Assembly (NCBI GenBank): GCA_964447205.1
Contig: CAYUSB010000004.1
Location: 23,586-51,798, forward strand
DNA from: an uncultured Myxococcaceae bacterium
GTDB taxonomy: Bacteria > Myxococcota_A > Polyangia > Polyangiales > Ga0077539
Length of the DNA: 28,213 nt
Direction: 5' to 3'
Translations under genes and position numbers: made by a program
Part shown: in pieces, positions 1-28,213 of the stretch
How the letters are laid out: each line of letters begins with the position of its first letter
Numbering within the stretch: the first letter of the stretch is position 1
Notes under the pieces: generated by a model
Told to the model about the DNA's origin: nothing
What the model saw: the letters and a program-made list of their open reading frames with translations, nothing else
The model's database searches: none

Positions 1-48
1 GGGGTGCATGCCGGGGTGCATGCCGGGGTGCATGCCGGGGTGCATGCC
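1..48. repeat. 4 perfect tandem copies of a 12-nt unit (ggggtgcatgcc), coding for HPGM repeats on the minus strand
   Basis: Direct reading of positions 1-48. The repeat may continue beyond the window. Confidence 0.8.
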
Positions 49-444
49 GGGATGGGGCTGCTGCACGATGACGGGCGGGGGCTGCTGCTGGACCACCACG
101 GGGACGCCGCCGGGCTGTCCGCCGCCCCACTGCTGGAAGCCGCGGCCGGGGCAGCGCCAGCCGCCTTCGCGCCACATCCACTGTCCGCGACGGGCGACCC
201 ACTGGCCCTGCACGAAGCGGCACTGCTGCTGCGGGGGAGCCGCCCACTGGCCCGGAACCCACTGATACTGGGCCCCGTCCCAGGCCCAGTGCCCGGGGTT
301 CCACTGGTGGCCGGGGGCGGGGGGGGGCATCTGGCGCTCGAAGCGGGGTGGAGGCGGAGCACGGCGCACCCAGCCCTGGGCCGAGGCGGGGAGGGCGGCA
401 AGGGCGCTCATGGCGAAGATTGCTGCGGTGACGACGTGCTTCAT
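1..444 (-). CDS. Secreted Trp/Gly/Gln-rich repeat protein, C-terminus cut by window edge
   Basis: Minus-strand ATG at 442-444 gives MKHVVTAAIFAMSALAALPASAQG, a typical signal peptide. It is followed by repeated W-x-x-G-x-W / YQWVPGQW-type aromatic motifs that resemble the Pfam WXXGXW/YXWGXW repeat family. The reading frame runs off the window at position 1 through a tandem HPGM peptide repeat. It is absent from the ORF track only because no stop lies in the window. Confidence 0.6.
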   Translation of the reverse strand, partial: MKHVVTAAIFAMSALAALPASAQGWVRRAPPPPRFERQMPPPAPGHQWNPGHWAWDGAQYQWVPGQWAAPPQQQCRFVQGQWVARRGQWMWREGGWRCPGRGFQQWGGGQPGGVPVVVQQQPPPVIVQQPHPGMHPGMHPGMHPGMHP

Positions 445-527
445 CGGGTACCTCGTGGAGGAGTCTTGTGTGGGCCGCAACCTTCTACGCCGTGAGACCC
501 TCGGACATTCTTTGCGACGGCAACTTC

Positions 528-947
528 CTACCGGGACAAGGCCATGGCAAGCCACGCCGCGACCGCGAGGAATACCCCCGAGGCGGCCCCGAGGAGACGA
601 TAGCGCCCCGCGCCGCCCCGCCGCCCGAAGGCCTCGCCCAGTAGGGCTCCCATCAGAAACACCGCCGGGACCAGCACCGACGACAGCCGAGCGGCCATCC
701 GGGCGGGCTCGTCGGCGCGGCCTGTGAGCAACCGGGTCTCGACCACCCAGGTGAGCGCAAAGCCCAGCACCACCCCCAGGATGCCCCCCGCGAGCCAACC
801 AAACCGCGCAGCCCAGGTGGCCCGGGTCTGCTCCTGGGCCGAGGGTGCGTCGGGTGCGTCGGAGGCGTCGGGTGCGTCGGGGGCGTCGGTCACGGGCAGG
901 GCCAAGGGGAACCCTGCCACAAGGTCTGGGGCGGGCCCAACCCCCAT
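528..947 (-). CDS. Small membrane protein with 3 predicted TM helices
   Basis: 139-aa ORF with three hydrophobic helices ([59 protein letters not shown]). The N-terminus has an acidic [15 protein letters not shown] repeat encoded by a short DNA tandem repeat near 840-895. GC3-rich codon usage is consistent with coding. The start is uncertain. Confidence 0.4.
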
Positions 948-1033
948 CGACGGCGGGGGCCGAGGGTGCTATGTGGCGGACCCCTTGGACGCCCAATGGC
1001 GCGACGCCATGTCGCGCAGGAGTGAGAGCGAAG
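948..1033. promoter_or_regulatory. Divergent intergenic region, likely icd promoter
   Basis: 86-bp gap between minus-strand gene start (947) and icd ATG (1034). GGAG lies 13-16 nt upstream of the icd ATG. Confidence 0.3.
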
Positions 1034-2431
<1,398 letters not shown>

Positions 2432-2627
2432 TCCCTCCCGTATCCCCCCCGTCGACACCCCTTTACGAAACGGCCTCGGGCGTGCAATGTCCGCCCGCGC
2501 GAAGGCGCACCCGCGGCGGACGACGTCGCCCCGGAAGGTCTCTCCGGGCGACGCGGGAGTGCCCCACGACGGCCGTCGCAGACATCTGGAAACCCCTCAG
2601 CGAGACAGACGCAGGAGCATTGGTCCC

Positions 2628-3575
2628 ATGGCGAAGCGCAACAAGATCGCCCTCATCGGCGCGGGCAACATCGGCGGCGAGCTGGCCAACCTGGCGGTGT
2701 CGAAGCAGCTCGGCGACGTCGTGCTGTTTGACATCCCGGCGAAGGCCGACTTCGCCAAGGGCAAGGCCCTCGACCTCGCGCAGAACAGCGCCGTCCTCGG
2801 GTACGACGCCCAGATCTCGGGCAGCGGCGACTGGGCCGACTGCGCCGGGGCGGACGTGATCATCATCACCGCGGGGGTGCCGCGGAAGCCCGGCCAGAGC
2901 CGCGACGACCTCGTGGGGATCAACCTCCCGATCATTCAGAACGTCGCGGAGAACGCCAAGCGGTACTGCCCCGACGCCTTCACCATCGTCATCTCCAACC
3001 CCCTCGACGTGATGGTGTGGGCCTTCCGTGAGGTCACCGGCTTCGCCCCGGCCAAGGTCGTGGGTATGGCGGGCGTGCTCGACGCGGCCCGGCTCCAGTG
3101 TTTCCTCGCCGCCGAGGCCGGGGTCTCGGTCAAGGACGTGCGGGCCATGGTGCTCGGCGGACACGGCGACGACATGGTTCCGGTCCGGGGGTACTGCACC
3201 ATCAACGGGGTGCCCGTGGCCCAGGTGATCGACGGGGCCCGGCTCGACGCCATCGAGCAGCGCACCCGCGGGGGCGGCGGGGAGATCGTCAAGCTCATGG
3301 GCACGAGCGCGTACTACGCCCCGGCCAGCGCGGCCATCGCCATGGCCGAGGCCTACCTCCTCGATCAGAAGCGCCTCCTGCCGGCGGCGGCCCACCTCAC
3401 CGGGCAGTATGGCTACCAGGACATGTACCTCGGGGTGCCCGTGGTGATCGGCAAGGGCGGGGTCGAGAAGATCGTCGAGATCGCCCTCTCCGACGCCGAG
3501 AAGGCCATGCTGGCCAAGAGCGCCGACAGCGTCCAGGGCGTCGTCAACGTCGCCAAGAAGCTGTGGAACAAGTGA
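2628..3575 (+). CDS. mdh: Malate dehydrogenase (LDH-like MDH family)
   Basis: [17 protein letters not shown] Rossmann motif and a conserved LDH/MDH core ([30 protein letters not shown]). AGGAG lies 10-14 nt upstream of the ATG at 2628. Confidence 0.95.
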
Positions 3576-3579
3576 GCCG

Positions 3580-4791
<1,212 letters not shown>

Positions 4792-4801
4792 GGAGAGGGC
4801 C

Positions 4802-5683
4802 ATGTCGATCCTCGTCAACAAGAGCACGCGCCTCGTGGTGCAGGGCATCACGGGCAAGTTTGGTTCGTTTCACGCGCGGCAGATGCTCGCGTACGGCACC
4901 GACCTGGTCGCCGGGGTGACCCCGGGGGCGGGAGGCACCCGCTTCGACCAGACGGTCCCGGTCTACAACACCATGCACGAGGCCGTGCACCACACCGGGG
5001 CCAACGCCTCGGTGATCTTCGTGCCCCCCGCCGGGGCCGCCGACGCCATCCTCGAGGCCGCCGACGCAGGGATCGGCCTCGTGGTCTGCATCACCGAGGG
5101 GGTGCCCGTCATGGACATGCTCCGGGTGCGCCGGGCCCTGGAGCACCGGCTCAACAAAGACCTCCGCCTCGTCGGGCCCAACTGCCCCGGGGTCATCACC
5201 CCCGGACAGTGCAAGATCGGGATCATGCCCGGCCACATCCACAAGGTGGGCAACATCGGGGTGGTCTCGCGCTCGGGCACCCTCACCTACGAGGCCGTCG
5301 GCCAGCTCTCGGCCCTCGACGTGGGGCAGAGCACCTGCGTAGGCATCGGGGGCGACCCCGTCAACGGCACCGACTTCATCGACGTCCTCACCCTGTTCAA
5401 CGACGACCCCGACACCCACGGGGTCATCATGATCGGCGAGATCGGCGGGAGCGCCGAGGAGAAGGCCGCCGGCTGGATCAAGGCCCACATGAAGAAGCCC
5501 GTGGCGGGTTTCATCGCGGGCACCACGGCCCCTCCCGGCAAGCGCATGGGCCACGCCGGGGCGGTGATCTCCGGCGGCAAGGGCAAGGCCAGCGACAAGA
5601 TCGAGGCCATGGAGGCCGCGGGCATCCGCGTGGCCCCGACCCCCGCCCAGATGGCCGAGACCCTGCTCGCCATGATGAAGTAG
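4802..5683 (+). CDS. sucD: Succinyl-CoA synthetase alpha subunit
   Basis: [24 protein letters not shown] with the active-site His region [10 protein letters not shown]. It follows sucC by 10 nt. Confidence 0.95.
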
Positions 5684-5765
5684 TCGCCCTGCGCGACCTA
5701 CTCCCCCCGCCGACTGAAGGGCCCTTGGCCCGGTGTGTGCTGGATGCAGCGTCAGGAGACTGACC

Positions 5766-6155
5766 ATGCAACACGGACACTGGGCCACCCTCTCGATCTC
5801 TTTCGAAACCGCCCTCACACGGCTCCCGTCGGCCCTCAGCGATGAGGGATTCGGCATCATCACCCAGATCGACCTGCAGGCCACCCTGAAGGAGAAGCTC
5901 GGGGTGGAGACGGGGCGCTACCACATCGTTGGGGCCTGCAACCCCACCCTGGCGCACAAGGCTGTGGCAAATGACCCCACCGTGGGGCTCCTCCTGCCCT
6001 GCAACGTGGTGCTGCACGAGACCCCCGAGGGGGACGTTCGGATGGGGGTGATCGACCCGACCAGGACCCTCGGGGTCGACGGGGGTCCAGAGCTCCAGGA
6101 GGTGGCCAGGGACGTCGAGGTCCGCCTCCTGCGGGTGCTGGAGGTCATGAAGTGA
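5766..6155 (+). CDS. DUF302-family protein
   Basis: [78 protein letters not shown] matches the DUF302 pattern ([19 protein letters not shown]...ILGACNP..A...LLPCNV). The ATG at 5766 is preceded by AGGAG at -10. The upstream part of track ORF 5733 is ignored. Confidence 0.75.
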
Positions 6156-6291
6156 AACGCCGACGAAACACCTCGGGCAGGAACACCTGTCTGCGCCGAG
6201 GGCCTTGCCAGCGAGGCCTCGCGCGTTTATAGGGCGCCCCACCGCCGCGGGCCCTCTGTCTCCCTACACCCCGCGCGCAGGAGCCCGCGTC

Positions 6292-6711
6292 ATGGCCATC
6301 GAGACCACCTTCGCCATCATCAAGCCCGACGCCGTGGAGAAAAACTCCACGGGCGCCATCCTCGCCCACATCGAGCGGGCGGGGTTTGTCATCAAGGGCG
6401 CCAAGCGTCTGCACCTCACCCAGGCCCAGGCCGAGGGGTTCTACGCCGAGCACCGGGCCCGGGGCTTCTTCGGCGAGCTCGTGACCTTCATGTCGCGGGG
6501 GCCGGTGTTTGTCCTGGCCCTCGAGGCCGAGGGGGCCATCACGAAGTGGCGCGAGGTCATGGGAGCCACCGACCCGGCCGCCGCCGCCGAGGGCACCATC
6601 CGCAAGCTCTTCGGGGCCTCCAAGGGCGAAAACGCCACCCACGGGTCGGACTCCCCGGGGGCAGCCGCCCGCGAGCTGGCCTACTTCTTCGCGTCGTACG
6701 AGCTGCTCTGA
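6292..6711 (+). CDS. ndk: Nucleoside diphosphate kinase
   Basis: [18 protein letters not shown]...NATHGSDSP with active-site His and the NDK signature. AGGAG lies 10-14 nt upstream of the ATG at 6292. The upstream part of track ORF 6205 is rejected. Confidence 0.95.
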
Positions 6712-6720
6712 GACTTCGCC

Positions 6721-6755
6721 CCGCCCGCCCAGAGCCACTCAGGGCAGGCGGGCGG
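6721..6755. terminator. Candidate bidirectional stem-loop between convergent ndk and the GH43-like gene
   Basis: ccgcccgcc (6721-6729) pairs with ggcgggcgg (6747-6755) around a 17-nt loop. There is no U-tract, which is common in high-GC genomes. It overlaps the stop of the minus-strand gene. Confidence 0.25.
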
Positions 6756-7743
6756 AGATGCGGCCCACCTGCGAGCCCGCGAGCCACCCCGACGGGTCTC
6801 CGCAGGCGCTGAAGTACACATGGATGTGGTCGCCCGAGGCCACCGCGTCGACGGCCCCGAGGTGGCTCCGGGCCCACCCCTCGCCCGAGAGGGTCAGGAG
6901 GGGCGCGTCGTTGGCCGACCATAGGGTCCCGTCGAGGCTGTGCACGAGCCGCAGGGAGGCCGTGGGGGCTCCCTCGGGGTCGACCCCGTAGACGGTCTGG
7001 AGGCCCGCGTAGCCGCCGCCAAGACACGGGAAGACCTTGAGGCTCCCGGCCCCGACCGAGGCCTCGGGGGTGTCAGCCCGGGGCTGGAGCACAGGCTGCG
7101 GATGGGGGACAAACCCGAGGTCCAGGTCGTCGGTCTCGGCCATGCCCACGTACCGCGGGACGGCCCCGTCGCCGAGGGAGGCGGTTCCCGCGGAGAAGTA
7201 GAGCTTCCAGCGGTCGCCGGCGTGGACGAGGCAGGGGTGGCTCACCCAGTCTCCGCCCCCCTGGGCCGCGAACCACGGGAGGCTCGTGGTGAGGGTCGGG
7301 GTGGTCGTGTCCCAGTCGTAGACCGTCTGCCCGAAGCGGGTGACCAGCTCGGCCCGGGCGGGGAAGGGCAGGGCCCCGCGGGCGGCTACTGCGATGGGGC
7401 CGCGGGTGTACATCATCACCAGGCCCTCGGGGAGGAGGCGGACGTGGGCCCCCATCGCGTGGGCGGCCACGAGGTCCTCGCGCGACCAGCGCAGCCCGTC
7501 GGGGGAGGTGTAGTGGTCGATGCCGAGGGGGGAGTCGGCCCACAGGTGCCACAGGTCGTCGAGGCGGTTGTCGGCCGAGAGCACCGTCGGGTCGCGGACC
7601 GCGGGGGCCCCAAGGGTGGGGACCAGGAACGGGGCCGTGGCCACGGGGCTCCAGCGCAGGGCAGACCATTCGGCGGCGGTGAGGCGTCGGTCGAGGGGGT
7701 GCATGGCCTCGGGAGGATGCCTCATCCGGGCCCCGGGGTGCAT
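6739..7743 (-). CDS. Five-bladed beta-propeller glycoside hydrolase-like protein (GH43/GH32/GH130 clan), start uncertain
   Basis: Only the C-terminal ~335 codons of the 914-aa track ORF look protein-like (RDPTVLSADN, WKLYFSAG, HIHVYFSACG blade-like motifs). The rest is antisense to the GHL10 gene. Candidate starts are 7743 (MHPGAR..), 7725 and 7704. No signal peptide is present. Confidence 0.55.
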   Translation of the reverse strand: MHPGARMRHPPEAMHPLDRRLTAAEWSALRWSPVATAPFLVPTLGAPAVRDPTVLSADNRLDDLWHLWADSPLGIDHYTSPDGLRWSREDLVAAHAMGAHVRLLPEGLVMMYTRGPIAVAARGALPFPARAELVTRFGQTVYDWDTTTPTLTTSLPWFAAQGGGDWVSHPCLVHAGDRWKLYFSAGTASLGDGAVPRYVGMAETDDLDLGFVPHPQPVLQPRADTPEASVGAGSLKVFPCLGGGYAGLQTVYGVDPEGAPTASLRLVHSLDGTLWSANDAPLLTLSGEGWARSHLGAVDAVASGDHIHVYFSACGDPSGWLAGSQVGRISARLP

Positions 7744-7788
7744 CACGGGGCTTGAAGGAGCTCCGGGGGTGGTGTTCCCCTCCCGCGG
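7744..7788. promoter_or_regulatory. Divergent promoter region between the GH43-like and GHL10 genes
   Basis: 45-bp gap between divergent start codons. Confidence 0.3.
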
Positions 7789-9468
7789 GTGACGCGCGCA
7801 CGAACGATCGGGCTGGGCCTCCTCCTGGCCCTGGGCGGGGCCACAGGGTGCGGGGACATGGCCGACGACCCAGGAGGGGATGCCATGTCCGACGCGGCCG
7901 CGGAGGGCCCCCTGGACGCCCTGGACGCGGCCTCCGCGGACGGCCCGACCGACGCGGGGCGGGACGCGGGGCGGGACGCAGGCATGGACGCAGGGCGGGA
8001 TGCGTGGATCGACGTGGGGATCGACGTGGGGATCGACGTGGGGATCGACGCGGGACGAGACGCGGGCATGGAGGCCGGGGTGGATGCGGAGGCGCCGGTG
8101 TTTCGGGGGCACACCCGGGAGTTTCGGGGGGCCTGGGTGGCCACGGTGTTCAACATCGACTGGCCGAGCCGGACGGGGCTGTCGGCGGCGGTCCAACGGC
8201 AGGAGATGAACGCCCTCCTCGACGCCGCGGCGGGGGCCGGGCTCAACGCAGTGATGCTCCAGGTGCGGCCCGAGGGGGACGCCCTGTACCGCTCGACCCT
8301 GGAGCCCTGGTCGCGGTTTCTCTCGGGGCGACAGGGGACCGATCCCGGCTACGACCCCCTCGCGTACGCCGTCGCCGAGGGGCACCGGCGGGGGGTGGAG
8401 GTTCACGCGTGGATCAACCCGTTTCGTGCCCGAACGAGCGCCACCGGCACGTCCGTGGCCCCCCACATCAGTGTCACCCACCCCGCCGCCTGCGTCGTCT
8501 ACGACGGGGGCCTGTGGATGAACCCCGCCTCCCCCGTGGTGGTCGACCGGCTCGCCTCCGTGGTCGAAGACCTCCTCGCGCGGTACGAGGTCGACGGGAT
8601 CCACTTCGACGACTACTTCTACCCCTACCCCGAGACAGGGATGGCCTTCCCGGACAGCCCGGACTACCAGCGGTACCAAACCGGGGGCGGGGCCCTGTCC
8701 CTCGGCGACTGGCGCCGCGACAACGTCAACCGCGTGATCGAACGGGTCGGGGCCGTGGTGGCCCGGGTTCGGCCGACGGCCCGGTTTGGGGTGTCGCCCT
8801 TCGGGATCTGGCGCCCGGGAAACCCCGCGGGCATCACGGGCCTCGACGCGTACGCCGCCATCTACTGCGACGCCCCGCGCTGGATGCGGATGGGCTGGGT
8901 CGACTACCTCGCTCCGCAGCTCTACTGGCCCAGCACCCAGGCTCCGCAGGCGTACGGGCCCCTCGTGCGCTGGTGGGCCGAGACCACGTCCGCGGGGCGC
9001 TCGGTGTTTGGCGGCAACAACCTGTCGCGCCTGGGGTCGTCCAGCGCCTGGACGGCCGCCGAGATCCGGCAGCAGGTGACCCTCACCCGCGACAATGCCG
9101 GGCGCGGGGCCCGGGGAAACATCTTCTTCACGATCAGCCAGGTGCGGGCCAACCGGCTCGGGGTGAGGGACGTGCTGCGGGAGTTGTATACGACCCCGGC
9201 CCTGCCGCCCCCGGTGGCCGCGCGGCGTGGGGTGACGGTGGCCCCGCCGGGGGTGACGCGGACGGGAACCACGCTGACGGTGACCCATCCGCGGACGGGT
9301 TCGTTGCGGTCGTGGGTGGTGTACCGGGCCGACGGGGCGGGGTGGACGGTGGAGGAGATTGTTCCGGCGGCGCGGGGGACGGTGACGGTGCGGTCGGGGC
9401 GGTGGGCCGTGACAGCCGCCGACCGCGACGCGGTGGAGAGCGCCCCGGTGATGGTCACGGTGCCGTGA
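7789..9468 (+). CDS. Glycoside hydrolase-like family 10 (GHL10/DUF187, YngK-like) lipoprotein
   Basis: Signal peptide with lipobox (LLLALGGATGC). The core RGAWVATVFNIDWPS...NAVMLQVRPEGDALYRS..EPWS..GYDPLAYAVAEGHRRGVEVHAWINPF matches the GHL10 TIM-barrel family. The N-terminal low-complexity DAGRDAG/IDVG tandem repeat is encoded by 12-nt DNA repeats at 7951-8073. Confidence 0.85.
   Translation: MTRARTIGLGLLLALGGATGCGDMADDPGGDAMSDAAAEGPLDALDAASADGPTDAGRDAGRDAGMDAGRDAWIDVGIDVGIDVGIDAGRDAGMEAGVDAEAPVFRGHTREFRGAWVATVFNIDWPSRTGLSAAVQRQEMNALLDAAAGAGLNAVMLQVRPEGDALYRSTLEPWSRFLSGRQGTDPGYDPLAYAVAEGHRRGVEVHAWINPFRARTSATGTSVAPHISVTHPAACVVYDGGLWMNPASPVVVDRLASVVEDLLARYEVDGIHFDDYFYPYPETGMAFPDSPDYQRYQTGGGALSLGDWRRDNVNRVIERVGAVVARVRPTARFGVSPFGIWRPGNPAGITGLDAYAAIYCDAPRWMRMGWVDYLAPQLYWPSTQAPQAYGPLVRWWAETTSAGRSVFGGNNLSRLGSSSAWTAAEIRQQVTLTRDNAGRGARGNIFFTISQVRANRLGVRDVLRELYTTPALPPPVAARRGVTVAPPGVTRTGTTLTVTHPRTGSLRSWVVYRADGAGWTVEEIVPAARGTVTVRSGRWAVTAADRDAVESAPVMVTVP
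7951..8073. repeat. Tandem 12-nt coding repeats (gacgcggggcgg / gatcgacgtggg units, ~10 copies)
   Basis: Direct reading. Three perfect consecutive gatcgacgtggg units lie at 8008-8043. Confidence 0.8.
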
Positions 9469-9528
9469 GGGAGACGGGGCCAACGGCGACGAGGTGGGCT
9501 ATACCCTCCAGGGCGAGGACGGTGGACG

Positions 9529-10650
9529 ATGCGTGGCCCGCGATTGTGTGGAGCGTGTGGAGCCCGACCCGCGGTCGGTGACGCGGGGAAGGACTGCGCA
9601 TCGTGCGGTGCCCCTCCGACCGCCTGGGAGCTTGAGCAGGGGCAGGAGGGGTGGATCGCCCGCGTCACGATGTCGCTGGTGATGCTGGGGAGCGGGCTCG
9701 CGTGCTTCGCCGCGGTGCTCGCGCTTCTCAGCGGGTGGGCCTTCCCGTCCGTCGCGTGGAAGGTGGTGCAGGCGGTGCTGGGGCTCGTGGTCGTTCCGTT
9801 TGGGACGCTCACCGGGGCGGTGCTCGTCTACGGGTCGGTCGAGGGGCTGGTGATGACCACCTGGCGATGGAAAGACCCGGTCGACGGCGAGGGACAGGCG
9901 AGCGCCAAGGTCGTGCTCGGTCGGCTGAAGTCCGCGCAGGGGCGGAGGGCTCGGGTGGGTACCCCCCTCCCAGTGCCTGCGATGCGGGCTTCGCCGGTGG
10001 AGCTGTTTCGTTCGCTCAAGACCGTTCGCGCGGAGGCCTTGAAGCGCGCCTCGCTCGGCATCGGGACGCCGCCCACGGTCGATCTCCTCCTGGTGTTTGG
10101 GATCGTTCGGTTGGCGTACGCGGGCGTGATGGAGATCGCGGTCCGCGAGAGCCGAAGCTGGGACCTGAAAGGGGTCGGTGCGTGGTGTGCGAGTCCGTCC
10201 CCGTTGATGCTTCGGCGAGGGACGGCCCGACCGAGCGTCTCGCTCAACGATCCGGTGAGTGTGCTGCTCCTCGCCGCGCTCGCACAGTTTGATCTCGACG
10301 CCACCACGAAGGCGTCGGTGGTGGGCGAGGGTGCGTATCGGCGTGGAGCGCTGGGGGAGGAGCTTCCGCCAGGTCCGTGGGTTCGGCTGAGTGACCTCCT
10401 CGACGCCCTGGTCCCCCTGGTCTCGCTGCAAAACCCGAGGCAGTCGATCCGCGATCGGATGCGGCATCACGCCGAGATCGCGTCCGACAGCACCCTGTCC
10501 GACGAGGCGATTGTCGACGACGTGCGGGGCGTCGTGGCGTGGCGCGTCGCCGGCGAGACGCGGGCGATCGTGCCGTTGCTGCTCGCTTGTCTGACGCGGC
10601 TATCTCCGAGGTACAGGCCCCCGGGGGTTGCCAGGAAGGACATGAAGTGA
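9529..10650 (+). CDS. Hypothetical protein with N-terminal CxxC-x14-CxxC zinc ribbon and two TM helices
   Basis: LCGACGARP...CASCGAP zinc-ribbon spacing, followed by two hydrophobic helices and a ~260-aa soluble region. GC3-rich codon usage. The opposite-strand ORF 9499..10470 is Arg-rich junk. Confidence 0.5.
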   Translation: MRGPRLCGACGARPAVGDAGKDCASCGAPPTAWELEQGQEGWIARVTMSLVMLGSGLACFAAVLALLSGWAFPSVAWKVVQAVLGLVVVPFGTLTGAVLVYGSVEGLVMTTWRWKDPVDGEGQASAKVVLGRLKSAQGRRARVGTPLPVPAMRASPVELFRSLKTVRAEALKRASLGIGTPPTVDLLLVFGIVRLAYAGVMEIAVRESRSWDLKGVGAWCASPSPLMLRRGTARPSVSLNDPVSVLLLAALAQFDLDATTKASVVGEGAYRRGALGEELPPGPWVRLSDLLDALVPLVSLQNPRQSIRDRMRHHAEIASDSTLSDEAIVDDVRGVVAWRVAGETRAIVPLLLACLTRLSPRYRPPGVARKDMK

Positions 10651-10726
10651 AGTTTGCGGGTGGGGGCCATGTCGAGCGCCTCGGCGATGGACACGGTGTC
10701 GTCAGGGTGGGGAGGGAGCGGGGCGC

Positions 10727-11563
10727 TCAGCGGCGGCGCTCGAAGCGGAAGGTCACCGACCCGCCCGCGCAGAGGACGGTCTTGCTCCCCGCGGCGAGCT
10801 CCGCGGGGGTCGCGGTGAGTCGCCCGCGGCACACCACATCGCCCGCGCGCACGTTGGTGATGGGCGAGTCGTCGTCTTCCAGCACGAAGTCGAGGCCCGC
10901 GCCGAGGCGAGGCTCTTCGACGATGCCCACCTCGGCGTCGTAGGTCCCCTCGCAGCGGTTGCCCGCCGGCGCGGTGATCATCCCGTTGACCCGCACGAAG
11001 GGGTCGGGCAGCGACGGGGAGCAGAAGGGCTGACCGCCGTTGCGGCACGCATCCCACGAGGTGTCGCAGCGGTCGACGCGCGCTGAGGCCACCCGCAGGA
11101 GCCACAGCGGACCGGTGTACGGCGCCGGGTCGCAGCGCCCGAAGCCCTCGGCACAGACGAAGCCCGCGCCGCAGGTGCCGCACTCGACCACCCCGCACGC
11201 GTCGGAGCTCGCGATGCCGCACTGTCGTCCCGTGCAGAGCTCCTCGCACGCCGAGGGGCCGGTGTCGGGCGCGCCCGCGTCGGCGGGGGTGCGCGGCAGG
11301 AGCTCGCAGCGGGCTCGTCCGCCCCCGGGCCGCACGCACCGCGCGTCGTCGCCGCAGTCGTCGTCACGCGTGCAGAGGTCCTCGGGCTCGGGCTCGGGCG
11401 TTGCGCCGCCGTCGGCCTCCTCGGGGGGCTCTGCCGGGACGTGGGTGTCGGCGGTGGCGGCGCCCGCGTCGGCGCGGCGAGACTCGGGGAGCGTGTTGCC
11501 CACGTAGCAGGCAGACAGCGGGGCGAGGGCGGCGACGACGAGGAGCGAGGTGAGTACGCGCAT
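10727..11563 (-). CDS. Cys-rich secreted lipoprotein
   Basis: The ATG at 11563 (MRVLTSLLVVAALAPLSAC, lipobox LSAC) has GGAGG 8 nt upstream. The mature part has an acidic linker, then Cys-knot-like CTRDDDCGDDARC and CEELCTGRQCG..ACGVVECGTCGAGFVCAEGFGRC motifs. The track ORF start at 11767 is rejected. Confidence 0.65.
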   Translation of the reverse strand: MRVLTSLLVVAALAPLSACYVGNTLPESRRADAGAATADTHVPAEPPEEADGGATPEPEPEDLCTRDDDCGDDARCVRPGGGRARCELLPRTPADAGAPDTGPSACEELCTGRQCGIASSDACGVVECGTCGAGFVCAEGFGRCDPAPYTGPLWLLRVASARVDRCDTSWDACRNGGQPFCSPSLPDPFVRVNGMITAPAGNRCEGTYDAEVGIVEEPRLGAGLDFVLEDDDSPITNVRAGDVVCRGRLTATPAELAAGSKTVLCAGGSVTFRFERRR

Positions 11564-11782
11564 GGGGGACCTCCGTGAGAACGATCGCCCCTGTCGCAAG
11601 GTCTGGGCCGCCGTGAATAGGCTTGTTTTTATGGCACTTGTGCTGGTCTGAGCGGGGCGTCGGCGCGGCGGGCGGGGCGCGGGCGCCACGGTGTCGGTCG
11701 CGCGGTGCGGCGATCTCGCCGTCGTGTCATCGGAGCAAACTGGACGTCGCCCGCGGCGAGGCGCCACCCCGAGCGCCTTGTG

Positions 11783-12346
11783 TCAGAAGCTCCCGGCGAT
11801 GCCCACCCACGACCCCTGCGGCAGCGGCACGACGGCGGGCGAGAGACGGAACGACACGTGGGCCCGCGCGGGCGTGCGCGTCACGGTCCGTGGGGACATC
11901 CACACGGCGCCGACGGTGCCGCCCAGCAGGGTGGCCCCCAGCCCGAGGAGCAGGGAGGGCGTGCTGTAGTCGGACCGACTCGCCAGCGCTGCACCCAACG
12001 CGACGCCGGGCAACATGCCTACAAACGTGCCGAGCAGCGCGCGACCGTACGACACCGGAGCGCCGTAGCGTCGGCCCGCGAGGGTCACCCCGAGCGGCGT
12101 GCCAAACACGATGCCAACCCCGGCGCCCATCAAGCCGAAGGCGGCCGCGCTGATCTCGCCCGTCGAGGTGAGCGCGGGCGGCAGCCCCAGTGCTGTGGCC
12201 GCGAGGGCCCCCGTGGCGGCCCCCGACAGTCCCATCACCCACGGCTTGGCCTCCTCCACGGGTGGACCGATGCCCTGCGCGGATGCCCCAGCGGGAACGA
12301 GGGTCAACGCCACCGCCAGGCCTGCGACCCCCGCCGAGTGCCACAT
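11783..12346 (-). CDS. Gly/Ala-rich secreted protein, possibly a small outer-membrane beta-barrel
   Basis: ATG at 12346 (MWHSAGVAGLAVALTLVPAGASAQG signal peptide) with GGGAGA upstream. The protein is Gly/Ala-rich with alternating hydrophobics and a C-terminal aromatic residue (…GIAGSF). Confidence 0.5.
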   Translation of the reverse strand: MWHSAGVAGLAVALTLVPAGASAQGIGPPVEEAKPWVMGLSGAATGALAATALGLPPALTSTGEISAAAFGLMGAGVGIVFGTPLGVTLAGRRYGAPVSYGRALLGTFVGMLPGVALGAALASRSDYSTPSLLLGLGATLLGGTVGAVWMSPRTVTRTPARAHVSFRLSPAVVPLPQGSWVGIAGSF

Positions 12347-12453
12347 GGGAGAAGTCTCCCACAGCGCCGCGGAGGCTCGCAACGGTCGACGCGCTCTGCG
12401 GCGACCGCCGAGGCCGGCGCGCTCCGCGGGTCGTCCTGCTCGACTTCTGGCTC

Positions 12454-13131
12454 ATGAGCGGCCCAGGCGACGACGGCGTCGAGCCGGCAGGAACGCTCGC
12501 GAACATGGCCCCCGAGCCGACGAGCGGTCGTCCCAGCAGCGAGGCCGCGGACTGGTATGCGTTCGGCACCATGCTCTACGAAGCGCTCTCGGGTCGTCGG
12601 CTCTCCGAGGGGCCGTCGGACGAGGTTCGTCGCAAGAGAGTCGACGGAGAGCCTCCCCTGCCGCTGACAGACGTGGACGGCGACCTGGGTCGACTGTGTC
12701 ACGACCTGCTGCAGCACGCGTCCGCGCTGCGCCCTTCAGGTCCGGAGGTGCTCGCCCGCATGGCGTCGCGCCGCGGCGAAGACGAGCTCGTTGCGAGCTC
12801 CGTGCCCGCGTTGGACGAGGAGCACGCCGTCAAGCTCACAGGTCGCGACGCAGAGATCCAGCGGCTCGGTGACGCGCTGGAAGTCACGCGCGGCGGGCAC
12901 CCCTCCGTCGCCCTCGTCCACGGTCGATCGGGCGTGGGCAAGACCGCCCTCGTCGATCAACTCGTGAGGATGTTGGGCGATACCTCGCCGAGCCCGGGCG
13001 GGAGCCGGACCTTGTTCTTCCCTTGCCGGGATGGGCGGTGCATCACCCCGGCGGGCGACTCCTCCAACTGCGGCGGATGCGGCCTCGCCTGCCCGATGGG
13101 ACGGCTCTGTTCGGTGGGCCTCTGCGGCTGA
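12454..13131 (+). pseudogene. Remnant of a Ser/Thr protein kinase-AAA_16 (STAND-type) gene: kinase C-lobe + start of NTPase
   Basis: The frame encodes kinase subdomains VII-XI only (VLLDFW[G] with a degenerate DFG, then NMAPEP, DWYAFGTMLYEAL, LRPSG), then the first ~60 aa of an AAA_16-like P-loop NTPase (GRDAEIQRLGDAL...VHGRSGVGKTALVDQL). It then breaks into an unrelated Cys-rich tail (NCGGCGLACPMGRLCSVGLCG). The N-lobe is absent because upstream DNA is occupied by the minus-strand gene ending at 12346. Codon usage is relaxed (gga, cgt, aga, aca). Confidence 0.5.
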
Positions 13132-13160
13132 GGGTGTGCCCGCGGGGTCGAGGGTGCACC

Positions 13161-14222
13161 TCACCTGCGCGTGCGGACGCGCGTCACGACGACCGTCGCG
13201 CCGAGGGCGCGGGCCACGTGTTTCCCGTCGAGGCTCATCGCGAGGGGCCACCCTTCTGGCCACGGCGGTCGCGCCGTCGTTGCCGGGGGCGTCCAGCGCA
13301 GGCGCAGCACGCGGGGGAGACTGCTTGTGAGGCCCTGGCGAAGGAGTCCGAGCGGGGCGTCGCCGCCCCACGGCGGGAGGCGGCGCCACGTCACGCGCGG
13401 GGGGACACCCCCGAAGTGCACGGCGGACAGGGCTTCGCCCCGGGGCAGCGGGCGCGCGCGCTGGACCCCGGTCGCGAGGTCCACCATGGAGGTCGCGGCG
13501 GACTTGCCCGCGGTGACGACGACGAGGCGACCGCCGTCGGGCGTGAACGCCAGGCAGGCAGGGGGCCCCGATCCCCGCGTGGGCAGCGCAAGCCAGCGGA
13601 CATCGCCCGCCGCGGTGTCGATCACCCCGAGCGGCCGCGGTCCTCCCCGCACCACCGCGAGCCGCGTGCCGTCGTGGCTCCACACCTGGACCTCGGCGTC
13701 GACGTCGGCGAACGTCCGAAGCTCGACGCCGCGCGCCACGTCCCAGATCGTCGTGCCGCGCTCGGCCAGCGAGGTCGCGAGCCGTGTGCCGTCGGGGCTC
13801 AGGGCGAAGCGGCCGGTGCCGGAGGTGGTGTCCGGGTACCGCGCGAGGTCGGGCGCGAACAGGGTGTACGCGTGGACGCCCGCGTCGCGGACGAAGACCT
13901 CGATCCACCGGGCCCAGTCGTTCTGGGTCAGCCGGAGGTCAAACCCGGCGACGAGATGACGCCCGTCGCGCGTAAAGGCCACCGAGCGCGCCATCGTCGC
14001 GATGCCGTCGTCACGGCACTGCACCCGCAGCGCCGGCACGAGGGCGCTGGGGTACTCCTCGCGCCGCGCCCCCGAGCGCGGGTCGTACACGGCGATACGA
14101 TCCGCGAGCCCGACAGCGAGGCGCCGACCCGTGGCGTCGAACGCGAGGGCGCCGATCCCTCCGTCTCCCCACCCGTCGGTCGAGGCCCCGCCACCCGCAG
14201 CCTCTGGCACGTCGAACCGCAT
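13161..14222 (-). CDS. WD40/PD40-like beta-propeller repeat protein
   Basis: Five or more repeats of the L-A-F-[TS]-x-D-G-x-[RH]-L-[AV]-x type (LAFDATGRRLAVG, VAFTRDGRHLVAG, FALSPDGTRLATS, VWSHDGTRLAVV, LAFTPDGGRLVVV). No signal peptide. Confidence 0.75.
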   Translation of the reverse strand: MRFDVPEAAGGGASTDGWGDGGIGALAFDATGRRLAVGLADRIAVYDPRSGARREEYPSALVPALRVQCRDDGIATMARSVAFTRDGRHLVAGFDLRLTQNDWARWIEVFVRDAGVHAYTLFAPDLARYPDTTSGTGRFALSPDGTRLATSLAERGTTIWDVARGVELRTFADVDAEVQVWSHDGTRLAVVRGGPRPLGVIDTAAGDVRWLALPTRGSGPPACLAFTPDGGRLVVVTAGKSAATSMVDLATGVQRARPLPRGEALSAVHFGGVPPRVTWRRLPPWGGDAPLGLLRQGLTSSLPRVLRLRWTPPATTARPPWPEGWPLAMSLDGKHVARALGATVVVTRVRTRR

Positions 14223-14262
14223 CGCGCCCCAACGGGTACCACGTCCGGGAGCACGGCGAGGA

Positions 14263-14529
14263 TCACCCGTGTCGGCCCTTCACCGTGGCGATGGTGAGCA
14301 CCAGCAGGAGGGTCACGAAGTTGGCGCCCACGATGGCGCTGTCGCGGCGGAGCAGCCCGTATCCCAGCCACAGGGCGATGCCCACCGCCAGCATCGTCAG
14401 GGAGGACCACGAGAAGTCCTTCGCGCTGCGCGACTGCACGGTCTTCCAGGCTTGCGGCACCCATGCGCCGGTGGTGACGGTGGCGGCGACAAACCCGAGG
14501 GACAACACGAGGGACTCGCTGGTGTGCAT
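14263..14529 (-). CDS. SemiSWEET/PQ-loop-like 3-TM mini-membrane protein
   Basis: The 88-aa product from the ATG at 14529 has three hydrophobic helices and a PQ motif in helix 1 (GAWVPQAWKT). Its size and topology are typical of bacterial SemiSWEET/PQ-loop proteins. It ends 40 nt upstream of the WD40 gene on the same strand. Confidence 0.55.
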   Translation of the reverse strand: MHTSESLVLSLGFVAATVTTGAWVPQAWKTVQSRSAKDFSWSSLTMLAVGIALWLGYGLLRRDSAIVGANFVTLLLVLTIATVKGRHG

Positions 14530-14598
14530 GGCAGAGGGCGGGTGTAGCACTCTCCCGCCAGAGGTCATTGGGGCCCTGTCGGGACAGACGAGAGATCC

Positions 14599-14904
14599 TC
14601 AGGGGCTCTTCCCGCGCGCCTTCGCGTGCGCGCGCCGCACGATGAACCACACGACCCAGAGGGCCACGGACGCCACGATCCACGGCCCCGAGCGCAGGGC
14701 CACCGCGTGCCACACCGCGAACCAGAAGAGTGCCGCGACCGCGACGCGCAGCACGAAGCGCCTGAAGTCCGCCGGGCCGCTCGCGTCGTTCGGAGGCGAG
14801 GCGGGCCCGGTCGGCGCGGCCCCCACCCCCCCGCCCACGCCCTCGCTCCGCGGGGGCGGGGGCCGGGGGGTGGGGGCCGCGCCATCCGTCTCCCGCCGCA
14901 ACAA
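14599..14904 (-). CDS. Small hypothetical protein with 2 C-terminal TM helices
   Basis: 101-aa ORF with a Pro/Gly-rich N-terminus, two hydrophobic helices (FVLRVAVAALFWFAVWHAVAL, WIVASVALWVVWFIV) and a basic tail. Strongly GC3-biased codons. Overlapping ORFs in other frames look like junk. Confidence 0.4.
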   Translation of the reverse strand: MLRRETDGAAPTPRPPPPRSEGVGGGVGAAPTGPASPPNDASGPADFRRFVLRVAVAALFWFAVWHAVALRSGPWIVASVALWVVWFIVRRAHAKARGKSP

Positions 14905-14943
14905 CGGACTCCAACCCCGTGAACGGTTACGGGAGGGTCGTGA

Positions 14944-15827
14944 TCAGTGTGGGTCGGCCGACTTGGGCGGCGTCACGGCCAGCACCTCGTCGGCGTTCGC
15001 GGCGGTCACGGCGGCCATCAGCCAGGCGTCGAGCTGCGGCATCGCCGTGGTGGCTTCGATCTGCGTGCGTTGGGCTTCGGTGAGGGTGATGCCCCGCGCG
15101 CCGAGGAGGGCGAAGATGGAGTGACGCACGCCCATGCGCTCGCCCTCAAGCTTGCCCTCGCGTTTGCCCTCGCGCATGCCCTCAAGCTTGCCGTCGCGCT
15201 CTGCCTCTGCGCGGACCTCGTCGCCAGCCTCGGGCAGGATCCTGAGGAGCTTTCGGGTCATCTCGGTCTTGAGGCGACGCTGGGCCTCTTCGTCCCGGTA
15301 GAGGGCAGCGTACTTTTCGGTGCTCTCCTGGTCCGGGGAGGTGTTGTACCACGTGGAAGACCCAGGCGGGGCCCTTGACCTCCACGGCCCAGTCCAGAAA
15401 CTCGGCCAGCGCGGCCCCCGATCGGGCGACGAGAAAGGGCAGGAGCTCGATCTCCAGGGGCAGGGCGTTGGCCGCGATCCACAGCAGGTCGAAGGGGCGC
15501 AGGCCCAGTTGCCAGATGCCGGGCCCGAGCGGGCGGAGGGTGAGCAGACCCGCCGCGTCGTCGTCGGTGACCCAGCGAGGGAGGGCGGCCGACACGATCC
15601 GACAGGCGTAGTCGCGGGCGTCGTGGGTCGCCGGGGGCTTTTCGGGCGCGTCGCGGGCCTGCTCCAACTGGCGGGTGAAGCGTGCCTGACGGCGCAGCTC
15701 GGCCCGGGCGAGGGCGGGGCGGTCGGTGTGATCGCCCGGCATCTTGAGCTCTGTCGTCGCATCGAGGCGCAACCGACGCCACGGCAGCGGCAGGTGGACA
15801 AGCCCTGGCGCGTCGAGCACGCGCATC
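14944..15827 (-). pseudogene. Rpn/YhgA-like (DUF4351 C-terminal) gene, frameshifted and lacking a recognisable N-terminal PD-(D/E)XK nuclease domain
   Basis: The C-terminal frame (track ORF 14944..15801) ends with ...ERDGKLEGMREGKREGKLEGERMG..ALLGARGITLTEAQRTQIEA...LDAWL. This is very similar to the EG-repeat plus DUF4351 tail of E. coli RpnA-E/YhgA-like proteins. The upstream frame (track ORF 15182..16933, region from MRVLD at 15827) continues the protein. The two frames join only through a 1-nt frameshift near 15349-15354 (..KGPAW / YNTSPDQ..). Confidence 0.5.
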
Positions 15828-15839
15828 ACCCCGTCCGGC

Positions 15840-16003
15840 GCTAGAGCGCCGACCGGAAAGTCTCCCGTCGCCGCGCTTCCGATCCGCGTCGCCTCGCTGC
15901 GTTGCGGTGTCTCGACGGGCATTGAGCCCGTCTTCGCCCCCGCGCCTGGCGACGCTTGCGTCTCGTTGCGCAGCTCGGTCCGACTTTCCGGTCGGCGCTC
16001 TAG
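15840..16003. repeat. Perfect 22-bp inverted repeat pair (ctagagcgccgaccggaaagtc at 15840-15861, reverse complement at 15982-16003) enclosing 120 bp
   Basis: Direct reading: the two arms are exact reverse complements and the match stops abruptly at both ends. The structure sits 13 nt upstream of the Rpn-like ATG at 15827. Confidence 0.8.
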
Positions 16004-16242
16004 AAACCCCACCGGGACCTCCACCGGAACCTCGAACGCCACGCACGACCCCGACGACACGGCGGTCTCCGAGGCCATCACCTCCTTCGCGATCTGATCC
16101 GCTTGACCCATCGAGGGATGCGCGCGCTCAGCCCGCGGTTCCGCCCCTGTCAACCGCAGCCAGTGGGACCGCGGCGCTTCGTCTTTGGACACCGTCGGAG
16201 CCCCCCCTTGTGTGCGGCCGCGGTTGTGGTCCACTCGACGCC

Positions 16243-16810
16243 ATGCGAACGCACGCGTGTGTCTCCCTCGTGGCGCTGGTGCTTGCGGCGGCATCGCCTG
16301 CCGCTGCGGAGTGCGACCCGACCGTGATCGCCGGTCTCCTCGCCCGCGCCGAACGTGCCGAACGCCAGCACGCCCTGGGTCGGGCCATGGCGATTCGTAC
16401 CGACCTGCTGGCGTGTTCGTCGGGCCCGCACGCGGCCTCCAACCGCGCGGCCTTGTCGCAGGCGTACGCCTCGTTGGGCGACTACGCCCGCGCCGCCGAC
16501 CTCGCTGGTGGCCACCGAGTGCGGACGCGTCCCCCTGCCTCCTCCGGAGGGGGCGACCCGGGAGGCCTTCGATCGGTGGGTGGTCGATGTCCTGACGCCC
16601 TGGGTTCAGTATCGCGCGCAGTGTCTTGAGGTCGCCGATCGGCACTTCACGGAGGTGATCGGGCTGGAAGTCGTGCAGTGGCAGATCGCCGCCGCCGCGC
16701 GCCTTGCCGAGGAGAATTGGTTTTTCGCGCAGGCCATTCGTACGTCGCCCGTGCCCCCGGACGTGCGTCGTAACCCCGACCTGGTGGACGCTTGGAACCT
16801 GATGAAGTGA
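16243..16810 (+). CDS. Secreted helical-repeat (TPR-like) protein interrupted by a +1 frameshift near 16520-16555
   Basis: The ATG at 16243 gives signal peptide MRTHACVSLVALVLAAASPAAAE, then helical ..ALSQAYASLGDYARAADLA. That frame soon degenerates into Arg/Gly junk. The adjacent frame (track ORF 16355, tail) reads through ..PPPEGATREAFDRWVVDVLTPWVQYRAQCLEVADRHFTEV..AAARLAEENWFFAQAIRTSP..LMK to a stop at 16810. The junction lies in a ccccc / ggggg homopolymer region. Confidence 0.45.
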
Positions 16811-16913
16811 ACGCGCCCTCCTGGAGCGGCTACGCCAGCGAGCCGGAGTACCGGTCCAGACCCCTCCGCCTCCTGAAGCCTCTCGCAGCGCAGCCACGTC
16901 GGGCTCGTCCGGG

Positions 16914-17540
16914 TCAGTTGGAGACGCCCGCATCGACCACGCCCGCCTGGAGCCCCGCGGCCCGTACGATGGCCCCGACCGCTTCGGCGACCGCCCGACG
17001 CAGCGACGGATCGGGGGCGTCGACGCGGACCACGACGTTCATGGCCCCGACGGGGATGGGGTCGACCGGGTCGAGGCCGGGCCACGGGCCTTCGTAGAAG
17101 AAGAGGTCGAGTCGGAGCCCGTGGGGCGGGTCGAGCACCTCCCGCGTCGGGGCCGCCGCGGTGTACGGAACCTGCGGGTCGTACCCGGGGTTGTGCACCA
17201 CCCGGCCGCCGTGCTGGTGGCTCCAGCGCATGCCGAGCTCGGGGCGCTCCTCGATGGTTAACACCCGACGGCCCGCATCCGCCAACGACGGAAACCTCGC
17301 CCCGAGCCCCACCACCTCGGCCACGATGCGGCGGGCGAGGGGGACGTACACCCGATGACGCGGCCCCCAACGCGCGCCCATCGGCGGCACCGCGACCTCA
17401 CCGCCCGAGACGAGGTTGGGCATGATCTCCGGCAGACGCGGCGGGGACGAGTCCGCGACGACCGCGGCAGGGGGGGACGGGCGTGCACATCCGCCCACGA
17501 GGCCGAGGAGCGCAACGACCCTGACGATGCCTGCACCCAT
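16914..17540 (-). CDS. Hypothetical lipoprotein
   Basis: The ATG at 17540 gives MGAGIVRVVALLGLVGGC with lipobox LVGGC, followed by a ~190-aa soluble domain of unknown family. Confidence 0.55.
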   Translation of the reverse strand: MGAGIVRVVALLGLVGGCARPSPPAAVVADSSPPRLPEIMPNLVSGGEVAVPPMGARWGPRHRVYVPLARRIVAEVVGLGARFPSLADAGRRVLTIEERPELGMRWSHQHGGRVVHNPGYDPQVPYTAAAPTREVLDPPHGLRLDLFFYEGPWPGLDPVDPIPVGAMNVVVRVDAPDPSLRRAVAEAVGAIVRAAGLQAGVVDAGVSN

Positions 17541-17632
17541 TCCCTGTGGACTGAACGAACCCACCCCGCGCGTCAAGGCGACCTCGGAGACACTCCGGGG
17601 CGCCCGCGCATGACGTTCGCGGCTGCGTTAGA

Positions 17633-19444
17633 ATGGCGGCCATGCTGATCCTGCGGCTCGGGATGCTCATGCTGCTGCTCCTCGGGATCGGGTGCAGCCG
17701 GGGCGACGAGGGGACCCTTCTCGGCGACCCCTGGACCGAGTACGACGCGAGCCTCTGGGACGACGACGACCCCTTTCCCCAGCCGCCCATCGGGGGCGAG
17801 GACGAGTCGCCCTTTCCCCCCGACCCCGACGCCCAGGTCCCCGAGCCCCCCGAGGGCGAGCCCTGGCCCGACGACGCCGGCGAACCCCCACCCCCGCCCG
17901 ACCCCGGCTCCGAACCCGAGCCCGACGCAGGCCCCGACCCGGGCGACGCAGGGGTCGTTCTGCCCCCGCAGGACGGCGGCCCGCCTCCGCCTCCGCCCGC
18001 CAACTGTCGCACCATGGCCGGGCCCCTCACGTGGTCGTGCAACGGGCCCATCCAGGGCCAGCACTGCGTGGCCATCACCGAGCCCCTCGACCCGCACGGG
18101 TGGGCCGACAACCACCTCTGCAGCGCCATCGAGATGGGCCTGCGGTGGTCGCACGCGGGCCCCGTCGCCGGGATGCGCTGCACCCCCATCACCGAACCCG
18201 CCGACCCCAACGGTTGGACCGACAACTTCCTTTGCCTCCCGAACGACAGCCCCTTCACCCTCCAGTGGAGCGTGGCCGGTCCCATCCCAGGCCGGGTCTG
18301 CCACGCCTGGGTCGAACCCTCCGACCCCCACACCTGGACCGACAACCACCTCTGCCTCTGGTACACCGAACCCATCGCCACCCCGCCCCCGCCGCCTCCG
18401 CCCACGGGCGAGCCTCCCCCGCGGTTTCAGGTGGTCTTCTCGCAGCGCCCTGAGGGCAACGGGCGCGACCCGACCCTCGAGTCCACCCTCCTGGAGATGA
18501 TCGGTCGGGCCCTCTCAGGCTCGCGGGTGCGGGTGGCCATGTACAACTTCACCCGGTCCAACGTGGCCCAGGCCCTCATCGCTGCCCACCGCCGCGGAGT
18601 CGACGTGCGGGTGGTGCTCGACGGCGACGCCCACCTCCTGGCCACCTCGGTCGTTCCCGCCCTGATCACGGGGCTGGGACGAAACCGGGTGACCTCGTGC
18701 GGGGCCCCGGGCACGGCCTGCCTCGGGACCGGGATCATGCACCACAAGACCTTCCTCTTCTCCGCCCTCAACGACGGGTCCCGGAGCGTGGTGGTTCAGA
18801 CCTCGCACAATCTCACGGCGGCACAGCTCCGGCGCCACAACGACGCCCTGATCATCCGCGGAGACAGCCGACTCTTCGCGGCCTACGAGCGCACCTTCGA
18901 GGACCAGCGCCGCGACATCGTTCGGTCCAACTACTATCGTATCCAGGACGGCCACTTCCGCACCCGGGCGTACTTCTTCCCGCGGCCCGCGGGCGACACC
19001 ATGGTGTCGATCGTCAACAACGTGGACTGTTCGGACGGGGGCCGCATCCGCGTGGCCATGGCCATCTTCGCCAACGCCCGCCTGGAGGTGGCCCGGGCCC
19101 TCGCAGGGCGCCAACAGGCAGGGTGCACCGTCGAGGCCGTGATCGGCAGCGCAGGCATCGCCCCGGGCCGGGACGTCCTCGCGACCCTGCGCGAGATGGG
19201 GGTCGGGGTGACCCTGTACCCCCTGCGGTCGGGGTGGGCCCTGCAGTCGAAGTACCTCCTCATCGACGCGCGCTACGCAGGCTCGACGGCCCCGCGGCGG
19301 CTGGTCTTTACGGGCTCGCACAACTGGTCGGGCCCCGCCCTGCGCACCAACGACGAGACCCTCCTGCGCATCGACAACGCCGGCGTCTACAACGCCTACC
19401 TCTCCAACTGGAACGCTGTCCGCTCCTCCGCCACCCGCCCCTGA
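17633..19444 (+). CDS. Phospholipase D-superfamily (HKD) lipoprotein with N-terminal triple Cys/Trp repeat
   Basis: Lipobox LLLGIGC is followed by an acidic Pro-rich linker, then three tandem ~38-aa repeats (W-S-x-x-G-P-x-x-G-x-x-C-x-x-I/V-x-E-P-x-D-P-x-G/T-W-x-D-N-x-L-C). A poly-Pro linker leads to a PLD-like domain with a first HKD-like motif HHKTFLF...SHN. The second motif is QSKYLLID...GSHNWS, with Gln where the catalytic His should be. Confidence 0.8.
   Translation: MAAMLILRLGMLMLLLLGIGCSRGDEGTLLGDPWTEYDASLWDDDDPFPQPPIGGEDESPFPPDPDAQVPEPPEGEPWPDDAGEPPPPPDPGSEPEPDAGPDPGDAGVVLPPQDGGPPPPPPANCRTMAGPLTWSCNGPIQGQHCVAITEPLDPHGWADNHLCSAIEMGLRWSHAGPVAGMRCTPITEPADPNGWTDNFLCLPNDSPFTLQWSVAGPIPGRVCHAWVEPSDPHTWTDNHLCLWYTEPIATPPPPPPPTGEPPPRFQVVFSQRPEGNGRDPTLESTLLEMIGRALSGSRVRVAMYNFTRSNVAQALIAAHRRGVDVRVVLDGDAHLLATSVVPALITGLGRNRVTSCGAPGTACLGTGIMHHKTFLFSALNDGSRSVVVQTSHNLTAAQLRRHNDALIIRGDSRLFAAYERTFEDQRRDIVRSNYYRIQDGHFRTRAYFFPRPAGDTMVSIVNNVDCSDGGRIRVAMAIFANARLEVARALAGRQQAGCTVEAVIGSAGIAPGRDVLATLREMGVGVTLYPLRSGWALQSKYLLIDARYAGSTAPRRLVFTGSHNWSGPALRTNDETLLRIDNAGVYNAYLSNWNAVRSSATRP
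18027..18374. repeat. Three tandem ~114-120-nt coding repeats
   Basis: DNA and protein repeat units at 18027-18140, 18141-18260 and 18261-18374. Confidence 0.7.
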
Positions 19445-19457
19445 CGGACCCTGCGGG

Positions 19458-20717
19458 CTACAGGGCGGCGCGGTCGAGGTCGAAGAGGGACAGGACGGTT
19501 TTGGTCCCGCGGGCGTCCTTCTTCCAGAGCAGGGCGAGGGTGTCGCCCGCCGCGGAGAGCCCGATGATCCGCGGGGCCCGGTAGGTGCAACACTGGGGGT
19601 CGTCGGCGAGGAGGGTCCGCACGATCTCGGGGCCCGCGTCGCGCCAGAGAAACACGGCGACCCCGTCGGTGATGGCCAGGTCGTCGTGACCGATGCGGGC
19701 GGCCAGGGAGGTCTCCCACAGGAGCTCGTGCTCGAAGCTCCGCATCCCGACCGTCGGGGGCGGAGGCACGCTCTGGCTGTGGGTGTGCCGCGCCGAGCGG
19801 TCGTTGTGGTCGTGGCCGTCGGAGGCGACGCGGGCGATCAGGCCGTCGAGGAAGTCCTGGTCCCAACGGGTGCGGGCCCGGGCCCGGAGAGAGGCGGCCC
19901 GACGCTGCCGGGCGTCGCCCGCCGAGGCGAGGGACACCGCGGGGCCCGGGCCCACCCGAAACCCGTACCGCGGGGCCCCGGCCACCCACATCCCCCGAGG
20001 GGCGGGCGCGAGGGCCAACCCGAAGGGCCAGCGGAGGTGCCCGGACGGAGCCTCGGCCCCTGGCTCGAACCACGACAGGCCGGCGATGAGGCCCGGGTCG
20101 GCGCAGAGCACGTAGAGGGTCCCGTCGTCGCCGAAGGCGTGGGCGTACTGGTCGACGTCGAGGGGCTCGAACCACTGCTCGCGTACGGCCCCGTCGGGCA
20201 GGGCGATGTGCATGAGGGCGCTGCGCTCACCGCTGCCGCAGACCCGCACCACGAGGCCCGACCCGTCCCGGGAGAAGGCCAGGGTCGAGGCCGCCCGCGC
20301 CTGAGCGTTGCGGGTCACGGCCCCGTACTCCGACACCCTGGCCCGGAGGGGGTCGGTCGTGAGGTCGCGGGGGCCGACGTGGATGACCCCGCGGCGCTCC
20401 TGCTCCTCCCACACGAGCTCGGCCACGGCCCACTGTTGGCCGTCCGCCGACCAGGTGACGTGTTGCAGGGGCCTGCGATCGGCGGCGGGCATGGCCACCG
20501 CGGTGGCCCCGTCAGCGAGGGACACGAAGTCGAGCTGTTGTCGGCTCCAGGGTCCGTGCAGGATGGCCGCCGTGGCCCCGTCGGGGGCGAGGGCCACCTC
20601 CCCGCCGTGGGCGATGTCGAGGTTGCTCCGCAGCCGGGCCGCGGGATGCAGGTCGAAGGGGACCTTGGGGCGGGGGGCCATCGGGCCGGGAGGGTACCAT
20701 GGCCCCCGTGGGCGCAT
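19458..20717 (-). CDS. Cytoplasmic beta-propeller-like hypothetical protein, start uncertain
   Basis: Only the C-terminal ~410 codons of the 579-aa track ORF are protein-like (LAFSRDGSGLVVRV, TLYVLCADPG blade-like segments, a DGHDHND His/Asp cluster). The N-terminal part is antisense junk over the next gene. Candidate starts are 20678, 20717 and 20760. The stop lies 14 nt after the convergent PLD stop. Confidence 0.55.
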   Translation of the reverse strand: MRPRGPWYPPGPMAPRPKVPFDLHPAARLRSNLDIAHGGEVALAPDGATAAILHGPWSRQQLDFVSLADGATAVAMPAADRRPLQHVTWSADGQQWAVAELVWEEQERRGVIHVGPRDLTTDPLRARVSEYGAVTRNAQARAASTLAFSRDGSGLVVRVCGSGERSALMHIALPDGAVREQWFEPLDVDQYAHAFGDDGTLYVLCADPGLIAGLSWFEPGAEAPSGHLRWPFGLALAPAPRGMWVAGAPRYGFRVGPGPAVSLASAGDARQRRAASLRARARTRWDQDFLDGLIARVASDGHDHNDRSARHTHSQSVPPPPTVGMRSFEHELLWETSLAARIGHDDLAITDGVAVFLWRDAGPEIVRTLLADDPQCCTYRAPRIIGLSAAGDTLALLWKKDARGTKTVLSLFDLDRAAL

Positions 20718-20828
20718 TGGCAGGTCGTCCGAAGTCCTTGGCGCCCCGCCCGAAGCGCCCATGACCCCGGCGGGGCTATCTCTCTCCCTGCCCACGACGG
20801 GCCCACACCGCACGAGAGATCCCCGACC

Positions 20829-21389
20829 ATGCGCACCCGCTTCGCCATCGCCGCCCGCACCCTGATCGTCAGCCTCGCCGCCCTGTCCTTCCAGGGATGC
20901 GCCCTCAGCCCCGACGAGGCCCTCGACTTCGGCGACGAGACCGTCGCACAGTCGGTGGCCTCCCGGCGTGAGCCCGGCCTCGACGTCACCGTACGCACCA
21001 CCATGGTCCCCACCGGAATCCCCACCTACGGGTACAACCCCCAAAGCCCCGTGATCACGGTGCAGCTCCGGGTGACCGACAGCACCCTGCGGCAGCGTCA
21101 CCCGCGCTTCGATGGGTTCGAGCGGCCCTTCGCCCTCGTGCCGGGGGCGGCGGGAGGGGGCGTGAGGTGGGTGAGGGTTCCGTTGGTGTTTCGGCACACC
21201 ACGCGGACGGGGTACTACGGCCAGACCCCGGTGGACGTGTACGAGCTCGGCCCGAGCCGCCTCGCCGACCTCGCCGACCTCGACAGGGTCGAGTCCCTCG
21301 GGGTGGCCGTCGGCCTCGACACCAACATCGGCACCCTCTGGGCCCAGGACCCGGGACAGAACTACCGCCCCGTTCCGCTCCCCCGCTGA
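20829..21389 (+). CDS. Hypothetical lipoprotein
   Basis: The ATG at 20829 gives MRTRFAIAARTLIVSLAALSFQGC, a signal peptide with Cys at the cleavage region. The product is 186 aa. Its stop TGA overlaps the next ATG (ATGA at 21387-21391). Confidence 0.55.
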   Translation: MRTRFAIAARTLIVSLAALSFQGCALSPDEALDFGDETVAQSVASRREPGLDVTVRTTMVPTGIPTYGYNPQSPVITVQLRVTDSTLRQRHPRFDGFERPFALVPGAAGGGVRWVRVPLVFRHTTRTGYYGQTPVDVYELGPSRLADLADLDRVESLGVAVGLDTNIGTLWAQDPGQNYRPVPLPR

Positions 21390-22174
21390 TGCTCGACGTC
21401 GACGCCGTCCCTGTCTCCGCCTTCGGTCTGGCCGACGACCTGGAGCCCTTCCACTCGGACTGGCACCAGCACCGCCGCCACCAGATCCTGTACGCCTCGG
21501 GCGGCGTCATTGAGCTCCGGGTGGGCGATCGCCGCTGGCTCCTGCCGCCGCAGAAGGCCGCGTGGATCACGGCCGACGTCCTGCACACGGCCTCGTCGCG
21601 TACGGGAGCCCTCCTGCGTACGGTGTACCTCGACCCCGCCCTGGTGACCCGCGGCCCCACGTGGCAGTGCCGGGTGTTCGCGGTGACCCCCCTGGCCCGC
21701 GAAATGCTGCTCGGGGCCATGCGTTGGGGCCCGGAGGGGGCCCGCGACGAGCCCCTGGCCACCGCGTATTTTACCGCCCTCGGGGGCCTCGCCCGGGAGT
21801 GGGCCGAGGACGACCTCGGGCTGCACCTGCCCGTGTCGCGCACCCCCGAGCTGGAGCGGGCCATGCAATGGGCCCTCGACCACCTCGACGAGCCCATCTC
21901 CCTGGAGGGAGCGGCCCGGGCGGCCCGGTCGAGCGTTCGGACATTGGCCCGGCGCTTCGAGGAGGAGGCCCAGACCACCTGGCGGGCGTATGTTCAGACG
22001 GCCCGGATGATCCGGGCGATGGAGCGCCTGGGCGAGCCCGACACCCGCGTAACCGACGTGGCCTTCTCGGTAGGGTTTCGCAGCCATGGGGCCTTCAGCG
22101 AGGCCTTCCGGGCGTTTGTGGGCGAGACCCCGACGGCGTACCGCACCCGGGCTCTCGCGCGCCGCTCCGGGTGA
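21389..22174 (+). CDS. AraC-family transcriptional regulator with N-terminal cupin sensor domain
   Basis: HSDWHQHRRHQILYASGGVIELRVGDRRW cupin segment plus a C-terminal double HTH (VRTLARRFEEEAQTTWRAYVQTARMIRAMERL...VAFSVGFRSHGAFSEAFRAFVGETP). The start is moved to the ATG at 21389. The upstream part of track ORF 21167 is Arg-rich. Confidence 0.85.
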   Translation: MLDVDAVPVSAFGLADDLEPFHSDWHQHRRHQILYASGGVIELRVGDRRWLLPPQKAAWITADVLHTASSRTGALLRTVYLDPALVTRGPTWQCRVFAVTPLAREMLLGAMRWGPEGARDEPLATAYFTALGGLAREWAEDDLGLHLPVSRTPELERAMQWALDHLDEPISLEGAARAARSSVRTLARRFEEEAQTTWRAYVQTARMIRAMERLGEPDTRVTDVAFSVGFRSHGAFSEAFRAFVGETPTAYRTRALARRSG

Positions 22175-22261
22175 AGGCGCCTCCCCCGTCCCCCGACGGG
22201 CAGAACGGTCTGGGGCCTTCTGGACGCCCCGCCCCCCCCCCGGGTAGACGCTGCCTCCGCA

Positions 22262-22538
22262 ATGCAACGAACCCTCCTCTGCGCGGCGGTCCCGGTCCTG
22301 GCCCTCTGCTTCGCCGCCTGCGGCGGCTCGGCCAATTTCGCCCAGTCTCTCAACGCCCTCCTGGTCCCCGGGAGCAGCCCCGAGCCGATGGCCGACGCGC
22401 CCCCCCACAGGCTACGCGGTCCCTCCGCCCGTGACGGCCTCGCCCGCAGGCTACAGCGCGCCCCCGCCCGTGAACGATCCCGGGTTCGAGGCGGAGGCCC
22501 CTCCGCCCGTGGTGAACCCGGGGTCACGCGGTCGTTAG
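22262..22538 (+). CDS. Small Pro-rich lipoprotein interrupted by a frameshift at a C7 homopolymer
   Basis: MQRTLLCAAVPVLALCFAACGGS has lipobox FAAC. After ~45 codons the frame turns Arg-rich, while the +1 frame reads PPTGYAVPPPVTASPAGYSAPPPVNDPGFEAEAPPPVVNP to TAG at 22536-22538. The switch point is the ccccccc run at 22392-22398. Confidence 0.4.
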
Positions 22539-22870
22539 GGGGTCGGTGTCGTCGGAGCCGCGGCAGGGGTCGGGGTCGGGGCAGGGGTCGGGGTGGGAGC
22601 CGCTGCAGGGGCGTCGGCGACGGCTGCAGCTCCGCCGTCTCGCAGGGCCACATTGGGGGGCGGGCCCCCGTACACCGCGGCCACGCCTCCGTGTTGGACG
22701 CGCTCGCACCCGGCGCCGCCGAGGGCCCCGCCGAGGGCCAAGGCTGCGAGTGCTGCTGTGGCGCCCCGAGAGGCCGCAGGACGAGCCGTGTCGGCCTGAC
22801 AGAAGGGACACACGGGATGCGGCCGGATGTGCCGCGCACACCGGGAGCAAGGGGTGAGGGCGTCGCGCAT
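22535..22870 (-). CDS. Small zinc-ribbon / TM / Pro-Thr-tail protein (anti-sigma-factor-like topology)
   Basis: From the ATG at 22870 the product reads MRDALTPCSRCARHIRPHPVCPFCQ, a CxxC-x9-CxxC zinc ribbon. It is followed by a hydrophobic segment ATAALAALALGGALGGAG and a PT-rich tail (APAAAPTPTPAPTPTPAAAPTTPTP). It is the last gene of the minus-strand operon, and its stop overlaps the convergent stop of the preceding + gene. Confidence 0.5.
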   Translation of the reverse strand: MRDALTPCSRCARHIRPHPVCPFCQADTARPAASRGATAALAALALGGALGGAGCERVQHGGVAAVYGGPPPNVALRDGGAAAVADAPAAAPTPTPAPTPTPAAAPTTPTP

Positions 22871-22925
22871 CCAGGGACGGTACAACACCACCGCGGACGG
22901 CTGAAAGAGGCTCCGGGGCCGGGAC

Positions 22926-23378
22926 CTATCCCTCGGGCCGAAACTCCATCGGGACGCTGTACTCCGCCCCGCTCATCACGCCCTCCAGGCGCAGGCCCGT
23001 GAGGCGCCGCTCCAGGCAGCGGAGAAAACTCTCCGCCCCGTCGATGCCCGAGGCGTGTCCCTCCACCACCCGCCCCCCTGGGCCCACCTGGATGCGCAGG
23101 GTGACCGTGCCCTGGAGGTTGGGGTGCTGGCGCCGGGCGACCGTGTAGCAGGTCAGGAAGCCCTCGCGGCGGGCCTCCAGGGCGCGCTGGAGGGGGTCGA
23201 GGGGACTCGAGGCCTCGGGCCGCTCCTCGGGGCTCTCCGCGTCTCCCGCTGGCCGACGCACGGGTCGCTCCTGAAGCTCTGGAGCCGGGCGTTGCGGTCG
23301 GGGTTGTGTCGCACCCCCTGCGCCGATCAGGAGCAGGGCGTACGCCAGAAAGGTGGCGGGCCGTCGCATGGCCCGCAT
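22926..23378 (-). CDS. Small secreted protein with a two-Cys C-terminal domain (TonB-C-like pattern)
   Basis: The ATG at 23378 gives MRAMRRPATFLAYALLLIGAGGATQP (signal peptide), with GAAGGG 6-11 nt upstream. The C-terminal ~75 aa (FLTCYTV..GTVTLRIQVGPGGRVVEGHASG..FLRCLERRL) is similar to the periplasmic tail of the pseudokinase. The start lies 1 nt after the SctJ-like stop. Confidence 0.55.
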   Translation of the reverse strand: MRAMRRPATFLAYALLLIGAGGATQPRPQRPAPELQERPVRRPAGDAESPEERPEASSPLDPLQRALEARREGFLTCYTVARRQHPNLQGTVTLRIQVGPGGRVVEGHASGIDGAESFLRCLERRLTGLRLEGVMSGAEYSVPMEFRPEG

Positions 23379-23379
23379 C

Positions 23380-24129
23380 CTAGCCCTTCGGGCGTGTGGG
23401 CGCAGCCCCACGGGACCTGCGTCGTCGCGACCCCAGGAGGATGGCCCCCGACCCGAGGGCTACGTTGGTCGCGAGGAGCAGGGTGAGGGCGCGGCGGAGG
23501 GGTTCGGCCGAGGCGGGGGCGACGGCGAAGGGGCCCACGTGCAGGAGGCCCGGGGGCGGCGGGGACGGGGCCGCGGTGGTGACGAAGAGCGAGACGTGCT
23601 CGGGGGACAGCCCGCGCACCCCGTCGGCCACGAGGCGACGTACGGCCTCGCGGTCGAGGGGGGAGCCGGGGCGGAGGTGCAGGGCCACCGCGGCCCGCCG
23701 TGGGGGCAGGGCGAGGGGTTCGTCGAGCCGGGGCAGGGGCTCTTCGGGCAGGTGAACCCGGGCCCACAGCACCCCGTTCAGCCGTCGCAGGGTCAGGGCC
23801 AGCTCGTCGCCGAGGGCGCGATCGAGCCGGGCCCTCTCCGCGGCGAGGCCTTCCAACACGGGCCGGGCAGGCGTCTGGGCGAACCCCCCCGGGCTCGGTC
23901 CCTCTGCGCGCAGGGTCTCGACGGCCCGTGCCACCTCCTCGGGGCCGACGGCCACCCGCCACCCGACGCCCCGCGATGAAGCCGCCCGGGAGGCCGAAAC
24001 CCCCGCGGCCTCGAGCCGACCGACTACCCGCAGGCTCTCGGCCTCGTCCACCCCGTCGAGCACGGCCACCTCGCCGCAGCCCGCCCCGAGGGCCCCGAGG
24101 GTCGCGAGGGCTAGAACCCGAAGCCCCAC
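23380..24129 (-). CDS. SctJ/YscJ-FliF family-like ring lipoprotein (orphan)
   Basis: The GTG at 24129 gives (M)GLRVLALATLGALGAGC (lipobox LGAGC). The segment LDGVDEAESLRVVGRLEAAGVSAS...GVGWRVAVGPEEVARAVETLRAEGPSPGGF matches the YscJ_FliF N-terminal domain pattern (LsE.EAn.i...L...gI.a.k....gGw.l.Vpe.d.arA.elLr..GlPr.gf). A second domain and a C-terminal TM (LTLLLATNVALGSGAILLG) with a basic tail follow. The 249-aa size is typical of SctJ. There is no ATG, so a GTG start is assumed. The start lies inside the 3' end of the upstream kinase gene. Confidence 0.55.
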   Translation of the reverse strand: MGLRVLALATLGALGAGCGEVAVLDGVDEAESLRVVGRLEAAGVSASRAASSRGVGWRVAVGPEEVARAVETLRAEGPSPGGFAQTPARPVLEGLAAERARLDRALGDELALTLRRLNGVLWARVHLPEEPLPRLDEPLALPPRRAAVALHLRPGSPLDREAVRRLVADGVRGLSPEHVSLFVTTAAPSPPPPGLLHVGPFAVAPASAEPLRRALTLLLATNVALGSGAILLGSRRRRSRGAAPTRPKG

Positions 24130-25979
24130 GACAGGCCGATGCGGGGCCCCCCGAAGGCCCGCCACGAGAGCGAGCGCACGACGTTGCTCACGCACGATTT
24201 CACCCCCGGCGACCCGTTGGCCACGGTGACCCCCATGGCCCGCCCCGTCCCCGCGATGGCGATGCGCACCTGAACCTGCCGGGCGCTCCCGTCGCCGAGG
24301 CACCCGGCGAAGCGCGACAGGCTGGCGTTGAGGGGGCGGGTGATCTCGGCGTCGTTGAGGGTCCCGCCTCCGGGGCCGCTCCCGCCGAAGTTGTAGTCCA
24401 CGGCCTGGGCCATGGCGGCCTCGTAACTCATGCCCCCGTGGCCGCCTCCGCCGCCTCCGCCGCCGCCCGCGCGCCGGGCCGAGGGGGGAGGCGGGGGCAG
24501 GAGGATGATGCTGGAGGTCTGCACCCGCAGCTCGCCCCGTTGGATGAGCTGGTCGATCTCCGCGGCGCTCCGCTGGCGTTTGGCCCCGGGGCCGACGGTG
24601 ATCCAGTACACCCCCCCGAGGAGCCCGAGAGACAGGACGCTGGCCACGGCCACGATGAGCTTCGACCGGCTGGCCACCCCGTGCTCGGCCAGGGCCTCCT
24701 CGGTGGCGGCCCGGCGCTGGGATCCCTGGCGCTGCTCGCGGGCGGTCTCGACAAACTCGCGGTACTGGGGCCAGTCGAGGAGCTTGCGTTTGTCGGCCGT
24801 GTCCATGTTGGACACGAGGTCGGTCTCGGCCACCTCGCCCCGCACGATGGCCGCGATGAGCTCGCGGGCCGTGAGGGGGCCGTGGTCGAGGCCTCCGTGG
24901 GCGTACATCCAGCGGTCGGCGTCGTCGCGGGTGACGGCCCGCAGGAGGGTCCCGAGGTCGGCGTCGGAGGCCCGCGGGGCCACGAGGTCGGGCGAGGAGG
25001 CCGCCCCCATGGGGTCGACGGAGAGGTCGAACTCCACGGGGATCTCGACCCGGGCCGCCCCGGGGGGCATCGGGGGGGCCCCGGCGAGGTCAAACTCGAC
25101 GGGGATCTCCTCGTCGTCACGGACGGGGGAGACGGCGGGGCCCAGAAGGGCCGCGAAGGCCTGGCGGAAGGCTCCGACGGAGGGGAAGCGGTCGACGGCC
25201 TTGGGGGCGAGGCAGTTGTCGAGGATGGCGTCGAATGCGGCGGGCAGGTCGGGGTTGAGCGACGAGGGGGCCACCTCGGGATTGGGGCGGCGCCCCGTGA
25301 CGAGCTCGTGCAGGACCACCCCGAGGGAGTACACGTCGCTCTGGGCGCTCGGCATGGCCCCGTTGCGCACCTCGGGGGCGACGTAGTGGCCCGGGACGGC
25401 GTTGGACACCACCAGGGGGGTGAGGAGCCCGAGCCCGGCCAGGCGCACCCGCTCGCCCTCGATGCGCACGAGGCTCGGGGCCACCCCTCCGTGGGCCATC
25501 GTGCGGTGCACGATCCCGAGGAGGTAGGCCACCCGGTCGACGTAGGGGAAGGCCTCTTCGAGGGTGTAGTAGGCCCCGGCCCGGCGCAGGACCTCGAGGC
25601 GGTCGCTCAGGGCCACCTCGCCGAGGGGCTCGGTGGCCACGCACAGGGCGGAGCCTTCGGGGTGGGGCAGGACGAAGGTGCCGAAGGGGGCCACGAGGTC
25701 GCGGTGGGCGATCGGGGCCGCCGCCCGAACGGCCCGGCGGGTCATCTCGAGCTGGGCGTCGGTGAGGGCCCCGGGGGCCATCGACCACACGGCGATGGGG
25801 CGCCCGGTCTTCTGGTCGGTGGCGTGAAAGATGTCGATGTCGCCGAGGCGTTGGGCGTGGCGGTCGACCTGGAAGCGCCCGCCGATGACGGTCCCGGTCT
25901 GGACAGAGGCCGCGGTGGGCGTCGGGGTGGCGGGCGGAGCGGGAGAGGCCATTGGGGGGGCGCAGGATGGTACCTGCAT
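24111..25979 (-). CDS. Bitopic transmembrane pseudokinase (Ser/Thr-kinase fold, degenerate catalytic motifs) with periplasmic two-Cys domain
   Basis: Only the C-terminal 623 codons of the 1175-aa track ORF are real; the rest is antisense to glyS. The kinase fold is recognisable (IGGRFQV Gly-loop remnant, YVAPEV, SDVYSLGVVLHELVTG). However the VAIK Lys is replaced (IAVWSM), the catalytic loop reads HRTMAHGGVAPS instead of HRDxKxxN, and DFG reads GLG. A duplicated EIPVEFDL motif, a TM helix (LIVAVASVLSLGLLGGVYWITV), a poly-Gly linker and a C-terminal domain with 2 Cys follow. The product ends WGFGF. Confidence 0.75.
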   Translation of the reverse strand: MQVPSCAPPMASPAPPATPTPTAASVQTGTVIGGRFQVDRHAQRLGDIDIFHATDQKTGRPIAVWSMAPGALTDAQLEMTRRAVRAAAPIAHRDLVAPFGTFVLPHPEGSALCVATEPLGEVALSDRLEVLRRAGAYYTLEEAFPYVDRVAYLLGIVHRTMAHGGVAPSLVRIEGERVRLAGLGLLTPLVVSNAVPGHYVAPEVRNGAMPSAQSDVYSLGVVLHELVTGRRPNPEVAPSSLNPDLPAAFDAILDNCLAPKAVDRFPSVGAFRQAFAALLGPAVSPVRDDEEIPVEFDLAGAPPMPPGAARVEIPVEFDLSVDPMGAASSPDLVAPRASDADLGTLLRAVTRDDADRWMYAHGGLDHGPLTARELIAAIVRGEVAETDLVSNMDTADKRKLLDWPQYREFVETAREQRQGSQRRAATEEALAEHGVASRSKLIVAVASVLSLGLLGGVYWITVGPGAKRQRSAAEIDQLIQRGELRVQTSSIILLPPPPPSARRAGGGGGGGGGHGGMSYEAAMAQAVDYNFGGSGPGGGTLNDAEITRPLNASLSRFAGCLGDGSARQVQVRIAIAGTGRAMGVTVANGSPGVKSCVSNVVRSLSWRAFGGPRIGLSWGFGF

Positions 25980-26072
25980 CCGTCGGGGCGCAGCAAGGGT
26001 GCAGCGCGCGGGTGGCTTTACGCGCCGCGGCGGGGCTGCTACCAGTGCCGACCTGCGAGGGATAGAGAGCGA
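25980..26072. promoter_or_regulatory. Divergent intergenic region between the pseudokinase operon and glyS
   Basis: 93-bp gap between divergent start codons (25979 on the minus strand, 26073 on the plus strand). Confidence 0.3.
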
Positions 26073-28205
26073 ATGACATCGACGCTGTTGCTGGAGGTCG
26101 GGTGCGAAGAGCTGCCGACGTCGTTCTTGGAGGATGCGATGGGGCAACTTGGGAAGAGCCTCCCCGAGGAGCTCGATCGGGTGGGGGTGGCCCACGGGGC
26201 GGTGCGGGTCCTCGGGACCCCGCGTCGCGTGGCCGTGGTGGTCGAGGAGGTGGTCGCCGAGATCGCCCCCCGCGAGGAGGAACTCCTCGGCCCCCCGGCT
26301 TCGGCCGCCCTCGGGCCCGACGGCGGCTGGAGCCGCGCGGCCGAAGGGTTCGCCAAGAAGAACGGCCTGTCCATCGACGCCCTGTCCCTGGTCGACACCC
26401 CCAAGGGGCGTTACCTCCGGGCCCTCAAGCGCACCCCGGGGACCTCGGCCATCGCCCTCCTGCCCGCGGCCCTCACCGCCGCCCTGCGTCGGGTGACCTT
26501 CGCCAAGTCGATGCGCTGGGCCCAGCAGGAGACGGCCTTCGGGCGGCCCGTCCAGTGGATCGTGGCCCTCCTCGACGACGCCGTGGTGCCCCTGTCCTTC
26601 GCCGGGGTGGACGCGGGGCGGGCGACGTACGGGCATCGGTTTCTGGCCCCGTCGGCGATCTCGTTGGGGCACGCGAGGGGGTACCCCGAGACCCTGCGGG
26701 CGGCGAAGGTCGAGGTCGACCCCAAGGCCCGTCGTGATTCGGCCCTGGAGGCCCTCCTGGCCGCGGCCGCGACCGAGGGCGGGATCCTGCGGCGCGACGC
26801 CTTCCTGGAGGGCGAGGTGACGGGCCTGGTCGAGTGGCCCGCGGTGGTGGTGGGGCGCTTCGAGGAGAGCTTCCTCGACCTGCCCGACGCCCTCATCGAG
26901 AGCGTGATGCGCGGCCACCAGCGCTACTTCGCCGTCGAGGGGCCGACCCCGCCCGGCGGGTCCGCCCGGCTCCTCCCGCGGTTTCTGACCGTGGTCAACA
27001 CGGCCCTCGACCCCGAGACCATCCGCCGGGGCAACGAGCGCGTGATGCGGGCCCGCCTCAACGACGCGGCCTTCTTCGTGCGCCAGGACCGCAAGCGCCC
27101 ACTGGCCGACCGGGTGTCCGACCTCGACGCCGTGGTCTTCCACGCCCGGATCGGCTCGTACGGCGACAAGGCCCGCCGCCTCGGGGCCCTCACCGCCGCC
27201 CTGGCCGCCGTGGTCGAGGCCACCCGCCCCGGGTTCGCCGCCCCCGACGAGGCCGCCCGGGCCGGGGTCCTCGCCAAGGCCGACCTCGTGACCCTGGCCG
27301 TGGGAGAGTTTCCCGAGCTCCAGGGCGAGATGGGGGGCTACTACGCCCGCCACGACGGCGAGCCCGCGGCCGTCTCCGAGGCCCTCGGGCAGCAGTACCA
27401 GCCCCGCGGGGCCGCCGACGCCGTGGCCCCCTCGGCCCTCGGGGCCCTCCTCGCCGTCGCCGACCGCCTCGACACCCTCGTGGGCTGCTTCGCGGTGGGC
27501 CTGCGCCCCACGGGGGGCGAAGACCCCTTCGGCCTGCGCCGGGCGGCCATCGGGATCCTGCGGACCCTGCTCGACCACCGCCTCCGCCTCGACCTCCGCA
27601 CCGCCGTCAGATGCGCCCTGTCCGCGTATCAAACCCACGGGGCCGACAGCCCCGCAGGCAGGGCCGTGGCCACGGAGGCGTCCCAGGCCGCTCTCACCGC
27701 CGCGGTGGTGGACTTCTGCGCCGAGCGGCTCAAGGGCCTGCTCGACGAGCGCTTCGGCCGCGACCCCGTGGCGGCGTGTATGGCCGCGGGCAAGACCGAC
27801 CCCGTCGATCTGCTTGAGCGGGTCGAGGCCGTCGACGCCTTCTGGGCCACCCCGGCCGCCCAGGACCTGGCCGTGGCCTTCAAGCGCGTCTTCAACATCT
27901 CTCGGGGGGCTCCGGCCGGAGAGGTCTCGGACGCGGTCCGGGGGTGCCTCCTCCTGCCCGCGGAGGTCGAGCTCCTCGCGGCCTACGACACGACCCGGGT
28001 GGGCCTCGGCCCCCTCCTCGCGGCCCGAGACTTTGTCGGGGCCATGGGGCTCATCGCACGCACCCTGCGGGGGCCCGTCGACCGCCTCTTCAACGAGGTG
28101 TTCGTGATGGACAAGGATCCGACCCTGCGCGACGCGCGCCTCCTCCTCCTCGGGCGCCTCGCCGACGCCGTGGGGCAGCTCGCCCGCTTCGACGCCCTGG
28201 AGTAA
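26073..28205 (+). CDS. glyS: Glycyl-tRNA synthetase beta subunit
   Basis: MTSTLLLEVGCEELPTSFL.. aligns from the N-terminus with E. coli GlyS (MSEKTFLVEIGTEELPPKAL). Further conserved blocks are LVEWPAVVVGRFEESFL, GEMGGYYARHDGE, QQYQPRGAAD and DPFGLRRAAIGILR. The start ATG is at 26073, in frame with track ORF 23700, whose upstream part is rejected. Confidence 0.9.
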   Translation: MTSTLLLEVGCEELPTSFLEDAMGQLGKSLPEELDRVGVAHGAVRVLGTPRRVAVVVEEVVAEIAPREEELLGPPASAALGPDGGWSRAAEGFAKKNGLSIDALSLVDTPKGRYLRALKRTPGTSAIALLPAALTAALRRVTFAKSMRWAQQETAFGRPVQWIVALLDDAVVPLSFAGVDAGRATYGHRFLAPSAISLGHARGYPETLRAAKVEVDPKARRDSALEALLAAAATEGGILRRDAFLEGEVTGLVEWPAVVVGRFEESFLDLPDALIESVMRGHQRYFAVEGPTPPGGSARLLPRFLTVVNTALDPETIRRGNERVMRARLNDAAFFVRQDRKRPLADRVSDLDAVVFHARIGSYGDKARRLGALTAALAAVVEATRPGFAAPDEAARAGVLAKADLVTLAVGEFPELQGEMGGYYARHDGEPAAVSEALGQQYQPRGAADAVAPSALGALLAVADRLDTLVGCFAVGLRPTGGEDPFGLRRAAIGILRTLLDHRLRLDLRTAVRCALSAYQTHGADSPAGRAVATEASQAALTAAVVDFCAERLKGLLDERFGRDPVAACMAAGKTDPVDLLERVEAVDAFWATPAAQDLAVAFKRVFNISRGAPAGEVSDAVRGCLLLPAEVELLAAYDTTRVGLGPLLAARDFVGAMGLIARTLRGPVDRLFNEVFVMDKDPTLRDARLLLLGRLADAVGQLARFDALE

Positions 28206-28213
28206 CCCTCAGC

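Follow-up and report, generated by a model that had tools for sequence, protein, structure and literature searches.

The annotated open reading frame P0001 is a chimera of three unrelated pieces, a kinase C-lobe, an AAA_16 stub and a Stig1-type repeat, and it is probably a doubly truncated, catalytically dead gene relic that has been annotated as a gene. Its parent would have been a paralogue in a family of cytoplasmic Ser/Thr kinases of about 1,250 aa (Pkinase + AAA_16 + long C-terminal region), one that is massively expanded in Myxococcota-like genomes, and the relic would represent the middle ~190 codons of that parent. The features are listed in Table 1; the window to which we refer is the whole stretch of 28,213 nt that was analysed.

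Table 1. Position of the relic, its component pieces and its two neighbouring genes in the window
Feature	Position	Strand	Basis
P0020, 187-aa Gly/Ala-rich protein with N-terminal signal-peptide-like segment; neighbour, not relic	11783..12346	-	GC3 0.9-0.95 in frame
No-homology stretch between P0020 start and kinase 5' break (80 nt)	12347..12426	.	Catalytic-loop columns, N-lobe profile, repeat search
Kinase C-lobe remnant, subdomains VII-XI	12427..12753	+	Pfam Pkinase, tblastn HSPs, alignment A1, AlphaFold
DFW replacing DFG	12442-12450	+	
Annotated ORF P0001, 225 aa	12454..13131	+	ORF list and sequence; first ATG past 5' break to stop
Pfam Pkinase (PF00069) match, profile positions 156-258 of 263, 24.5 bits	12481-12753	+	
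APE	12508-12516	+	
DWYAFG	12550-12567	+	
Subdomain XI RP	12730-12735	+	
AAA_16 (STAND-type) NTPase N-terminal stub: lead-in helix, strand 1, Walker A and its helix	12832..12996	+	Pfam AAA_16, HSP ends
Pfam AAA_16 (PF13191) match, profile positions 1-51 of 167, 46.4 bits	12832-12984	+	
Walker A GRSGVGKT	12922-12945	+	
Stig1-type six-cysteine repeat, one unit (CRDGRCITPAGDSSNCGGCGLACPMGRLCSVGLC), in frame, then Gly and stop	13024..13128	+	Pfam Stig1, NCBIfam, BLASTP
P0001 stop codon	13129-13131	+	
P0019, divergent 353-aa WD40-type beta-propeller; neighbour, not relic	13161..14222	-	GC3, weak WD40/beta-propeller Pfam matches

The window has a GC content of ~72%. The plus-strand frame that contains P0001 is open over 313 codons (12190-13131), and the ATG at 12454 is the first one beyond the upstream gene. 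Gene calls for the NCBI, ENA and Logan assemblies all include P0001, which forms a singleton cluster. The locus is identical, base for base, in the NCBI MAG contig (246 kb), in the ENA contig k139_705010 (L001, 39 kb) and in the Logan contig SRR8863431_27582 (L002, 6.8 kb), and since three assemblies agree on the sequence, an artefact of one assembler is unlikely. Over 13.5 kb, the sole difference between L001 and the window is a 12-nt tandem repeat, GGGGATCGACGT, of which the window has one additional copy. This repeat lies at 8017-8052, inside a GHL10-like gene (7885-9468, plus strand) some 4.4 kb upstream of P0001, and encodes a repeat of 4 aa.

At the three codon positions, the GC content of P0001 is 0.72/0.57/0.83, which is coding-like, with a GC3 below that of the neighbouring genes (0.88-0.93). 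The ATG at 12454, which was taken as the start both by the gene callers and in a preliminary description of this DNA, is not preceded by an SD-like site (2/5 matches); at least 4/5 matches are present in 10 of 15 neighbouring genes. Between this ATG and the divergent gene P0020 there are 107 nt. Rfam and tRNA scans found no RNA genes, and a scan for promoter and terminator consensus sequences, which is uninformative at 72% GC, found none either. A defence-system context was considered and dropped, as PADLOC returned only generic kinase matches, and none for the neighbours.

The kinase piece carries the C-lobe motifs APE, DWYAFG (DxWxxG) and RP (with the Arg of subdomain XI), all of them present and aligned. 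The DFG motif reads DFW, and the Gly that it lacks is invariant in 114 homologues. The Pfam Pkinase score of 24.5 bits falls under the gathering score of 31.7, because the C-lobe alone is present. For the N-lobe (glycine-rich loop, VAIK lysine, alpha-C glutamate), a profile finds nothing in six frames, and the HRDxKxxN catalytic loop is absent, the sequence upstream of the break, TVDALCGD, agreeing with HRDxKPxN at one of eight conserved columns. Kinase homology begins at 12418 or 12427, which is 5' of the called ATG, such that the predicted P0001 protein lacks even the DFW.

The AAA_16 piece scores well above its Pfam gathering score (46.4 versus 32.6 bits), and its Walker A conforms to GxxGxGK[ST]. 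The Pfam match stops at position 51, and Walker B as well as the remainder of the NTPase core (profile positions 52-167) are absent. The stub may extend to about 13020, with TLFF aligning with the VVL strand of the family. A frameshifted continuation of AAA_16 past 12996 was sought by profile search of six frames and was not found. The preliminary description had seen in this DNA a fragment of a STAND-type Ser/Thr kinase, with C-lobe and AAA_16 start, and had listed kinase subdomains VII-XI, a Walker A and the change of DFG to DFW; each of these features was found, and Pfam and phmmer homology confirm the assignment. It had also proposed that the N-lobe was replaced by the gene of a secreted protein. 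The N-lobe is indeed missing, but the gene upstream (11783-12346) is encoded on the other strand and is set apart from the kinase piece, without overlap, by a gap of 80 nt.

An exhaustive phmmer search of 1.84 billion cluster representatives gave 12,700 matches at E<=0.001, with a best non-self match of 7e-40, and the 4,171 matches at E<=1e-10 show that the homology is not due to chance. The nearest relatives are 1,200-1,300 aa long and 42-48% identical, with some tandem-duplicated forms of about 2,400 aa. They belong to the Ser/Thr kinases of Myxococcota, Acidobacteriota and Actinobacteria that combine Pkinase, AAA_16 and a long C-terminal part, and the relic is colinear with them, at this level of identity, over the C-lobe, the linker and the first 50-60 residues of AAA_16, including the same spacing from the end of the kinase to Walker A. 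PknK of M. tuberculosis presumably has the same broad architecture. Unlike the members of this family, the relic has only about 190 of about 1,250 residues and is without the N-lobe, the HRD loop, Walker B and the C-terminal region, and it has DFW for DFG and a foreign cysteine repeat as its C-terminus.

Both ends of the homologous segment are sharply placed. In phmmer, the relatives align to residues 13-205 only of a 249-aa translation begun at 12382, and the stretch to which they are confined measures 570 nt. When 148 full-length homologues were compared by tblastn with the whole window, HSPs were obtained at 12409-13044 on the plus strand and, apart from this, at an unrelated kinase-like gene on the minus strand (about 25200-25900). 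At the relic, the HSPs start at 12427 (117 times) or at 12418 (25 times), and they end mainly at 12966-12996, a few of them reaching 13041/13044. Profiles of the N-terminal parts and of the 895 columns that follow Walker A, built from 88 full-length relatives and searched with filters off at E<=100, had no match in any of the six frames of the 28-kb window. It follows that the parent gene has been cut short at its two ends, with none of the missing ~1,050 codons in the vicinity; compared with any full-length homologue, the fragment retains about 190 of about 1,250 residues. These 190 homologous codons contain no frameshift and no stop, and one in-frame HSP covers 12427-12975. Direct or inverted repeats, IS ends and duplications were looked for at the junctions, and no such signature of a mobile element or repeat was found. 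The stretch without homology that precedes the kinase piece (12347-12426) contains, on the minus strand, the SD-like GGGAGA of P0020.

Two short members of the family, P0087 and P0185, were considered as natural mini-versions and rejected, being contig-end partials or frameshifted sequences. Several members from public metagenomes (P0010, P0013, P0073, P0084 and P0185) have Arg/Pro-rich tails that look out of frame, or start in mid-domain. Frameshifted or fragmentary copies seem to be frequent in the kinase-AAA_16 family, be it by real decay or by assembly error.

The third piece, the cysteine-rich tail, matches Pfam Stig1 (PF04885) at the border of significance for that family (24.3 bits versus a gathering score of 24.1, E=4.5e-5), and it has a weak match to NCBIfam C_rich_MXAN6577 (E=2.9e-5, 24 bits versus a cutoff of 100). 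In BLASTP, it matches several repeats of a 955-aa Stig1-repeat protein, which comes from a metagenome contig that also carries a 67%-identical homologue of P0020; in the best case, 17 of 31 positions are identical (E=6e-8), and one of the alignments takes in the C-x-DGRC lead-in. The identity to individual repeats of this protein is 44-56%. With the Stig1-type or MXAN_6577-like repeat proteins of Myxococcota, which are secreted proteins or lipoproteins, the tail shares the pattern C-x-DGRC-x5-D-x2-NCGxCG-x-C-x2-G-x-C-x2-G-x-C. In contrast to them, P0001 has a single unit and no signal peptide, and the unit is joined to domains of a cytoplasmic type. By inspection, the N-terminus of P0001, MSGPGDDGVEPAGTLANMAPE, has no hydrophobic segment that would provide a secretory context, and the ORF thus holds an extracellular-type disulfide module without a signal peptide. 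The AlphaFold pLDDT of the tail is 41-59.

That the tail could be a third fused fragment had been suggested in the preliminary description, and this has been borne out, in that an unrelated piece with a Stig1 match (E=6e-8) is joined in frame. Its resemblance to the lipoprotein at 10727-11563, which had been pointed out as well, did not hold: the comparison of the two gives E=0.029 over a match of 6/14, the lipoprotein itself compares with the Stig1-repeat protein at E=0.42, and no Pfam family was found for it. With a match to Stig1 and none to the lipoprotein, the tail is a separate, unrelated third fragment that does not derive from this lipoprotein. An origin by local duplication was considered too and rejected, as nothing else in the window, the lipoprotein included, resembles the tail at the DNA or protein level.

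How might such an ORF have come about? On the 5' side, the parent would have lost its first ~170-190 codons, with the glycine-rich loop, the VAIK lysine, alpha-C and the HRD catalytic loop, and on the 3' side all that lies beyond the Walker-A helix or NTPase strand 2, about 900 codons. At the 3' break, a lone cysteine repeat of the Stig1 type, closed by a stop codon, follows the remnant in frame. In alignment A1, the segment VL-AGRCYERE of the family lines up with TLFFPCRDGRC, and the join may lie at, or just before, the short G-R-C motif that occurs both in the AAA_16 family (AGRCYERE) and in the Stig1 unit (DGRC). Gene callers would then report a protein of 225 aa because an ATG happens to lie nine codons past the 5' break. 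The breaks could have arisen by deletion or illegitimate recombination, either in situ or by capture of a fragment in double-strand-break repair.

If a product is made, it would not be expected to phosphorylate, having no ATP-binding lobe, no catalytic base and a Trp in place of the Gly of DFG, nor would it be expected to hydrolyze NTP, with Walker B and the sensor regions missing. Of 48 columns conserved to at least 85%, 10 are broken in the fragment in a leave-one-out comparison, whereas full-length homologues break 2.5 +/- 2.0 on average and only 2 of 114 reach ten. Among the broken columns are the invariant Gly of DFG, the Tyr of GTPxYMAPE and the Pro of GRxPF. This may be taken as an indirect sign of relaxed selection, though a parent that was a pseudokinase to begin with could have acquired these surplus changes before it was truncated; a pseudokinase-like gene does occur in the window, at 24111 to about 25980. 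AlphaFold2, run on an alignment of 15 sequences, predicts the C-lobe helices and the P-loop stub with local pLDDT of 81-94 (83-94 for the C-lobe helices), but there is no confident global fold (pTM 0.49). The local confidence probably reflects helices inherited from the homologues, and would not be decisive as to whether the protein can fold.

What counts against a simple old pseudogene is that frameshifts and stops are absent, that the coding periodicity is kept and that all three pieces are in one frame. With 190 intact codons and a preserved GC periodicity, the truncation is recent unless some constraint still acts. The intact frame is compatible with a recent truncation, and a young functional chimera would look alike. 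P0001 might accordingly encode a small chimeric protein that is functional without being catalytic, for instance by engaging, as a decoy or adaptor, the partners or substrates of the paralogous kinases through its alpha-F to alpha-I surface. The frame that runs unbroken through the three pieces with coding-type GC periodicity would agree with this, but the argument from a single frame is weakened in that a join is in frame with a chance of 1 in 3 and long spurious ORFs are common at 72% GC. The 107 nt to the divergent P0020 could hold a promoter; an SD-like site, however, is missing. Walker A, APE and DWYxxG are still perfect, yet they stand beside the excess of changes at conserved positions, and of the NTPase fold, the stub contains no more than strands one and two. 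Similarly, the C-lobe helices are well predicted, but alpha-E and the catalytic loop, which pack on alpha-F, are missing from the lobe, the pTM is low, and the cysteine repeat would reside in the reducing cytoplasm. Neither an orthologue nor a similar architecture was present among the 1.84 billion cluster representatives, and among ~15 billion proteins there was no relative with more than 48% identity to P0001. On balance, we hold a functional small protein to be unlikely, and the more specific version of it, in which P0001 is a young expressed gene that serves as a non-catalytic binder or decoy in the expanded kinase network of an uncultured Myxococcota-like lineage, to be improbable. It is very improbable that the junctions are misassembly joints between reads of paralogues or of different organisms. 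The DNA does come from a metagenome-assembled genome, the kinase family has a great many paralogues, and the frameshifted Arg-rich tails of several public family members are suggestive of assembly or sequencing errors; against this, both junctions are 100% identical in three assemblies made by different software, GC content and GC3 are continuous over the junctions, and the flanking genes are intact.

The gene relic also has to be weighed against the model of the preliminary description, according to which an inversion or insertion split an ancestral kinase-AAA-WD40 gene and the convergent WD40 gene P0019 is the inverted C-terminal part. We consider this scarcely credible. It had been correctly noted that the WD40 gene (13161-14222) is on the opposite strand and convergent with the kinase fragment, and the two adjoin, with the end of P0019 29 nt away. 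Fusions of kinases with WD40 do exist in bacteria, and one WD40 homologue of P0019, P0045, has a kinase piece; in Myxobacteria and Planctomycetota, fusions of a kinase with WD40 or TPR are common, which is general background and not evidence on this locus (PMC11032199). The comparison that had been proposed, namely whether the fragment and the WD40 protein have their best matches in the same proteins, was carried out, and the two pieces match unrelated families, an outcome that had itself been named as speaking against the model; the model is thus unsupported. In a Pfam scan, the seven nearest full-length relatives of the relic consist of Pkinase, AAA_16 and about 700 aa without a Pfam match, and none has a WD40 domain. 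Of 39 canonical WD40 proteins related to P0019, 38 have no match at E<=1e-5 to the 148 nearest homologues of the relic; the 39th is P0045, which matches them almost wholly via its own kinase piece, the exception being one short match outside it (P0045 257-294 with P0151 141-180). P0019 itself gives nothing significant against the 148 kinase-AAA_16 homologues (best E=0.01 in this small set). Its relatives are generic WD40 proteins with at most 31% identity and, apart from the weak case of P0045, without kinases; the best of them, in a search of 5.8 billion clusters, is 31% identical over 53% of the length. Taken by itself, P0019 has strong coding statistics (GC3 0.85-1.0), and it has its own ATG. 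An inversion would moreover leave unexplained that ~900 parent residues are absent without a trace on both strands, which counts against it, and there are no inverted repeats flanking the segment. In comparison with PkwA-like kinase-WD40 fusions, the likeness is confined to kinase-derived sequence lying beside a WD40-type gene. The kinase piece and the WD40 gene are on opposite strands rather than in one polypeptide, the kinase piece comes from an AAA_16-linked subfamily whose members have no canonical WD40 match here, and P0019 has no kinase-linked relatives, with the one weak exception. P0019 is an orphan propeller that is very divergent. Each of its Pfam WD40 or propeller matches is far under the gathering score, even though the coding signal is strong.

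As to the remaining surroundings, P0020 is transcribed divergently from the relic. In L082 and L083, the homologue of P0020 has a DDE transposase and a phage Mu F-like gene in its vicinity. Homologues with 67-68% identity occur in several metagenomes (L082-L088), always in different neighbourhoods and without any other gene of the window, which suggests that P0020 is a mobile gene or belongs to a paralogue family. Syntenic relatives were sought via the GHL10 gene among GTDB species representatives and JGI metagenomes; the best matches had 49-52% identity, and none carried other genes of the neighbourhood. The comparison of synteny that the preliminary description had proposed thus yielded no syntenic relative in these collections. 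For the neighbouring glycosyl-hydrolase-like gene, the closest sampled relatives are in Myxococcota MAGs (Polyangium, Sandaracinaceae; 46-51% identity), and for the 373-aa neighbour no match was found in metagenomes.

On the plus strand, 755-6711 contains a housekeeping cluster with genes for an isocitrate dehydrogenase-like protein, malate/lactate dehydrogenase, succinyl-CoA ligase beta and alpha, DUF302 and nucleoside diphosphate kinase. From about 6739 onward, the genes are lineage-specific and hypothetical, and the region is variable. A second kinase-like gene on the minus strand (24111 to about 25980) has weak Pfam kinase matches (29 bits), with 'AHGGVAPS' in place of HRDLKPxN and 'LAGLGL' in place of DFG, and continues into a predicted membrane segment and a C-terminal region rich in Gly; it looks like a pseudokinase. 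The long ORF upstream of it, which reaches to 28208, appears to be an antisense shadow of a plus-strand gene. Antisense shadow ORFs of 920-1,541 codons lie over real genes at 6739-9498 (minus) and at 23583-28205 (plus) / 24111-28208 (minus), and they illustrate that, at the GC content of the window, open frames of several hundred codons arise without a coding function.

The most fitting place for the fragment is in the Pkinase-AAA_16 family, as a truncated member or pseudogene fused to one Stig1-type repeat. As with other bacterial pseudogenes and remnants that are annotated as short ORFs, P0001 is shorter at either end than every homologue, is alone in its cluster and lacks a ribosome-binding signal, and its conservation is relaxed at sites that are invariant in the family. 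In contrast to typical remnants, P0001 is free of internal frameshifts and stops, and part of another gene continues its reading frame.

P0001 is deposited in public databases with the labels Pkinase and AAA_16, yet its product would be neither a kinase nor an NTPase. Flagging it as a remnant avoids that it is miscounted in surveys of the Myxococcota kinome or of STAND NTPases. If it were a young chimera after all, the birth of a new gene by fusion of fragments would be observable in bacteria, and an expressed product would make P0001 a modest case study of gene birth from fragments. As the debris of a highly expanded paralogue family, the feature is ordinary, with little importance beyond annotation hygiene, but it would show, in a small and clean case, how chimeric in-frame remains are left by paralogue families that have expanded.

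Follow-up and report, generated by a model that had tools for sequence, protein, structure and literature searches.

What is a perfect inverted repeat doing in the GC-rich DNA of an uncultured member of the Polyangiales? The original prediction picked out such a repeat in the stretch of 28,213 nucleotides analysed here (the window) and offered three readings of it: a MITE-like miniature element, a recombination site related to an adjacent Rpn-like gene, or a large regulatory hairpin. The repeat itself is real. A 22-nt arm, CTAGAGCGCCGACCGGAAAGTC, at 15841–15862 on the plus strand is matched by its exact reverse complement at 15982–16003 on the minus strand. The right arm lies where it had been placed, the left arm one nucleotide further in than the 15840–15861 first assigned to it, and the spacer measures 119 nt rather than exactly 120 bp. 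None of 100 dinucleotide-preserving shuffles contained a match to the repeat, even at three mismatches, and of the other perfect inverted repeats with closely spaced arms in the window, the two longest measure 19 nt and 12 nt; the repeat is far beyond chance, as had been claimed.

The two arms are the ends of a larger symmetrical structure. The unit that they span (15841–16003, without strand assignment) is 163 bp long, begins and ends with CTAG, and is an imperfect palindrome from end to end. Identity was thought to stop abruptly at both ends of the arms; this holds for the outer ends only, since imperfect complementarity runs on inward through the 119-nt core (15863–15981) and lengthens the hairpin up to a tip stem-loop at about 15916–15930. 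The resulting predicted hairpin has 59 base pairs over the whole 163-bp unit. The minus-strand transcript, for which the original prediction had proposed a folding prediction, reaches a predicted −117.9 kcal/mol (z = −9.3), and the plus strand −104.4 kcal/mol (z = −7.2). The end sequence of the element is GAGCGCCGACC after TA, that is, an arm (TA)GAGCGCCGACCGG, which can also be written (CT)AGAGCGCCGACCGGAAAGTC. Both arms are nearly invariant across the copies described below, and the core varies more between copies than the arms do.

Is the unit confined to this locus? Comparison with other genomes found dispersed copies: the 163-bp unit recurs between flanks that are unrelated in every copy, with similarity starting and stopping exactly at the CTAGs. 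Eight full copies are known, the one in the window and seven further ones (L012, L016, L006, L019, L021, L029 and L030), all exactly 163 bp long and 87–97% identical, in addition to one copy cut by a contig end, one half copy and deleted relics. Copies are spread over several Polyangiales/Myxococcales MAGs and metagenomes, with at least seven independent loci in at least five MAGs or metagenome samples, and three copies belong to the window's own sample. A scan with the 19-nt arm core, covering one genome per GTDB species, gave 20 loci, among them L006, L016 and L019 with the arms paired at the same 138-nt start-to-start offset and L005 and L012 with single arms; blastn then defined indel-free 163-bp full copies in L012, L016, L006, L019 and L021 at 87–91% identity. 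The four open translations of the element, used as queries against 5.8 billion proteins, returned two proteins only, which led to two new full copies, L029 and L030, each 97% identical to the window's. The last 138 nt of L028, the contig that encodes a close homologue of the host protein discussed below (P0002), are a further copy at 97% identity. Copies this close to the window's are thus found at separate loci: L028 and L029 belong to the window's own sample, ERZ27284381, and L030 to sample 3300056626. This points to recent activity. An exact-match scan of metagenomes with the 22-mer found three loci only: an orthologue of L019, a relic, and a related element with a different core. The detected copy number is low, at 1–3 per MAG by exact-arm search, and decay products are found as a half copy in L005 and as 27–39-bp internally deleted relics in L001, L004 and L023.

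Some of the matches lie at the margins of this family. About twelve 19-mer matches outside Myxococcota were set aside, as they consist of one arm only and appear to be fortuitous matches inside coding regions; the exception is L018, from a Planctomycetaceae MAG, where a degenerate second arm is present. L018 (6640–6778) and L022 (about 1828–1947) carry elements of roughly 120–140 bp with near-identical terminal repeats (AGAGCGCCGACCGG...) and share a core unlike the window's (CCCTG..ACAGGGAGAA). This suggests a wider family using the same ends, and the combination of the same ends with a different core hints that the cognate transposase family is widespread. In L005 (2456–2601), another small motif, CCCTTCCCCCGCCTCGGG, occurs twice after the truncated half copy, once as a hairpin; it may represent a different intergenic repeat family. 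The half copy was also considered as the end of an autonomous insertion sequence, a possibility we rejected because the DNA next to it has no coding sequence and contains further small repeats.

The element also leaves its mark on the assemblies. L032 (ENA contig k139_650099, from a separate assembly of ERZ27284381) is 100% identical to positions 15865–28213 of the window; it starts 24 nt inside the element and encodes the window's exact PLD-like protein. The 138 nt of the copy at the end of L028 correspond to k−1 for an assembly with k = 139. From contig names and lengths we infer that contigs ending with k or k−1 nt of the element reflect branching of the de Bruijn graph at a multi-copy repeat. 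The window itself might be suspected of being a mis-join across the repeat; this was rejected, as the two flanks belong to a single gene, contiguous and in frame with each other.

Which gene is this? The original prediction put the repeat immediately upstream of an Rpn-like remnant and, as its arms are translated within the open reading frame 15182..16933, took that segment to be non-coding. Third-position GC (GC3) shows a minus-strand coding frame passing through the element, and a protein search with the element-free translation recovered a family of about 300–345 aa in Polyangiales and Sorangium. The best matches, P0001 (89% identity) and P0002 (83%), each cover 100% of the query, and the alignment sets the start of the host gene at the minus-strand ATG at 16111 (MGQADQIAKEV). 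Between ...EVPVGF and LAPDGVMRV..., the window copy alone has 53 extra residues, which are absent from P0001, P0002 and the distant members of the family. The element is therefore not upstream of the gene: it lies inside the 5' coding region, in frame, after codon 36. As for the non-coding segment, the part of ORF 15182..16933 upstream of 16111 is indeed an artefact of GC-rich DNA, but the arms belong to a 53-codon in-frame insertion in a real, frameshifted gene.

This host gene (14944–16111, minus strand) is disrupted further downstream. Compared with its homologues it has a 2-nt (AT) deletion at 15334–15335, which changes CCC ATG GAC to CCC G GAC on the minus strand and shifts the frame; GC3 switches frame at about 15320–15350, and restoring AT at 15334/15335 yields an uninterrupted ORF of 389 aa. 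The host gene is now probably a pseudogene, owing to this deletion, which is separate from the insertion of the element. The deletion, seen in the assembled sequence alone, is either a real change or an assembly error. The label 'Rpn-like' fits one part of the protein: hhalign matches its last ~86 residues to the DUF4351 tail of an Rpn-family protein with a probability of 97%. The window host protein and seven homologues gave no match in Pfam and NCBIfam, and no Rpn nuclease domain was detected. A profile search of the PDB with the host family gave no match, and the sole Pfam/NCBIfam match among the host protein and the neighbouring ORFs is PLDc_2 on 17633–19444.

Several features of the surrounding DNA deserve mention. 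Just before the DUF4351-like tail of the host protein, a 12-nt tandem repeat at 15130–15201 encodes (R/K)EGK-type tetrapeptides; the window has two extra 12-nt units compared with L024, and P0001, P0002 and the window differ in the number of units. The similarity of the window to L024–L027 (88–91%; 14941–16161 of the window against 9993–11032 of L024) is limited to the host gene and about 50 bp upstream, with unrelated flanks on either side, and in L028 a 345-aa gene, similar in length, lies directly upstream of the P0002 gene. Found in different contexts in close relatives, the DUF4351-tailed gene family may exist in several copies or be mobile itself. About 60 nt downstream of the host-gene stop is a perfect 19-bp inverted repeat of G/C runs (14813–14883, arms at 14813–14831 and 14865–14883), hairpin-like and with no T-tract after it. 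On the other side of the gene, the preferred coding frame flips several times between 16112 and 16930, where GC3 lends no support to ORF 15182..16933; an ORF of 28 codons, whose start resembles a signal peptide, runs from an ATG at 16244 to 16327, and the region may hold degraded or short genes.

Homologous loci without the element show what its arrival added. Two such empty sites were found, and at each the occupied locus differs by a net 159-bp insertion at a CTAG-like site. The window reads GGG TTT [CTA G..159 nt net..CTA G]CG CCG GAC. Where the window has TTT[CTAG...CTAG]CGCC, L024 lacks the element and reads TTTCTGGCGCC (GGG TTT CTG GCG CCG GAC), and the P0002 gene in L028, likewise without the element, has GGG TTT GTC GCG CCG GAC. 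The second empty site is L031, which shares with L029 the order of an AraC-type gene, a convergent 593-aa HEAT_2 gene and a gene of ~495 aa, and lacks the 159 bp found in L029; in L029 the element has inserted at the stop codon, TAG, that ends the HEAT_2 gene. The empty-site tetranucleotides are each one base off CTAG (CTGG in L024, CTAC in L031), and we infer that the pre-insertion allele was CTAG. CTAG flanks both sides of each copy and is represented by a single CTAG-like site in the empty loci. In the window, the left CTAG (15841–15844) is a candidate target-site duplication, of either the TA within CTAG or the whole CTAG, paired with the right CTAG (16000–16003), whose minus-strand bases 16003–16001 form codon 37 of the host gene (CTA, Leu). 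Because CTAG is palindromic, a 2- or 4-nt duplication, and strictly also its existence, merges with an extension of the inverted repeat; CTAG-specific insertion is the simplest reading.

A preference for CTAG has consequences for where insertions can fall. The 28-kb window contains only four CTAGs (15841, 16000, 23380 and 24111), against about 12 expected from a Markov estimate, and two of these are the ends of the element; the other two, at 23380 and 24111, coincide with ends of listed minus-strand ORFs. Since CTAG is nearly absent from this ~72% GC DNA except at TAG stops, insertions would land mostly exactly on stop codons. Genes ending exactly at the terminal TAG were found at both ends of L012 (a Zn-dehydrogenase, whose Pfam alignment runs to the last part of the profile, and a methyltransferase), at both ends of L016 (an FHA-DUF4123 protein and a 272-aa protein), in L019/L021, where an ABC ATPase stops at the TAG of the terminal CTAG, in L028, where a 502-aa gene does the same, in L029, at the L004 relic and at the related element in L022. 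The neighbours of the other copies are dehydrogenase, methyltransferase, FHA/DUF4123, ABC ATPase, AspRS, AraC and HEAT genes, with no Rpn-like or transposase gene among these flanking genes.

The inverted repeats are thus very probably the ends of a 163-bp non-autonomous DNA transposon (MITE) of uncultured Polyangiales/Myxococcales, the first of the original readings. The element has no coding of its own, its translations being short peptides without a family match; it occurs at scattered, unrelated loci, has CTAG at its borders in every copy, and is missing from two homologous empty sites. Small size without transposase coding, terminal inverted repeats, dispersed copies and presence/absence polymorphism are the hallmarks of a MITE, and all of them are found here. 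The element is without functional tie to its host gene. In the proposed mechanism, a transposase encoded elsewhere would bind the ~20-bp ends, act in trans and insert the element at CTAG. The mobiliser would be a DDE transposase, likely of the IS630 or IS5 type, and insertion would duplicate either the central TA, in the manner of IS630/Tc1-mariner and of the IS5/IS427 group, or the whole CTAG, in the manner of the IS5 group; the duplication would restore the TAG stop codon after insertion. In the window, the element would have entered codon 37 (CTA|G) of the DUF4351-tailed gene and added 53 residues.

But which transposase would move it? We looked for one in several ways. Exact-match pattern scans of genomes and metagenomes found no autonomous element combining matching ends with a transposase gene, ~330 kb of loci contained no pair of terminal inverted repeats at IS-like spacing, and no transposase occurs among the Pfam-annotated genes of L024–L032 or the ten flanking ORFs scanned. 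A blastn search of the element against 72,556 plasmids gave chance matches only (E ≥ 0.5), and a scan of viral contigs for the arms gave none. A literature search on MITEs in myxobacteria and on IS630 in Sorangium returned nothing relevant. Any particular transposase family can be named as mobiliser only tentatively.

The target of the element is like that of elements derived from IS630 or from IS5. According to the part of PMC2170065 that cites Tenzen & Ohtsubo 1991, IS630 inserts at the TA within 5'-CTAG-3'. Like MITEs of the IS630/Tc1-mariner type, the element is small, non-coding, low-copy and dispersed, has terminal inverted repeats, and is flanked in each copy as C-TA...TA-G, as expected for a TA duplication in CTAG; unlike them, it has no IS630-family transposase with matching ends in the exact-match scans, and its ends, read after TA, were matched to those of no described insertion sequence. 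MITEPsy1 of Pseudomonas syringae, derived from the IS5-family element ISPsy2, is 100 nt long with 18-nt inverted repeats and a 4-nt CTAG/YTAA duplication (PMC3189936), and IS5/IS427-group elements make 2-bp duplications (PMC3281130). MITEPsy1 is likewise a CTAG-flanked miniature element with terminal inverted repeats of ~18–22 nt, but its ends are GGAAGGTCTGAAAAAGCC, in contrast to those given above, and the window element is 163 bp long and palindromic throughout; its ends also differ from the IS5-type ends (GGAAGGT...) of MITEPsy1 and ISPsy2 quoted in PMC3189936. The flanks C-TA|element|TA-G fit a TA duplication and a 4-nt CTAG duplication equally, and with a palindromic target the IS630, IS5/IS427-group and IS5-group/MITEPsy1 patterns look alike here. 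No new mechanism of mobility is indicated.

Two properties of the element raise the question of whether it is more than a passive passenger: its reading frames and its fold. Four frames can read into the element, of which +0, +2 and −0 are stop-free in all eight full copies and −2 in four of the eight and in the consensus; in the remaining frame on each strand the terminal TAGs read as stops. With a net length of 53 codons and these open frames, insertions in coding CTAGs need not truncate the ORF, and two in-frame insertions are indeed seen, in different frames (CTA|G in the window and CCT|AGC in L029). All four frames are open in ~6% of composition-matched shuffles; together with the one-in-three chance of a length divisible by three, this makes selection suggestive but not compelling. 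Public gene calls read through the copies in L029 (10001–10984, P0071) and L030 (10001–11128, P0072), giving element-derived protein segments; P0072 looks out of frame over much of its length and is arginine-rich after about residue 150. As to the fold, 97.9% of cells are paired in the 59-pair hairpin across the eight full copies, compared with 33–43% for slid control structures, and three pairs show compensatory changes tracing to few events: the hairpin is conserved, and the covariation proof is thin. The constant length of all full copies and the whole-unit hairpin could reflect selection for structure rather than purely selfish spread.

From these properties a bolder reading can be built, in which the element has been shaped to be harmless in translation and targeted to stop codons, may have been recruited as an RNA hairpin at 3' ends or to insulate convergent genes from each other, and is perhaps moved by an undescribed enzyme. 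It builds on a CTAG target that in this DNA amounts to the TAG stop codon, on the net 53 codons, on a consensus that is stop-free, in both orientations, in each frame that can read into it and on a hairpin of about −100 kcal/mol in all copies. We regard it as unlikely; if true, the element would insert without breaking any ORF. Insertion in frame, as seen here, is itself documented, for MITE fusions and for the Rickettsia palindromic elements (PMC10969869). The latter are similarly ~150 bp and palindromic, and insert in frame, adding a peptide without an ORF break (PMC10969869), but they belong to another phylum and are unrelated in sequence; here, most copies sit at stop codons, with a clear CTAG boundary and perfect terminal repeats.

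Long RNA hairpins at gene ends call to mind other repeat families. The ERIC elements of enterobacteria and the Correia-type elements of Neisseria are imperfect palindromes of ~100–160 bp, TA-flanked and placed at gene ends, which are co-transcribed and fold into long RNA hairpins. The whole-length hairpin predicted here at gene ends resembles them, but there is no sequence relationship, and a scan of 14500–17500 with Rfam 15 gave no match at E ≤ 1. The REP sequences have a GTAG head and a 20–40-nt unit, are strictly extragenic and lack a flanking duplication. A rival reading would make the element a palindromic repeat, REPIN/REP-like or otherwise, that owes its spread to recombination or to a non-DDE enzyme such as a RAYT/Y1 transposase and is kept as a stabiliser of mRNA 3' ends or as an insulator between genes. 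The conserved pairing with its compensated pairs, the identical length of the full copies, the position exactly between convergent genes in L012 and L016, and the lack of a DDE partner in our searches all speak for this. They have to be set against ends that consist of CTAG plus 18 nt, with 22-bp perfect terminal repeats and the same tetranucleotide on both sides, against two copies inside ORFs, against the missing T-tract, and against the very few events behind the covariation. An intrinsic terminator was rejected as well: no T-run follows the hairpin on either strand, and a scan for promoter and terminator consensus sequences found no sites. Tested against the REP/REPIN features, the element does not have their profile, and we consider such an origin improbable.

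Another reading would see the element as a module that acts at the protein level, with selection on the peptide that its 53 residues form. The net length of 3 × 53 nt, the open frames and the in-frame insertions in the window and L029 would all agree with it. However, most copies lie outside ORFs or start at stop codons, in both orientations, and the two in-frame cases use different frames and so encode unrelated peptides. The yield of the protein search, two proteins among 5.8 billion, and the frequency of open frames in shuffled sequences weigh against it too, and it appears very improbable. That the repeat is a locus-specific cis element of the Rpn-like gene, whether recombination site or regulatory hairpin, is scarcely credible: only its position inside a gene with a DUF4351-like tail speaks for it, and close (83–89% identity) and distant homologues of that gene lack the element, the other copies flank unrelated genes, and the host gene itself has no detectable Rpn nuclease domain.

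Insertion of a MITE accounts for the odd perfect hairpin and corrects the annotation of the locus: the true gene, on the minus strand, runs from 14944 to 16111 and contains a frameshift as well as a transposon insertion of 53 codons. More generally, short-read assemblies break at members of this family, and read-through of its copies can extend predicted proteins spuriously, as in P0071 and P0072. For uncultured Polyangiales, this is, by the literature searched, the first described MITE family, a new family of a well-known kind of element. It also illustrates how insertion can be tolerated: in genomes of very high GC content, an element that inserts specifically at CTAG is steered to TAG stop codons, and an element whose length is a multiple of three and whose reading frames are open is able to sit inside genes without truncating them.

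What the first reader, a model, noticed from the sequence alone, without database searches (positions are those of the whole stretch)
17633..19444. PLD-superfamily lipoprotein with a novel triple Cys/Trp repeat and a degenerate second HKD motif
Three consecutive ~38-aa repeats (…W-S-x-x-G-P-x-x-G-x-x-C-x-x-I-x-E-P-x-D-P-x-G-W-x-D-N-x-L-C…) are each likely a disulfide-stabilised module. They precede the PLD-like domain and are flanked by poly-Pro/acidic linkers. I do not recognise this repeat as a named domain. In the catalytic domain the first HKD motif is present (HHKTFLF). The second has Gln in place of His (QSKYLLID..GSHNWS). This suggests an atypical, single-site or inactive PLD-like enzyme, or a pure binding protein. 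A surface-exposed lipoprotein with a binding-repeat array could be a predation or adhesion factor.
Basis: partly seen in the sequence, partly recalled or inferred. Interest (0 to 1): 0.55.

Follow-up and report, generated by a model that had tools for sequence, protein, structure and literature searches.

The report
PLD lipoprotein with unnamed triple-repeat domain
This gene encodes a membrane-anchored, exported phosphodiesterase of the phospholipase D family that carries an uncatalogued three-repeat domain, shared with many secreted cell-wall-degrading enzymes and even with some animal proteins, and one of its two catalytic histidines is replaced by glutamine in this genome only.

Summary
ORF 17633-19444(+) encodes a 603-aa protein with a lipobox, an acidic Pro-rich linker, three ~38-aa Cys/Trp repeats, a Pro linker and a two-lobed PLDc_2 domain with H370-x-K and Q538-x-K.

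Two corrections to the interpretation:
- Gln538 is not a family trait. All 97 other homologues, including the syntenic 79%-identical orthologue, have His. The change is one base (CAC to CAG) in a gene otherwise under purifying selection (dN/dS about 0.19). This copy is therefore either a recently crippled (possibly substrate-trapping) enzyme or carries a base-call error.

The substrate (nucleic acid or phospholipid) is unresolved. The nearest relatives are nucleases.

The parts
17633..19444 (+). Complete gene for a 603-aa lipoprotein PLD-superfamily phosphodiesterase (stop codon included)
   Evidence: ORF list; coding-type GC3 of 0.91; the same gene call in ENA contig L001; an identical protein P0006 in NCBI, ENA and Logan
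17633..17695 (+). Lipoprotein signal peptide with lipobox L-G-I-G-C (aa 1-21; Cys21 is the predicted lipidated residue, and +2 is Ser)
   Evidence: Read directly from the sequence; the lipobox pattern is found in 58 of 95 PLD-family homologues
17696..18004 (+). Acidic, Pro-rich, low-complexity tether (aa 22-124; pI 4.05; 32 Pro; 27 D+E against 1 K+R)
   Evidence: Composition; short Pro/Asp-codon DNA repeats; fastest synonymous divergence but dN/dS 0.18
18005..18361 (+). Three-repeat Cys/Trp all-beta domain (aa 125-243), an uncatalogued module and the core of the finding
   Evidence: Alignment A1 of 34 triplets, with 14 invariant columns; AF2 pLDDT 94.3 and pTM 0.87; 1,060 cluster representatives at E<=1e-3; no Pfam, NCBIfam or PDB match
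18020..18121 (+). Repeat 1 (aa 130-163): W134, C145, E150, D153, W157, D159, N160, C163; plus the extra Cys pair C125/C136
18134..18235 (+). Repeat 2 (aa 168-201): W172, C183, E188, D191, W195, D197, N198, C201
18254..18355 (+). Repeat 3 (aa 208-241): W212, C223, E228, D231, W235, D237, N238, C241
18362..18418 (+). Poly-Pro linker (aa 244-262, includes PPPPPPP)
18419..18922 (+). PLD N-terminal lobe (aa 263-430) with HKD1: H370-H-K372 ... S391-H-N393; conserved Cys pair C356/C363
   Evidence: PF13091 best stretch 287-423; conserved columns; AF2 pLDDT 96.9; Foldseek hits to PLD3, PLD4 and SpPLD
18740..18811 (+). HKD motif 1 (aa 370-393). By analogy, H370 is the predicted nucleophile.
   Evidence: the mechanistic roles come from PMC8004604
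18923..19441 (+). PLD C-terminal lobe (aa 431-603) with HKD2; conserved Cys pair C466/C498
   Evidence: Second PF13091 stretch
19244..19324 (+). HKD motif 2 (aa 538-564): Q538-S-K540-YLLI-D545 ... G561-S-H-N564
19244..19246 (+). Codon CAG (Gln538) at the position of the invariant second catalytic His. The orthologue has CAC.
   Evidence: Codon read; 97 of 97 homologues have His; the orthologue codon is CAC

Best explanation
The gene encodes an exported, lipid-anchored phosphodiesterase of the phospholipase D (HKD) superfamily. It is built as lipobox, then a ~100-aa acidic Pro-rich tether, then one three-repeat disulfide-bonded all-beta domain, then a Pro linker, then a two-lobed PLD catalytic domain.

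Shown:
- The three repeats form a single ~118-aa domain that belongs to a large family with no curated annotation.
- That family is a mobile extracellular module. In Myxococcota it usually sits, often as two tandem copies, C-terminal to peptidoglycan hydrolases (M23, GH25, VanY, Amidase_2, CHAP) and to proteases. It also exists as small secreted stand-alone proteins.
- It was recruited into only one small subclade of an otherwise module-less family of lipoprotein PLDs.

Inferred:
- The module is a targeting or binding domain. It probably offers three equivalent ligand sites, one per repeat, each formed by the near-invariant E, D-P, W, D-N cluster between the two Cys. These sites would hold the tethered enzyme on a polymeric target, most likely a glycan of a (prey) cell envelope or matrix.
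- The strongly basic PLD domain (pI 10.6) cleaves phosphodiester bonds in an anionic substrate. Nucleic acid is slightly favoured over phospholipid.
- By analogy with other HKD enzymes, H370 forms the phospho-histidine intermediate, and the residue at 538 should be the general acid/base that resolves it. In this genome that residue is Gln through a single CAC-to-CAG change. If the base call is right, this copy should turn over very slowly or become trapped on its substrate, while the family as a whole is a normal two-His enzyme.
For: Architecture and export: (lipobox in 58 of 95 homologues), plus conserved Cys pairs in both the module and the PLD domain.

The triplet is one domain:
- Repeat counts per protein are 3 (165 proteins), 6 (59) and 9 (10).
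- AF2 gives pLDDT 94.3 and pTM 0.87 for the triplet.
- R1, R2 and R3 keep position-specific features across proteins.

The module is uncatalogued:
- No Pfam hit above cut-off; only 14-16-residue motif matches.
- No NCBIfam hit above cut-off.
- PDB sequence profile search gives E >= 1.6.
- No paper contains the motif strings.

The module is mobile and extracellular:
- 1,060 representatives at E <= 1e-3.
- Partner census: M23 x12, astacin, matrixin, CHAP, VanY, GH25, Amidase_2, GH5, S8, trypsin, ricin, C-type lectin, CUB, TSP1, Sushi.
- The catalytic domain is N-terminal and is followed by two triplets.
- Stand-alone forms have signal peptides.
- Only P0006-P0012 among about 98 PLD homologues carry the module.

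PLD domain:
- PF13091 matches at 93.8 bits in two stretches.
- The AF2 model has pLDDT 96.9.
- Foldseek finds PLD3 and PLD4 exonucleases and SpPLD at E about 1e-15 and TM about 0.7.
- The PLD profile matches NucT, Nuc and Zucchini at 1e-10 to 5e-13.
- The domain has a GS-type motif as in the nucleases (PMC8004604) and a pI of 10.6.

Gln538 is a singleton: 97 of 97 homologues have His, and the other deviations are conservative. The syntenic orthologue has CAC, and dN/dS is 0.18-0.20 in every region.

Consequence of losing the His: NucT H124N is inactive but still binds ssDNA at about 2 nM (PMC5714352). A Tdp1 general acid/base His mutant stabilises the covalent intermediate (PMC5349943). The roles of the first and second His are stated in PMC8004604.
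Against: - No ligand of the module has been tested. The binding role rests on domain-architecture analogy.
- The module is essentially absent from phage endolysins, where wall-binding domains are common.
- Its partners also include proteases, a GH5, GH32/43 and animal-type domains, so peptidoglycan cannot be the only target, if it is a target at all.
- The substrate of the PLD domain is not determined. SpPLD, one of the closest folds, is described as a phospholipase.
- The Gln codon is supported only by assemblies that are identical over 12.3 kb, so they represent one population. A base-call or consensus error cannot be excluded.
- The AF2 coordinates could not be inspected, so the disulfide pairing, the three-fold symmetry and the clustering of the conserved E/D/W/D/N residues are all inferred from sequence and DSSP periodicity.
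Confidence: 0.6

Rival explanations
1. Gln538 is a sequencing or consensus error, or a minor allele fixed by the assembler. The real protein has His538 and is an ordinary active two-HKD enzyme, and the only unusual thing about it is the attached module.
For: The change is a single third-position base (CAC to CAG). All 97 homologues and the syntenic orthologue have His. The rest of the gene shows normal purifying selection and keeps every other conserved residue. The only other assembly carrying the gene is identical over 12,349 bases, so there is no independent confirmation.
Against: The identical protein is recorded from NCBI, ENA and Logan assemblies made with different pipelines. Substitution errors rarely survive a short-read consensus at normal coverage.
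Confidence: 0.22
2. The triple-repeat domain is a membrane- or lipid-binding beta-prism, like the MABP domain or the C-terminal domains of MACPF/perforin-like proteins, rather than a glycan binder. It would dock the PLD and the other enzymes onto target membranes, and the PLD would then act as a true phospholipase on prey lipids.
Confidence: 0.2
3. The protein is a pseudo-enzyme that has been turned into a pure binding or adhesion protein. The PLD domain would serve only as a non-catalytic substrate clamp.
For: The invariant His is replaced. His-to-amide mutants of PLD nucleases keep tight substrate binding (PMC5714352). Inactive PLD-fold proteins such as FAM83 exist and appear among the profile hits.
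Against: The change is unique to one sequence. Nothing else in the active site has drifted: K372, K540, D545, S/G-S-H-N and both Cys pairs are all kept. dN/dS in the C-terminal lobe (0.18) equals that of the rest of the gene. The orthologue 79% identical in the same locus is canonical. There has been no time for, and there is no sign of, neofunctionalisation.
Confidence: 0.08
4. The module is not a ligand-binding domain. It is a structural, secretion or sorting element, for example a rigid spacer, a chaperone-like pro-domain or an outer-membrane-vesicle cargo tag, shared by secreted proteins of Myxococcota.
For: It is found only in exported proteins and is flanked by linkers. It is absent from phage lysins. 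Its position varies: N-terminal to the PLD and a trypsin-like protease, C-terminal to M23 and other enzymes.
Against: Tandem duplication (3, 6 or 9 repeats), stand-alone secreted forms, co-occurrence with known lectins (ricin, C-type, DM9), and presence in cnidarians and a sponge with CUB, TSP1 and Sushi domains are all typical of binding modules, not of lineage-specific sorting signals. Near-invariant polar and aromatic residues repeated in each repeat indicate a functional site.
Confidence: 0.1

Closest known systems
Nuc (pKM101/Salmonella) and NucT (Helicobacter pylori) periplasmic or outer-membrane-associated PLD-family nucleases; Zucchini/MitoPLD
   Same: These are the best sequence relatives among solved structures (profile E 5e-13 to 1e-10). 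They share the PLDc_2 family, the HxK...GSxN motif of the 'GS' type and an extracytoplasmic location in bacteria. A His-to-Asn mutant is inactive yet still binds its substrate.
   Different: Nuc, NucT and Zucchini are single-HKD proteins of about 155-200 aa that dimerise. The window protein has both lobes in one chain (341 aa), scores far below the NucT equivalog cut-offs (36.7 against 297 bits), is lipid-anchored through a long tether and carries an extra domain.
PLD3/PLD4 (mammalian lysosomal 5' exonucleases) and SpPLD (Serratia plymuthica phospholipase D, PDB 7e0m)
   Same: These are the closest solved folds to the modelled catalytic domain (Foldseek E about 1e-15, TM about 0.7, probability 1.0). 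They are single-chain, two-HKD, PLDc_2-type enzymes, and they are secreted or luminal.
   Different: Identity is only 14-17%. Substrates differ among these neighbours (ssDNA/RNA against phospholipid), so the fold does not settle the substrate. None of them has the triple-repeat module or a lipobox.
Modular bacteriolytic enzymes with a separate cell-wall-targeting domain (lysostaphin or ALE-1 M23 plus SH3b; Cpl-1 GH25 plus choline-binding repeats) - recalled from general knowledge, not tested here
   Same: The module's most frequent context has the same layout: an N-terminal M23, GH25, VanY, Amidase_2 or CHAP catalytic domain followed by one or two C-terminal copies of a non-catalytic repeat domain.
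   Different: The module has no sequence or fold similarity to SH3b, LysM, PGRP or choline-binding repeats. It is absent from phage lysins. It also accompanies proteases, glycosidases, a PLD and animal-type domains.
Three-fold pseudo-symmetric beta-prism domains (MABP of MVB12; APCbeta of apicomplexan perforin-like proteins; C-terminal domain of Mpf2Ba1 and Plu-MACPF; PCSK9 C-terminal domain)
   Same: They are the top, mutually consistent, weak structural neighbours, with up to 103 of 119 residues superposed at 3.3-3.6 A. Like the module they are three repeats forming one all-beta domain, and they act as targeting domains of extracellular effectors.
Tdp1 SCAN1 (general acid/base His mutant) as a mechanistic precedent
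   Same: It is a PLD-superfamily enzyme in which loss of the second (general acid/base) His leaves the nucleophilic His able to form the covalent intermediate, which then accumulates (PMC5349943).
   Different: Tdp1 is a distant superfamily member that lacks the Asp of the HKD motif. The mutation there is to Arg, not Gln. No biochemical data exist for the window protein.

Membership tests
PLD superfamily, Pfam PLDc_2 (PF13091) | Profile match above the curated gathering score | tested here: met
   93.8 bits against a cut-off of 27, E=1e-26, two stretches
PLD superfamily, Pfam PLDc_2 (PF13091) | Bilobal alpha/beta fold with the two HKD motifs contributed by two homologous lobes | tested here: met
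   AF2 model pLDDT 96.9 and pTM 0.94; Foldseek probability 1.0 and TM about 0.7 to PLD3, PLD4, SpPLD, PssA and F13; the two halves align to each other motif to motif
PLD superfamily, Pfam PLDc_2 (PF13091) | First catalytic motif HxK(x)4D(x)6G[GS]xN | tested here: met
   H370-H-K372 and S391-H-N393 are present and conserved. The Asp position is Ser377 in the whole family, and there is an 8-residue insertion. So His, Lys and S-x-N are met and the Asp is not.
PLD superfamily, Pfam PLDc_2 (PF13091) | Second catalytic motif with its His | tested here: not met
   Q538-S-K540-YLLI-D545...G561-S-H-N564. Everything is present except the His. His is found in 97 of 97 homologues. The protein is therefore a family member by descent and fold, but this copy lacks one catalytic residue.
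NucT/Nuc nuclease equivalogs (NCBIfam NF010490-NF010493) | Score above the equivalog cut-off | tested here: not met
   Best score is 36.7 bits against a cut-off of 297. The protein is related but is not an equivalog.
Cardiolipin synthase ClsB / DISARM DrmC | Score above the curated cut-off; cytoplasmic or membrane context (Cls) or a defence-island context (DrmC) | tested here: not met
   ClsB E=0.08; DrmC 16.9 bits against 133; PADLOC DrmC E >= 5.5e-4. The neighbours are TCA-cycle and unrelated genes, and the protein is exported.
Bacterial lipoprotein | Signal peptide ending in a lipobox with an invariant Cys | tested here: met
   R8 lies in the n-region, followed by a hydrophobic core and L-G-I-G-C21. 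The pattern [LIVMFWSTAG]2-[LIVMFYSTAGCQ]-[AGS]-C is matched here and in 58 of 95 homologues. Lipidation itself cannot be tested here.
Ricin-type beta-trefoil lectin (three ~40-aa repeats) | Pfam Ricin_B_lectin or (QxW)3 match; 12-strand trefoil fold | tested here: not met
Cyanovirin-N family | Significant profile match | tested here: not met
   E=1.6, with domain E-values of 75
Cell-wall-binding domain of lytic enzymes (functional class) | Direct binding to peptidoglycan or another wall polymer | not testable with these tools
   There is only architectural evidence: 18 of 98 scanned representatives pair the module with M23, CHAP, VanY, GH25 or Amidase_2, with the catalytic domain N-terminal and the modules C-terminal.

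The most novel reading that the evidence does not exclude
The triple Cys/Trp repeat is a previously undescribed protein domain family and possibly a new fold variant (three-fold, disulfide-stapled, beta-prism-like). It would carry three Ca2+- or sugar-type sites and serve as a general extracellular targeting lectin. It is shared, at about 50% identity, between predatory or bacteriolytic bacteria (Myxococcota, Pseudoalteromonas, Oligoflexus) and early-branching animals (hydrozoan cnidarians, a sponge), which implies inter-kingdom transfer. In addition, the window gene would be a natural 'general-acid knockout' of an HKD enzyme that forms long-lived covalent adducts with its substrate.
Probability: 0.3. 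Interest if true: 0.7.

Novelty: new variant of a known kind. Interest (0 to 1): 0.5.

Why it matters
The catalytic half is an ordinary member of a well-known superfamily. The attached module is not ordinary. It is a confidently folding domain found in more than a thousand sequence clusters, with no entry in Pfam or NCBIfam, no solved relative and no mention in the searchable literature.

It marks a large set of secreted lytic enzymes in predatory Myxococcota and also turns up in cnidarian and sponge proteins. Identifying its ligand would explain how these predators aim wall hydrolases, proteases and this phosphodiesterase at their targets. It would also add a new building block for engineered lysins and give a name to hundreds of 'hypothetical' proteins.

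The His-to-Gln change is a useful caution. A striking active-site 'degeneracy' seen in one sequence turned out to be a singleton rather than a family trait. If real, it offers a natural substrate-trapping variant that could be used to capture the enzyme's unknown substrate.

Tried and rejected
- A named domain for the repeat was not found. Pfam on the whole protein and on 34 modules gave only 14-16-residue matches to Ig_GlcNase and TS_C, far below cut-off. NCBIfam gave weak Rv1419-lectin hits at E >= 1e-3 and a weak MXAN_5187 hit on the low-complexity region. The PDB sequence profile search returned cyanovirin at E=1.6. All were rejected as non-significant.
- A beta-trefoil was rejected because no trefoil appears among the neighbours.
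- A shifted second His was rejected by the alignment of the two halves and by the 98-sequence alignment.
- A pseudogene was rejected: the ORF is intact, dN/dS is about 0.19 throughout and all other conserved residues are kept.
- A defence-system PLD (DrmC) was rejected on score, context and export.
- An operon partner or immunity gene was not found. The gene sits between divergent and convergent unannotated genes in a housekeeping region, and only the downstream 407-aa gene is syntenic.
- A phage endolysin binding domain was rejected. There are no hits in 50,697 phage records, and the single IMG/VR locus is a module plus trypsin-like protease.
- The literature held no paper with the motif strings, and a myxobacterial PLD/predation search gave nothing specific.
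- Independent confirmation of the CAG codon failed, because the ENA contig is identical to the window.
- Promoter, terminator and Rfam scans found nothing.
- The DNA-level tandem-repeat search found only the low-complexity linkers, not the protein repeats.
Full report
1. THE OBSERVATION

The ORF 17633-19444 (+) is real. It is 603 aa, has the codon-position GC pattern of a genuine gene in this 72% GC genome (GC1 0.69, GC2 0.55, GC3 0.91), and an independent gene call in an ENA metagenome assembly uses the same start. An identical protein (P0006) is on record from NCBI, ENA and Logan assemblies.

The N-terminus MAAMLILRLGMLMLLLLGIG-C21 fits the lipoprotein lipobox pattern, and the same pattern is found in 58 of 95 homologues. 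After it come, in order:
- a very acidic, Pro-rich tether (aa 22-124; pI 4.05; 32 Pro);
- the three repeats (R1 130-163, R2 168-201, R3 208-241);
- a poly-Pro linker;
- a domain that matches Pfam PLDc_2 at E=1e-26 in two stretches.

The repeats are far more alike than chance allows. Pairwise scores are 110-117 against a shuffle mean of about 22 with sd about 5, so z is about 19-20. Each repeat has one Cys pair and two Trp. HKD1 is H370-H-K372...S391-H-N393. HKD2 is Q538-S-K540-YLLI-D545...G561-S-H-N564. Codon 538 is CAG. When the two halves are aligned, H370 lies opposite Q538 and K372 opposite K540, so no shifted His exists.

2. THE REPEATS ARE ONE DOMAIN FROM A LARGE UNCATALOGUED FAMILY

A search with the whole protein found two kinds of relatives. 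One kind comprises PLD homologues. The other comprises proteins that match only the repeat region but carry quite different catalytic domains: M23 peptidase, GH25 lysozyme, VanY, Rv2525c-like, Amidase_2, astacin and GH32/43.

In all of them the repeats come in sets of three. In an alignment of 34 triplets, 14 columns are invariant: six Cys, three Trp, three Asn, one Ser and one Gly. R1, R2 and R3 also keep position-specific features, such as the extra N-terminal Cys pair in R1 and the L-C-x-P-x-x-S-P-Y connector before R3. The triplet is therefore the ancestral unit.

AlphaFold2 folds the window's triplet (aa 125-243) with pLDDT 94.3 and pTM 0.87 as an all-beta domain with about three strands per repeat.

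The single-repeat consensus from 778 in-register copies is [FL]-x-W-S-x-A-G-P-I-x-G-x-x-C-[VT]-Q-[IW]-x-E-P-[AS]-D-P-H-T-W-x-D-N-Y-L-C. Besides the Cys pair and the Trp, Glu is 97% conserved, Asp 94%, Asp 96% and Asn about 100%. All of these residues are intact in all three repeats of the window protein.

No curated resource recognises the domain:
- Pfam-A gives only 14-16-residue sub-threshold motif matches.
- NCBIfam gives only weak Rv1419-lectin hits at E >= 1e-3.
- A profile search of PDB sequences gives nothing below E=1.6.
- No paper in the searchable library prints the motif.

The family is large. An exhaustive profile search of 1.84 billion cluster representatives found 1,060 proteins at E <= 1e-3, 809 at E <= 1e-10 and 431 at E <= 1e-30.

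A Pfam census of 98 multi-domain representatives gave these partners: M23 (12), astacin (3), matrixin (3), CARDB (3), ricin lectins (2+2), CHAP (2), VanY (2), and single cases of GH25, Amidase_2, GH5, subtilase, trypsin, PKD, NAGPA, Laminin_G_3, a galactose-oxidase domain, Vps62, DM9, C-type lectin, CUB, TSP1 and Sushi. In the lytic enzymes the catalytic domain is N-terminal and two triplets follow.

Many members are small stand-alone proteins of 140-200 aa with clear signal peptides.

In GTDB species genomes, 211 loci were confirmed. Among the 80 best, most are Myxococcota: Polyangiales, Polyangiaceae, Archangium, Corallococcus, Myxococcus, Pyxidicoccus, Vitiosangium, Minicystis, Haliangiales and Sandaracinaceae. 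The rest include Pseudoalteromonas luteoviolacea, rubra and umbrosa, some CPR MAGs and others.

The module also occurs in animals: Clytia hemisphaerica ('Cnidarian restricted protein', UniRef A0A7M5UL02), Hydractinia and the sponge Oscarella. It is essentially absent from phages.

3. THE CATALYTIC DOMAIN AND GLN538

The PLD domain (aa 263-603) is modelled at pLDDT 96.9. Its closest solved folds are the PLD3 and PLD4 5' exonucleases and the Serratia plymuthica PLD (7e0m), at E about 1e-15 and TM about 0.7, followed by PPK1, PssA and poxvirus F13. By profile-sequence comparison the nearest solved relatives are the nucleases NucT, Nuc and Zucchini. The scores lie far below the NucT equivalog cut-offs.

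The domain is strongly basic (pI 10.6). It has the 'GS'-type motif that PMC8004604 associates with the nuclease members and with SpPLD. It also has two conserved Cys pairs (C356/C363 and C466/C498), which fits an oxidising extracytoplasmic location.

In a MAFFT alignment of 98 homologous PLD domains, 68 columns are at least 90% conserved. The window protein deviates at only four of them. Three deviations are conservative and are also seen in other members (L289M, N404D, T566S). The fourth is H538Q, at a column where all 97 other sequences have His (motif scan).

The closest relative, P0007 (79% identity), lies in a syntenic locus (icd-mdh-sucCD...GHL10...PLD...409-aa gene...YscJ_FliF-Pkinase) and has CAC at that codon. 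Between the two orthologues, dN/dS is 0.18-0.20 in every region, including the C-terminal lobe.

So the Gln is a single-base, lineage-specific change in an otherwise well-maintained gene. It is not a property of an atypical family. The only other assembly carrying the gene is identical to the window over 12,349 bases, so the base call has no independent support.

4. HOW IT MOST LIKELY WORKS

Shown: an exported lipoprotein with a long acidic tether, one module of a promiscuous extracellular domain family, and a complete two-lobed HKD fold.

Inferred:
a. The module is a targeting or binding domain. The reasons are that it is shuffled among secreted enzymes, is tandemly duplicated, exists as stand-alone secreted proteins, co-occurs with known lectins, and occupies the place that wall-targeting domains occupy in lysostaphin-type and endolysin-type enzymes (that last comparison is from general knowledge).
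b. Its binding sites are the three repeated E / D-P / W / D-N clusters. This make-up is typical of Ca2+-dependent or direct sugar-binding sites, and it is reminiscent of the EPN/WND motifs of C-type lectins. That resemblance is recalled from memory and is only a lead.
c. The PLD domain cleaves phosphodiesters in an anionic polymer or lipid. I lean slightly towards nucleic acid, because the nearest sequence and fold relatives are nucleases, the motif is GS-type and the domain is basic. Phospholipid, or even wall teichoic acid, is not excluded.
d. By analogy with SpPLD, Streptomyces PLD and Tdp1, the N-lobe His (H370) is the nucleophile and the C-lobe residue is the general acid/base that resolves the phospho-histidine (PMC8004604). 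NucT H124N is inactive but still binds ssDNA at about 2 nM (PMC5714352). Loss of the general acid/base His in Tdp1 stabilises the covalent intermediate (PMC5349943). If Gln538 is real, this copy should therefore be a very slow, possibly self-trapping enzyme.

The biological setting is an inference from taxonomy and partner enzymes only: a surface- or vesicle-borne hydrolase of a predatory Polyangiales-type myxobacterium.

5. RIVALS

- A base-call error, so that the enzyme is ordinary and active (about 0.22).
- The module as a membrane-binding beta-prism, with the PLD as a true phospholipase (about 0.2).
- The module as a structural or sorting element (about 0.1).
- A neofunctionalised pseudo-enzyme or adhesin (about 0.08).
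- A decaying pseudogene is rejected, because the ORF is intact, dN/dS is about 0.19 and the other conserved residues are kept.

6. CONTEXT

The neighbours are housekeeping or unannotated genes: icd, mdh and sucCD upstream, a GHL10 protein, a WD40 protein, two small predicted lipoproteins, an AraC regulator, a YscJ/FliF-family lipoprotein, a Ser/Thr kinase and glyS. The gene lies between a divergent and a convergent gene and has no evident partner. No sigma-70-like promoter, intrinsic terminator or Rfam family was detected. PADLOC gives only weak generic PLD similarity.

7. NOVELTY AND VERDICT

The catalytic part is a new member of a known family. The fusion is a new variant of the familiar 'hydrolase plus targeting module' design. 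The module itself appears to be an undescribed domain family with no detectable solved relative, with the caveat that AFDB, InterPro and CATH could not be searched. The 'degenerate HKD' is a singleton of uncertain reality. Overall interest is moderate (0.5) and is carried by the module rather than by the active-site change.

Noticed in passing
P0315 and P0337 (Clytia hemisphaerica), P0372 (Hydractinia symbiolongicarpus, on a 37-Mb contig), P0186 (Oscarella pearsei, 2,505 aa), P0327 (EukProt): The triple-repeat module occurs in cnidarian and sponge proteins at about 50% identity to the bacterial copies. It appears as small secreted proteins with signal peptides and inside large multidomain proteins. 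Other representatives combine it with CUB, TSP1, Sushi, C-type lectin and DM9 domains. This suggests inter-kingdom transfer of the module.
   Followed up: partly
L049:1918-3723 (Pseudoalteromonas luteoviolacea CPMOR-1): A 601-aa protein has an unannotated N-terminal region, then one triplet whose third repeat has lost its last Cys (DNYLG), then what looks by eye like a C-terminal ricin-type lectin region (not scanned). Similar loci occur in P. rubra and P. umbrosa. The N-terminal part was not analysed.
   Followed up: no
L078:1420-3342 (Corallococcus exercitus SDU142 chromosome): A 640-aa secreted protein ends exactly with one triplet module after an N-terminal region that looks protease-like but was not scanned. 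This places the module in a cultivable, genetically tractable myxobacterial genus.
   Followed up: partly
P0353 (189 aa, NCBI/ENA, 3.2-Mb contig): One triplet module is followed by a Gly/Cys-containing segment, a hydrophobic helix and an Arg-rich tail (…GGCACRVEP…LLLLAGLGWIAGRRRRRAG). This resembles a MYXO-CTERM-type surface sorting signal, so some module proteins may be anchored to the cell surface at their C-terminus.
   Followed up: no
L083:3854-5167 (IMG/VR UViG_2833787475_000001, 62.9-kb contig): This is the only 'viral' hit. It is a 437-aa protein with a signal peptide, an N-terminal triplet, a trypsin-like serine protease (TAAHC...GDSGGP) and a Cys-rich tail. It looks eukaryote-like or giant-virus-like rather than phage-like.
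   Followed up: no
window 9500-17600 compared with L082 8828-10000: The window and the orthologous locus L082 are syntenic on both sides. Between the GHL10 gene and the PLD gene, however, the window has about 8.2 kb (including a WD40-repeat gene at 13161-14222(-) and several unannotated high-GC ORFs), whereas L082 has about 1.2 kb with a single 328-aa gene. This is an insertion or deletion of unknown content.
   Followed up: no
window 16914-17576 (-), 20829-21389 (+) and 19458-20681 (-): Two small predicted lipoproteins (…LLGLVGGC… and …LAALSFQGC…) and a 407-aa protein flank the PLD gene. None has a Pfam match. A similar-sized (409-aa), likewise unannotated gene occupies the same position and orientation next to the PLD gene in L082; its sequence was not compared.
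   Followed up: partly
window 17696-17800 (aa 22-56) and homologues P0007, P0013, P0014, P0020: Just after the lipobox Cys, many family members share a short acidic motif (D-P-W-[TA]-E-x-D…G-G-P-Y-P-D-D or W-D-D-D-D-P) within the otherwise low-complexity tether. Its role is unknown.
   Followed up: no
window 17633-18409 (aa 3-259): There is a weak NCBIfam hit to 'MXAN_5187 family protein' (E=0.0017, 18 bits against a cut-off of 200) spanning the signal peptide, tether and repeats. It is probably driven by the Pro-rich and acidic low-complexity sequence and was not examined further.
   Followed up: no
P0234 (215 aa, Logan): A stand-alone triplet is fused to a C-terminal hevein-type chitin-binding domain (PF00187). 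This is one more case of the module being paired with a known carbohydrate binder.
   Followed up: no

Follow-up and report, generated by a model that had tools for sequence, protein, structure and literature searches.

Gene content and layout of the locus

The window analysed here is the whole stretch of 28,213 nucleotides from contig CAYUSB010000004.1 of an uncultured Myxococcaceae bacterium (GCA_964447205.1). Positions 22926-24480 (minus strand) contain the last ~120 codons of a kinase-like open reading frame, an entire SctJ/YscJ-like gene and the gene of a small secreted protein. The features of the cluster are as follows, with the evidence for each in brackets:

24111..25979, minus strand: pseudokinase gene, 622 aa (ORF and GC3 frame signal; alternative start ATG at 25952)
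24114..24353, minus strand: tail domain of the pseudokinase, aa 543-622, predicted TonB-C-like, two Cys (NF033768, AF2, Foldseek, Cys conservation)
23380..24129, minus strand: gene of an SctJ/YscJ/FliF-family lipoprotein (PF01514 match, start, lipobox)
22926..23378, minus strand: gene of the small secreted protein, 150 aa from the ATG at 23378 (ORF, frame signal, start codon)
22941..23195, minus strand: folded two-Cys domain of the small protein (Cys codons 23150-23148 and 23018-23016)
22535..22870, minus strand: fourth gene of the cluster, small zinc-ribbon-like protein (ORF)

The GTG start of the SctJ-like gene falls within the 3' end of the pseudokinase gene, and the ATG of the small-protein gene lies 1 nt beyond the SctJ-like stop codon. 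Since these start and stop codons overlap or abut, both two-Cys copies and the SctJ-like protein are products of a single operon with tightly coupled translation. An earlier note on this DNA had placed the secreted protein downstream of the pseudokinase; the two do share an operon, but the secreted protein is not encoded directly 3' of the kinase gene because the SctJ/YscJ-like lipoprotein gene, which the note did not mention, lies between them.

The product of the fourth gene carries a zinc-ribbon-like CxxC...CxxC motif at its N-terminus as well as a hydrophobic segment and a tail of low complexity, and gave no family match in Pfam and NCBIfam scans. A homologue (48% identity) is present at the equivalent position in the related locus L086, and none was found in locus L005. 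This gene was ruled out as part of the two-Cys finding, as it lacks such a domain and is missing in L005, and is an accessory gene of the cluster.

Architecture of the three conserved proteins

The pseudokinase consists of a degenerate Ser/Thr-kinase domain (~aa 25-300), a GYF_2-like segment (aa 355-409; E=0.001-0.006 in the window and orthologues, below threshold), a single transmembrane (TM) helix (aa ~439-464), a Pro/Gly-rich linker (PPPPPS...G9) and the two-Cys domain. It matches Pkinase and PK_Tyr_Ser-Thr, and distant orthologues exceed the Pfam threshold. The catalytic Lys, the HRD Asp and the Asn are never conserved, being missing in 78/78 orthologues, which defines the protein as a pseudokinase; judging by these residues, the kinase domain is catalytically dead. 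From the position of the tail after the single TM helix and downstream of cytoplasmic-type domains, we infer that the protein is bitopic and the tail extracytoplasmic. The two Cys of the tail (C560, codon 24302-24300, and C596, codon 24194-24192) are invariant in 81/81 tails.

The small protein begins with a Sec signal peptide, followed by a ~45-aa Pro/Arg/Glu-rich linker and a single two-Cys TonB-C-like domain. Signal peptide and both Cys are kept in its orthologues (P0001, P0003 and P0014), and the protein is predicted to be extracytoplasmic as well. The SctJ-like protein carries a lipobox (LGAGC) and a C-terminal TM helix; it matches PF01514 (5.4e-10; 39.9 bits, above the threshold of 24.4) and, below cutoff, TIGR02544 (2e-19).

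The two Cys-containing segments are homologous at the family level

The pattern F-x-x-C ... V-x-[LV]-R-I ... C, reported earlier for the pseudokinase tail and the small protein, was found as described, together with the peptides quoted for it. The statement that the two segments align well fails for the isolated pair. BLASTP gave E=1.2 and covered just 37 residues, and Smith-Waterman scores of 28 and 35 under two gap settings stayed within the range of shuffled sequences (25+/-4.7 and 28+/-5.5; z=0.6-1.2), 13-25% of which reached the observed score. Close paralogues are thus ruled out. Such values would be expected if the segments were unrelated and resembled each other by chance or through composition (Cys, Gly, Arg and Val in a genome of 73% GC), a reading that the weak match of the window tail to its family model (see below) would also fit.

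Given the lack of a pairwise signal, the analysis moved to profiles. With hhalign, nine tails against three small proteins gave P=0.0016 with the Cys aligned, and 35 non-redundant orthologous tails against the small proteins gave P=5.7e-5 over 76 columns (overall 3-6e-5) with both Cys in register. In a local rerun of this comparison the score was 31.5 against 10.5+/-2.2 for column shuffles (maximum 19.2), or ~9.5 SD above them, and was reached by 0/300. The comparison with shuffled controls that the earlier note had proposed therefore goes against the isolated pair and in favour of the families, whose profile-profile score beats all 300 column shuffles. The domain is also longer than first described (~80-85 aa rather than ~65 aa).

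Structure prediction, likewise proposed as a check, gave confident models for both segments (AF2 pLDDT 84.8 for the tail and 89.9 for the small-protein domain) with an identical order of elements, helix-helix-strand-strand-helix-strand. The best PDB matches of both models in Foldseek are the C-terminal domains (CTDs) of TonB and TolA, with those of HasB and FusB also found, so that the description as TonB-C-like holds for the predicted fold. A PDB sequence search with a profile of the C-terminal half returned only low-complexity noise. One Cys precedes strand 1 and the other lies in the helix after strand 2, placing one in each main helix. Their joint conservation and the periplasmic context are consistent with a disulfide, and the pair probably forms a stabilising one.

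An AgmX/PglI-type domain known from myxobacteria

The best or sole NCBIfam match of both window segments is NF033768 ('myxo_SS_tail', AgmX/PglI C-terminal domain; curated cutoff 40 bits). Both stay under this cutoff, at 32.2 bits (E=8.5e-8) for the small protein and 13.3 bits (E=0.064) for the tail of the window pseudokinase. Among orthologous tails, 25/35 match the model at E<0.01, the best at 2.6e-10. As its own match is weak, the family assignment of the window tail rests on these orthologues and on the predicted fold.

These results argue against the chance reading introduced above. A profile-profile score that no column shuffle reaches, two independent predictions that agree in element order and in PDB neighbours, and orthologous tails that match the same family model so clearly make it very improbable, and we regard it as effectively refuted. 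The common NCBIfam model, the family-level profiles and the common fold bear out the proposal that both segments represent one two-Cys domain; they are homologous, at family level only.

An exhaustive profile search with the small protein retrieved 529 clusters, usually with 2-6 tandem copies. Eight multi-copy proteins among the top matches scanned are bona fide NF033768 members (114-363 bits). Tandem copies (2-5) occur in 118/149 relatives, and both Cys are present in 228/233 domain copies from these 149 relatives; with the invariance in 81 tails, this upholds the conserved Cys pair reported previously. The 80 related loci are all labelled Myxococcota or 'delta proteobacterium', except for one Micrococcales bin and one labelled Proteobacteria only. 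The domain is a known and widespread myxobacterial family and not a local duplication.

The earlier note had pointed to the gliding proteins GltG and GltJ. AgmX is GltJ and PglI is GltG (PMC3169522), so the name of NF033768 itself identifies the domain as the one that these proteins carry. The GltG/GltJ models NF033760/NF033761 are likewise matched by tail orthologues in their C-terminal ~90 positions (~560-660); across all matches, only positions ~560-670 are covered, at 12-22 bits versus cutoffs of 650/450.

A pseudokinase and an SctJ-like lipoprotein are adjacent across Polyangia

In most of the 77 related loci with room for it, an SctJ-like gene lies on the same strand just 3' of the pseudokinase gene, and an SctJ-like match was obtained in 69/85 sources. 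The conserved unit is therefore a pseudokinase-(GYF-like)-TM-linker-TonBC protein plus an SctJ/YscJ-like lipoprotein, encoded adjacently in most of ~80 Polyangia genomes. Our literature search found no paper on the pseudokinase and SctJ-like pair, nor on the AgmX/PglI C-terminal domain. While the domain is ordinary, the operon itself is not previously studied.

The second copy is variable

In a survey of 85 loci plus L086, the secreted copy turned up in the window, L005 and L086 alone, which form a shallow clade. L001-L004 lack it, as do all 80 GTDB loci, even the nearest one (77% identity). A metagenome scan for further small-protein loci yielded only a 1-kb fragment without context and unrelated family members. 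In place of the secreted copy, 22 distant loci encode a lipoprotein that carries this domain, upstream of and adjacent to the pseudokinase gene.

The earlier note suggested that the two copies are homo- or heterodimerising modules. In the strictest form of this idea, the anchored and the soluble head would be an in-operon duplicate pair that forms an obligate heterodimer. The domains of the TonB-C type can dimerise, as established from crystal structures of the TonB CTD (e.g. 1U07). Both copies are also translationally coupled in one operon, the domain occurs in tandem in most relatives, and the lipoprotein of the 22 distant loci represents a second copy adjoining the pseudokinase gene. Against such a pair, similarity between the copies is at chance level, and the small protein scores higher with the general family (32 bits) and the upstream-lipoprotein profile (25.8 bits) than with the tail profile (14 bits). 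The proposed survey of co-occurrence went the same way, as the soluble copy is missing in most orthologous operons. The window and L086 have almost the same tail and share 92% identity over the whole pseudokinase, yet only 52-59% in the small protein, which argues against a tightly co-evolving heterodimer. We therefore consider an obligate heterodimer unlikely. The scores of the two copies also show that they are no local duplicate pair, as each lies nearer to the family at large than to its counterpart.

Relation to TonB/TolA-type energy transducers

TonB/TolA transducers are anchored by an N-terminal TM helix, whose conserved Ser/His (SHLS) motif couples them to ExbB or TolQ. Reference models and structures for this group were PF03544 and TIGR01352, and PDB 1XX3, 1U07, 2GSK, 5LW8 and 1S62. 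The pseudokinase tail might be the head of a genuine transducer of this type, driven by an ExbBD/TolQR/AglRQS-like motor, in view of its TonB/TolA CTD fold, the bitopic topology and the Pro-rich segment past the TM helix. In addition, GltG, which has the same domain, interacts with AglR (PMC3169522). However, the TM helix SKLIVAVASVLSLGLLGGVYWITV contains no His, hence no SHLS-type motif, and, at aa 439-464, is distant from the N-terminus. Both sequence models stay below threshold for the small protein (TIGR01352 16 bits versus 27.1; PF03544 13.5 versus 24.6, E=0.1), and the isolated tail domain matched neither of them nor any Pfam family. Pfam scans of 24 window ORFs detected no gene of the MotA/ExbB/TolQ family, and the conserved neighbour is an SctJ-like lipoprotein rather than a motor. 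A motor-driven transducer is thus quite improbable, and a classical TonB role was rejected in view of the missing TM His, the absence of motor genes among the 24 window ORFs and the sub-threshold models.

Proposed model

The segments are very probably two independently diverged NF033768 copies, each a TonB/TolA-C-terminal-like periplasmic docking module of ~85 aa. In our model, the first copy would be the periplasmic head of a bitopic scaffold, in which a dead kinase domain and a GYF-like adaptor are followed by the TM helix, the flexible Pro/Gly linker and the head. The second copy would be a Sec-exported single-domain protein, and the SctJ-like protein an inner-membrane ring lipoprotein from the same operon. 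By analogy with GltG/GltJ, the head may serve as a docking surface that joins the cytoplasmic scaffold to a periplasmic partner, and would not be a classical TonB driven by the proton-motive force. On the same analogy, the free copy (elsewhere the lipoprotein copy) may bind the same partner or pair with the anchored head.

A more far-reaching and rather doubtful reading would join the pseudokinase, with its GYF-TM-TonBC layout, and the SctJ-like ring lipoprotein in a so far undescribed module of Polyangia that spans the envelope, works independently of a motor and serves as a scaffold or in signalling. It would be completed by an accessory TonBC protein of one domain, secreted here and a lipoprotein in Sandaracinaceae-type lineages, and the two-Cys heads might pair mutually or dock on the ring. 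Such a module would be a non-motility cousin of GltG/GltJ.

As the domain is already catalogued, the finding is mainly one of annotation: two unannotated segments below the NCBI naming cutoff are putative TonB-C-like (AgmX/PglI-type) docking domains. Of greater use is the context that came with it, a dead kinase joined via a membrane helix to a TonB-C domain and mostly encoded beside an SctJ-like gene. If this pair is a trans-envelope scaffold, the design of GltG/GltJ, with adaptor, TM helix, disordered linker and TonB-C head in one protein, extends beyond gliding motility.

Comparison with known systems

Compared with the TonB and TolA CTDs, the window copies score below the thresholds of the sequence models and carry a conserved Cys pair. 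The pseudokinase further differs from TonB/TolA in a TM helix without the SHLS-type His, and no ExbBD/TolQR neighbour was found among the 24 window ORFs scanned.

With the NF033768 family, both window copies share two Cys in register, a length of ~85-90 aa, a periplasmic setting that is predicted here, the mostly C-terminal location and the distribution in Myxococcota. They differ from it in scoring under the 40-bit curated cutoff. Moreover, the domain occurs once in the small protein, behind a signal peptide, in contrast to the 2-5 tandem copies of 118/149 relatives, and the window tail is fused to a pseudokinase.

GltG and GltJ are bitopic inner-membrane proteins, in which a TM helix connects the cytoplasmic adaptor (GYF in GltJ) to a TonB-C-like head by way of a long and disordered linker in the periplasm (PMC11135422, PMC11761067), and AlphaFold predicts that their heads dock on the periplasmic protein GltD (PMC11761067). 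Because no Glt/Agl genes were found among the 24 window ORFs scanned, a functional analogy is something that we infer. The C-terminal domain alone matches, the N-terminus is a pseudokinase instead of ZnR (ZnR plus GYF in GltJ) or FHA (in GltG), and the conserved neighbour is an SctJ-like lipoprotein. In its predicted layout, the pseudokinase resembles GltG and GltJ, as it is also bitopic and has its adaptor on the cytoplasmic side and its TonB-C-like head beyond the TM helix and linker.

Gene organization of the cluster

The GC content of the window is ~73%, and codon-position GC profiles together with the ORF list revealed a run of minus-strand genes.

25979 to 24111, minus strand: kinase-like gene, 622 aa (ORF list, codon-position GC)
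24129 (likely GTG start) to stop codon 23382-23380, minus strand: SctJ/YscJ-like lipoprotein gene (lipobox LGAGC)
23378 (ATG) to stop codon at 22926, minus strand: small secreted protein gene
22870 (ATG) to 22535, minus strand: small zinc-ribbon/TM protein gene (ORF4)

The SctJ-like start overlaps the 3' end of the kinase gene and a single nucleotide lies between the SctJ-like stop codon and the small-protein ATG, which indicates that these three genes form a translationally coupled operon. The interval 22926-24480 comprises the kinase tail, the small protein and the entire SctJ-like gene, the last unmentioned in the earlier note.

The ORF4 product (22535-22870, minus strand) carries a CxxC...CxxC zinc-ribbon-like N-terminus, followed by a hydrophobic stretch and then a Pro/Ala/Thr tail. 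Among the 24 ORFs scanned, the window flanks encode TCA-cycle genes, NDK, GHL10, a PLD-like protein, a WD40 protein and AraC. The gene glyS (glycyl-tRNA synthetase beta-subunit; 26000-28205, plus strand) is divergent from the pseudokinase gene and a frequent neighbor of it, with the same synteny in L006, L007, L008, L010, L022, L027 and L028; the call is based on the translation as read and on the PF02092 label in the related contig L086. Between the small-protein gene and the gene at 19458-20762 (minus strand), the gene content of region 20703-22905 differs from that of L005 and L086: the interval is empty in L005, holds an ORF4 homolog alone in L086, and in the window contains ORF4, an AraC-family regulator (21167-22174, plus strand) and a lipoprotein (20703-21389, plus strand). 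This region is a local insertion/deletion hotspot.

A two-Cys domain shared by the tail and the small protein

The kinase tail and the small protein had been described as aligning well, which pairwise comparison contradicts: a BLASTP comparison of the small protein with the 107-aa tail covered 37 residues at E=1.2, and Smith-Waterman scores of 28 and 35 lay 0.6-1.2 SD above shuffled sequences and were matched by 13-25% of them. In a word-indexed search, the small protein had just 3 relatives and the C-terminal half of the kinase had 9; a scan of GTDB species genomes gave 107 relatives of the latter, with loci retrieved for 80 of them. Both Cys are invariant across the 81 distinct tails from retrieved loci. 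Profile comparison with hhalign gave P=0.0016 for 9 tails against 3 small proteins and P=5.7e-5 over 76 columns for 35 non-redundant tails, covering every secondary-structure element with the Cys pair in register. Rerun locally, the alignment scored 31.5, against 10.5+/-2.2 (maximum 19.2) for 300 column-shuffled controls and 15.3 for a reversed alignment. The shared two-Cys domain is thus borne out by profiles, and a chance resemblance is effectively excluded.

AlphaFold2 models of the tail (pLDDT 84.8, pTM 0.77; H26-35, H37-46, E51-59, E63-69, H74-86, E96-104) and of the small protein (pLDDT 89.9, pTM 0.79; H6-13, H15-28, E34-42, E47-54, H60-70, E83-90) are both confident and have an identical order of elements, in agreement with a shared fold. 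In both predicted models the second helix carries Cys1, and the helix that follows strand 2 carries Cys2.

Relationship to the AgmX/PglI family

The best NCBIfam match of the small protein is NF033768 ('myxo_SS_tail', AgmX/PglI C-terminal domain-containing protein; E=8.5e-8, 32 bits), which is also the sole match of the window tail (E=0.064, 13 bits). AgmX is GltJ and PglI is GltG (PMC3169522). Orthologous tails matched NF033768 at E<0.01 in 25 of 35 cases (best 2.6e-10), the C-terminus of the GltG model in 16 and that of the GltJ model in 6; in full-length orthologs the match is confined to the last ~90 residues. The suggested TonB-C and GltG/GltJ connection was therefore accurate. The domain is already catalogued, and the window copies are sub-threshold members of it.

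An exhaustive search by HMMER, with the small-protein profile as query, retrieved 529 clusters at E<=1e-3. Eight of the 10 top matches scanned carry NF033768 in 2-6 copies (114-363 bits); the other two are a truncated protein and P0014, a small-protein ortholog. Among 289 aligned copies from 149 proteins, both Cys columns align in 233, of which 228 have the Cys pair. At least two copies, 2-5 in tandem, occur in 118 of the 149 representatives (P0015-P0162), suggesting that the domain usually acts in multiples.

Taken together, both segments are very probably independently diverged members of the AgmX/PglI-type TonB-C-like family, with the tail as head of a pseudokinase scaffold and the small protein as a free periplasmic protein.

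The pseudokinase and SctJ-like module

The N-terminal domain of the host protein is kinase-like, with distant orthologs passing the Pfam threshold. In 78 orthologs aligned to PknB, the Lys of VAIK is replaced by R, W or Y and the Asp of HRD by A, T, G, C or S, and the catalytic-loop Asn position is never N. This loss of catalytic residues identifies a conserved pseudokinase. A GYF_2-like segment (below threshold, E=0.001-0.006) precedes the TM helix, which is followed by the linker PPPPPS...G9. The P0007 gene model (L001, 10001-10891) has a garbled TM region and no kinase half, probably owing to a frameshift or misassembly of this metagenome contig, since tblastn places the missing half just 5' of it in a different frame.

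A classical TonB/TolA transducer would be a further reading of a TonB-C-like head. The pseudokinase TM helix contains no His, and no ExbB/TolQ/MotA-type or Glt TPR genes were found among the 24 window ORFs scanned; we consider this reading improbable.

In L001-L004 the SctJ-like gene lies 3' of the pseudokinase gene and shares its strand, and in the wider set a single-sequence phmmer search found a SctJ-like match in 69 of 85 sources (77 loci have room for such a gene downstream), in most cases immediately 3' of the pseudokinase gene. This two-gene module, consisting of a catalytically dead Ser/Thr kinase-GYF-like-TM-TonB-C-like protein and a SctJ/YscJ/FliF-family lipoprotein, is kept in ~80 Polyangia/Sandaracinaceae species genomes (window 23380-25979, minus strand; L002-L004, L006-L086). 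No further type III secretion genes were found near it, and no publication describing it was found in the literature searched. The module is a lead of greater interest than the domain itself.

Distribution of the second copy

By HMM, small-protein orthologs among the 85 loci were restricted to the window and L005. A further ortholog, P0014, came from the exhaustive search; its 143-kb contig (L086) shares the gene order of the window (pseudokinase, SctJ-like, small protein, ORF4 homolog), and a metagenome scan gave one further fragment without gene context. Co-occurrence of the two copies thus holds for the window, L005 and L086, and fails in the rest of the 85 loci, with no second copy within +/-6 kb in L006 (the closest GTDB relative, 77%) or the rest of its clade. 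The soluble copy accompanies the anchored copy in a shallow clade only.

Between the window and L086, identity is 92% for the pseudokinase (2 positions differ in the tail), 60-62% for the SctJ-like protein and 52-59% for the small protein; these uneven identities point to a much stronger constraint on the pseudokinase than on its partners. The ORF4 homolog in L086 (8481-8768) is 48% identical and the next gene 60%; L005 has no ORF4 homolog.

In 22 more distant loci of the Sandaracinaceae/Polyangiales type, we detected a lipoprotein in which a lipobox and a low-complexity linker are combined with a two-Cys domain of this type; its gene is usually located immediately 5' of the pseudokinase gene and is sometimes divergent from it.

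Lipoprotein genes (16 further loci complete the set)
L043, 4006-4884
L080, 4281-4847
L056, 4031-4693
L033, 4029-4811
L038, 3673-4824
L004, 858-1559

This lipoprotein stands in for the secreted copy of the window. Four of five lipoprotein domains matched NF033768 (E between 7e-7 and 0.05), and the lipoprotein HMM ranked its own family first, then the small protein of the window (E=3e-6), then the kinase tails. A second TonB-C-like protein therefore recurs near the module in varied form and position. This recurrence keeps alive, though it does not demonstrate, a pairing model; its strict form, an obligate heterodimer arisen by local duplication, is unlikely. The heterodimer, transducer and chance readings all rank below independent divergence within the AgmX/PglI-type family.

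Comparison with GltG and GltJ

GltJ and GltG have been described as bitopic, each with a TonB-C-like head in the periplasm (PMC11135422, PMC11761067), and docking of these heads on GltD is an AlphaFold prediction (PMC11761067). By analogy, each copy in the window would provide a periplasmic protein-docking surface, and the anchored copy would tie the cytoplasmic pseudokinase/GYF scaffold across the membrane beside the SctJ-like ring protein. While GltJ combines ZnR and GYF in a single chain, the ZnR-like protein and the GYF-like segment here come from separate genes of one cluster, a resemblance that may be coincidence. Because the sequence match is restricted to the head, the likeness to GltJ and GltG is one of layout, with the pseudokinase paralleling both in its order of adaptor, TM helix, disordered linker and TonB-C-like head.
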